Source: Candidatus Saccharimonadota bacterium
GTDB lineage: Bacteria > Pseudomonadota > Gammaproteobacteria > Enterobacterales > Enterobacteriaceae
Assembly: GCF_000090965.1 (NCBI RefSeq)
Contig: NC_008513.1
Coordinates: 180,001-212,000 of the forward strand
DNA: 32,000 nt
Reading direction: 5' to 3'
In this document: positions 1 through 32,000 of the stretch, piece by piece
Position numbering within the stretch: the first letter of the stretch is position 1
Layout: every line of letters begins with the position of its first letter
Made by a program: the position numbers and the translations under genes
The notes under the pieces: generated by a model
Told to the model about the DNA's origin: nothing
The model's input: the letters and a program-made list of their open reading frames with translations, nothing else
Databases searched by the model: none

Positions 1-1356
1 AGTATATTAACTATTGGTGATGGTTTAGTTTCACAAATTCCTTCTTTAATTATATCTATTGCTTCCGGAATAATTTTAACACGATCAAATTCTGATAAAA
101 TTAATATTGGTGAAAAAATAATTTATCAAGTTTTTAATAATTCTAAAGTTATTTTCTTTAGTAGTATTATTTTTTGTTTTTTTGGTTTAATTCCAGGTAT
201 GCCTAATTTTATTTTTTTGTTTTTTTCTGTTTTATTTTTTATACTGTCATGGTATATAAATTATCGAAAAAATATAAATAAAAATTTTTCTAAAATATTA
301 AAATTTAAAAAAAGAAAAAAAATAGATATATCTTGGAATGATATTGAATTTGAAGATTTATTAAGAATAGAATTGAGTTCTATATTTTTTAAACTATGTT
401 ATCAAAAAGAATATAATAATTTAATAAAAAAATTACAATTTTTAAGAAAAAATATTGCTCAAGATTATGGTTTTTTATTACCTGAAATTAATATAATTCA
501 TAATTCTAAATTAGATAGAGGACAATATAAAATTTTTATTAAAGGGGTAGAATTATTTAGTGGATTTATTTTTTTTGATAAATTATTAATAATTAATAAA
601 GAAAGAGATTTAATTAATATTTCTGGTATAAAAATAACTGATTCTTTTTTTAGTTTTCCTGTTTTTTGGATTAATCCTGTAATTAAAGATACGCTTTTAA
701 ATAAAAAAATTGTTTTTTTAGATTCTAATGTTTTAATTATAAAAAATTTTAATAAAATTATTAGAAATAATTTATATAATTTATTTGGATTTCAAGAAAC
801 ACAGCAATTATTAGATCGTATATCACAGCATTATCCTAAATTAATTGATTATTTAATACCTAATTTAATGTCAATAATTACTTTTCAGAACATTTTACAA
901 AATCTATTAAAAGATGATATATCAATAAAAGATATAAGAACAATTGTAGAAACTTTAATAAAATATAGTAGTCAATTTAAAAATAATATTGAAGAATTAA
1001 CGAATATAATTCGAATTGCATTAAAAGAATTTATTACACAAAAATTTTTTTTTAAAAATAAATATATTAATGTTATTGGATTGAGCACTAATTTTGAAAA
1101 CATATTATTAAAATTTGTTGGTAATAATAAAAATCAAATTGAACCAATTTTTTCAGAAAAATTAATTGAAAAAACTAAATCTGCAATAATTTTACAAAAA
1201 AAAAATAATCTTCCTGTTGTTTTATTAGTTAATCCTAAAATAAGAGTTTTACTATCAAATTTTTTTTTAAATTGTAATATTATACTTCCAGTTTTATCTT
1301 TTTCAGAGATTTCTGAAAATCGTGTAATTAAAATTACACAATTTATCGATAAGTAA
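1..1356 (+). CDS. flhA: Flagellar type III export apparatus protein FlhA, C-terminal ~450 aa (5' end lies upstream of the window)
   Basis: Frame 1 is open from base 1 (SILTIGDGLVSQIPSLIISIASGIILTRSN..., the conserved FlhA motif TIGDGLV.QIP.L.IS.A.G.I.TR). It runs straight into the 199..1356 ORF, so the ATG at 199 is internal. Length and position next to argS fit flhA. Confidence 0.9.
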   Translation, partial: SILTIGDGLVSQIPSLIISIASGIILTRSNSDKINIGEKIIYQVFNNSKVIFFSSIIFCFFGLIPGMPNFIFLFFSVLFFILSWYINYRKNINKNFSKILKFKKRKKIDISWNDIEFEDLLRIELSSIFFKLCYQKEYNNLIKKLQFLRKNIAQDYGFLLPEINIIHNSKLDRGQYKIFIKGVELFSGFIFFDKLLIINKERDLINISGIKITDSFFSFPVFWINPVIKDTLLNKKIVFLDSNVLIIKNFNKIIRNNLYNLFGFQETQQLLDRISQHYPKLIDYLIPNLMSIITFQNILQNLLKDDISIKDIRTIVETLIKYSSQFKNNIEELTNIIRIALKEFITQKFFFKNKYINVIGLSTNFENILLKFVGNNKNQIEPIFSEKLIEKTKSAIILQKKNNLPVVLLVNPKIRVLLSNFFLNCNIILPVLSFSEISENRVIKITQFIDK

Positions 1357-1367
1357 GTTATTTATTT

Positions 1368-3083
1368 TTACATTTTTGATACTGTTTTTATTCCTAAAAA
1401 GTATAAACATTTTTTAATTATTTTAGAAGTTAAAATAGATAATTTAATTCTACTTATTTTGATGTGTTTTTCTTTTGCGTTTAATATAGAACAATTTTCA
1501 TAAAATTTTGAAAATTTTCCAGAAAGATCGTATAAGTAATTACACATCAAATGTGGTGTTCCTTTTTTTTCTAAAATATGTATTATTTCTTCAAATTGAA
1601 AAATAGAAAATATTAATTGTCGTTCAAAACTAGTAAAAATATTTATTTTATATTTATCATTTTGAAATATTGTAGTATTTTTTTTAATTATAGATTTTAT
1701 TCTTATATATGCATACTGTATATAAGGTGCTGTATTTCCTTCTAAAGATAACATTTTATCCCAATCAAAAATATAATCTAATTTTCTTTTTTTTGATAAA
1801 TCAAAATATTTAATTGCTCCAATACCGATATTATGAGCAATTTTTTTTAATTCTTTTTTTTTTATTTTTCTATTTTTTTTTTTTATTTTTTCTTTTGCTT
1901 TTGTAACTCCTTTATTTAATAATTTAATTAATTTAATTGTGTCTCCATTTCTTGTTTTAAATGGTTTTTTGTTTTTATGTAAAATCATTCCAAATGAATG
2001 ATGTTCTAATAAAATTTTTTTTGTAAAATATTTAGCTTTTTTTGCTATATTCCAAATTTGTAAAAGATGTTGTTTTTGTCTATTATCAATATAATAAATT
2101 ATTCGATCTGCTTTTAAAGTTTTACAACGATATTTTAAACAGGCAATATCTGTTGTAGTATATAAAAACGCTCCATCTTTTTTTTGTATAACGACTCCCA
2201 TTTTTTTTCCTAGTCTGTTTTTAAAATTTTTTAAATAAACAATTACACATCCTTGATAATTTACTGCAATTTTTTTTTTTTTTAAATCAGATATAATACC
2301 TGGTAACATAAAGTTATAAAAGCTTTCTCCACGTATATCTTTTTTTTTTAGAGAAACATTTAATTTTTTATAAACTTTATTATTTTTTTTAATTGATTTT
2401 TTAACTATTTTTTTCCAAATATATATACATTTTTTATCTTTTTTTTGTAATTTAACAACATTTTTTTTTGTTTTTTTAAAAAAAATTGGATTTTTTTTAT
2501 AATTTAAATAAGATTTTTTATAGATTTTTTCTATATTTTTAAAAGATATTTTAGATTCTAATTTTAATTGAGTAATTAACATTCCAAATTGAATTCCCCA
2601 ATCTCCAATATGATTTTGTTTAATAACATTATGACCTAAAAATTTTAATATACGTGCTGTAGTATCACCTAATATAGTTGATCTTAAATGTCCAACATGC
2701 ATTTCTTTTGCTATATTTGGAGATGAATAGTCAATAATAATTTTTTTTGGTTTTTTAAAAGAAATATTAAAATTTTTTGCAATAAACATATTATTTATAT
2801 TAGTACATATCCAATTAGAATCTAAAGTAATATTAATAAATCCAGGTTTTGAAATAGATATTTTTTTATATATTTTAGATTTATTCATATAGTATGAAAT
2901 TTTTTTTGCTAGTTTATAATGATAGTTAGATTTTTTTTTTTTTAATTTTATTATTCCGTTAATTTGATAATCAATATTTTTTTTTTTTATATTTTTTTGA
3001 ATAATTGGATTAAAATTTTCTGGTAATCCTAATTTTATACAAATTTTTTTTATTTTTTTTTTTAAGAATTTTTGAATATTCAT
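1368..3083 (-). CDS. argS: Arginyl-tRNA synthetase
   Basis: The 575-aa ORF carries the class I HIGH motif (EMHVGHLRST) and ArgS-like N and C termini. The likely start is the second Met (MNIQKFLKK..., cf. E. coli MNIQALL) at 3083 rather than the ORF-track start at 3095. Confidence 0.9.
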   Translation of the reverse strand: MNIQKFLKKKIKKICIKLGLPENFNPIIQKNIKKKNIDYQINGIIKLKKKKSNYHYKLAKKISYYMNKSKIYKKISISKPGFINITLDSNWICTNINNMFIAKNFNISFKKPKKIIIDYSSPNIAKEMHVGHLRSTILGDTTARILKFLGHNVIKQNHIGDWGIQFGMLITQLKLESKISFKNIEKIYKKSYLNYKKNPIFFKKTKKNVVKLQKKDKKCIYIWKKIVKKSIKKNNKVYKKLNVSLKKKDIRGESFYNFMLPGIISDLKKKKIAVNYQGCVIVYLKNFKNRLGKKMGVVIQKKDGAFLYTTTDIACLKYRCKTLKADRIIYYIDNRQKQHLLQIWNIAKKAKYFTKKILLEHHSFGMILHKNKKPFKTRNGDTIKLIKLLNKGVTKAKEKIKKKNRKIKKKELKKIAHNIGIGAIKYFDLSKKRKLDYIFDWDKMLSLEGNTAPYIQYAYIRIKSIIKKNTTIFQNDKYKINIFTSFERQLIFSIFQFEEIIHILEKKGTPHLMCNYLYDLSGKFSKFYENCSILNAKEKHIKISRIKLSILTSKIIKKCLYFLGIKTVSKM

Positions 3084-3319
3084 GAATAAACCCATATTTA
3101 TATTTAATTTTTATATTAAAGATTAATTATAATAATTATTATTTAAAATAATAGAAATATTTTAAAATATAATTTTTTAATTGTTTTTATAAAAAAAATA
3201 TATGAAATATTTGTTTATAAAAAATATATATTTTATATCTTTTGTATAAATTAATTGTATTAATATATAAATTATATATATAAAATAATGTTTTATTTAT
3301 ATTTAATTTAAAAAATATG

Positions 3320-3347
3320 TTGACTTTTTTTTAAAAAAATATAATAT
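3320..3347 (+). promoter_or_regulatory. Candidate sigma70 promoter for the 16S rRNA operon
   Basis: TTGACT (3320-3325) is followed by a 16-nt spacer and TAATAT (3342-3347). An alternative TATAAT at 3340-3345 has only a 14-nt spacer. It lies ~140 nt upstream of the mature 16S 5' end and upstream of the boxA-like element. TTGAC is rare in this AT-rich DNA, but -10-like hexamers are everywhere. Confidence 0.35.
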
Positions 3348-3364
3348 AGATCTTGTAATAAAAA

Positions 3365-3377
3365 TGTTCTTTAAAAA
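3365..3377 (+). promoter_or_regulatory. boxA-like antitermination element in the rRNA leader
   Basis: TGTTCTTTAAAAA compared with the E. coli rrn boxA TGCTCTTTAACAA (11 of 13 identical). It sits between the candidate promoter and the 16S processing stem. Confidence 0.5.
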
Positions 3378-3387
3378 AATATTTCAG

Positions 3388-3405
3388 AAAATTTATGCGG
3401 GCACA
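3388..3405 (+). other. 5' half of the long-range 16S precursor processing stem (RNase III-type)
   Basis: AAAATTTATGCGGGCACA is the perfect reverse complement of 5062-5079 (TGTGCCCGCATAAATTTT). The pairing is extendable by G-U, A-U, C-G and U-A pairs (3384-3387 with 5080-5083). The two halves bracket the mature 16S. Confidence 0.75.
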
Positions 3406-3486
3406 TGAAGATTAAATATTCAGATGTAAATTATTCATTATTAATTTTAATTAAAAAAAAATTAGTTTTGTAATAAATAGTTATAC

Positions 3487-5039
<1,553 letters not shown>

Positions 5040-5061
5040 AAATTTAAATATTTAGTTGGAT

Positions 5062-5079
5062 TGTGCCCGCATAAATTTT
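5062..5079 (+). other. 3' half of the 16S precursor processing stem
   Basis: Perfect 18-nt complement of 3388-3405. It lies 22 nt after the 16S 3' end and 16 nt before tRNA-Ile. Confidence 0.75.
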
Positions 5080-5095
5080 TTGATTTATAAAAAAC

Positions 5096-5169
5096 AGGCT
5101 TGTAGCTCAGCCGGTTAGAGCACACCCCTGATAAGGGTGAGGTCGGTGGTTCAAATCCACTCAGGCCTA
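5096..5169 (+). tRNA. ileT: tRNA-Ile (anticodon GAT)
   Basis: AGGCTTGTAGCTCAG..CCCCTGATAAGGGTG..GGTTCAAATCCACTCAGGCCTA is near-identical to E. coli tRNA-Ile(GAU). The cloverleaf is intact, and the 3' CCA is not encoded (followed by TAT). Confidence 0.95.
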
Positions 5170-5182
5170 TATGCACTATAAA

Positions 5183-5255
5183 GGGGCTATAGCTCAGCTG
5201 GGAGAGCGCCTGCTTTGCACGCAGGAGGTCAGCGGTTCAATCCCGCTTAGCTCCA
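5183..5255 (+). tRNA. alaT: tRNA-Ala (anticodon TGC)
   Basis: GGGGCTATAGCTCAGCTGGGAGAGCGCCTGCTTTGCACGCAGGAGGTCAGCGGTTCAATCCCGCTTAGCTCCA is near-identical to E. coli tRNA-Ala(UGC), including the G3:U70 pair. The CCA is not encoded (followed by ATG). Confidence 0.95.
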
Positions 5256-5342
5256 ATGTTTTTTAGTTTTTTGTCTTAGTATATTAAGCATTACGTTAAT
5301 TTTTATAATTTATTTAACATATATATTTTATATAATAAAAAT

Positions 5343-6038
5343 ATGATTAAAAAAAATCTTAGACAAGTATTTCTAGATATAGAAACTACTGGTATGAATA
5401 AGTATGGTTGTATATATTTAAATCATAAAATTATAGAAATAGGGATTATAGAAACAATTAATAGAAAATATACTGGTAGATATATACATTATTATTTATA
5501 CCCTCAACGATCAATTGAATCATCAGCATATAAAATTCATGGAATATCTGAAAGTTTTTTATCAAATAAACCAACTTTTAAAGATATATATAAAGAAATT
5601 TTTAATTTTATTAAAAATTCTGAAATTATTGTTCATAATTCTAATTTTGATATTAGTTTTTTAGATTATGAATTTTTTTTATTAAATATTGGTATTAATA
5701 AAATTAAAACTTTTTCTACTATTACAGATACTTTATTTATTGCTAGAAAATTATTTCCTGGAAAAAAAAATAATTTAGATGCATTATGTGCTCGTTATAA
5801 AATAACTAATATAAATAGAAATTTTCATAGTGCTTTATTAGATGCAAAAATATTAATGAAATTATATATGTATATGACTAGTATACAAAAGGAAATAAAT
5901 TTCAGTAGAAACTACATTAAAAAAATTAAAATACCAAAAAATTTTTTTAAATATTATAAAAAACCATTAAAAATTATTTTTGCAACTAAAAAAGAAAATC
6001 AAACTCATCTAGAGTATATGAAAAAAATTATAAAATAA
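5343..6038 (+). CDS. dnaQ: DNA polymerase III epsilon subunit (3'-5' proofreading exonuclease)
   Basis: All three exonuclease motifs are present: Exo I FLDIETTG, Exo II HNSNFDISFL and Exo III HSALLDAKIL. Length is 231 aa against about 243 in E. coli. Confidence 0.9.
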   Translation: MIKKNLRQVFLDIETTGMNKYGCIYLNHKIIEIGIIETINRKYTGRYIHYYLYPQRSIESSAYKIHGISESFLSNKPTFKDIYKEIFNFIKNSEIIVHNSNFDISFLDYEFFLLNIGINKIKTFSTITDTLFIARKLFPGKKNNLDALCARYKITNINRNFHSALLDAKILMKLYMYMTSIQKEINFSRNYIKKIKIPKNFFKYYKKPLKIIFATKKENQTHLEYMKKIIK

Positions 6039-6127
6039 TTATATATAAAGTATATATTTTAAAAACTATTTTATTCTTAGTTCATTTATATAAATATATT
6101 ATTTATATTTAATTATTTTAAATAGAA

Positions 6128-6202
6128 GGTGTGGTAGTTCAGTTGGTTAGAATACCGGCCTGTCACGCCGGGGGGTCGCGGGTTCGAATCCCGTCCACAC
6201 CG
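6128..6202 (+). tRNA. aspT: tRNA-Asp (anticodon GTC)
   Basis: GGTGTGGTAGTTCAGTTGGTTAGAATACCGGCCTGTCACGCCGG..GCGGGTTCGAATCCCGTCCACACCG has a 7-bp acceptor stem (GGTGTGG/CCACACC) and anticodon loop CTGTCAC. The CCA is not encoded (followed by TAA). Confidence 0.93.
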
Positions 6203-6361
6203 TAAATTTTTCTATATATAGAATATTTACTTTTTCTAAATGTATTTTATTTTTTTAATAAAAATTATATATAAAAATATAATTATAAGTATTTTTATTT
6301 AAAATAATTTATTTATATATTAGTGCTATTTTCTTTAAAATATACTTTTGGAAATATAATT

Positions 6362-6913
6362 ATGAATAATACTGATAATATCAATTCTATATCTTCAGAT
6401 AAAAAAAAAAATATAATTAATAAAAATATTATTTTAGAAAAAAAAATTTTATTAGAAAAAAAAACAGAATTACAAAATTTAGAAGAATATATTAATAAAA
6501 AAAAAAATATATATGAAAAAAATATATATAAATTAAAAAAAAGATTACAAAAAAAAATAGATAATACCTATAATTTTTTTTTAGAAAAACATTTTTTATC
6601 ATTATTACCTATCATTGATAGTATTGATTCTTCAATTAATTTATTAGATAATTCGAATAATAATTATTCAGATATATATACACAATTAAAAGAAATCAAT
6701 AAAAATTTTATTTCTATCTTTCATAAATATAAAATTTCTGTAATTAATTCTATTAATGTAATTTTTAATCCAGATGTTCATCAGGCTATATCAATTGATT
6801 TTTCTGGAAAATATAAAAATAATTTTGTATCTTCAATTATTCAAAAAGGTTATTTATTAAATAATAGATTGTTACGACCAGCTTTAGTTTCAGTATCTAA
6901 AATATATCAATAA
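6362..6913 (+). CDS. grpE: Nucleotide exchange factor GrpE
   Basis: The C-terminal block FNPDVHQAISIDFS...IIQKGYLLNNRLLRPALVSVSK matches GrpE (FDPNVHQAI...QKGY.LNGR..R.A.V.V.K). The N-terminal half is a Lys-rich coiled coil. The ATG at 6362 is preferred over the GTG at 6323 used by the ORF track. Confidence 0.85.
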   Translation: MNNTDNINSISSDKKKNIINKNIILEKKILLEKKTELQNLEEYINKKKNIYEKNIYKLKKRLQKKIDNTYNFFLEKHFLSLLPIIDSIDSSINLLDNSNNNYSDIYTQLKEINKNFISIFHKYKISVINSINVIFNPDVHQAISIDFSGKYKNNFVSSIIQKGYLLNNRLLRPALVSVSKIYQ

Positions 6914-6978
6914 ATCATATTTAAAAATTTATTTTTAAAAACTATATTTTGTTTTTTATTTTATTTAAGGGAAAAATT

Positions 6979-7448
6979 TTGAATATTTCTAAAAAAAAAA
7001 AACTTTTTTAAATAAGAAAGTTAAATATAATTTTTATATAAAAAAAAAATTTATTTCTGGTATAGAATTACAAGGATGGGAAGTAAAATCAATTCGAGCA
7101 GGACATGTTCAAATTAGTGATGGACATGTAATTATAAAAAATAATGAAGTTTATTTAACTAATGTACAGTTTCAACCATTAATCTATACTTCAGATTTAA
7201 AATTTTGTTTGTCAAATCGTGTTAGAAAATTGTTATTAAAAAAAAAAGAAATTTTTTTTTTAAAAATGTATAGTATTAAAAAAGGATATACTATTGTCCC
7301 AATAAAATTGTTTTGGATTAAATCTTGGTGTAAAATAAAAATAGCATTAGTTAAAGGAAAATCAAAAATGGATAAACGTCAAGATAAAAGAAATAATTCT
7401 TGGAAAATAGAAAGAGATACAATTTTTAAAAGAATATTAATTAAATAA
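6979..7448 (+). CDS. smpB: SsrA-binding protein SmpB, interrupted by a frameshift inside an A12 tract (6991-7002)
   Basis: Frame 3 is open from 6993 to 7448 and encodes ..[34 protein letters not shown]...KGYTIVPIKLFWIKSWCKIKIALVKGKSKMDKRQD.., colinear with E. coli SmpB ([35 protein letters not shown]...). That frame has no start codon before 7209. A plausible start (TTG 6979, preceded by AAGGG at 6967-6971) encodes MNISKKKK in frame 1 and stops at 7009. One extra A in the tract joins the two frames. Confidence 0.8.
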
Positions 7449-7493
7449 ATTAAATTAAATAGTATTATATGTACTTATTAGGATTATATTAAT

Positions 7494-7955
7494 ATGCTAT
7501 CTATAGATAATTATTGGATGAAATATGCTTTAAAACAAGCATATTTAGGAAAAAAAAATGGTGAAGTTCCTATAGGTTCATTATTAATTAAAAACAATAA
7601 TCTTATTAGTTCAGCATGGAATTCTTGTATTAATTTATTTGATGCTAGTGCTCATGCAGAAATATTAGTTATTAGAAATGGAGGAAAAATACTTAAAAAT
7701 TATCGATTAAAAAATACAATTTTATATGTTACTCATGAACCATGTTTTATGTGTTCCGAAGCTATTATTAATGCTAGAATTAATAAAGTTGTATATGGTT
7801 CTTATAGTTTTAAAAAAAACTGTTTTTCTTATTATATAAATTTTTTATATATTAATAATATTAAGCATCATATAAAAGAAATAAAATCAGGTATCCTATT
7901 ATATGAATGCTCAAATTTATTAAAAAATTTTTTTAGAAGAAAAAGATATACATAA
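7494..7955 (+). CDS. tadA: tRNA-specific adenosine deaminase
   Basis: Cytidine/deoxycytidylate deaminase zinc motifs HAEILVI and PCFMCSEAII are present. At 153 aa the size fits TadA. Confidence 0.85.
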   Translation: MLSIDNYWMKYALKQAYLGKKNGEVPIGSLLIKNNNLISSAWNSCINLFDASAHAEILVIRNGGKILKNYRLKNTILYVTHEPCFMCSEAIINARINKVVYGSYSFKKNCFSYYINFLYINNIKHHIKEIKSGILLYECSNLLKNFFRRKRYT

Positions 7956-7970
7956 GAAAATTTTTTTGTA

Positions 7971-8351
7971 TTATTTTTCTAAAATAGCTATTGCATATGT
8001 ATGTTTATTTGAATCTGTTACACTCAAAAAAATTTTTTTAACTTGTGATTTTTTAAATATTTTTTTTATATATCCTAATGTTGTTAATTGTATTTTTTTT
8101 TTTTTATTGTAAAAAATTTCACAGTTATTTAAGAAATTATTTTTAAATATACTTATTCCTATTGCTTTTGCTATAGCTTCTTTAATTGAAAATCTTATAG
8201 CTAAAAATTTTTCTTTTTTATGTGTATAAGAATATTCAATTAATTCCTTTTTTGATAAAATTTTTTTAGGGATTTTGATTCCATAATTAATAATTAATTT
8301 TTTAAATCTAAAAATATTAATAACATCAATTCCAATTCCTATAATTGCCAT
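7971..8351 (-). CDS. acpS: Holo-[acyl-carrier-protein] synthase
   Basis: 126 aa, the same length as E. coli Acp[17 protein letters not shown] compares with [31 protein letters not shown] with FLAKRFAVKEAAAKA, and the C terminus HTYAIAILE with HYACATVIIE. Confidence 0.88.
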
Positions 8352-9219
8352 TTTCTTCCTTTTTAAATTTATTTTTTTTAATTTTAATTTTTATTTTTAA
8401 TAATGTTTTTTTTTTAAATGTTTTTTCTATTTTTTTTATTGAATAAAGTATACATTTTTGAATTTTTTCTCCATGTTTTCCGATAATAATTTTTTTATGT
8501 CTTTTATTATTAACAATAATTATACAAAAAATAATATATTTATTTTTAATATTCTTATTTAAGATAACATCTGATATTATAAATGAATATACTAATTCTT
8601 TATATAATAAATGCATTAAAGTTTTTCTAATTATTTCTGTAATCAAAAATTTTTCTTTATAAATAGTTTTTTTTGTAGAGATATATTTATGATTAGCTAT
8701 AGGTAATTTTTTTTTAATATTAGTTAATAAAATATCTAAAAATTTCTTTTTTTTCGCTGAAATTAAAATAATTTCACTATTAGGCGCGAATTTACTTATT
8801 TTTAATATAAAAGGTAATAATTTTTTTTTTTCAGTAATTAAATCAATTTTATTAATTACAATAATATATTTTTTTTTTTTTTTTTGAATAAAATTAAGTA
8901 TTTTAATTTCTATATTTTTCCAAATAAAGTTTGTAATTAAAAAAATTATTATATCTGATTCATTAATTAAATTAAATGTATCACGTATTTTTTTTTTTTC
9001 GATAATATTATGATATTTATCTTGTAATCCTGGAGAATCAAAAATTTCAAATTGAAACAATTTATATGTATAAATTCCTATAATATGTTTCTGAGTAGTA
9101 TTTGGTTTACGTGATATAATTGATATATTAGACTTAATTAATTTATTTAATAATGTAGATTTTCCAACATTAGTCCTTCCGACTATGATAATTTTTCCAA
9201 AAAAAGTTTTTTTTTGCAT
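8326..9219 (-). CDS. era: GTPase Era
   Basis: GTPase motifs G1 [10 protein letters not shown]3 DSPG and G4 NKID are present, with a C-terminal KH-like region. It sits downstream of rnc as in E. coli. Its 3' end overlaps the acpS start by 26 nt. Confidence 0.88.
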
Positions 9220-9224
9220 TATTT

Positions 9225-9905
9225 TTATTCTACCTCTAATCTAATTAATGCATTTTGTGCTGCATCTTGTTCTGCTTTTCTTCTACTTGCACCTATTCCA
9301 ATTAATAATTCTGATAATCCATCAATTTTACAATAAATAGTAAAAATTTGATTATGAGCTTCTCCATATATTTGTCCAATACTATATATTGGTAAAGAAA
9401 AATGTTTTGATTGTAGATATTCTTGTAATCTAGTTTTTGGATCTTTTTTTGTTCCTGTTGGATTCATTTTTTTGAAACGATTTTTATACCAATATAAAAT
9501 TATTCTTTCTACAGTATAAATATTACTGTCTAAAAATATACTTGCTATTATTGCTTCTATAGCATTAGCTAATATAGATTCACGTTTAAAACCACCACTT
9601 TTTTTTTCTCCTTGCCCTAATTGTAAATATTTTCCTAAAGAAAATTCAGTAGCAATCTCAGCCAGTGTATTACCTCTAACTAATGTAGCTCTCATTCTAC
9701 TCATTCCACCTTCATTCATTTTAGGAAAATGATGATATAATGCTTTAGCAATAATAAAACTAAGAATTGAATCTCCTAAAAATTCCAATCGTTCATTATG
9801 TTGAGAGCTTGCACTTCTATGTGTTAATGCATGTTTTAATAATGTTATATTTGTAAATGTATAACCGATAAATTTTTGTAATTTTTTCATCACTATTGGA
9901 TTCAT
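9225..9905 (-). CDS. rnc: Ribonuclease III
   Basis: 226 aa, the same length as E. coli Rnc. It carries the RNase III signature [13 protein letters not shown], the block [16 protein letters not shown] and the dsRBD block [12 protein letters not shown]...SRRKAEQ.AA. By eye it is very close to the E. coli protein along its full length. Confidence 0.95.
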
Positions 9906-9988
9906 TTTATATTAATTAAAAATTAAAATTATTAATACATTTTTTATATAAAATATTTTAAATCAATAATTTGCTAAATATAATATTT

Positions 9989-10846
9989 TTATTTTATTTT
10001 TTTTGAAATTCTATAAAAACGTATTTTTTTAAACCAATTTTTACTTTTATAATTAATACTTAACCATATATATTTTACTTTACCTAAAATATTTTTTTTA
10101 GATATTAATCCCCAAAATCTACTATCTAAACTATAATCTCTATTATCTCCTAGAACAAAATATTTATTTTTTGGAATTTTCCATATCCAATTTTCTTTAT
10201 TATTATATTTTTTACTAAAAAGATGTAAACAATTTTTTATGCCGGTTGAAATTACAATATTATGAATGTTATTTTGAATTTTTTCTATATATATTTTTTT
10301 TATTGGTGATAAATATACATTTTTATTTGTTTTAAATTTCCTTTTTTTATTAATTAATTTATTAATTTTGATTTTATTTTTTATGATTTTAAAAATGTTT
10401 TTTTTTTCTCTTGTATGTTTGTTTTTTTTTATAATATATAATTTTTTATTGTATGGATTATATATAATTACTTCTCCAGGTAAACCTATAATACGTTTAA
10501 CAAAATTTAATTTATTGTTTTTTGGATATTTAAAAACAATAATATCATTTCTTTCAGGTTTAAATTTTTTAAAAAAAATATTATTAATGAAATTGTTATT
10601 ATAGAAAAATTTTTGTACTAATATAAAATCTCCTGTTAATAATGTTGGATTCATTGAATTAGAAGAGATTATAAATGATTCATAAACAAAAAATCGAATA
10701 AAAATAATTATAAGTATAATATAAAAACTTTTATTTTTTTTTTTCTTCTTTACTTCATTTTTTTTTTTTTTTATAAAATTTATAATTAATAAAAATATTA
10801 TTATTAATGATAATAATAATAATATTTTTCTTATTATAATTTTCAT
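9989..10846 (-). CDS. lepB: Signal peptidase I
   Basis: Present are the catalytic Ser box SSNSMNPTL, the Lys box VKRIIGLPGE and GDNRDYSLDSRFWG, with an N-terminal TM segment. Confidence 0.88.
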   Translation of the reverse strand: MKIIIRKILLLLSLIIIFLLIINFIKKKKNEVKKKKKNKSFYIILIIIFIRFFVYESFIISSNSMNPTLLTGDFILVQKFFYNNNFINNIFFKKFKPERNDIIVFKYPKNNKLNFVKRIIGLPGEVIIYNPYNKKLYIIKKNKHTREKKNIFKIIKNKIKINKLINKKRKFKTNKNVYLSPIKKIYIEKIQNNIHNIVISTGIKNCLHLFSKKYNNKENWIWKIPKNKYFVLGDNRDYSLDSRFWGLISKKNILGKVKYIWLSINYKSKNWFKKIRFYRISKKIK

Positions 10847-10866
10847 TATATTATTCCTAATATTGA

Positions 10867-12657
10867 TTAATTTATTTTTAATATTGTAAAAAAAACTTCT
10901 TGAGGGATTTTAATATTTCCAATTATCTTCATTCTTTTTTTTCCTTTTTTTTGTTTTTGTAATAATTTTTTTTTTCGGCTAATATCACCTCCGTAACATT
11001 TAGATAATACATTTTTTCTTAATTGTGTAATATTTACTCTAGAAATAATATTATTTTCAATAGCTGCTTGAATAGGAACATGAAATTGATGTCTTGGTAT
11101 TATTTTTTTTATTTTTTCAATAATCCTTTTAGCTATTTTTTGAGAATCATTTTTATGACATATATATGAAAGTGCATCAATTTTTGTAAAATTAATTAAA
11201 ATATCAATTTTTACTAAATTACTTGTTTTAAATCCAATAAAATAATAATCTAACGAAGCATATCCACTAGATATAGATTTTAATTTATCAAAAAAATTTG
11301 AAATTACTTCAGATAACGGAATTTCATATATTAAAATAGTTTTTTTTTCATGATATATTAAATTTTTTTGTATACCTCTTTTTTTAATACATAACTTTAT
11401 AATTTCTCCAATATATTTATTTGGAGTTAAAATATTACAACGTGCTATGGGTTCTTTAATTTTTTTAATTAAATTATTTTTTGGAAATTTTGTTGGATTA
11501 TTAAAATAAATTTTTTTTTTGTTTTTTTTTAAAACAACTTCATAAACAACGGTAGGTGATGTTAAGATTATTTCTATATTATATTCTCTTTCTAAACGAG
11601 ATTGAATAATCTCCATATGTAATGTTCCTAGAAATCCACATCGAAAACCAAATCCTAAAGCTTGTGAATTTTCTGGTTCATAAAATAAAGAAGAATCATT
11701 TAATTGAAGTTTATTTAAAGCATTTTTAAAATTATTATATTGATTGTTTTTTAATGGAAATAAACCCGCATAAATTTTAGGTGTAATTTTTTTAAAATGA
11801 GATAATTTTTTTTTTGAAGAATTAATAAACGTAGTAATTGTTTCACCTACTGATATTGAATAAATGTTTTTGATTCCACATATTACCCAACCTACTTCTT
11901 CGCAATATAATTTTTTTTTTTTGATTTTTTTAGGTGTAAATATTCCTAGTTGTTCAACTATATATATATTTTTTTTTCCTATTATTTTTATCTTATCTTT
12001 TATTTTTATTAATCCGTTTTTAATTCTTATTAATAATACTACACCTGAATATTTATCAAACCAAGAATCTATAACTAATGCTTGTAAAGAATTATTAATA
12101 TCACCTGTAGGCGAAGGTATAACCTGAATTATTTTTTCTAATAATTCAGTTATTCCCTTACCTGTTTTTGCAGAACATAAGGCAATATTTTTTGTTGATA
12201 TACCTATGATTTTTTTAATATCTCTACATACTTTTTCTGGTTGAGAATTTGGTAAATCAATTTTATTTAAAACAGGTAAAATGGATAATTTCATTTTTAT
12301 AGCACTATGGCAATTTGCAACTGTTTGAGCTTGTACCCCTTTAACTGAATCAATTACTAATAAAGCACCTTCACATGCTGATAAAGATCGTGATACTTCA
12401 TATGCAAAATTTACGTGTCCAGGAGTGTCAATAAAATTTAAACTATATTTTTTTCCTTTTTTAGAAATATATGAAATTGTTACACTTTGAGCTTTAATTG
12501 TAATTCCACGTTCCTTTTCTAAATCCATAGTATCTAATACTTGTTCTGACATTTCTCTTTCAGATAAACCTCCACATTTTTGTATTAATCGATCAGATAA
12601 AGTAGATTTTCCATGATCTATGTGTGCAATAATAGAAAAATTTCTTATATGTTTCAT
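10867..12657 (-). CDS. lepA: Translation elongation factor 4 (LepA)
   Basis: [33 protein letters not shown] and NKIDLP make up the GTPase domain. The LepA-specific C terminus is present ([33 protein letters not shown]). Length is 596 aa against about 599. Confidence 0.95.
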
Positions 12658-12963
12658 TGTGTAATTTTTTCACCATTTAATTTAATTTTAATTTAAAAAA
12701 AATTTTTTTTATAAAAAATAAATATTTTTAATATTAATATTAATATATTAATTAAGAATTTTAATATTAATATTTTTGTTATTTTAATATGAAATTTATA
12801 TTTTATACATATATTTTTGATATTTATCAAATATAAAATTTTTTTTTTATTTTTGTATATAAAATATTTTATTTTAAATAATAAATTATTTTTTAGTAAA
12901 AATTCATTTTTATAAAATATATTTTTTATTTATACTAATAATAATTATAAATATTTTTAAAAA

Positions 12964-14085
12964 ATGGTAAAAATAATGAAAAAAAAAAAAATTATTGTAG
13001 CAATGTCCGGAGGAGTAGATTCTTCTGTATCTGCTTGGTTATTATTAAAGCAAGGATATCAAGTAGAAGGTTTATTTATGAAAAATTGGGATGAAGATGA
13101 TTCTAATGATTATTGTTCATCAAAAATTGATTTTAATGATGTAAAAAAAGTATGTAAAACATTAAATATACCTTTACATACAATTAATTTTTCTGAAGAA
13201 TATTGGGAAAATGTATTTTTAAATTTTCTTAAAGAACATAAAAAGGGAAATACTCCAAATCCAGATATTTTATGTAATAAAATAATTAAATTTAATATAT
13301 GTTTAAAATTCTCATTAAAATATTTAAAATCTGATTATTTTGCTACTGGACATTATGCTAAAATTAAAAAAACAAAAAAAAATTTTTATTTATATAGAGC
13401 ACATGATAAAAAAAAAGATCAAAGTTATTTTTTATATACTTTAAAATCTAAAATTTTATCTAAAATAATTTTTCCATTAGCTTATTTTAAAAAAAAAAAA
13501 ATTAGAAAAATAGCAAAAAAAATAAAATTATCTGTTTATAAAAAAAAAGATTCTACAGGAATTTGTTTTATTCAACCTAAAAAGTTCAATTCTTTTTTAA
13601 AACAATATATTCCTCAAAAAATTGGAAAAATTTTAACTATGTCTAAAGAATTTTTAGGATTACATTTAGGTTATGAATTTTATACTATTGGTCAAAGAAA
13701 AGGATTAAATATTGGAGGAAAAAAAAAAAAAAAAAATGCTTATCCTTGGTATGTAGTAAAAAAAGATATTTATTTAAATATTATTTTTGTAGTACAAGGA
13801 TTAAGAAATCCTTATTTATTATCTTATGGATTTTTAACAAAAAAAATTCATTATATAAATGATAATATTTTTTATTTTAAAAAAAAATGTGTTGTACAAA
13901 TAAAATACAGACAAGAACCAATTATTTGTGAATTTTTTAAGATTTCTAAGAAAAATAATTATATAAAAGTAATTTTTAAAAAACCTATTTTATATGTTAC
14001 TCCGGGTCAATCTGCAGTTTTTTATTTAAAAAATAAATGTTTAGGAGGATCAATCATAAAAAAAAATATACCTTATTTACCATAA
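12964..14085 (+). CDS. mnmA: tRNA 2-thiouridine(34) synthase MnmA/TrmU
   Basis: The PP-loop [13 protein letters not shown] and the catalytic Cys motifs NPDILCNK and DSTGICFI are present. The start may be the ATG at 12976 ([13 protein letters not shown]). The gene contains an in-frame A18 run at 13719-13736. Confidence 0.9.
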
Positions 14086-14316
14086 GATTTTTATATTATA
14101 TAATAACAAAATATATTTTTAATATTTTTAAATAAAAATTTAGTTTAATTTAAAAGACTATTTTTAACATTTATTAAATTTAAATACACTAATTATTATT
14201 ATAAAATAATTATAAATTTAATATTTTTTAAAATTTTTTATTTATATTAGAAATATTTTTTTAGTTTTAATATATTATTTTTTTAAAAAAATAATATTTT
14301 ATAGGTTAATTTGTTT

Positions 14317-15081
14317 ATGGCTTTTTTAAAAAAAAAAAAAATTTTAATTTTTGGTATAAAAAATCATTTTTCTATTGCCTGGGGAATAGCACTAGCAATG
14401 TATAAACAAAATGCTAAATTAGCATTTGTATATCACAGTAAAAAATCAAAAAAAAATATTAAAATTTTAGCAAAAAAAGTAAAATCTAAAATTATTTTAT
14501 ATTGTGATATTAATTCAGACGATTCAATACAAACATTATTTAAAATTTTATTTAAAAAATGGGGTATGTTTGATGGAATTGTACATTCAATAGCAAATAT
14601 TTCTAAAATTCAATTAACTAATGATTATATTAAAGTAATTAATCGTTTAGATTTTTTATATGCTCATGAAGTTAATTCTTTTAGTTTAGTAGCAATTATA
14701 AAAGCTTCTAAAAATATTTTAAATAAAAATTCTTCTATTTTAACTTTATCATATATAGGTGCTATAAAATATATCCCTTATTATAATATTATGGGTATTC
14801 CTAAAGCATCGTTAGAATCTAATGTACGATATTTAGCAGTTTCTTTAGGAAAGAAAAATATTAAGATCAATGCTATTTCTTCTGGTCCTATTAAAACAGT
14901 ATCATCATATGGTATCAAAAATTTTAGCAAAATTTTTGATATTTCTAAAAATAATTCTTTATTTAATAAAAATGTTACTATTAAAGAAATTGGAAATGTA
15001 GCAGCATTTTTGTGCTCAAATTTATCACTTGGAATTACAGGACAAGTAATATATGTAGATTATGGGTTAAATATTATTTAA
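14317..15081 (+). CDS. fabI: Enoyl-[acyl-carrier-protein] reductase (NADH)
   Basis: MAFLKKKKILIFG compares with E. coli MGFLSGKRILVTG. The active-site region LSYIGAIKYIPYYNIMGIPKASLE retains the Tyr/Lys, and INAISSGPIKT is present. The ATG at 14317 is preceded by AGGT and is preferred over the TTG at 14311. Confidence 0.9.
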   Translation: MAFLKKKKILIFGIKNHFSIAWGIALAMYKQNAKLAFVYHSKKSKKNIKILAKKVKSKIILYCDINSDDSIQTLFKILFKKWGMFDGIVHSIANISKIQLTNDYIKVINRLDFLYAHEVNSFSLVAIIKASKNILNKNSSILTLSYIGAIKYIPYYNIMGIPKASLESNVRYLAVSLGKKNIKINAISSGPIKTVSSYGIKNFSKIFDISKNNSLFNKNVTIKEIGNVAAFLCSNLSLGITGQVIYVDYGLNII

Positions 15082-15291
15082 ATAATATTTAATACATTTC
15101 ATATATATTAAATAAGTAATAAATATATTACTATGATAATTATTATTATTAATTATAATTATATTTTTTTATATTTTTAAAAAAACTAATAAAAATATAT
15201 TTTTATATATAAATATTTTATATATCATTTTTTTCTAAAAGTAAAAAATTATTTTTCTTTAAAAATCATACTAAAATTAGGTTATCATATT

Positions 15292-17238
15292 ATGTTTTAT
15301 AATAATCCTTTACTTATAAAATTAAAAAATAAATTATATAAAAAAAAAAAAATAGAAGGAATAGTTAAAAGTACTACAAAAGGATTTGGATTTTTAGAAG
15401 TCGATTCTAAAAAAACATATTTTATTCCTTCAAAAAATATGAAGAAAGTTATTCATGGAGACCGTATTATAGGTCTAATTAAATTAGAAAATAACAAAGA
15501 AATAGTATATCCAAAAATATTAATTGAACCCTTTTTAAAAAAATTTATTGGATCAATATTAAAAAAAAATAATATTATATATATACAAGCAAATTATCCG
15601 TATATTAAAGATTTAATTTTTTATCGATATAAAACATCAGTTTTCAGATCTTGGAAAAATGGAGATTGGGTAATAGCAGAATTAGATACACATAGTTTAC
15701 GAGATAATAATCATTTTAGTATTAATATACTAAAATTTATTTCTGAAAAAAATGATCCATTAACTCCATGGAATGTAATTTTATCAAAATATAATTTAGA
15801 AAAAAAATCTCCAAAAATTAATTTTAATTATATATTAAATAATAATAATTTAAAAGATAAACGAATAGATTTAACATATTTAGATTTTATTACTATTGAT
15901 AATAGTAATACGCAAGATATTGATGATGCTCTTTTTGTAAAGAAAACAAAAAAAAATAAATTAACATTAATTGTTGCTATCGCAGATCCAACTGAATATA
16001 TATTAATTAATACTAAAGTTGACGATATAGCAAAAAAAAGAGTTTTTACAAATTATTTACCTGGCTTTAATATATCTATGTTACCTAAAGAATTTTCTGA
16101 AGATCTTTGTTCATTAAAACCACATGTAAAGCGACCTGTATTAGCATGTAAGATAATCATTGATAATGAAGGAAAAATTTTAATGAAAAAAACAAAATTT
16201 TTTTTAGCATGGATTGAATCAAAAGGTAAATTATCGTATCAAAATGTATCAAATTGGTTAGAAAAATTAGGAAATTGGCAACCAGATAACAAAAAAATTA
16301 AAAAACAAATTTTATTACTATATAAAATGTATAAAATTAGAAATATGTGGAGAAAAAAAAATGCATTAATATTTCCAGATAATATTGAATATAAATTTCA
16401 TTTATCAAAAACATGGGAAATTTTAAATATTTCAGTAGAAAAAAGAAGTATTGCACATAAAATTGTTGAAGAGTCTATGATTTCAGCTAATATTTGTGCT
16501 GCTAGTTTCTTAAAAAAAAAATTAGGTTTTGGATTATATAATTCACATTCTGGTTTTGATACTTTTAACGCAAAAAATGCTATTAATTTTTTAAAAAAAT
16601 ATAATATTATTTTTACTTTAGAAGAAATTATGACATTATCTGGATTTTGTAAATTAAAACGAAAATTAAATAAATTATCTAATAAATATATTAATTATAG
16701 AATTCAAAAATTTCAGTCTTTTGGAGAAATAAGTTTAATACCTAAACCACATTTTTCTCTTGGACTTCCATATTATGCTACTTGGACATCTCCAATTAGA
16801 AAATATAGTGATATGATTAATCATAGATTAATTAAATCTATAATTATAGGAAAAAAAAAAATTTCTCCTCCTGATACAAATATTATTCCTCAAATAATAC
16901 ATCGTAAATATAAAATTCGTATGGCTTTAAAAGAAATAGAGGAATGGTTATATTTTAAATACTATAATAAAAAAAAAAGTGACAAAAAAAAATATCAAGC
17001 TAATATTATTGATATTTCTAAAGGAGGAATTAAAGCTCGTTTATTGAAAACTGGTGCTTATATTTTTATTCCAGTTACTTATATTCATAAAATTCGTCAT
17101 GAATTAAATCTTAATTCTGAAAAAGGAATAATATATATAAAAAATAAGATTTATTATAAAGTATCTGATATTATTATAGTATCTTTGTTAAAGATAAATA
17201 ATGGTAATAAAAAAATTATAGCAACTATGATAAATTAA
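15292..17238 (+). CDS. rnb: Exoribonuclease II
   Basis: The N terminus MFYNNPLLIKLKNKL...EGIVKSTTKGFGFLEVDSKKTYFIPSKNMKKVIHGDRI is colinear with E. coli RNase II (MFQDNPLLAQLKQQL...KGFGFLEVD..KSYFIP...MKKVMHGDRI). An RNB domain (DNSNTQDIDDALF) and a C-terminal S1-like domain follow. Confidence 0.92.
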   Translation: MFYNNPLLIKLKNKLYKKKKIEGIVKSTTKGFGFLEVDSKKTYFIPSKNMKKVIHGDRIIGLIKLENNKEIVYPKILIEPFLKKFIGSILKKNNIIYIQANYPYIKDLIFYRYKTSVFRSWKNGDWVIAELDTHSLRDNNHFSINILKFISEKNDPLTPWNVILSKYNLEKKSPKINFNYILNNNNLKDKRIDLTYLDFITIDNSNTQDIDDALFVKKTKKNKLTLIVAIADPTEYILINTKVDDIAKKRVFTNYLPGFNISMLPKEFSEDLCSLKPHVKRPVLACKIIIDNEGKILMKKTKFFLAWIESKGKLSYQNVSNWLEKLGNWQPDNKKIKKQILLLYKMYKIRNMWRKKNALIFPDNIEYKFHLSKTWEILNISVEKRSIAHKIVEESMISANICAASFLKKKLGFGLYNSHSGFDTFNAKNAINFLKKYNIIFTLEEIMTLSGFCKLKRKLNKLSNKYINYRIQKFQSFGEISLIPKPHFSLGLPYYATWTSPIRKYSDMINHRLIKSIIIGKKKISPPDTNIIPQIIHRKYKIRMALKEIEEWLYFKYYNKKKSDKKKYQANIIDISKGGIKARLLKTGAYIFIPVTYIHKIRHELNLNSEKGIIYIKNKIYYKVSDIIIVSLLKINNGNKKIIATMIN

Positions 17239-17330
17239 CATTTTATTAAAAATTTTTTATCTAATTAAATATTAAATTTAATAAATAATTATTTTTATTA
17301 ATTTATTCAATAAATATATAAATTTTTAAA

Positions 17331-17939
17331 ATGAATATTATAATTCGAAATTTAGGTATATGTAACTGGTTAGGTATAGAAGAAAAAATGATAAAATTTA
17401 CTAAGAATAGAAGCTTTAATACTTCTGATGAATTATGGTGTTTAGAACATTATCCAGTTTTTACTTATGGAGTATTAGAAAAAAAAAAATATGCACCATT
17501 TATACATAAAATACCAGTATTTAAATCAAATAGAGGAGGAAAAATTACATTTCATGGACCAGGACAATTAATTATTTATTTATTAATTGATTTGCGAAGA
17601 AAAAAAATTAAATTTTATGAATTAGTAAATAGAATAGAAATATTAATTATACATATATTAAAAATTTTAAAAATATCATCCTATACAAAAAAAAAACATC
17701 CTGGAATTTATGTTAAAAAAAAAAAAATTTGTTCGTTAGGTTTTCGAATAATTAATGGTTGTTCACTACATGGTATTTCTTTAAATGTAAATATGGACTT
17801 AAAACCATTTAATTTTATTTCTCCTTGTGGAAATAAAAAAATAAAGATGACTCAAATCAAAAATTTTAAAAAAAATATCACAATAAAAAATGTTCAAGAA
17901 ATTTTTATAAAAAATTTTTATATTTTATTTAATTATTAA
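17331..17939 (+). CDS. lipB: Octanoyltransferase (lipoate-protein ligase B)
   Basis: Motifs EHYPVFTYG, RGGKITFHGPGQLIIY, KICSLGFRI (catalytic Lys region) and SPCG (catalytic Cys) are present. The gene is adjacent to lipA. Confidence 0.9.
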   Translation: MNIIIRNLGICNWLGIEEKMIKFTKNRSFNTSDELWCLEHYPVFTYGVLEKKKYAPFIHKIPVFKSNRGGKITFHGPGQLIIYLLIDLRRKKIKFYELVNRIEILIIHILKILKISSYTKKKHPGIYVKKKKICSLGFRIINGCSLHGISLNVNMDLKPFNFISPCGNKKIKMTQIKNFKKNITIKNVQEIFIKNFYILFNY

Positions 17940-18015
17940 ATTATAAAAACAATTATATATTTAAAAAATATATAATTAATTTTAATAATAAAATATAAAT
18001 TAGAGAAAAATTATA

Positions 18016-18948
18016 ATGTTAAAAGAAAAAAAAGATAAAGAAAAAAATATATACATGATACCAAAAATTTTAAAATCTAGTAAATCGAAATCAATTTTAA
18101 AAAAACCAAAATGGTTAAAAATTAAACTTCCTTCTAATTTAAAAAAAATTAACAAGATAAAAAAAATATTAAAAAAAAATTTTTTACATTCTGTCTGTGA
18201 GGAAGCCAATTGTCCAAATTTGCCTGAATGTTTTAATAATGGTACAGCAACATTTATGATTTTAGGATCTATATGTACTCGTAAATGTCCTTTTTGCGCT
18301 GTTACTAAAGGAAGGGCTCAAAAAATAGATAAAAATGAACCAAAAAAAATACTTGATATTGTTATTAAATTAAAATTAACATATGTTGTTTTAACATCAG
18401 TAGCAAGAGATGATTTAAAAGATGGCGGAGCTAAACATTTTTCTAAGTGTATTTATGAAATTCGTAAAAAAAAAAATATAAAAGTAGAAATTTTAGTTCC
18501 AGATTTTAGAGGAAAAGAAAAAATAGCATTAAAAATATTTAATAAATTTCCTCCAGATATATTTAATCATAATATTGAAAATGTTCCTAGACTTTATTCT
18601 TTAATTAGACCTGGAGCAGATTATATTAAATCTTTAAATTTATTATATCAATTTAAAAAAATTTGCCCGAATATACCAACAAAATCCGGTTTAATGTTGG
18701 GTTTAGGTGAAAAAAAAAAAGAAATTATATCAGTGTTAAAAGATTTAAAATCTGTAGGTGTATCAATTGTTACTATCGGTCAATATTTGCAACCAAGTAA
18801 AAATCATTTATTAGTTCAAAAATATATTACACCTAAAGAATTTAAAAATTTTGAATATATAGCTTTATCTTTAGGATTTTCTAAAGTTTTCTGTGGTCCT
18901 CTTGTTCGTTCTTCTTATCACGCTGATAGACAATATTTATCTTTTTAA
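18016..18948 (+). CDS. lipA: Lipoyl synthase (radical SAM)
   Basis: Both cluster motifs are present (CEEANCPNLPEC and CTRKCPFC), as is the C-terminal RSSYHA. Confidence 0.93.
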   Translation: MLKEKKDKEKNIYMIPKILKSSKSKSILKKPKWLKIKLPSNLKKINKIKKILKKNFLHSVCEEANCPNLPECFNNGTATFMILGSICTRKCPFCAVTKGRAQKIDKNEPKKILDIVIKLKLTYVVLTSVARDDLKDGGAKHFSKCIYEIRKKKNIKVEILVPDFRGKEKIALKIFNKFPPDIFNHNIENVPRLYSLIRPGADYIKSLNLLYQFKKICPNIPTKSGLMLGLGEKKKEIISVLKDLKSVGVSIVTIGQYLQPSKNHLLVQKYITPKEFKNFEYIALSLGFSKVFCGPLVRSSYHADRQYLSF

Positions 18949-18995
18949 AATTTTTATTAAAAAAAACATATTGATATAAACAAAAAATATATAAG

Positions 18996-19031
18996 AACAC
19001 CAAAAAATATTATTAATTTTTTGTTGGTGTT
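18996..19031. terminator. Candidate bidirectional intrinsic terminator between convergent lipA and sppA
   Basis: AACACCAA (18996-19003) pairs with TTGGTGTT (19024-19031), and an A/T extension inside gives about 12 bp with one bulged G. T-rich sequence flanks the hairpin on both strands. It is one of the very few GC-containing intergenic elements here. Confidence 0.5.
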
Positions 19032-19050
19032 TTATGTATTTTAATTATTT

Positions 19051-20916
19051 TTATTTAAAAACAAAATTCTCTAAACAAAGAGAAAATATTTTTTTAGAAA
19101 AAATTATTTTATAAAAAAGATATAAATTATCTTGTTCAAATAAATTTTTATTTATAAAAAATCTTTTAATAAGCATGTTCAAAATATTTTTTTGTTTAAT
19201 ATTTATTGAATTATTCATGTTACTTGTAACATTTGCTGTTGATTTTTTTTCTAATTTAGACCAGATAACACAATAATTTTTAATATTTGCTAATTGAGCA
19301 GCTTTTTTAATTGCATGATCCAAATCTCCTATTTCATCTACTAATCCTATTTTTTGAGCTTGATAACCTGTCCAGACTCTTCCTTGTGAAATACTATGTG
19401 TTTTTTTATATGATAATTTTCGAGATTGTGCTACTATTGTAATAAATTTTTTATATTCTCTAATAATATTATCACCAATACTTTTTTTACTTTGTTCAGA
19501 TAATTCATGAAAAATACTGAAATCTTCATAATATTTTGTTTTTATTTGATATTGTTTAATTCCTATAGTTGATAATATTTTTTCAATTGTAGGTATTACA
19601 GCAAATATTCCAATAGATCCAGTTAATGTAGTATCATGAGCAATTATATAATCTCCTGCTGTTGATATCCAATATCCTCCAGAGGCACATACATCACCCA
19701 TAGAAATAATCAATGGTTTATTACATTTATGTAATTCTAATAATTTTTTTCTTATAATTTCTGAATATTTAACAGTTCCACCTGGACTATTTATACGTAA
19801 TATTACAGCTTTAACGCTAGAATCATTTTTTGCTTCATCAATTTCATTTAATAAATTTTCAATATTTAAATTAGCGGATCTCTTACAATTATTTTCAATA
19901 ATTCCATTAGAAATTATAACTTTGATTTTATTCGAATTTAAAGTTATTTTCTTTTTATTAATATAATAATTATTTATATTAATAAAATTATAATTATAAT
20001 TTTTATCTTTATTTTTAAAAAAATTATTTAAATATTTTTTAATACTATTTTTTTTAAGAATTTTATCTACTAAATTGTGATATAAGGCATATTTTGTATA
20101 ATTATTATTTTTTTTTTTAAAAAATTTTGTAAAAATATTAGGATTAGGACATATTTCTGTTAGAACAGTATTTCTATTACTAGCAATTTTTTGTAAATAT
20201 TTTTTCCATTTAAAACGAATGATTAATTGATCAATTTTCTTATTTATTTTAGAAGGAGAATTTCTTAAAACAGATTCTACAGCATTTTTATATTTTCCGA
20301 TTCTAAAAACATGTAAATGAATTTTTAATGTATCTATAATTTTTTTCAAAAATATTTTGGTATTTGCAATACCATTAATATGTACAGAACCATCGGGTAA
20401 TAAAAAAATTTTATTTGAAAAACTAGCTAAATAATATCCGCTTTGTGAATAATTTTTACCTATTGATATAATTGGTTTGTTGGATTGTTTAAATTCATAT
20501 AATTTTTTTCCAAAATATTCTAATATAACTTGATTACTAGTAAATGAATCTGAAAAATTTAATTGTATTCCTTTTATTTTAGGGTCTTCTTTAGCCTGTT
20601 CAATTTTTTTAGTAATTTCATAAACAGAAGAATTATTACTCCAATTAAAAAAATTTAAAAAATAATTATGATGTTTATATAAAGATATATTTCTAATTGG
20701 TTCTTCTTTGAGAGTCTGATTTAAATCAATAACTAGAATTCCTGATTTATTGTTTTTTGAAAAAAATATATTTTTTTTTTTAATTTCATATATTAAAAGA
20801 ACAAAAATACTTAAAAATAATAATATAAAAATATTTAAAAATATTTTTTTTATTAAATTATATGTTATTGATATAAATTTAAATATTTTTAATATTATTA
20901 AAAAAAAAATTTTCAT
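19051..20916 (-). CDS. sppA: Signal peptide peptidase A (protease IV)
   Basis: 621 aa against about 618 in E. coli. There is an N-terminal TM segment and duplicated ClpP/crotonase-like halves, with INSPGGTV and GDVCASGGYWISTAGD motifs in the C-terminal half. Confidence 0.88.
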   Translation of the reverse strand: MKIFFLIILKIFKFISITYNLIKKIFLNIFILLFLSIFVLLIYEIKKKNIFFSKNNKSGILVIDLNQTLKEEPIRNISLYKHHNYFLNFFNWSNNSSVYEITKKIEQAKEDPKIKGIQLNFSDSFTSNQVILEYFGKKLYEFKQSNKPIISIGKNYSQSGYYLASFSNKIFLLPDGSVHINGIANTKIFLKKIIDTLKIHLHVFRIGKYKNAVESVLRNSPSKINKKIDQLIIRFKWKKYLQKIASNRNTVLTEICPNPNIFTKFFKKKNNNYTKYALYHNLVDKILKKNSIKKYLNNFFKNKDKNYNYNFININNYYINKKKITLNSNKIKVIISNGIIENNCKRSANLNIENLLNEIDEAKNDSSVKAVILRINSPGGTVKYSEIIRKKLLELHKCNKPLIISMGDVCASGGYWISTAGDYIIAHDTTLTGSIGIFAVIPTIEKILSTIGIKQYQIKTKYYEDFSIFHELSEQSKKSIGDNIIREYKKFITIVAQSRKLSYKKTHSISQGRVWTGYQAQKIGLVDEIGDLDHAIKKAAQLANIKNYCVIWSKLEKKSTANVTSNMNNSINIKQKNILNMLIKRFFINKNLFEQDNLYLFYKIIFSKKIFSLCLENFVFK

Positions 20917-21092
20917 ATTGATATTAACCCTTTTTAATTTGCTTTTTATAATATTTATTAATTTTTTTTATAAAAAATTTTATAAATATTTTATTATATT
21001 TTAATATTAAAATTATATTTTTATTAATTTTTATTAATTAATACATTTTTAATATTTATTGAATAATATTTCATAATTATTAAATATTTTTT

Positions 21093-21521
21093 TTATTTTA
21101 ATTTTGATTTTTTATTTTTAATAGAAAACATTCTTGGTTTGCCATATTTGTCAATAGCAACATAAATAAATGTTGCTGTTGTAGAACAGTATGAAATTCC
21201 AAATAATTTTGAATGTATTTTTTTAATCCAAATTTCTATTTTTGTTGTAATAGAAGTATTTCCTATTTTTTTACATTTAGCATAACAAAAAACTAAATCT
21301 CCAGCAGAAATAGGTTTTAAAAAATTTATATTTTTAACACATACTGTCGATACTCTTCCTTTTGAAATTTCTTTAGCTAAAATTCCTCCTGCAATATCCA
21401 TTTTTGACATAATCCATCCTCCGAAAATATTTCCATTTATATTTTTATGTAACGGCATTGCAATAGTTTTTAACATTAAATTTTTATTACTTACCATATC
21501 TGTATCTTGATTTTTTGACAT
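21093..21521 (-). CDS. yciA: Acyl-CoA thioesterase YciA (hotdog fold)
   Basis: LKTIAMPLHKNINGNIFGGWIMSKMDIAGGILAKE compares with E. coli YciA LRTLAMPADTNANGDIFGGWLMSQMDIGGAILAKE. Confidence 0.85.
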   Translation of the reverse strand: MSKNQDTDMVSNKNLMLKTIAMPLHKNINGNIFGGWIMSKMDIAGGILAKEISKGRVSTVCVKNINFLKPISAGDLVFCYAKCKKIGNTSITTKIEIWIKKIHSKLFGISYCSTTATFIYVAIDKYGKPRMFSIKNKKSKLK

Positions 21522-21622
21522 TTTTATTCACTAATTTGGTCATAAAAATATTTTTTAAATATTTTAATTTATAAATAAATCTTATATAAAAAATATTTAT
21601 TTAAATTCATTTATATTTTATT

Positions 21623-22375
21623 TTACAAAATATTATTTATTTTTACAAACATATAAAATCTAAATAAACATATAATTAAAAAAGAAAAAATTATATTATT
21701 ACATATATTTAAAAATATAATATTTTTATATATTGAAAATATAAGTATTTTTTTAAAAAAAATCATAATTAAATATTTTAGTATAAACCATATTAAAATA
21801 ATTGGAATAATAATTAATTTATATTTTTTAATTATTAATATACTATCTTTAAATGCAATAAAAATATTTTTTTTTTCTGTTAAAAAAATTATAGGAGTAA
21901 AAGAAAACAAAATATATGATAATATTTCAGAAATTTTAAAGTTATAAAAATTATTTTTTATTGAAAAAAATTGAAAAAAAATTATTAAAAATAAAAATAA
22001 TAAAATTTGTAAAATTTTAGTAAGAATAATATATAAATTTTTTTTTATGGAAAATGAAATAGATTGTATTAAATAAATAGTAAATATATATAAAAAAAAA
22101 ATAGAAATTAAAAAACTAATTATTTTTATACTTTTTATGTAAAAAATAATATTTTTTTGATTATTATTCATACTGTTAATTATATTTAAATAAGATAATT
22201 TTTTAAAATAATTAATATTATATAAAATTAATAATTTTTTTTTTTTTATGTTAAAAAAAATTAATATGATGAAATTTATTAATGTACTAAAAATAGATAG
22301 TAATAAAATATTTATTTTATTATTTTTTAAAAATCTATAGGCATCATAAATTATAGTATATATTTCAAAAATCAT
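21623..22375 (-). CDS. yciC: Inner-membrane protein YciC (UPF0259 family)
   Basis: This 250-aa polytopic hydrophobic protein compares with 247 aa in E. coli. The C-terminal LFRFYMF matches YciC LFRLYML. It neighbours yciA as in enterobacteria. Confidence 0.7.
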   Translation of the reverse strand: MIFEIYTIIYDAYRFLKNNKINILLLSIFSTLINFIILIFFNIKKKKLLILYNINYFKKLSYLNIINSMNNNQKNIIFYIKSIKIISFLISIFFLYIFTIYLIQSISFSIKKNLYIILTKILQILLFLFLIIFFQFFSIKNNFYNFKISEILSYILFSFTPIIFLTEKKNIFIAFKDSILIIKKYKLIIIPIILIWFILKYLIMIFFKKILIFSIYKNIIFLNICNNIIFSFLIICLFRFYMFVKINNIL

Positions 22376-22787
22376 GTATTTCCCTTATATAAATTTTTAA
22401 TTTTTACTTTAAATTAATTATTAATTATTTTTTATGAAATATTATTAAATATTATTATTAATAAATTTTTTAGCATCAAAAAATTTATAAAATTTATAAT
22501 ATATTTTTATTTAATATATAAAAATTTAATAATTTTATTTTAAAATTAGTATTTAAAATAGCTTATTACAAGAAATATTTATTTTTAAAAAATATTATTT
22601 TTTATAAAATTAAGATATTATAATAATTTTTATTATAAAAAACATCTATATATTATATATTTTATTAATAAATTTTAAATTTCTGTTATTTATGATATAT
22701 TTTTTATTATTTGAAAAATTTTTTAATATCTATTATGATATAATTTTTATTTATATAAATAATAAAAATAAGAAATAGGTATTTAAT

Positions 22788-23518
22788 ATGGCAGAGAAAA
22801 TTCAAAAAATATTATCAAATTGTGGTGTAGATTCACGTCGTAATATTGAAAAACATATTTTAAATAAATCATTAAAAATAAATGGAAAAATTGTACATAT
22901 AGGGGAAAGATTTTTAAAAAAAAATATTAAATCGATATTTTTAAAAAAAAAAAAATTTTTATAAAAAATGAAAAAACAAAAATACTTATATATCATAAGC
23001 CAGTTGGAGAAATATGTACTAAAAAAGATCAATATAATAGAATTACAGTTTTTAAAAAATTACCAAAATTATTTTTTTCAAAATGGATTAGTATTGGTAG
23101 ATTAGATATTAATACATCAGGTTTATTATTATTTACTAATTTTGGAGAATTAGCACATAGATTAATGCATCCTAGTTATAGAATAAAAAGAGAATATCTT
23201 GTTTGTGTTCTTGGAAAAATTTTAAAAAAAAAAATACTTTTACTAAAAAAAGGAATTTTGATTAATAATTCTATTTCTAAATTTCACGAAATTATTTTTT
23301 TAAAAAAAAAAAAAAAAAATCAATGGTTTAAGGTATCTTTGTTTCAAGGAAAAAATAGAGAAGTTCGTTTATTATGGAATGCTATTAATATCAAAGTTAA
23401 TCGATTAATTCGAATTAAATTTGGAATAATAACATTACCTAAATTTTTGAAATCTGGTTGTTTTTTTGAATTATCTTATCAAAAAACAAAAAATATATTA
23501 AGTTTAGTAAATTTATAA
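22788..23518 (+). CDS. rluB: 23S rRNA pseudouridine synthase RluB, interrupted by a frameshift inside an A13 tract (22943-22955)
   Basis: The ATG at 22788 opens MAEKIQKILSNCGVDSRRNIEKHILNKSLKINGKI.. (S4 domain, cf. E. coli [24 protein letters not shown]), which stops at 22962-22964. Frame 2 is open from the tract onward: IFIKNEKTKILIYHKPVGEICT...WISIGRLDINTSGLLLFTNFGELAHRLMHPSYRIKREY...GKNREVRLLW...RLIRIKFG. The catalytic GRLD Asp motif is intact. One extra A joins the frames. The ORF-track entry 23165..23518 is only the part after the first in-frame Met. Confidence 0.85.
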
Positions 23519-23604
23519 ATAAAAAATTTTTAAAATTTCTATAAAAATAATTTTTTTTTTATTTACTAATTTAATAAAATCAATTAATAAAATTACTATT
23601 ATTA

Positions 23605-24426
23605 TTAATTTTTATAAAACAATTTTTTTTTATAAATTTTGCTTAAAAAACGTGTTTTTTTTAATATAAATTTTAATATATTTGAATAACCTACACATAT
23701 AGTTTTATTTTTAATATAATTATGTCCACCTAAAATATCTGTTATAAGAGCTCCAGATTCTTTTATCTGTAATTCCCCGAAAAAAAAATTTGATTTTTTT
23801 TCATTAAAACTAACATATGCATTAATTTTTCCAGAAGATAAATATGCTAAATCTAATATTGAACAACCAGATTGTCTTATTGAAATTTTTTCCTTTAATA
23901 ATTGTTGCATTAATGAAATATATAAATTGATATTTTTTTCATGTTTATTTTTATAATACAATGTTATAATTGTATTATAAATATTTTTATTATATTTGTA
24001 ACATCTAGTTCTAAAACCATTTAATTGAGCTCCTTGACCTTTAATTGCAGTAAATAAATCATTTTTTATTGGATCATAAATAACTGATATATATGTTTGA
24101 TTTTTTTCTTGTATAATAATAGATAAACAAAAATGAGGAATTTTTTGAATAAAATTTTTTTTTCCATTTAATGTATTAATTATCCAAATATTTTTGTTTG
24201 TTTGGATTTTTTCTTTAGAATCTATATTTAAAATATAATGTCTAGGGTATGATTGTTTAATCAAATTATTTATAATAGAAAAAGTTTTTCTTTTTATTCT
24301 TTTAATATACTTAAAATTTTTTTTTTTTTCTATATCACAAGAAATATTTTTTAAATCATAATTTTGTGCAATAATTTTTCCACCTGCTCTAATAGCTCTA
24401 ATAGCAATATTTAATATAGGATTCAT
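23605..24426 (-). CDS. suhB: SuhB (inositol monophosphatase family / Nus-complex factor), with degenerate catalytic motifs
   Basis: The protein is colinear with E. coli SuhB: MNPILNIAIRAIRAGGKIIAQNY vs MHPMLNIAVRAARKAGNLIAKNY, YDPIKNDLFTAIKGQGAQLNGFR vs YDPMRNELFTATRGQGAQLNGYR, and LDLAYLSSGK vs LDLAYVAAGR. However, DPLDGT is NTLNGK and WDFAAG is SNFFFG. Confidence 0.85.
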   Translation of the reverse strand: MNPILNIAIRAIRAGGKIIAQNYDLKNISCDIEKKKNFKYIKRIKRKTFSIINNLIKQSYPRHYILNIDSKEKIQTNKNIWIINTLNGKKNFIQKIPHFCLSIIIQEKNQTYISVIYDPIKNDLFTAIKGQGAQLNGFRTRCYKYNKNIYNTIITLYYKNKHEKNINLYISLMQQLLKEKISIRQSGCSILDLAYLSSGKINAYVSFNEKKSNFFFGELQIKESGALITDILGGHNYIKNKTICVGYSNILKFILKKTRFLSKIYKKKLFYKN

Positions 24427-24571
24427 ATAAAAATACTCTCTTGTTATGTTAATATTTACTGTTATAAGATAATTTTTATAAATAAAAGTTTACCTTTATT
24501 TTAAAAGATAAATTTTATATCTATTTTTATAAAACTATTTCTAAAGATAATTATATATATTGGAAATAAAT

Positions 24572-25651
24572 ATGTGTAAAAAAAATATTTTATCAAATAT
24601 TAAAAAAAAAAAAATTAATTTATTAAATTTTAATTTAAAAAAAATGATAAATTTTTTTATAAAAATAGGAGAAAAAAAATTTCGAGCTATTCAAATCACT
24701 GATTGGATTTACAAAAAACAAAATATAAAATTTGATCAAATGAGTAATTTAAATTTTTTTTTAAAAAAAAAATTAAATAATATAGCTGTTATTAAAATTC
24801 CAAAATGTATAAAAAAAATAAAATCGATAGATGGCACTATTAAATGGAAATTTTTATGTAATAAAGAATTTATTGAAACTATATATATTCCAGAAAAAAA
24901 ACGTGCTACTTTGTGTATTTCTTCACAAGTAGGATGTCAATTAAAATGTAATTTTTGCGCTACTGGTCAATTAGGATATAAAAGAAATTTATTGGTTTCA
25001 GAAATTATTGGTCAAATTTGGTATGTTATAAATAAAATAAAAAAATATAATAGCAAAAAAAAAAATTTTCCTCCTATTAAAAATATTGTTATGATGGGTA
25101 TGGGAGAACCGTTATTAAATTTAAAAAATATAATAATAGCAATAGATATTATATTAGGAAATTATGGTTTTAATTTTTCTAAAAATAAAGTAACTTTATC
25201 GACTTCTGGTATTGTTCCCGCTATTAATAAAATAGCTGGAAAAATTGATATTTCTTTAGCAGTTTCTTTACATGCATCTAATAATACTATACGTAATAAA
25301 ATTATGCCAATAAATAAAATTTATAATATTCAATTATTATTAGAATCTATAAAAAATTATTTAAAAAAATCTTCTGCAAATAAAGGAATAGTAACTATAG
25401 AATATGTTATGTTATCAAAAATTAATGATTTTCAACATCATGCAATTGAATTATCAAATTTATTAAAAAATATACCATGTAAAATTAATTTAATTCCATG
25501 GAATCCTATTAAAAATTCTTCTTATATTTGTAGTAGTAGTAAAAATATTATAAATTTTGCTAATTTTTTAAGAAAAAAAGGTTTTATTGTGATTATTAGA
25601 AAAAATAGAGGTTCTGATATTCAAGCAGCATGTGGGCAATTAATAGCTTAA
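24572..25651 (+). CDS. rlmN: Dual-specificity rRNA/tRNA adenine-C2 methyltransferase RlmN (radical SAM)
   Basis: The radical SAM motif CQLKCNFCATG, the upstream Cys (CISSQVGC) and the C-terminal GSDIQAACGQL are present. The ATG at 24572 is preferred over the TTG at 24560. Confidence 0.9.
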   Translation: MCKKNILSNIKKKKINLLNFNLKKMINFFIKIGEKKFRAIQITDWIYKKQNIKFDQMSNLNFFLKKKLNNIAVIKIPKCIKKIKSIDGTIKWKFLCNKEFIETIYIPEKKRATLCISSQVGCQLKCNFCATGQLGYKRNLLVSEIIGQIWYVINKIKKYNSKKKNFPPIKNIVMMGMGEPLLNLKNIIIAIDIILGNYGFNFSKNKVTLSTSGIVPAINKIAGKIDISLAVSLHASNNTIRNKIMPINKIYNIQLLLESIKNYLKKSSANKGIVTIEYVMLSKINDFQHHAIELSNLLKNIPCKINLIPWNPIKNSSYICSSSKNIINFANFLRKKGFIVIIRKNRGSDIQAACGQLIA

Positions 25652-25732
25652 TATTATTTTAAATAAGTAATATTTATTTATAAATATTAAGTACACAAAT
25701 AATAATAGTATTAATATAGGAAATTATAAAAT

Positions 25733-27010
25733 ATGAATGTGTCATATCGATCAATTCGCGGAATGCACGATCTTTTTTTTTTAGATACTTACGAATTAAA
25801 TCGAATAGAAGTAATAATTAAAAATATAGTACATTCCTATGCATTTTCAGAAATTAGATTACCAATAGTTGAAGAAACAAGATTATTTACTAAAGCTATT
25901 GGAAATGATACTGATATTATTAATAAAGAAATGTATAATTTTTATGATAAAAAAAAAAAAAAAATTTCTTTACGACCAGAAGGAACAGTAGGTTGTATTC
26001 GTGCATGTATACAAAATAACATTTTTTATCAATCTCAAATTCAAAAATTTTGGTATCACGGTCCCATGTTTCGTTATGAACGACCTCAAAAAGGACGTTT
26101 TAGACAATTTCATCAATTTGGAATAGAATTATTCGGCTCAAAAAATATAATTTCTGATTATGAACTTATTATATTAACAATAAATATTTGGAAAAAATTA
26201 AATATATTAAAATATTTAACTTTAGAAATAAATTCAATTGGTTCTATAGAAGATAGAGTAAAATACTCTTTGGATTTAAATAGTTTTTTAAAAAAAAATA
26301 TACATAAAATAAAAAAAAATAAAAAAAAAATATTATTAAATAATTCTATTAGATTATTAGATAATAAGGATATTTATATAAAAAAACTATTAAAATCTGC
26401 TCCAATATTAAAAAATTATTTAAATTTACAATCATGTATTCGTTTTAAAAAACTATGTAATTTATTACATTATTTTAAAATAAAATTTATTATAAATAAA
26501 AAACTAGTTAGAGGATTAGATTATTATAATGATACAGTATTTGAATGGAAATCTAATCTTTTAGGATCAAAAAATACTATTTGTGCAGGCGGTCGTTATG
26601 ATCATTTAGTAAAATTTTTAGGAGGAAAAGACAATCCAGCAATTGGTGTAGCTATAGGAATGGATAGATTATTACTTTTAATAAAATCTATTTATTTAAA
26701 TAAATATAATTTTTTTCTTATAGATGTTAATATTATTTTTTTAGAATCAATATATTTAAAATTAGCTATAAAAATATCAGAAGAATTGCGTGTTCTTTGG
26801 CCTGTTTTAAAAATTAATACATGTTTAAATATTATTAAAAAAAAAAATTTTTTTAAATATTCTAAAACATCAAAATCAAAATATTTATTAATTTTATCAT
26901 CTACATTTTTAAAAAATAATAAAATTCATTTAATAAATATTTCAAAAAAAGAAAAAAAAACAATAAATTTTACTAGAATTTTTCAAAATCCGTGTATTTT
27001 TAATCATTAA
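25733..27010 (+). CDS. hisS: Histidyl-tRNA synthetase
   Basis: IRGMHD, LRPEGT, motif 2 MFRYERPQKGRFRQFHQFG, AGGRYDHL and AIGVAIGMDRLL are present. The gene contains an in-frame A16 run at 25949-25964. Confidence 0.93.
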   Translation: MNVSYRSIRGMHDLFFLDTYELNRIEVIIKNIVHSYAFSEIRLPIVEETRLFTKAIGNDTDIINKEMYNFYDKKKKKISLRPEGTVGCIRACIQNNIFYQSQIQKFWYHGPMFRYERPQKGRFRQFHQFGIELFGSKNIISDYELIILTINIWKKLNILKYLTLEINSIGSIEDRVKYSLDLNSFLKKNIHKIKKNKKKILLNNSIRLLDNKDIYIKKLLKSAPILKNYLNLQSCIRFKKLCNLLHYFKIKFIINKKLVRGLDYYNDTVFEWKSNLLGSKNTICAGGRYDHLVKFLGGKDNPAIGVAIGMDRLLLLIKSIYLNKYNFFLIDVNIIFLESIYLKLAIKISEELRVLWPVLKINTCLNIIKKKNFFKYSKTSKSKYLLILSSTFLKNNKIHLINISKKEKKTINFTRIFQNPCIFNH

Positions 27011-27122
27011 TTATGATATATAGTTATTTTTATATTTTTAAAAATTTTAATATTATTAAATAAATATATATTAAATAATATAAATTTATTATCATTTTTA
27101 AAATAAATATAAGAAAATTCTT

Positions 27123-28376
27123 ATGATAAACACAAATTTAAAAAATTATGATCCAAAAATTTGGAAACTAATTATAAAAGAAAAAAAAAGGCAAGAATCA
27201 TATATTAATTTAATTGCATCAGAAAATTATGTTAGTTCTTCTATTCTTGAAGCTCAGGGATCATGTTTAACAAATAAGTATGCTGAGGGATATATTGGAA
27301 ATCGTTTCTATAACGGATGTAATATCATTGATAAAATTGAAAAAATTGCAATTAAAAGAGCTAAAAAATTATTTAATGTTGAATATGTAAACGTTCAACC
27401 TCATTCAGGATCACAAGCTAATTTTTCGGTATTTAATGCTTTATTAAAACCTAATGATATAATTTTAGGAATGAACTTAAATCATGGAGGACATTTAACT
27501 CATGGATCAACAGTAAATTTTTCAGGAAAACTATATAAATCATTTTCTTACGGAGTAAATAAATGTGGTGAAATTGATTATGACGCATTAAAATATTTAT
27601 CACATTTGCATCGTCCTAAAATGATTATTGGAGGATTCTCTGCTTATTCAGGAATTTGTGATTGGAAATATATGAGAAAAATAGCAGATGAAATTAATGC
27701 ATATTTTTTTGTTGATATTTCACATATTGTAGGTTTAATTGTTGCAGGTATTTATCCTAATCCATTAAAATATGCACATGTTGTAAGTACTACAACACAT
27801 AAAACTTTAGGAGGTCCAAGAGGGGGTTTAATTATTTCAAATTGTGGTAATAAAAAAATTTATTCTAAATTAGATTCATCAGTATTTCCTGGAAGCCAAG
27901 GTGGACCTTTAATGCATGTTATTGCTGCTAAAGCAATTTCTTTTAAAGAAGCTTTAGAACCAAAATTTTTTTTATTACAAAAAAATATTTTATTTTTTTC
28001 TAAAAAAATGGTTAAAATATTTTTAAAAAGAAATTTTTCTGTTATTTCTGGAAAAACTAATAATCATTTATTTTTAATCGATTTGTCTGAAAAAAAAATT
28101 TCGGGTAAAGAGGCTAGTAATATTTTAGCTTTAGCACGAATTATAGTAAATAAAAATACCATTCCTAATGATTCTCAAAGTCCGTATATTACTTCAGGTA
28201 TTCGTATTGGTACTCCTGCTATAGTTAAACGAGGCATAAGTATTAAGTATGTTATTAAAATTACTAATTGGATTTGTGATATCTTAAATGAACCTAATAA
28301 TTTAATAAAAATAAAAAAAATTAGTAAAAAGATAAAAAAAATTTGTTATAAATATCCCATATATAACAAGATTTAA
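27123..28376 (+). CDS. glyA: Serine hydroxymethyltransferase
   Basis: 417 aa, the same length as E. coli GlyA. NLIASENY, HSGSQANF and the PLP-lysine motif TTTHKTLGGPRGG are present. Confidence 0.95.
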   Translation: MINTNLKNYDPKIWKLIIKEKKRQESYINLIASENYVSSSILEAQGSCLTNKYAEGYIGNRFYNGCNIIDKIEKIAIKRAKKLFNVEYVNVQPHSGSQANFSVFNALLKPNDIILGMNLNHGGHLTHGSTVNFSGKLYKSFSYGVNKCGEIDYDALKYLSHLHRPKMIIGGFSAYSGICDWKYMRKIADEINAYFFVDISHIVGLIVAGIYPNPLKYAHVVSTTTHKTLGGPRGGLIISNCGNKKIYSKLDSSVFPGSQGGPLMHVIAAKAISFKEALEPKFFLLQKNILFFSKKMVKIFLKRNFSVISGKTNNHLFLIDLSEKKISGKEASNILALARIIVNKNTIPNDSQSPYITSGIRIGTPAIVKRGISIKYVIKITNWICDILNEPNNLIKIKKISKKIKKICYKYPIYNKI

Positions 28377-28482
28377 AAATTTAAATATTTAATTTATATT
28401 AAAAATTTTTATTCATATAAATATAAATTTTATATATATATTATACTATAAAAAATTTTATTTATATTTTTTATTTAAAATA

Positions 28483-28519
28483 AATAATTATGTTACATGG
28501 TTTTTGTAACATAATTATT
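28483..28519. terminator. Candidate bidirectional terminator hairpin between convergent glyA and pgl
   Basis: A perfect 15-bp inverted repeat, AATAATTATGTTACA (28483-28497) with TGTAACATAATTATT (28505-28519), has a 7-nt loop TGGTTTT. Flanks are T-rich on both strands. Confidence 0.5.
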
Positions 28520-28552
28520 GTTATTTTAATTTAAAATTTTTTATAAAAAACA

Positions 28553-29539
28553 TTATTCTATTAAAATCCATAATGGATTTTTTCCGATTAATTGTTTTTT
28601 TTTAAATATTAAATATCCATTTTTAATTGCATAAATTGTCATAGAATTTGATAATTCTCCTAAAACTATTAAGATTTTTCCATCTTTACTAATATTAAAT
28701 GATCGTGGTTGTATTTCCGTTTTATAAGATTTTATGTAAGATAGATGTCCAGTATTTTTATTAATAATAAAGAATGTAATAATATTATTAGATCGATCGC
28801 AAGCATATAAATATTTTTCGTTAGGATGTATATGAATTTCAGAAGACCAGGGAATATTTGTATATTTTTTTGGTATTAAGGAAATTGATTGTTGTAGAAT
28901 GAGTAAATATGAAGAATTATTAATATTCCATACATCAATTGTTCCATTTAATTCATTAATAGAATATAAATAATTTTTAATAGGATGAAATATAATATGT
29001 CTAGGACCGCTATTCTTAGTAGTATAAATAATATTTTTTAAAAATAAATATATTTTATTTTTTATATTTTTAATTTTATATATATAGATTTTATCTTCTT
29101 TTAATGCAGTAATATAAATTAATTTATATTTATAAAATATTTTAATAGAATGACATCCTATAATTTTTTTAAAAATATAAATTTTTTTTTTAATTAATCC
29201 ATTTTTATTTAAAATAAATACAATAAATCCATTTCCATGATAAGAAGCACAAAATAATATTTTTTTTTTTTTATATAATGTAATATAATTTGGTGTATTA
29301 AATATATTTATTTCATTTTTTTTTTTAAAAATATTATTATTAGATAATTTATATGTAATTATTTTATTTGGATTTTTTATCCCTATATATAATAATTTTT
29401 TATTTTTATTAAATTTTAAGGGTTGTGGTGTACCTTTTACTGAAATAATTTGTTTTTTTAATAAAGAATAATTTTTTTTTAAAATCCAATACTCTACTTC
29501 TTTACTATTAGAACATGAAATAAGAATTTTTTTTTTCAT
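28553..29539 (-). CDS. pgl: 6-phosphogluconolactonase (YbhE-type beta-propeller)
   Basis: [28 protein letters not shown] compares with E. coli Pgl [51 protein letters not shown] compares with [38 protein letters not shown] compares with TETQPRGFNVDHSGK. Length is 328 aa against about 331. Confidence 0.88.
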   Translation of the reverse strand: [328 protein letters not shown]

Positions 29540-29598
29540 ATCTACCTTAATTAAAAATATTTTATTTGATAAATAATATTAAAAATTAATAGTTAAAA

Positions 29599-31650
29599 TT
29601 ATTTATTTTTATTAATAATTTTTTTTAAAAAATTTTTAATCCAATATAATAACTCTTTGTCATTTGAAAATTTTTTATAATAATATATTTTATATTTTAA
29701 TATTTTCCAATAAAAAAGATTTCTAATGATTTTTTTATATAACCATTGTATATTTAAAATATTTTTTTTTGAAAAAATTAAACATATTTTTTTAATATGA
29801 AAAAAAATTTTTTTAATACCAATTTTTTTAGAAAGAATTTTTATTTGTGTTAATAAAAATAAATTTTTTGTATATTTTGGTAATTTTCCAAATATATTAA
29901 ACATTGCATGTTTTATTTTTTTTAGTTTTTTGTTTTTCTTAACAGATGATATTTTTTTATAATACATTAATCTTATATTAATATCTTTAATATAGTTATT
30001 TGGTAGTATTGCAGATACATTTAATTGAATATCAATATTTTGATTAAAATTTTTTATTTCATTAATTGTTTGTAAATTTTTTTTTTGCTTTATTTTTAAA
30101 ATTGATTCTTTAAGAAATTTTTTATATAGTTTAAAACCAATTGTTTTAATATGACCGCTTTGATTTGTTCCTAATAATTCACCAACTCCTCTTATTTCTA
30201 GATCATGTTTTGATAATATTAAACCAGATCCTAAATCTGTATAATTTTTTATTATATTTAATCGTTTTTTTGCTTTTTTATTAATTTTATTTAAATTTGG
30301 TATTAAAAAAAATGCATATGCTTGTCTTTTAGAACGACCTATTCTACCACGTAATTGATGTAATTGTGATAATCCAAATTTATCAGCATTTTCTATAATC
30401 ATAGTATTAACATTACTAATATTTATTTCAGTATCTATAATTGTAGTACAGATTAAAATATCAAATTTTTTATTAAAAAAATCATACATAATTTTATATA
30501 AATCTTTACTATTCATTTTTCCATGACTAATTTCAATACGAGCTTCTGGGATTAAATATAATAAATATTTTTTTTTTTCTTCTATATTTTTAACTCTATT
30601 AAATAAATAATATACTTGTCCTTTTCTTTTTAATTCTCTTAATATTACTTTTCGTATAATTTTAGGATGAAAATTTTTGATAAATGTTTTTATTTTTAAA
30701 CGTTTTTTTGGCGGAGTAGATATAATAGATAAATCTTTGATTCCAAGAATAGACATATTTAATGTTCTAGGAATCGGTGTAGCTGTTAAAGTAAGTATAT
30801 CAATATTAATATATAATTTTTTTATTTTTTCTTTATGAAATACACCAAAACGATGTTCTTCATCAATAATTAATAATCCTAAATTTTTCCAAATTAAATA
30901 TTTTGATAAAATTTTATGTGTACCAATAAGAATATTTATTTTTCCATTTTTGATTTTTTTTTTAATTATTTTTTCTTTTTTACTTGATGTAAAACGTGAA
31001 TATACATTAATTTTATACTTATACTCAGAAAATCGATTTTTAAATGTATTATAATGTTGTTGAGCTAATAAAGTCGTTGGAACAAGAATAGCAACTTGTT
31101 TTTTATTATCTAAAGCTATAAAAGTAGCTCTCATAGCTATTTCAGTTTTTCCAAATCCTACATCTCCACATAATAAACGATCCATAGGAACTGATTTTTT
31201 CATATCTTGTATAATTTCTTTTATAGAGTTTTTTTGATCAAGTGTTATATGATACAAACACTTATTACAAAAATTTTTGTATTTCAAAATATTTTTTTTA
31301 AAGGAAAATCCTTTTCTACAATATCGATGTGCTTTAATATCAATTAATTCAACAGCTGCATCATAAATTTTTTTTTTTACTTTTTTACATGTTTCTAACC
31401 ATGTTTTAGTTCCTAAAGTATTTAAAGATATTTTTGAAGTATTTGAAGTTTTATAAATATTTATTAAATTAAGAGATGTAATAGGTACGTAAAGTTTAAC
31501 TTTATTTGCATACATGATTACAAAATAATCTGTTAATTTTCCTTTATTTTTTAATGTACATAAATCAATATATCTACCAATGCCGTATTGAGTATGAATT
31601 ACAAGTTGATTTTTTTGAAATGTTTTTTTTTTTGTGTTTTTTTTTTTCAT
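29599..31650 (-). CDS. mfd: Transcription-repair coupling factor Mfd, N-terminally truncated form (683 aa; RID + translocase + C-terminal domain only)
   Basis: The protein starts at ..QLVIHTQYGIGRYIDL..TDYFVIMYANKVKLYVPITSLNLI (E. coli ~aa 480: PVVHLEHGVGRYAGM..GEYLMLTYANDAKLYVPVSSLHLI). Then follow MDRLLCGDVGFGKTEIAMRA (Walker A), LIIDEEHRFGV (DEEH box), QLHQLRGRIGRS and LEIRGVGELLGTNQSGHI (TRG motif). Nothing corresponds to the ~470-aa UvrB-homology N-terminal module. Confidence 0.9.
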   Translation of the reverse strand: MKKKNTKKKTFQKNQLVIHTQYGIGRYIDLCTLKNKGKLTDYFVIMYANKVKLYVPITSLNLINIYKTSNTSKISLNTLGTKTWLETCKKVKKKIYDAAVELIDIKAHRYCRKGFSFKKNILKYKNFCNKCLYHITLDQKNSIKEIIQDMKKSVPMDRLLCGDVGFGKTEIAMRATFIALDNKKQVAILVPTTLLAQQHYNTFKNRFSEYKYKINVYSRFTSSKKEKIIKKKIKNGKINILIGTHKILSKYLIWKNLGLLIIDEEHRFGVFHKEKIKKLYINIDILTLTATPIPRTLNMSILGIKDLSIISTPPKKRLKIKTFIKNFHPKIIRKVILRELKRKGQVYYLFNRVKNIEEKKKYLLYLIPEARIEISHGKMNSKDLYKIMYDFFNKKFDILICTTIIDTEINISNVNTMIIENADKFGLSQLHQLRGRIGRSKRQAYAFFLIPNLNKINKKAKKRLNIIKNYTDLGSGLILSKHDLEIRGVGELLGTNQSGHIKTIGFKLYKKFLKESILKIKQKKNLQTINEIKNFNQNIDIQLNVSAILPNNYIKDINIRLMYYKKISSVKKNKKLKKIKHAMFNIFGKLPKYTKNLFLLTQIKILSKKIGIKKIFFHIKKICLIFSKKNILNIQWLYKKIIRNLFYWKILKYKIYYYKKFSNDKELLYWIKNFLKKIINKNK

Positions 31651-32000
31651 TAAAAAAATTTATTCCGATTCATTATATATAATAAATATATAGTTGATAT
31701 AAAAAGATATTATTATTTTTACTTAAAAAGAACAATATTCTTATTTTTATTTGTATAAAATTAAATTAGTTTATATTTTTATTAGATAATTCTATAATAT
31801 TAAAATTTAATTAAATATTTATATTTTTAAAAAATAAATAATTTATATTAAAAAATTATAATATATAATTATTATTGAGAATAATTCTTTAATCATTTAA
31901 AATATACTAAATTTTTTAAAAAAGTATTTTATAAATATCTAAATTTATTTTTTTATTAAAAATAAATTATTTATTTAAAAATTAAATAATTAATAAAAAT

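Follow-up and report, generated by a model that had tools for sequence, protein, structure and literature searches.

How would a bacterium make SmpB, the obligate partner of tmRNA and a protein present in almost all bacteria, from a gene whose genomic reading frame stops after ten codons, or has it ceased to make it? This is the question raised by smpB of Buchnera aphidicola BCc, and the answer that we favour is that the gene is, on balance, probably alive, with an A12 tract that is one base too short and slippage of the RNA polymerase as the main route of its rescue. The frameshift itself is real yet ordinary for this organism, a recorded case of a known kind that involves no new mechanism. 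What this work adds is the comparative evidence, which suggests that the broken frame is widespread in Cinara Buchnera and that smpB is still under selection there.

The window (i.e., the whole 32-kb stretch of DNA analysed) carries, in this order, flhA, argS, the 16S rRNA, tRNAs, dnaQ, grpE, smpB, tadA, acpS, era, rnc, lepB and lepA. The TadA encoded 3′ of smpB (7494-7955) is 100% identical to ABJ90632.1 of Buchnera aphidicola Cc from Cinara cedri (416,380 bp). A truncation of flhA at the start of the window was considered and rejected, as the gene runs off the 5′ end. A promoter scan returned sites no more numerous than in shuffled sequences, and no terminator, and was uninformative on co-transcription of smpB with grpE. 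No tmRNA gene (ssrA) lies within the 32-kb window, and the six genomes that lack ssrA in the survey of Hudson, Lau and Williams 2014 (Table 2 of PMC4131195) do not include BCc.

The anatomy of the break is simple (Table 1). The initial annotation had placed the start of smpB at a TTG behind an AAGGG, the end of frame 1 ten codons later and the site of the break in an A12 run, and direct reading of the sequence confirms the coordinates of all three. The body of the gene lies in frame 3, where it is bounded on the 5′ side by a TAA at 6990-6992 and where the earliest canonical start (ATG, GTG or TTG) is TTG 7209. The statement that this frame offers no start before that position therefore stands for the canonical codons, but not for the ATT at 7053 from which RefSeq models the gene. 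Calculated from the frequency of stop trinucleotides in the window, the chance of a 152-codon open stretch in DNA of 19% G+C is about 2e-6, because of which the body cannot be regarded as a chance ORF. Counted from the start codon, the codons of the GWEV anchor lie at a distance that leaves 2 on division by three. One additional A is thus needed, and the leader would be joined to the body by an mRNA with A13 or by a ribosome shifting -1 on A_AAA_AAA.

Table 1. Features of the smpB locus, in coordinates of the window.
Feature	Position	Strand	Remarks
Shine-Dalgarno-like AAGGG	6967-6971	+	7 nt 5′ of the TTG start; read directly
Frame-1 leader ORF	6979-7011	+	TTG 6979-6981, (M)NISKKKKLF, TAA 7009-7011
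A12 tract, site of the frame break	6991-7002	+	uninterrupted; four lysine codons
smpB body, frame 3	6993-7448	+	151 sense codons and TAA stop 7446-7448
T6 run abutting the frame-1 stop (U_UUU_UAA)	7004-7011	+	second candidate -1 ribosomal slip site
A10 inside the body	7040-7049	+	in frame
ATT, RefSeq start of the 131-aa model	7053-7055	+	judged unlikely to be the real start
A10 (7238-7247) and T10 (7252-7261) inside the body	7238-7261	+	both in frame

Insertion of one A in the tract restores a full-length SmpB of 156 aa, as had been proposed from the sequence. SmpB is defined as a family by NCBIfam NF003843/TIGR00086 and Pfam PF01668; against the equivalog NF003843 (cut-off 130) the restored product reaches 150.6 bits, the match extending over profile positions 9-154 of 156, and a second profile (cut-off 119.1) gives 137.4 bits. 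It aligns to the E. coli SmpB of ribosome structures (e.g., chain 7acj_5) over 143 residues (E = 3e-35) and without a single gap. There are neither stops nor gaps in the 151-codon body and its three internal 10-nt homopolymers are all in frame, which bears out the earlier claim that the gene shows no decay beyond the one homopolymer. An AlphaFold2 model computed from the frame-3 body with 30 homologues has a mean pLDDT of 91.6, with strands at residues 15-24, 45-49, 52-56, 78-81, 100-109 and 112-121 (plus a short one at 5-6), a helix at 8-13 and a long C-terminal helix at 128-150; the restored product is thus predicted to have the β-barrel core and the long C-terminal helix by which SmpB is recognised. 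What the gene lacks is an uninterrupted genomic frame, the stop (7009-7011) being in frame 1 and the body in frame 3. The consensus of the 30 SmpB homologues begins MxKK, so that the N-terminal lysine run is, on these sequences, an ancestral feature of the protein; at this base composition, such a run becomes a long A tract.

The frameshift in BCc smpB is not new but already recorded for this genome, though three public records give it three different models. GenBank ABJ90631.1 (UniProt Q057R8) is a 156-aa ‘tmRNA-binding protein’, a conceptual translation spanning the frameshift that is identical to our restored product except for residue 9, where it has L instead of T. Its ...KKKKLFLNK... would correspond to reading frame 1 through CTT 7003-7005 and continuing with TTT 7005-7007, i.e., to a -1 join placed after the tract. 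The tmRNA survey, in turn, treats the gene as apparently inactivated, whilst RefSeq WP_419177183.1 makes of it a 131-aa product that starts at ATT 7053 and begins MSGIELQG.

If the RefSeq model were correct, an N-truncated SmpB would be made from an internal, non-canonical start and no recoding would be needed at all; the 131-aa product does pass the NCBIfam cut-off (134.8 vs 130 bits). We find this highly improbable. The 25 N-terminal residues that the model discards are worth 15.8 bits (150.6 vs 134.8), ATT 7053 has no Shine-Dalgarno-like sequence upstream, and it corresponds to residue 21 of the structural model, inside the strand at 15-24 and after the helix at 8-13 (both elements in 10-residue blocks with mean pLDDT of 89 and 93), so that the truncated product would be predicted to miss part of the barrel. 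In addition, the upstream Shine-Dalgarno sequence, the TTG and the leader are conserved, and the frame offset is constant in five or six lineages, which would be unexpected if the leader were untranslated. We regard the ATT 7053 start as an artefact of a pipeline avoiding a pseudogene call.

The pseudogene interpretation itself deserves more attention, for it is the one that has entered the tmRNA literature. Hudson et al. 2014 (PMC4131195) list ‘Frameshift: Buchnera aphidicola BCc’ in their Table 3 as an apparently inactivating smpB mutation, call the gene ‘the pseudogene’, and state that the frameshift was discussed in the 2006 genome paper. On this interpretation, which is also that of the genome paper as cited, BCc would have given up trans-translation or be in the course of doing so. 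In its favour, the genomic ORF is indeed broken after ten codons, smpB and ssrA have both been lost in some other tiny genomes (PMC4131195), and BCc, with 416 kb and 353 CDS, is the most reduced Buchnera genome among those compared by Degnan et al. 2011 (PMC3164680). The latter authors count three homopolymeric frameshifts in BCc (PMC3164680), and the supplements of their paper do not mention smpB.

A pseudogene should, however, show further disabling mutations or relaxed constraint, and in BCc smpB we see neither. No second lesion is present in its 151 codons, three homopolymers of 10 nt have stayed in frame, the Shine-Dalgarno sequence and the TTG are conserved, and the segment between the tract and ATT 7053, still adds 15.8 bits to the profile score. 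In comparisons with BCc (pairwise NG86), dN/dS of smpB is 0.30-0.47, against 0.43-0.55 for grpE, 0.33-0.39 for acpS, 0.34-0.37 for era and 0.15-0.31 for tadA; at 19% GC, dS suffers from saturation and compositional bias, and it is the comparison between genes that carries weight here, absolute ω being unreliable. Similarly, between L081, where smpB is in frame, and L083, where it is not, dN/dS is 0.22 for smpB and 0.10-0.23 for its neighbours. By these comparisons, purifying selection acts on smpB as strongly as on the genes around it. When neutral, AT-biased decay was simulated, 34% of the replicates still had an open body ORF at 0.02 substitutions per site, 7.5% at 0.05 and only 0.85% at 0.1, i.e., neutral decay would close it after about 0.02-0.05 substitutions per site.

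A further argument comes from the relatives, where we compared the grpE-smpB-tadA region of nine other Lachninae Buchnera assemblies, using as measure of frame the spacing, modulo 3, between start codon and invariant GWEV codons. As in BCc (A12), an offset of 2, which needs one additional A, is found in C. curvipes (L083, LR217710; A10), in C. laricifoliae (L082, LR217717; A9 followed by G), in L085 (LT667500; A10) and in L086 and L087 (LT669949 and LR025085; A13), the last two being assemblies of one lineage with an identical tract. A sixth relative, L084 (a Logan assembly with A10), has the same offset if TTG 969 is taken as its start, an assignment that is uncertain because this codon has no Shine-Dalgarno sequence; its alternative reading, as needing one A less from TTG 982, was dropped since TTG 969 places it in the common class. 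On the other hand, smpB is in frame (offset 0) in L081 (LR217700; A11 + A11), L088/L089 (CP135006) and L090 (C. pseudotaxifoliae). Thus, in at least five other Cinara-Buchnera genomes (L082, L083, L085, L086 and L087) the tract is out of frame, always in the class that needs one more A, and the bodies are intact.

The context of the tract seems to be maintained as well. The TTG start is retained in all six out-of-frame relatives and the Shine-Dalgarno sequence in all except L084 (AAGGA or GAGGA precedes the start in L081-L083 and L085-L087), whilst L081 and L083 share with BCc both the TTG and the opening codons (MNI). Indels between start and tract are codon-sized and leave the frame offset unchanged in five or six lineages, and no out-of-frame genome has a canonical start in the frame of the body 5′ of the conserved NKK..YNF segment. 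Annotation points in the same direction: the gene spans of L083 and L082, 494 and 497 nt for products of 164 and 165 aa, cannot be divided by three, which is why their depositors must have translated across the shift. In C. piceae the GenBank product has 164 aa and the N-truncated RefSeq one 140 aa, the corresponding figures for C. kochiana being 163 and 137 aa, and from these lengths we infer that smpB is likewise frameshifted in both species. No mention of the state of the smpB tract in other Cinara Buchnera was found in the accessible literature on the gene. Searches of a broader kind contributed little, as a search of genome contigs with the restored SmpB was dominated by ELQGWEVK matches in free-living Gammaproteobacteria and returned no Buchnera, and two metagenome scans with a BCc-specific smpB sequence gave no match; exact look-ups of BCc TadA and of the 131-aa RefSeq product likewise yielded no second BCc copy.

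For smpB to be a pseudogene in BCc, with at least five other genomes in a like state and with intact bodies, many independent and very recent inactivations would be needed; given the decay simulation and the internal homopolymers that remain in frame, it is improbable that the gene died independently, and very recently, in each of five to eight lineages. We therefore hold inactivation of the BCc gene to be a distinctly unlikely explanation.

The other trivial explanation would be an error of homopolymer length in the 2006 assembly, the true tract being A13. Homopolymers are error-prone, and the A12 length rests on a single BCc assembly in the collections searched. Nevertheless, Hudson et al. 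(PMC4131195) state that the frameshift had been noticed and commented on by those who published the genome, the depositors' translation spans it, and independent assemblies of other species have a like frameshift, with L086 and L087 agreeing on A13. Moreover, rluB is a second gene in the window with a break like that of smpB. We consider such an error very unlikely. Of the readings left by the initial annotation, then, maintenance of function despite a homopolymer frameshift, as in Buchnera and Blochmannia, is the one favoured by the state of the relatives, dN/dS and the decay simulation, which make its alternatives (i.e., a very recent pseudogene or a sequencing error) unlikely.

How exceptional is a tract of this length in BCc? 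The window contains 110 A/T runs of at least 9 nt against a first-order expectation of about 31, and of the 107 that are genic, 98 have their A's on the sense strand. The 23 runs that reach 12 nt or more are without exception sense-strand poly(A) within coding sequences; 21 of these leave the frame intact, whereas the other two interrupt smpB and rluB. The A12 tract as such is therefore ordinary in the BCc genome.

Since Tamas et al. 2008, the standard view of poly(A) frameshifts in Buchnera has been that transcriptional slippage rescues the gene; in that study, about 30% of the transcripts from frameshifted genes were in frame (via Williams and Wernegreen 2010, PMC3017870). Some frameshifts are conserved between species without degradation (Williams and Wernegreen 2010, PMC3017870), and it is because of slippage rescue that curators of Cinara Buchnera annotate genes interrupted in A/T homopolymers as functional (bioRxiv 10.1101/2022.08.28.505559). 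Applied to smpB of BCc, translation would begin at TTG 6979 and, on an unedited transcript, terminate after ten codons. In a fraction of the transcripts the RNA polymerase would slip backwards on the T12 template and add one A, and the resulting A13 mRNA would give the full 156-aa SmpB, able to act as partner of tmRNA in trans-translation. We infer slippage at the A12 tract, the polymerase as its main agent, and production of the protein; the frequency of slippage would then set the dose of SmpB. As to the direction of the slip, 151 of 157 transcription insertions in Buchnera are of one nucleotide in A/T runs, and their frequency rises exponentially with run length, as measured up to 11 nt (Traverse and Ochman 2017, PMC5574713). 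The recurrence of the +1 A class in every out-of-frame relative matches this insertion bias. The same paper, however, reports that no frame-restoring transcription error was detected in Buchnera LSR1 (PMC5574713).

The shift required on the smpB mRNA is -1, which is equivalent to one extra A, and the same protein would result if the correction were made by the ribosome instead of the polymerase; from the sequence alone the two cannot be told apart. Sliding of ribosomes on runs of lysine AAA codons is established. A ribosomal correction could consist of a -1 shift or slide on A_AAA_AAA, which is in phase with the TTG frame, or of a -1 slip of the peptidyl-tRNA-Phe on U_UUU_UAA (7004-7011) as the frame-1 stop reaches the A site, and might act together with transcriptional slippage. 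In every out-of-frame relative, a move of -1 is what leads out of frame 1 into frame 3, the tract of L082 ends in A_AAA_AAG, a dnaX-type heptamer likewise in phase, and the depositors' translation of the BCc gene corresponds to a -1 join at the TTT just 5′ of the stop. However, the RNA at 6960-7100 (MFE of -15.3 kcal/mol, z = -0.60 vs shuffles) shows no stimulatory structure, and no Shine-Dalgarno-like sequence lies 10-14 nt upstream of the tract. Use of the U6/stop site is conjectural, and the T run before the stop is missing in L085 and L087, which are likewise out of frame; the A tract alone is thus common to all out-of-frame genomes. Furthermore, what has been demonstrated experimentally in Buchnera and Blochmannia is heterogeneity of transcripts (via PMC3017870). 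Correction by the ribosome thus seems to us unlikely as the explanation for smpB, and slippage of the polymerase remains the reading that we prefer.

The age of the frameshift can be approached from a neighbour-joining tree of TadA+SmpB (282 columns), in which the Cinara crown clade has 100% bootstrap and the out-of-frame lineages are spread through it. Both in-frame lineages within the clade are nested, L081 having C. curvipes as its sister (99%) and the C. splendens group having C. laricifoliae (99%), whilst the outgroups (C. tujafilina, a genome of 443,747 bp, and CP135006) are in frame. Parsimony, on these sequences, favours one old frameshift followed by two reversions over at least six independent losses. 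This case for an ancient frameshift is a weak one, since indels in homopolymers are frequent. Be it one old frameshift or repeated events, it follows that the out-of-frame state is tolerated over long periods. It is tempting to go further and propose that the state requiring one more A is ancestral to the Cinara crown clade and that selection has preserved it across deep divergences, with two reversions, so that SmpB would be made via slippage only, at a hard-wired low dose. We offer this as a tentative possibility, and a doubtful one. If true, a near-universal ribosome-rescue factor would long have been expressed solely by slippage, as a low-dose setting rather than a tolerated defect, and the uniform polarity of the frameshifts would reflect the bias of the Buchnera RNA polymerase towards insertion on A tracts.

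These results have implications beyond one gene. In the tmRNA literature, BCc figures as one of the rare genomes whose smpB is apparently inactivated, a reading contradicted by the comparative evidence that the gene is maintained despite its frameshift, and our comparison suggests that this count is wrong. This bears on lists of ‘bacteria without trans-translation’ and on pseudogene calls in tiny AT-rich genomes, as well as on the consistency of databases in which one gene appears under three differing models.

Compared with known systems, BCc smpB resembles the frameshifted smpB of other Cinara Buchnera, annotated as functional in C. curvipes (VFP81456.1), C. laricifoliae (VFP83651.1), C. piceae (VFP88219.1) and C. 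kochiana (VFP81080.1). Gene, N-terminal tract and direction of the frame offset are common to all, whereas tract lengths (A9 to A13) and flanking codons differ, and in some relatives there is a second tract, so that the correction could be made at one or the other. With dnaX-type -1 frameshifting it has in common the slippery A-rich heptamer in phase, the requirement for a -1 shift and a single tRNA-Lys that decodes both AAA and AAG. Of the elements of a programmed -1 frameshift, however, smpB has the slippery heptamer and not the stimulatory ones (neither an upstream Shine-Dalgarno-like sequence nor a downstream stem-loop), and the shift would yield its only functional product, not a second isoform. 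The remaining comparison is with the slippage-rescued genes described in Buchnera and Blochmannia (Tamas 2008 and Wernegreen 2010, via PMC3017870 and PMC3164680), which, like smpB, carry just one indel, located in a long A tract of the sense strand, are otherwise intact, show no rate acceleration, have frameshifts common to several species and reside in genomes with a large excess of long A tracts. They differ in that their heterogeneous transcripts have been demonstrated, whereas smpB is known here from its sequence, and in that the smpB tract lies within the first eight codons, leaving a mere 10-residue peptide as the out-of-frame product, with all its observed out-of-frame states of the +1 A class. 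Even so, the traits that define the class of Tamas 2008, namely a break in a sense-strand homopolymer of at least about 9-10 nt, a single lesion and conservation between species, are all found in smpB.

The break in smpB is not the only one of its kind in the window, as rluB is also split within a sense-strand poly(A) run, in this case an A13 tract. The 5′ part of this gene is read in frame 2 (MAEKIQ...FLKKKKFL*) and the rest of its body in frame 1, and the addition of one A yields a 243-aa product whose profile match covers RluB positions 1-246 of 291 in a single stretch (233.6 bits). The polarity of the frame break is identical in rluB and smpB of Buchnera aphidicola BCc, both being restored by +1 A. 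Three homopolymeric frameshifts were counted in BCc by Degnan et al. 2011 (PMC3164680), and the rluB break is probably one of them. The 410-bp interval between yciC and rluB (22376-22787) has no ORF matching any family, and a 76-aa minus-strand ORF overlapping rluB in antisense (22802-23032) has no family match either.

Across the whole window, A/T homopolymers of at least 9 nt number 110, against about 31 expected, and 98 of the 107 genic ones are sense-strand poly(A). The longest of them (12-18 nt, 23 runs) all lie within coding sequences as sense-strand poly(A), and 21 are in frame.

Location of poly(A) tracts and genes (window coordinates, or those of the relative's own sequence)
Feature	Location	Strand	Remark
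A18 tract	mnmA, 13719-13736	sense	long run in coding sequence
A18 tract	rluB, 23302-23319	sense	long run in coding sequence
A17 tract	era	sense	long run in coding sequence
rluB	22788-23518	+	split inside sense-strand A13 tract, 22943-22955
mfd	29599-31650	-	N-terminally truncated
Paired A tracts, smpB N-terminus	L081, 1501-1560
Paired A tracts, smpB N-terminus	L083, 978-1035
Paired A tracts, smpB N-terminus	L082, 980-1035

For the mfd ORF (683 aa), the match to the Mfd profile runs from position 478 to 1144 (of 1148), and two A11 tracts lie at the 5′ end of the ORF (MKKKNTKKKT...); coding signal is absent from the 350 nt upstream (31651-32000).

In several of the Cinara symbionts compared (L081-L083 in the table), the smpB N-terminus carries two A tracts at most nine bases apart, with no body-frame stop between them, so that slippage by +1 A in either one would be enough to regain the frame. 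The correction was assigned by the depositors to the first tract; the length difference between L081 and L083 falls, by sequence comparison, in the second (A11 vs A10). Outside the Cinara symbionts, smpB is likewise given as frameshifted in Buchnera strain TLW03 of Acyrthosiphon pisum (PMC4131195, Table 3), which suggests that this gene may be a recurrent frameshift target beyond them.

Follow-up and report, generated by a model that had tools for sequence, protein, structure and literature searches.

Organization and identity of the locus

In the window, by which we mean the whole 32,000-nucleotide stretch of DNA that was analysed, the plus strand carries between positions 22788 and 23518 a gene that we identify from its sequence as rluB of Buchnera aphidicola BCc, the symbiont of Cinara cedri, predicted to encode the 23S rRNA pseudouridine-2605 synthase. 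The gene lies in two segments. The 5' segment (22788–22964), in frame 0, extends from an ATG at 22788 to a TAA at 22962–22964 and comprises 58 codons of an S4-like RNA-binding domain that aligns to residues 5–60 of E. coli RluB. The 3' segment (22931–23518) lies in the −1 frame, which is shut by a TAA at 22928–22930, is open for 195 codons from 22931 to 23515, and ends at a stop at 23516–23518; this segment specifies the pseudouridine-synthase catalytic domain (PF00849, TIGR00093). With frame 0 ending at 22962 and the catalytic domain in the −1 frame, RluB thus has no continuous reading frame at this place.

Both frames are open together over only 31 nt (22931–22961), as delimited by the flanking TAA triplets, and any productive change of frame must fall within that interval, whose sole homopolymer is a run of 13 adenines (A13) at 22943–22955 with a T on either side. 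An A14 at that position—or an A11 or an A17—would be in frame, according to a codon alignment with five relatives. The initial annotation had placed a single break inside that run, with the start, the 58 codons, and the stop just described, all of which positions we confirmed. Its statement that the catalytic domain is open in the frame one position back was likewise correct, but that frame is already open 12 nt before the run starts. Three other A runs of the gene are in frame: an A9 at 22916–22924 in the 5' segment, which is useless for a rescue because the TAA at 22928 comes next in the −1 frame, together with an A11 at 23224–23234 and an A18 at 23302–23319, both in the catalytic domain. 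Four of the five relatives have A10–A11 at the former of these two positions, relative L007 lacking any run of at least 7 at that place, while at the latter the relatives have A8–A11; and since the protein length is unchanged, the A18 run grew by substitution.

The addition of one A to the A13 run gives an RluB of 243 aa, and the deletion of two A gives one of 242 aa, the colinear product that the initial annotation had foreseen. Residues 1–242 of the restored protein match residues 5–249 of E. coli RluB (PDB 4lab) end to end (E = 5e-58), with a sole gap of 3 residues that is located away from the junction. At the junction the restored protein reads ..SIFLKKKKIFIK.. / ..FLKKKKIFIK.., while the 58-aa stub ends in FLKKKKFL. 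The motifs of the −1 frame—GRLD (23096–23107), HRLMHPSYRIKREY, and NREVRLLW..NRLIRIKFG—are intact, as had been noted. Within the first, the GAT at 23105–23107 aligns to the GRLD of E. coli RluB and encodes the predicted catalytic aspartate, D107 of the restored protein, whose column is invariant across 18 RluB sequences; we take that residue to be the catalytic one, in keeping with established knowledge of the RluB family.

The profile searches agreed with this identification. The PseudoU_synth_2 catalytic domain was matched by PF00849 at E = 1.6e-19 and by TIGR00093 at 145.9 bits, its cutoff being 109.3. The Pfam S4 match to the N terminus (E = 0.0059, 16.8 bits) was under the gathering score of 22.8, although residues 1–58 are colinear both with that domain in E. 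coli RluB and with their counterparts in the Buchnera orthologues. The RluB equivalog NF007976 was the top NCBIfam match (E = 2.5e-69, 233.6 bits, versus 71.6 for RluF, 69.3 for RsuA, and 50.7 for RluE); its score lies under the curated 290-bit cutoff, as is to be expected of a divergent endosymbiont protein without the C-terminal tail. The top PDB matches of the restored protein were the RluB entries 4lab and 9cl9, and the gene order yciA-yciC-[trp]-rluB-suhB-rlmN-hisS-glyA agrees with that of the relatives. The gene of the 23S rRNA itself lies outside the window.

Upstream of the gene, a promoter-like TTGAAA-17-TATGAT at 22711–22739 on the plus strand, 49 nt 5' of the ATG, has 10 of 12 consensus matches, which we regard as a consensus match only, since such sites are not above the shuffled expectation in this region; inspection of the upstream sequence also revealed an AGG Shine–Dalgarno-like element at 22777–22779, on the same strand. 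The A+T content of the region is 87%, and an open reading frame on the opposite strand (22802–23032, 76 aa, TTG start) was put down as a by-product of A+T-rich sequence.

Separate start or programmed shift

The two segments might be read as a split gene, composed of an S4 peptide and a separately started catalytic domain, or as a dnaX-like programmed −1 frameshift with a regulatory role; we consider this pair of possibilities very improbable. The −1 frame has no ATG, GTG, or TTG before the codon of the catalytic aspartate, the earliest of such starts being the ATG at 23165–23167, whose nearest GGAG is 17 nt upstream, a poor spacing for a ribosome-binding site. That ATG lies 20 codons past the aspartate codon, so that a product initiated at Met-23165 would be without the catalytic residue and could not be active, and we accordingly rejected an active domain from that start. 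The initial annotation had recorded the lack of a start before 23165 and judged the split gene to be the less likely alternative, which judgement can now be made more firmly. In favour of a separate start, the −1 frame does contain ATC, ATT, and ATA codons within 22931–22961, and the SmpB entry of BCc starts at an ATT, so that near-cognate starts have already been invoked in this genome.

For a programmed site, the A13 run does include the slippery heptamer A-AAA-AAA, but that heptamer was the one element of such a site that we found: the 85 nt 3' of the run fold at −4.2 kcal/mol with z = 0.0, which indicates no downstream structure, and no AGGAGG-like Shine–Dalgarno element occurs within the 20 nt 5' of it. 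The known dnaX systems, in which the E. coli ribosome makes a programmed −1 shift at A-AAA-AAG and the Thermus gene relies on transcriptional slippage at an A9 (PMC5009743), resemble rluB in the A-rich slippery run and in the decoding by tRNA-Lys, but those sites are conserved, are equipped with an upstream Shine–Dalgarno-like element and a downstream hairpin as stimulators, and give two functional products, whereas rluB lacks both the stimulators and the conservation, and its unshifted product is a 58-aa stub. The dnaX-like site was therefore rejected for its want of stimulators and of conservation, and the absence of both the run and the shift from the relatives speaks against the split gene as well.

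Relatives and the origin of the A13 run

In the codon alignment of BCc with the five Cinara Buchnera relatives, the latter have at the break TTA AAT AAT AAA AAA ATT or TTA AAT AAA AAA AAA ATT, which correspond to 14 positions where BCc is one short. All five carry in-frame runs of A7–A10 at the site, the relatives encode a single RluB of 243–250 aa, and 13 of 13 Cinara-Buchnera RluB proteins are full length. An intact rluB has been kept by all other Buchnera that were recovered, among them every Cinara genome of roughly 430–450 kb. The frameshift is thus peculiar to BCc among the sequenced relatives and is not conserved across species, so that there is no comparative signature of a frameshift that is selectively maintained.

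In the BCc lineage two AAT codons became AAA, which changes fused short A stretches into a run whose in-frame length would be A14; the A13 of the deposited genome amounts to a single-base deletion of the kind that replication slippage makes in homopolymers. What is found at rluB is a single indel in a sense-strand A run of at least 9 nt, namely an A13 where the in-frame length is A14.

The deposited record and the length of the run

Long homopolymers are classic sites of length errors, and the A13 might reflect a Sanger, cloning, or assembly error in a genome whose true sequence has an A14 and an intact rluB, an explanation that we regard as unlikely. The A14 is the exact in-frame length that the codons of the relatives predict, the rest of the gene is pristine, and, with 23 sense-strand A runs of at least 12 nt in the window, an error of a few per cent per run would generate about one artefact. 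In addition, no second BCc assembly was found that could confirm the A13: exact-product look-ups with the 58-aa and 117-aa open reading frames, SuhB, and the restored RluB gave no contig with an independent BCc sequence of the run, and a gapped DNA pattern across it had no match in the JGI metagenomes. A peptide-pattern scan of genome contigs with the restored RluB returned just three distant non-Buchnera loci, the patterns having been over-specific.

The behaviour of the other runs argues against a miscount. The 26.5 kb of coding sequence contains 98 sense-strand A runs of at least 9 nt, of which 96 are in frame, including runs of A15–A18 in era, lepB, hisS, and mnmA; hence the run lengths in the assembly are generally reliable or curated. 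A length of 13 greatly exceeds the expectation from composition, the window having 39 A13 windows as against 2.6 ± 2.5 in dinucleotide shuffles; with the 98 runs just mentioned and the 23 of at least 12 nt, however, it is not special within the BCc genome.

The deposited protein bears on the same question. The restored RluB is 100% identical to ABJ90646.1 / Q057Q3, "RluB [Buchnera aphidicola BCc]", and the SuhB of the window maps to the same 416,380-bp contig, so that the window is part of the published BCc genome. Since the RluB entry equals the translation with one added A, the depositors apparently bridged the break by a join or a similar annotation. This correspondence and the 96 in-frame runs suggest that they noticed the break and left the A13 in place rather than overlooking it; to have kept the run and still given a full-length translation would imply a break that was seen and not settled as an error. 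Moreover, a later census attributes to Buchnera-Cc, with 416,380 bp, three homopolymeric frameshifts and four pseudogenes (PMC3164680), and rluB is very probably among those three, whose names are not given in the supplements of that study. The public 243-aa RluB record hides the circumstance that the DNA does not encode the protein directly, and the locus should in consequence be annotated as an rluB with a homopolymeric frameshift, and neither as two small open reading frames nor as an unremarkable intact gene.

Decay and selection

The observations considered next favour the slippage-based reading given below and also bear upon a further possibility, to which we assign a lesser probability than to that reading but a greater one than to the miscount: that a real 1-nt deletion inactivated rluB recently, with in-frame slippage products too rare to matter and further lesions yet to accrue. 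In an alignment of 18 sequences there was no indel at the junction and each frame was stop-free on its own side, so that the gene has a single lesion. Among the columns otherwise invariant, BCc had one singleton, a conservative Y>F change, as compared with 0–3 in the intact Cinara-Buchnera orthologues. Tajima-type relative-rate counts were 17 versus 12 (p = 0.46) and 27 versus 19 (p = 0.30), similar to those of the neighbouring genes. The branch-length ratio of BCc was 1.28–1.32, which against relative L004 is inside the 0.89–1.74 of the neighbours and against L007 is above their maximum (0.64–1.07). By the pairwise NG86 method, whose dS suffers compression under the extreme A+T bias and whose estimates reflect mostly the history before the frameshift, omega was 0.37 for rluB and 0.17–0.93 for intact neighbours, while pN/pS was 0.40 in the N-terminal half of rluB and 0.47 in the C-terminal half.

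The gene is consequently otherwise intact and gives no sign of accelerated evolution; the multiple lesions, relaxed constraint, or truncation that would mark a decaying pseudogene are not what we found. Since 7.2% of the single-base changes in rluB would create a stop and the gene is stop-free, any neutral period must have been shorter than about 0.06 substitutions per site, which bound covers little of the BCc branch, the pairwise NG86 dS from BCc to the nearest relative being about 0.5 or more. The downstream A18 and A11 runs, which are far more mutable, remain in frame, and the adjoining trpDCBA genes have been erased from BCc without trace. The comparison of dN/dS between both halves of the gene and its relatives, which the initial annotation had recommended as a test of continuing purifying selection, hence gave ordinary values and excludes a long-term neutrality, while being powerless against a recent inactivation, for which a lack of decay is equally expected.

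The recent inactivation draws its strength from the habits of these genomes. Homopolymer indels are the commonest first inactivation in Buchnera, accounting for 42 of the 69 pseudogenes that a comparison of four genomes contained (PMC3164680), and are usually read as recent (PMC3017870); the break in rluB is specific to its lineage; BCc is an actively eroding genome, whose losses include the trpDCBA genes beside rluB; and a restoration of the frame was absent transcriptome-wide in Buchnera (PMC5574713). The cluster of the full-length RluB has GenBank and UniProt accessions only, and the missing RefSeq WP_ accession would be consistent, albeit weakly, with a re-annotation as a pseudogene; the BCc branch, at a ratio of about 1.3, is slightly if not significantly long. 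Against that inactivation stand the lack of a second lesion in 243 codons and the short neutral time thereby allowed, the hypermutable A18 and A11 runs that are still in frame, the intact rluB of every other Buchnera recovered, and the physical expectation that RNA polymerase slips at an A13.

The initial annotation had used the location of the break in an A tract as an argument against pseudogenisation. We cannot sustain that argument: inactivation in Buchnera usually begins with a homopolymer indel (PMC3164680) and such tracts are also sites of sequencing miscounts, so that the position does not discriminate among the readings.

Recoding within the run

The explanation that we favour, with a confidence somewhat short of even, is that rluB carries a real 1-nt homopolymeric frameshift and that full-length RluB is still made, at a reduced dosage, through slippage. 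Full-length RluB would be obtainable solely by recoding within the A13 run. By the main route, RNA polymerase would slip back on the all-A:T hybrid and add one A or, less often, drop two, and the resulting in-frame mRNAs would be a minority of the rluB transcripts; by a second route, the ribosome would slide by −1 on A-AAA-AAA. Each Buchnera cell has many copies of its genome, and if these differed in the length of the run the effect would be the same. Whichever the route, rluB would be expressed at a lower dosage, like other endosymbiont genes with homopolymeric frameshifts. Any slippage at the A11 and the A18, which are in frame, would be expected to lower the yield of correct full-length product still further. 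RluB is not known to be essential.

Precedent is what suggests that slippage may take place at the A13, that it may give a useful yield of RluB, and that selection on rluB may continue. In Buchnera and Blochmannia, 12–50% of the transcripts of genes with poly(A) frameshifts were corrected (Tamas et al., 2008, as recounted in PMC5009743 and PMC3017870). In a survey of transcription errors in Buchnera, 151 of 157 insertions were in homopolymeric tracts, and the homopolymer insertions were mostly of +1 in A or T runs, at a rate that was exponential with run length (PMC5574713). The dominant transcription error in such runs is thus the added A, which is the direction that rluB needs, while in the same work Traverse and Ochman found no transcription error that restored a reading frame in Buchnera (PMC5574713). 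On homopolymeric A, moreover, E. coli ribosomes slide (PMC4363877), and recoding in bacteria can proceed through the polymerase as well as through the ribosome, as exemplified by dnaX (PMC5009743).

As described in those same two summaries, the cases of Tamas et al. (2008, PNAS)—cell-wall genes of Buchnera and a histidine gene of Blochmannia—share with rluB the lone indel that falls within a long A run of the sense strand, the otherwise intact gene, the A+T-rich reduced genome, the restoration by 1 nt, and in part the species complex (Buchnera). For them heterogeneous transcripts were measured and full-length products were reported, whereas for rluB both are predictions; and rluB and BCc are not among the cases there summarised. 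The Blochmannia frameshifts of Wernegreen et al. (2010, MBE), so far as they are presented in PMC3017870 and bioRxiv 10.1101/2022.08.28.505559, and the poly(A) frameshift in pheA of the Buchnera of Periphyllus/Chaitophorinae likewise lie in genes with no other degradation or rate acceleration. In those accounts the ancient Blochmannia frameshifts and pheA are common to populations or species, which is evidence of selection, whereas the break in rluB is confined to BCc. The lesion of rluB is also of the type seen in Buchnera pseudogenes that carry homopolymer indels (Moran et al., 2009, Science; Degnan, Ochman and Moran, 2011, PMC3164680); in that framework such genes count as recently inactivated, and their continued function is left undecided. 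In the poly(A) lysine sliding of Koutmou et al. (2015, PMC4363877), finally, iterated AAA codons like those of rluB cause frame changes on E. coli ribosomes; there sliding costs output through out-of-frame termination, whereas in rluB we would propose the occasional opposite, a frame that is restored.

The break in rluB accordingly belongs to the known class of homopolymeric frameshifts, real but ordinary: it adds a further example to a phenomenon on record since 2008, and it presents nothing novel and raises no new question.

smpB and the long runs of the BCc genome

The smpB gene of the same window is likewise one A short, as the initial annotation had stated: a TTG at 6979 is followed by an A12 at 6991–7002, and one added A restores the frame. 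The BCc SmpB of the protein collection is a 131-aa form that starts from the ATT at 7053, and the restored SmpB variants had no match in that collection, so that the bridging by the depositors was not uniform. That both genes are broken in the same direction had been offered as a further argument for tolerated, slippage-rescued frameshifts; with n = 2, such a coincidence has a probability of about 0.5 and the argument loses its force. The two genes, lying within 32 kb, could serve as convenient test loci for a dependence of BCc on slippage.

A broader proposition would be that BCc may use a direction-specific decoding buffered by slippage, in which, RNA polymerase erring mostly by one added A in long runs, 1-nt deletions such as those of rluB and smpB are preferentially tolerated and 1-nt insertions are purged, and in which both broken genes are obligatorily expressed by slippage and under selection; we consider that proposition improbable. 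Were it true, the frame in which a long run is read would belong to the population of transcripts and not to the DNA. Long sense-strand A runs number about three per kb in the coding sequence of BCc, and the A runs are much longer and denser than in the Buchnera strains studied so far. Some other Cinara Buchnera have an annotated SmpB of just 137–140 aa.

An A13 Run Interrupts the rluB Reading Frame

As the initial annotation had described, with coordinates that we recovered, rluB (22788-23518) is split at an A13 run into a 58-codon S4-like part and a catalytic part lying in the frame one position back (the -1 frame). The 5' frame runs on the + strand from the ATG at 22788, which codon has an AGG element 8 nt upstream, to the TAA at 22962-22964, and reads MAEKIQKILSNCGVDSRRNIEKHIL...FLKKKKFL. 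The -1 frame, also on the + strand, is closed upstream by the TAA at 22928-22930, and 195 open codons then extend to the TAA at 23516-23518, with the product ...YHKPVGEICTKKD...WISIGRLDINTSGLLLFTN...HRLMHPSYRIKREY...GKNREVRLLW...NRLIRIKFG. The frames overlap for 31 nt (22931-22961), in which stretch the A13 run (22943-22955) is the sole homopolymer; the addition of one A there, or the removal of two, gives one continuous protein of 243 or 242 aa, respectively. The upstream A9 run (22916-22924) was ruled out as a rescue site because the -1 frame has a stop beyond it.

If the two parts were instead separate genes, the catalytic part would need its own start, and a scan of the -1 frame for ATG, GTG, or TTG found none ahead of 23165. 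We rejected an independently initiated catalytic domain from Met-23165, which alternative had been considered the less likely from the outset, since that start lies 20 codons past the codon of the catalytic Asp (23105-23107). A split gene or a programmed recoding at rluB is, in our estimation, very improbable.

An antisense ORF of 76 aa (22802-23032, - strand, TTG start), in which Phe, Ile, Lys, and Asn predominate, crosses the site joining the two parts; we judged that ORF to be a by-product of the A+T-rich sequence.

Identity of the Restored Protein

The protein obtained by adding one A is RluB: the top NCBIfam match was the RluB equivalog (233.6 bits, a score below the curated cutoff of 290), followed by RluF (72 bits), RsuA (69 bits), and RluE (51 bits). 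In Pfam, the pseudouridine-synthase domain was recognized in the -1 frame part and the S4 domain, at a sub-threshold score, in the 58-aa part. Residues 1-242 align with the solved structure of Escherichia coli RluB (4lab; E = 5e-58) with a single 3-residue gap, which is not near the junction, and with the GRLD motif kept. The BCc protein is a divergent endosymbiont version without the tail.

A search of a large protein collection returned a 243-aa entry (GenBank ABJ90646.1 / UniProt Q057Q3) with 100% identity across 100% of the restored sequence. The window thus belongs to the Buchnera aphidicola BCc chromosome, which has been published (host, the cedar aphid Cinara cedri), and a translation crossing the frameshift had already been supplied by the depositors of that genome; as the DNA of the window does not directly encode the 243-aa RluB, we infer that the deposited record must bridge the break. 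The rluB break falls into a class described before, the genome has been published, and public databases already carry the full-length protein.

Origin of the Run and Its Poly(A) Context

We compared the rluB DNA of five other Cinara Buchnera, those of C. piceae (L004), C. tujafilina (L006), and C. pseudotaxifoliae (L007) along with L005 and L008. The gene is intact in all five (243-244 codons), and the 13 Cinara-Buchnera RluB proteins from the protein search measure 243-251 aa. At the run site L004 and L005 read TTA AAT AAT AAA AAA ATT, L008 reads TTA AAT AAA AAA AAA ATT, L007 reads TTT AAT AAT AAA AAA TTC, and the more divergent L006 reads ATT AAA AAA AAT TAT CAT, versus TTA AAA AAA AAA AAA [A]TT in BCc. 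The BCc run was therefore enlarged by AAT>AAA (Asn>Lys) substitutions at unchanged length; the A18 run at 23302-23319, which is in frame, grew in the same mode. The in-frame length of the first run is A14, so that one base is missing from the deposited A13, and both the frameshift and the long run are confined to the BCc lineage.

Long A runs are hugely above the expectation from composition (39 A13 windows observed versus 2.6 expected), yet normal for this genome, and their strand asymmetry is extreme. The 26.5 kb of coding DNA carries 98 runs of at least 9 nt on its sense strand, compared with 9 that are antisense and 3 that fall beyond the annotated protein-coding genes; all those of at least 11 nt are sense-strand A (Lys AAA repeats; e.g., 8869-8885, 13719-13736, 25949-25964), and 23 reach at least 12 nt, among which lepB, hisS, era, and mnmA have A15-A18 runs that are in frame. 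A reading frame is broken at just two of the 98, the A13 of rluB and the A12 of smpB.

The smpB gene (6979-7448) has a break of the same kind as rluB, as had been claimed: the A12 run at 6991-7002 shifts the frame, and one additional A gives a 156-aa protein. Its TTG start at 6979 is followed by NIS, which matches how intact SmpB of Cinara Buchnera begins (MNIN...). The BCc SmpB in the databases is a 131-aa form from the ATT codon at 7053, and three more Cinara Buchnera SmpB are annotated as short (137-140 aa), which hints at a recurrent breakage of the N-terminal poly(A) region.

The initial annotation had regarded both breaks as tolerated through slippage; its observation is confirmed and its interpretation borne out in part. 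Its central argument, that a break within an A tract speaks against random pseudogenization, does not follow, because runs are an indel hotspot and also the site of sequencing miscounts, so that every hypothesis predicts a break at a run. Among those hypotheses, a homopolymer miscount at the rluB run seems to us improbable. Homopolymer mutations account for 42 of 69 Buchnera pseudogenes, and Buchnera-Cc has three homopolymeric frameshifts and four pseudogenes (Degnan, Ochman and Moran; PMC3164680). Very probably rluB and smpB are two of those three, whose names are not given in the supplement of that paper.

Tests for Decay of rluB

Nothing pointed to decay of rluB. Across an alignment of 18 sequences BCc had one singleton (Y>F) at otherwise invariant columns, the intact Cinara-Buchnera orthologues having 0-3. 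Relative-rate counts with C. tujafilina as the outgroup gave BCc-unique to ingroup-unique changes of 17:12 (p = 0.46) and 27:19 (p = 0.30), and the ratios of nine intact neighboring genes were similar. The three-point branch ratio of rluB (1.28-1.32) was inside the neighbors' range versus L004 (0.89-1.74) and above their maximum versus L007 (0.64-1.07), and thus at the upper end without being an outlier. The dN/dS check proposed initially, run as NG86 between BCc and its nearest relative, gave an omega of 0.37 (0.17-0.93 in intact neighbors) with neither half relaxed (pN/pS 0.40 N-terminal, 0.47 C-terminal), but does not distinguish a recent break.

Stop-creating changes constitute 7.2% of all single-base changes in rluB, and since none has arisen, any neutral period must have been shorter than ~0.06 substitutions per site (5% level), a small value beside the distance that separates BCc from its nearest relative. 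The A11 and A18 runs, in which indels should be no rarer than in the A13, both remain in frame. In contrast to rluB, the adjoining trpDCBA is gone from BCc: that segment (trpD-trpC(F)-trpB-trpA, ~4.4 kb) separates yciC from rluB in each of the five relatives, and tblastn found no remnant in the BCc spacer where it is absent (22376-22787, 412 bp).

A long-dead rluB is excluded, and these results are compatible alike with a gene in use, a very recent break, or a miscounted run. We tentatively prefer, at somewhat under an even chance, the reading in which the frameshift is real, slippage provides a leaky rescue, and rluB is still in use; a recent inactivation we think rather unlikely.

Possible Routes to Full-Length RluB

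Full-length RluB would need a change of frame within 22931-22961, for which we envisage three routes, not mutually exclusive. Transcriptional slippage can occur on runs exceeding the 8-9-bp RNA:DNA hybrid; here the transcript would shift back by one position, pair again, and have one A copied twice. According to the summaries of Tamas 2008 in PMC5009743 and PMC3017870, such slippage is the explanation published for how poly(A)-frameshifted genes come to be expressed in Buchnera and Blochmannia, 12-50% of their transcripts being corrected. When transcription errors were profiled across the Buchnera genome, 151 of the 157 insertions fell within homopolymeric tracts, mostly as single bases in A or T runs and at a rate exponential with run length; a restored reading frame was not actually observed there (PMC5574713). 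Such +1 additions are exactly the correction needed by rluB and smpB. Whichever of the three routes operates, the in-frame A11 and A18 would slip as well, and the yield of correct protein should then be well below the rate of correction at the A13.

As a second route, ribosomes could slide by -1 on A-AAA-AAA within the run, as those of E. coli do on iterated AAA (PMC4363877). That sliding would be unprogrammed and probably inefficient, because no stimulatory structure was found downstream of the A13 run (fold z = 0.0) and no Shine-Dalgarno-like element upstream. Thirdly, run lengths may differ among the many genome copies that a Buchnera cell carries. Single-base indel polymorphisms have been reported inside Buchnera samples (PMC3164680).

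Other Genes of the Window

The other genes of the window are typical of Buchnera. Direct family matches named flhA, argS, the 16S rRNA, dnaQ, grpE, smpB, tadA, acpS, era, rnc, lepB, lepA, mnmA, fabI, rnb, lipB, sppA, yciA, yciC, pgl, and mfd, while lipA, suhB, rlmN, hisS, and glyA were named via the Pfam families of the relatives' syntenic genes. At 3488-5255, tRNA-Ile(GAT) and tRNA-Ala(TGC) come after the 16S rRNA gene and dnaQ is next, with no 23S gene after the tRNAs; this is the split organization of rRNA genes previously noted in Buchnera. The mfd gene (29599-31650, - strand) encodes just 683 aa, which correspond to positions 478-1144 of the E. coli-type model (1148 aa), and is comparably short in the relatives (686-719 aa); the N-terminal UvrA-interacting part appears to be missing throughout Cinara Buchnera. 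Finally, mnmA (12964-14085) has runs of its own (A13, A13, and A18), all in frame; its product is responsible for the 2-thio modification at U34 of tRNA-Lys, the reader of AAA, and its activity could influence frame maintenance at every poly(A) run of the genome.

Follow-up and report, generated by a model that had tools for sequence, protein, structure and literature searches.

SuhB of Buchnera aphidicola BCc, probably a natural pseudoenzyme kept as a Nus factor

The suhB locus and the rRNA leader

The window analysed here, a stretch of 32,000 nucleotides, comes from Buchnera aphidicola BCc (hereafter BCc), a symbiont of aphids, and contains suhB, rnc and the 16S rRNA gene with its leader and trailer (Table 1). 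suhB is a single-copy gene, and four other Cinara Buchnera share the order glyA-hisS-rlmN, suhB, rluB seen in the window. In a HMMER phmmer search against the PDB, residues 1-259 of BCc SuhB align with E. coli SuhB (6ib7, 2qfl; E ~4e-54), which provides the top matches at ~35% identity across the 259 residues. This alignment contains only two one-residue indels, none within a motif, and bears out the original prediction that the open reading frame is colinear with E. coli SuhB. With an E-value of 2.5e-31, the protein scores 109.6 bits for the Pfam profile PF00459, whose cutoff is 27. Its score for the SuhB equivalog family NF008027 of NCBIfam, 207.3 bits, lies below the cutoff of 332, but this is still by far its best-scoring family, and Era, LepB, FabI, SppA and RlmN of the BCc genome also fall below the enteric PRK cutoffs. 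By its colinearity, its closest solved relative and its conserved genomic position, the BCc gene is the suhB orthologue. Its product is strongly basic, with 40 Lys compared with 12 in E. coli SuhB.

Table 1. Location and character of the features discussed, in window coordinates
Feature	Position	Strand	Description
16S operon promoter-like site	3320..3347	+	TTGACT-16 nt-TAATAT; hexamers align in three Cinara Buchnera leaders
boxA-like element, rrs leader	3365..3377	+	TGTTCTTTAAAAA; 2 mismatches to E. coli rrn boxA TGCTCTTTAACAA
16S leader-trailer helix, upstream arm	3378..3426	+	Directly 3' of boxA
16S rRNA gene	3488..5039	+	Rfam RF00177, 1546.7 bits
16S leader-trailer helix, downstream arm	5041..5089	+	Pairs with 3378-3426
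rnc (RNase III)	9225..9905	-	NCBIfam TIGR02191, 232 bits against a cutoff of 166; intact
suhB coding sequence	23605..24426	-	273 aa; IMPase-superfamily fold, E. coli SuhB orthologue, catalytic site gone
K252-F-I-L255, C-terminal helix	23662..23673	-	Equivalent to E. coli K251 and L254, the NusA-AR2 contacts
IMPase motif 2 remnant	23776..23793	-	S212-N213-F-F-F-G; E. coli W211-D212-F-A-A-G
Most conserved block	24010..24078	-	Y117-D-P-I-K-N-D-L-F-T-A-I-K-G-Q-G-A-Q-L-N-G-F-R139; away from the active site
IMPase motif 1 remnant	24160..24186	-	W81-I-I-N84-T85-L86-N87-G88-K89; E. coli W-V-I-D84-P-L-D87-G-T89
I68-D69-S70-K71	24214..24225	-	Replaces E. coli E67-E68-S69-G70; metal-binding Glu lost

The boxA-like element that had been proposed for the rrs leader is real. 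It directly precedes the upstream arm of the leader-trailer helix, the 16S processing stem, and two further Cinara Buchnera have the same block in their rrs leaders. In the Buchnera of A. kondoi and Anoecia corni the block reads CGCTCTTTAAAAA, and the core G[CT]TCTTTAAAAA occupies an identical position in five Buchnera from three subfamilies. The number of boxA matches is uninformative in such AT-rich DNA, as the window (18% GC) holds 16 matches with up to three mismatches against 25.8 expected, which is not significant by count. The weight of the element therefore comes from its position and its conservation across species. The adjoining leader-trailer duplex has a predicted energy of -47.3 kcal/mol, compared with -16.3 ± 3.0 kcal/mol for 300 shuffles, and includes a compensatory change between BCc and other Buchnera. 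Both the boxA and the helix are conserved among Buchnera subfamilies. In E. coli, RNase III cleaves the leader-trailer helix, and its gene rnc, also placed in this window by the original prediction, is intact as judged by its TIGR02191 score. The E. coli and BCc genomes have the boxA-bearing rrs leader, the leader-trailer helix and RNase III in common. The two differ in the 5' region of suhB itself. The E. coli gene is reportedly autoregulated via a boxA-like element (Baniulyte et al. 2017), whereas no boxA match with up to three mismatches lies upstream of BCc suhB (24427-24559). Genetic links between rnc, suhB and nusB have been described in E. coli (PMC4807359).

The catalytic site in BCc, Buchnera and other symbionts

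The replacements in BCc SuhB comprise D84N, P85T, D87N and T89K in motif 1 (codons TGG ATA ATT AAT ACA TTA AAT GGA AAA, read directly), E67I, E68D and G70K in the EESG segment, and W211S and D212N in motif 2. D44K and E205S, which were absent from the original prediction, add to these. Both motifs sit in a gap-free alignment that places the changes from D44K to D212N, anchored around motif 1 by W81, L86, G88, N91 and F92, which are invariant in Buchnera. The first reading of this gene had D84 and D87 replaced by Asn at 24186-24160, EESG turned into IDSK and WDFAAG into SNFFFG, and all of this stands by codons and alignment, which put the last two at 24225-24214 and 23793-23776. The check that it called for, against SuhB structures and the curated family, confirms the ligand positions E67/D84/D87/D212 as I/N/N/N. 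It had further ascribed the Asn residues to single GAT to AAT steps under AT bias. All three Asn codons are AAT, but the loss exceeds what chance or AT bias alone would give, as described below. The interval G202-G216 measures 13 residues in both BCc and E. coli SuhB, so no register shift can put an acid at 205 or 212. E209 of BCc (L208 in E. coli) was considered as a stand-in for D212 and rejected, as it is a single residue present in 10 of the 37 Buchnera and no indel permits a shift.

The two IMPase signatures, searched for as PROSITE-type patterns, are missing as well. Signature 1, [FWV]-x(0,1)-[LIVM]-D-P-[LIVM]-D-[SG]-[ST]-x(2)-[FY], carries D84, D87 and T89 and is matched by none of the 37 Buchnera proteins and not by BCc, where the segment reads W-I-I-N-T-L-N-G-K-K-N-F, compared with all 69 free-living sequences and E. 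coli. Signature 2, [WYV]-D-x-[AC]-[GSA]-[GSAPV], carries D212 and is likewise found in none of the 37 (BCc reads S-N-F-F-F-G), compared with 54 of the 69 free-living sequences, a proportion indicating that the pattern as used is somewhat too strict. E67 and D44 of E. coli, the equivalents of the metal-binding Glu (E70) and the water-activating Asp (D47) of the human enzyme, are Ile and Lys in BCc. All four metal-ligand positions are without a carboxylate, and Lys replaces D44 and T89 alike. In IMPases, a single Asp-to-Asn or Glu-to-Gln change at these positions cuts activity by orders of magnitude. BCc SuhB has lost the three-metal centre and the phosphate- and inositol-binding residues. With these destroyed, it is, as read from its residues, almost certainly unable to hydrolyse inositol monophosphate.

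A survey of active-site residues, also proposed at the outset, compared 37 named Buchnera SuhB proteins with 69 from free-living Enterobacterales, and finds the loss to be near-universal in Buchnera and recurrent elsewhere. N84 is present in 36 of the 37, spanning Lachninae, Aphidinae, Eriosomatinae, Fordini and Anoeciinae. Retention in Buchnera is 3% for E67 and D212 and 0% for E68 and D44, with E67, D44, E205 and D212 all at 0-3%; D87 is retained in 59%. By comparison, every one of the 69 free-living proteins keeps all surveyed catalytic residues (D212, 100%), and retention of the acids at positions 24, 118, 123, 191 and 222 reaches 100% among these same Buchnera proteins. AT bias or chance would not by itself account for the loss of residues, which is targeted to the active site. 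Mean retention in Buchnera amounts to 0.12 for active-site side chains and 0.49 for other positions invariant in free-living bacteria (Mann-Whitney p = 0.005).

Since they are common to essentially all Buchnera, D84N and the losses of E67, D44, E205 and D212 most likely date to the Buchnera ancestor. Only some Buchnera, the Cinara clade among them, carry D87N. Similar losses of catalytic residues arose separately in at least ten other insect-symbiont lineages, among them Profftia, Ecksteinia, Erwinia haradaeae, Serratia symbiotica, Fukatsuia, Mikella, a Plateumaris symbiont, an Arsenophonus symbiont, Schneideria and Symbiodolus. The original view of the catalytic loss as a trait of this lineage was thus too narrow. 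In the literature searched, outside subscription journals, no prior report of SuhB catalytic loss in symbionts was found.

Could the Asn and Lys residues have rebuilt a weaker or different phosphatase site, or one acting on another substrate? Mg2+ can be bound by Asn carbonyls, the metal-loop residues L86, G88, N91 and F92 do not vary, and N84 has become a fixed residue; the persistence of D87 in over half of the Buchnera proteins also fits a SuhB that is still an enzyme. However, BCc lacks every ligand carboxylate and has Lys in place of both nucleophile-activating residues, D44 and T89. In addition, the pocket positions 44, 67, 68, 205, 211 and 212 vary comparatively strongly in Buchnera, ranking 3-100 of 267 by entropy (position 211 being the third most variable), unlike the pattern expected of a conserved alternative active site. 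We consider a remodelled enzyme very unlikely.

Fold, selection and NusA contact residues

The AF2 model of BCc SuhB has a pLDDT of 88.4 and a pTM of 0.87. Foldseek aligns it with the SuhB structures 2qfl, 6tqn and 9jfc at TM 0.80-0.85, and across IMPase and SuhB structures at 0.7-0.85. According to this modeling, the intact five-layer IMPase fold is kept. The alpha-beta-alpha-beta-alpha arrangement would be common to BCc SuhB and the canonical IMPases (human IMPA1/IMPA2, archaeal IMPase/FBPase), as would the structural motifs surrounding G88-N91-F92 and the hairpin GQGA..NG. The canonical IMPases, in contrast, are obligate metal-dependent enzymes, whereas BCc SuhB fails the catalytic signature motifs. 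E. coli SuhB (2QFL, 6IB7, 6IB8, 6TQN/6TQO) has the same fold and the same K251/L254 pair in the C-terminal helix, but in BCc all of its metal ligands and substrate-binding residues are replaced and R184 is Gln. The best Foldseek matches are to Pseudomonas aeruginosa SuhB (8WDQ, 8WIP, 9JFC; identity 27-28%), which, unlike BCc SuhB, keeps an active IMPase site, as seen in a solved substrate complex. P. aeruginosa SuhB is a regulatory protein that associates with RNAP and the ribosome.

For suhB in two Cinara Buchnera pairs, NG86 gives a dN/dS of 0.21 and 0.19 and YN00 gives 0.10 and 0.09, values equal to those of hisS, rlmN, trpD and trpC; only such between-gene comparisons are used, since at this AT bias NG86 clearly gives too low a dS. 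The dN of BCc suhB against its relatives (0.21-0.22) lies between those of rlmN (0.16-0.18) and hisS (0.23-0.24). The open reading frame is intact in all of the more than 60 Buchnera clusters recovered. The 37 Buchnera proteins have 38 invariant columns, which include Y117, D118, P119, L124, F125, G130, G132, Q134, N136, G137 and R139 of the most conserved block. The stretches originally noted as conserved, namely the N-terminal helix, YDP..LFTA.KGQGAQLNG.R and LDLAY, are all present in the BCc alignment. Our data show that suhB is under purifying selection and is not decaying. The intact fold, the dN/dS and the undisrupted reading frame together reject the decaying-pseudogene alternative, and the initial statement that SuhB is retained holds.

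Unneeded sequence does decay in this window, as seen in the deletion of trpDCBA and the frameshift in rluB. We considered rluB as a decayed pseudogene and rejected this, since by tblastn the gene is interrupted by just one frameshift, in an A13 run, and is well conserved on either side of it. The contrast between rluB and suhB is therefore weaker, while that with the deleted trpDCBA stays valid. That suhB is a functionless relic, slowly decaying behind a still undisrupted frame, is a largely refuted and extremely improbable reading: the low NF008027 score, the reported loss of suhB in one Buchnera clade and an identity to free-living homologues of 35% (48% for ArgS) could suggest it, but many other BCc proteins fall below enteric-level NCBIfam cutoffs too, the frame has outlasted an ancient loss of catalysis, the dN/dS of 0.1-0.2 equals that of aminoacyl-tRNA synthetase and trp genes, and the invariant columns, the confident fold prediction and an intact gene in a window that has lost trpDCBA and frameshifted rluB all speak against it.

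The interface residues considered were K251, L254, K108 and R184, as named in the literature text. In E. coli SuhB, the K251/L254 double mutation drops the affinity for NusA AR2 from 94 nM to 141 uM (PMC6614801). The equivalent residues are present in BCc as K252 and L255, and [KR]-x-x-L occurs at these positions in all 11 Cinara-clade sequences. Position 251 is basic in 34 of the 37 Buchnera and L254 is kept in only 19. Aphidinae Buchnera carry R/T at this pair and those of Anoecia carry S or A together with E, so the AR2 contact is not universal among the dead SuhBs. R184, located in the E. coli dimer core, is said to have been tied to RNAP binding through E. coli mutants by Wang et al. in 2007; it is Gln in BCc and is not conserved in Buchnera. 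As for the partners, none of nusA, nusB, nusE and nusG lies within the 32,000-nt window. An AT-codon-biased scan of metagenome contigs, using the NusA motif A-C-V-G-M-R-G, gave 120 NusA loci from marine AT-rich gammaproteobacteria (~40% identity) and no Buchnera, and a scan of genome contigs with the SuhB alignment returned mostly free-living Enterobacterales and only two Buchnera-like loci.

Function of the retained protein

These results suggest that BCc SuhB is a natural pseudoenzyme, probably kept under purifying selection as a Nus factor. The IMPase fold would be preserved while the phosphatase chemistry has gone, with selection maintaining a non-catalytic role. The likeliest role is that of E. 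coli SuhB, which joins NusA, NusB, NusE and NusG on the boxA-bearing nascent rRNA leader. In E. coli, the complex tethers the leader to RNA polymerase, and thereby promotes correct folding of 16S rRNA and its processing by RNase III. Comparison with E. coli makes this rRNA-maturation role the most likely selected function, as further suggested by the conserved boxA and leader-trailer helix, the intact rnc and the K251/L254 pair kept in the Cinara clade.

An engineered, catalytically inactive E. coli SuhB still complements a suhB mutant (Chen and Roberts 2000, as cited in PMC6614801); the substitution was reportedly D87N. In that protein, as in BCc SuhB, phosphatase chemistry is separated from the function in growth and rRNA, and D87N is also among the BCc changes. 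The E. coli allele has one substitution made in the laboratory, whereas BCc carries a natural allele with the whole site dismantled. Unlike the laboratory mutant, the dead Buchnera SuhB has been maintained since before the sampled aphid subfamilies split, and such proteins arose repeatedly in other symbionts. Rescue of an E. coli suhB mutant does not require IMPase activity (PMC6614801), and in Buchnera APS the SuhB reaction has no link to the rest of metabolism (PMC2649895).

Alternatively, the dead SuhB may be kept for another non-enzymatic function outside the boxA/Nus complex, for example as an RNA chaperone, a ribosome-associated protein, a scaffold or in a role born in the symbiont. Purifying selection and an intact fold show only that some function exists. 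The alteration of the AR2 contact dyad in Aphidinae and Anoecia Buchnera and the loss of R184 agree with such a shift, and N84, Q21 and D24 are fixed Buchnera-specific replacements that could reflect a changed interface. However, among the non-catalytic roles of SuhB, only that in the Nus complex and rRNA synthesis is well documented (PMC4807359, PMC6614801, PMC6614797). In the same genomes, the boxA and the helix that SuhB helps form are conserved, and the Cinara clade keeps K251/L254. A different function is thus unlikely, although less so than any residual catalysis. Whichever role is retained, it appears to be dispensable in some backgrounds, since suhB is listed as lost in Calaphidinae and Phyllaphidinae Buchnera (PMC11188193).

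Retention as a Nus factor may extend beyond BCc. We lean slightly towards viewing SuhB as a recurrent, long-lived pseudoenzyme of host-restricted bacteria, which dropped its chemistry in the Buchnera ancestor and in at least ten further lineages and is selected for a Nus-type role. SuhB is both a phosphatase and a Nus factor, and the reason for its wide conservation has so far been argued from E. coli laboratory mutants. Lineages in extreme genome reduction drop the chemistry and keep the protein, under constraint equal to that on tRNA synthetases. This independent line of comparative evidence supports the view that suhB stays in genomes for its role in transcription and ribosome biogenesis. 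The dead SuhBs also offer a ready panel of separation-of-function alleles. Positions kept in all of them, for example the N-terminal helix, R183, G186, the 117-141 hairpin and E222, form a candidate functional surface in the rrn complex, to which K/R251 may be added in many clades. If SuhB is indeed a pseudoenzyme kept as a Nus factor, the dead SuhBs would represent a natural mutational scan of this ribosome-biogenesis surface, and the enzymatic activity would matter in free-living life only.

The symbiont suhB genes carry the annotation 'inositol-1-monophosphatase'. As an enzyme assignment, this label is very probably wrong for them. The SuhB reaction has been omitted from one Buchnera metabolic model, solely because it was disconnected.

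Loss of the SuhB catalytic residues in Buchnera

Residues 1-259 of SuhB from Buchnera aphidicola of Cinara cedri (BCc) align with E. coli SuhB (6ib7, 6tqn, 2qfl; phmmer against PDB sequences, E ~4e-54) with two single-residue indels only, neither within the catalytic motifs. The protein matches PF00459 (Pfam, E 2.5e-31), and among NCBIfam models it scores best with the SuhB equivalog NF008027, though at 207 bits it falls short of the 332-bit cutoff. Residue numbers below are those of E. coli SuhB unless marked otherwise. As the original prediction held, the metal-binding Asp residues of the IMPase motifs are Asn, all three encoded by AAT, and the coordinates of motif 1 match exactly. Two further substitutions, D44 to K and E205 to S, had escaped that prediction. 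Since the G202-G216 spacing is 13 residues in both proteins and motif 1 is anchored by invariant W81, L86, G88, N91 and F92, no other register brings an acid to a ligand position, and an alternative alignment is ruled out. From these residues we infer that BCc SuhB is enzymatically dead.

Features of the rrs leader and the suhB locus (window coordinates)
Feature	Position	Strand	Detail
Promoter-like TTGACT-16-TAATAT	3320-3347	+	upstream of 16S
boxA-like TGTTCTTTAAAAA	3365-3377	+	2 differences from E. coli rrn boxA TGCTCTTTAACAA
16S leader-trailer helix	3378-3426 with 5041-5089	+	-47.3 kcal/mol vs -16.3 ± 3.0 for shuffles
Non-coding gap between yciC and rluB	22376-22787		412 bp
rluB	22788-23518	+	frameshift near 22943-22955, A13 run
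suhB ORF	23605-24426	-	273 aa
W211-D212-F-A-A-G to S-N-F-F-F-G	23793-23776	-	DNA and alignment
W81-V-I-D84-P-L-D87-G-T89 to W-I-I-N-T-L-N-G-K	24186-24160	-	DNA and alignment
N84 codon	24175-24177	-	
E67-E68-S-G70 to I-D-S-K	24225-24214	-	DNA and alignment

The 120 best homologues were aligned with E. coli SuhB, and 37 named Buchnera sequences were compared with 69 from free-living Enterobacterales. D44, E67, E68, D84, D87, T89, E205, W211 and D212 are kept in 100% of the free-living set. In the 37 Buchnera, D44, E68 and E205 are never retained (0%), E67 and D212 are retained in 3%, and D84 has become N in 36. At position 89, 22% retain T and 51% carry K; D87 survives in 59%, with N or S replacing it in the Cinara clade and in some other Buchnera. 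The 37 sequences cover Lachninae, Aphidinae, Eriosomatinae, Fordini and Anoeciinae, and a search of cluster representatives brings in the symbionts of Mindarus, Thelaxes, Chaitophorus and Taiwanaphis. Given this wide spread over aphid subfamilies, the catalytic site was most likely dismantled already in the ancestor of Buchnera, D87N alone being younger.

The loss is not special to this lineage, as had been proposed, but is common to the Buchnera sampled and to other host-restricted bacteria. It recurs in similar form in Ca. Profftia (two species), Ca. Ecksteinia adelgidicola, Ca. Erwinia haradaeae, Serratia symbiotica, Ca. Fukatsuia, Ca. Mikella endobia, a Plateumaris symbiont, an Arsenophonus symbiont of Ornithomya, Ca. 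Schneideria nysicola and Ca. Symbiodolus clandestinus. When 1.84 billion cluster representatives were searched with a Buchnera profile, 136 of the best 150 were full-length and 72 of these had at least 5 of 8 catalytic positions changed, a count of lineages rather than a prevalence, as the profile favours degenerate sequences. No report of a Buchnera or symbiont SuhB without catalytic residues was found in the literature searched, which excluded subscription journals.

The rRNA leader and the NusA contact

E. coli lacking suhB is viable and cold-sensitive. E. coli SuhB is a member of the rrn antitermination/chaperone complex and binds NusA-AR2 (PMC4807359, PMC6614797, PMC6614801), and PMC6614801, citing Chen and Roberts (2000), describes its phosphatase activity as dispensable for complementation. 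In a metabolic model of Buchnera APS, nothing links the SuhB reaction to the rest of the network (PMC2649895). We consider it probable that BCc SuhB is a pseudoenzyme kept as a Nus factor: the catalytic site is lost while the gene stays under constraint and the IMPase fold is kept, and the retained SuhB would act in co-transcriptional 16S folding and processing.

The rrs leader does hold a boxA-like element, as predicted. Its match count is not significant by itself in the AT-rich DNA of the window, and the comparison was therefore extended to the argS-rrs region in four further Buchnera. The block G[CT]TCTTTAAAAA occurs at the same place in the leaders of two other Cinara Buchnera and likewise in the Buchnera of Acyrthosiphon kondoi and Anoecia corni, within otherwise divergent sequence. 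A conserved arm, TCAGAAAATTTGTGTGGGCAC, lies directly 3' of boxA and pairs with sequence just past 16S. In the leaders compared, good conservation is confined to the boxA core and this adjoining arm. Pairing of the helix is preserved in BCc by a compensatory change, ATGCGGGCAC pairing with GTGCCCGCAT in BCc and GTGTGGGCAC with GTGCCCACAC in the other Buchnera. According to a proposal of Singh et al. (PMC4807359), SuhB holds the boxA/leader arrangement to the polymerase. The rnc gene, predicted to be conserved, is intact within the window.

Across the 37 Buchnera sequences, 38 columns are invariant, covering the N-terminal helix, W81, G88, N91, F92, P97, F99, the hairpin Y117-R141, G186 (G187 in BCc numbering), L190-D191..Y194, E222 and G224. 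Most of them are conserved in IMPases generally and are thus evidence for the fold, not for a particular partner. More informative are the NusA contact residues K251 and L254, whose double mutation weakens the affinity of SuhB for NusA-AR2 from 94 nM to 141 uM (PMC6614801). Both are present in BCc SuhB, [KR]-x-x-L is found at 251-254 in 11 of 11 Cinara-clade sequences, and position 251 is basic in 34 of the 37 Buchnera. In Aphidinae Buchnera L254 is T, and in Anoecia Buchnera both residues are changed. Retention of the pair in the Cinara clade speaks for a Nus role there, but the pair is not kept throughout Buchnera. R183 persists in 34 of 37 Buchnera, and in 83% of degenerate vs 100% of intact representatives; for R184, which lies at the core of the dimer interface in E. 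coli SuhB, the figures are 8% and 62%. Conservation of R184 may thus follow the enzymatic state and not the function that is kept.

The original prediction that SuhB is kept only for its rRNA role stands in that the site is lost and the gene constrained; the uneven K251/L254 contact in Buchnera weighs against it. Some other non-catalytic role for the dead protein, with which this unevenness would agree, is possible but rather unlikely. In addition, suhB is listed as lost in the Buchnera of Calaphidinae and Phyllaphidinae (PMC11188193), so any claim of essentiality calls for caution. If SuhB is indeed retained as a Nus factor, as we infer, nature would repeatedly have pared an orthologue of this known dual-function protein down to a single function, which would confirm the existing view of SuhB and not overturn it.

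AT bias, constraint and fold

The Asp to Asn changes had been described as single GAT to AAT steps in line with AT mutation bias. BCc SuhB has 15 acidic residues vs 32 in E. coli SuhB, and many non-catalytic acids are also gone in Buchnera, yet none of the 37 has lost those at positions 24, 118, 123, 191 and 222. Mean retention in Buchnera is 0.12 for active-site side chains vs 0.49 for other positions invariant in free-living bacteria (Mann-Whitney p = 0.005). AT bias is insufficient to explain the loss of the catalytic site. Most pocket positions fall in the more variable part of Buchnera SuhB (position 211 is third of 267), and this variability speaks against residual or altered catalysis, which we regard as very unlikely. 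With N84, L86, G88, N91 and F92 fixed and the pocket variable, the metal loop appears to be kept as a structural element with its chemistry gone. N84 is fixed in 36 of 37 Buchnera, as is Q21, and D24 in all 37; the latter two are Buchnera-specific replacements in the N-terminal helix. All three look like selected replacements rather than relaxed positions, possibly structural or co-evolved with a partner.

dN/dS in two Cinara Buchnera pairs, all four genomes carrying suhB alleles without catalytic residues (AT bias distorts dS, and values compare genes only)
Gene	NG86	YN00
suhB	0.21, 0.19	0.10, 0.09
hisS	0.23, 0.22	0.10, 0.08
rlmN	0.18, 0.18	0.09, 0.07
trpD	0.21, 0.21	0.10 (first pair)
trpC	0.21, 0.28	0.12, 0.09

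The dN/dS of suhB is indistinguishable from that of neighbouring genes. Between BCc and its relatives dS is saturated, and dN is 0.21-0.22 for suhB, 0.16-0.18 for rlmN and 0.23-0.24 for hisS. SuhB lags ArgS little in identity to the nearest relative (68% vs 72-73%) and more against free-living homologues (~35% vs 48%), which fits extra change early in Buchnera history and ordinary constraint afterwards. The Buchnera alignment yields an AlphaFold2 model (pLDDT 88.4, pTM 0.87) whose top PDB matches are P. aeruginosa and E. coli SuhB (TM 0.78-0.85), SuhB chains of the rrn antitermination complex among them, and on this model BCc SuhB should fold. Neighbour-like constraint and a confident predicted fold lead us to reject a decaying pseudogene, and a functionless relic is the least likely reading of all.

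The suhB neighbourhood and degenerate SuhB elsewhere

The window (GC ~18%) contains flhA, argS, rrs-tRNA-tRNA, dnaQ, grpE, tadA, acpS, era, rnc, lepB, lepA, mnmA, fabI, rnb, lipB, lipA, sppA, yciA, yciC, rluB, suhB, rlmN, hisS and others, and the nearest named relatives of its SuhB are from Buchnera of Cinara species. In four other Cinara Buchnera the genes run pgl-glyA-hisS-rlmN / suhB / rluB-trpD-trpC-trpB-trpA-yciC. Since the trp genes are missing from the yciC-rluB gap, trpD-trpC-trpB-trpA is evidently deleted from the BCc locus, which fits a Cinara cedri consortium in which tryptophan synthesis is known to be outsourced. The frameshifted rluB can still be aligned to Cinara Buchnera RluB over residues 1-50 and 62-243, each part in its own frame and free of stops (54% and 69% identical), with the catalytic GRLDINTSGLL intact. 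Transcriptional slippage can rescue frameshifts at such poly(A) tracts in Buchnera, and rluB may still be expressed. The genome thus loses and damages genes at this locus, yet suhB is intact.

The degenerate SuhB of Ca. Symbiodolus clandestinus (P0309) has an amino-acid composition without AT bias. The same holds for a degenerate SuhB-like protein of Pokkaliibacter sp. (P0374), an apparently free-living bacterium, where it may be a paralogue. Degenerate SuhB is therefore not limited to tiny AT-rich genomes. A 32.5-kb contig labelled 'MAG: Janthinobacterium lividum' (JBPBPJ010000067.1) encodes a SuhB 61% identical to that of BCc, far closer than any free-living homologue; the contig seems to be of Cinara-type Buchnera origin, binned by mistake with Janthinobacterium.
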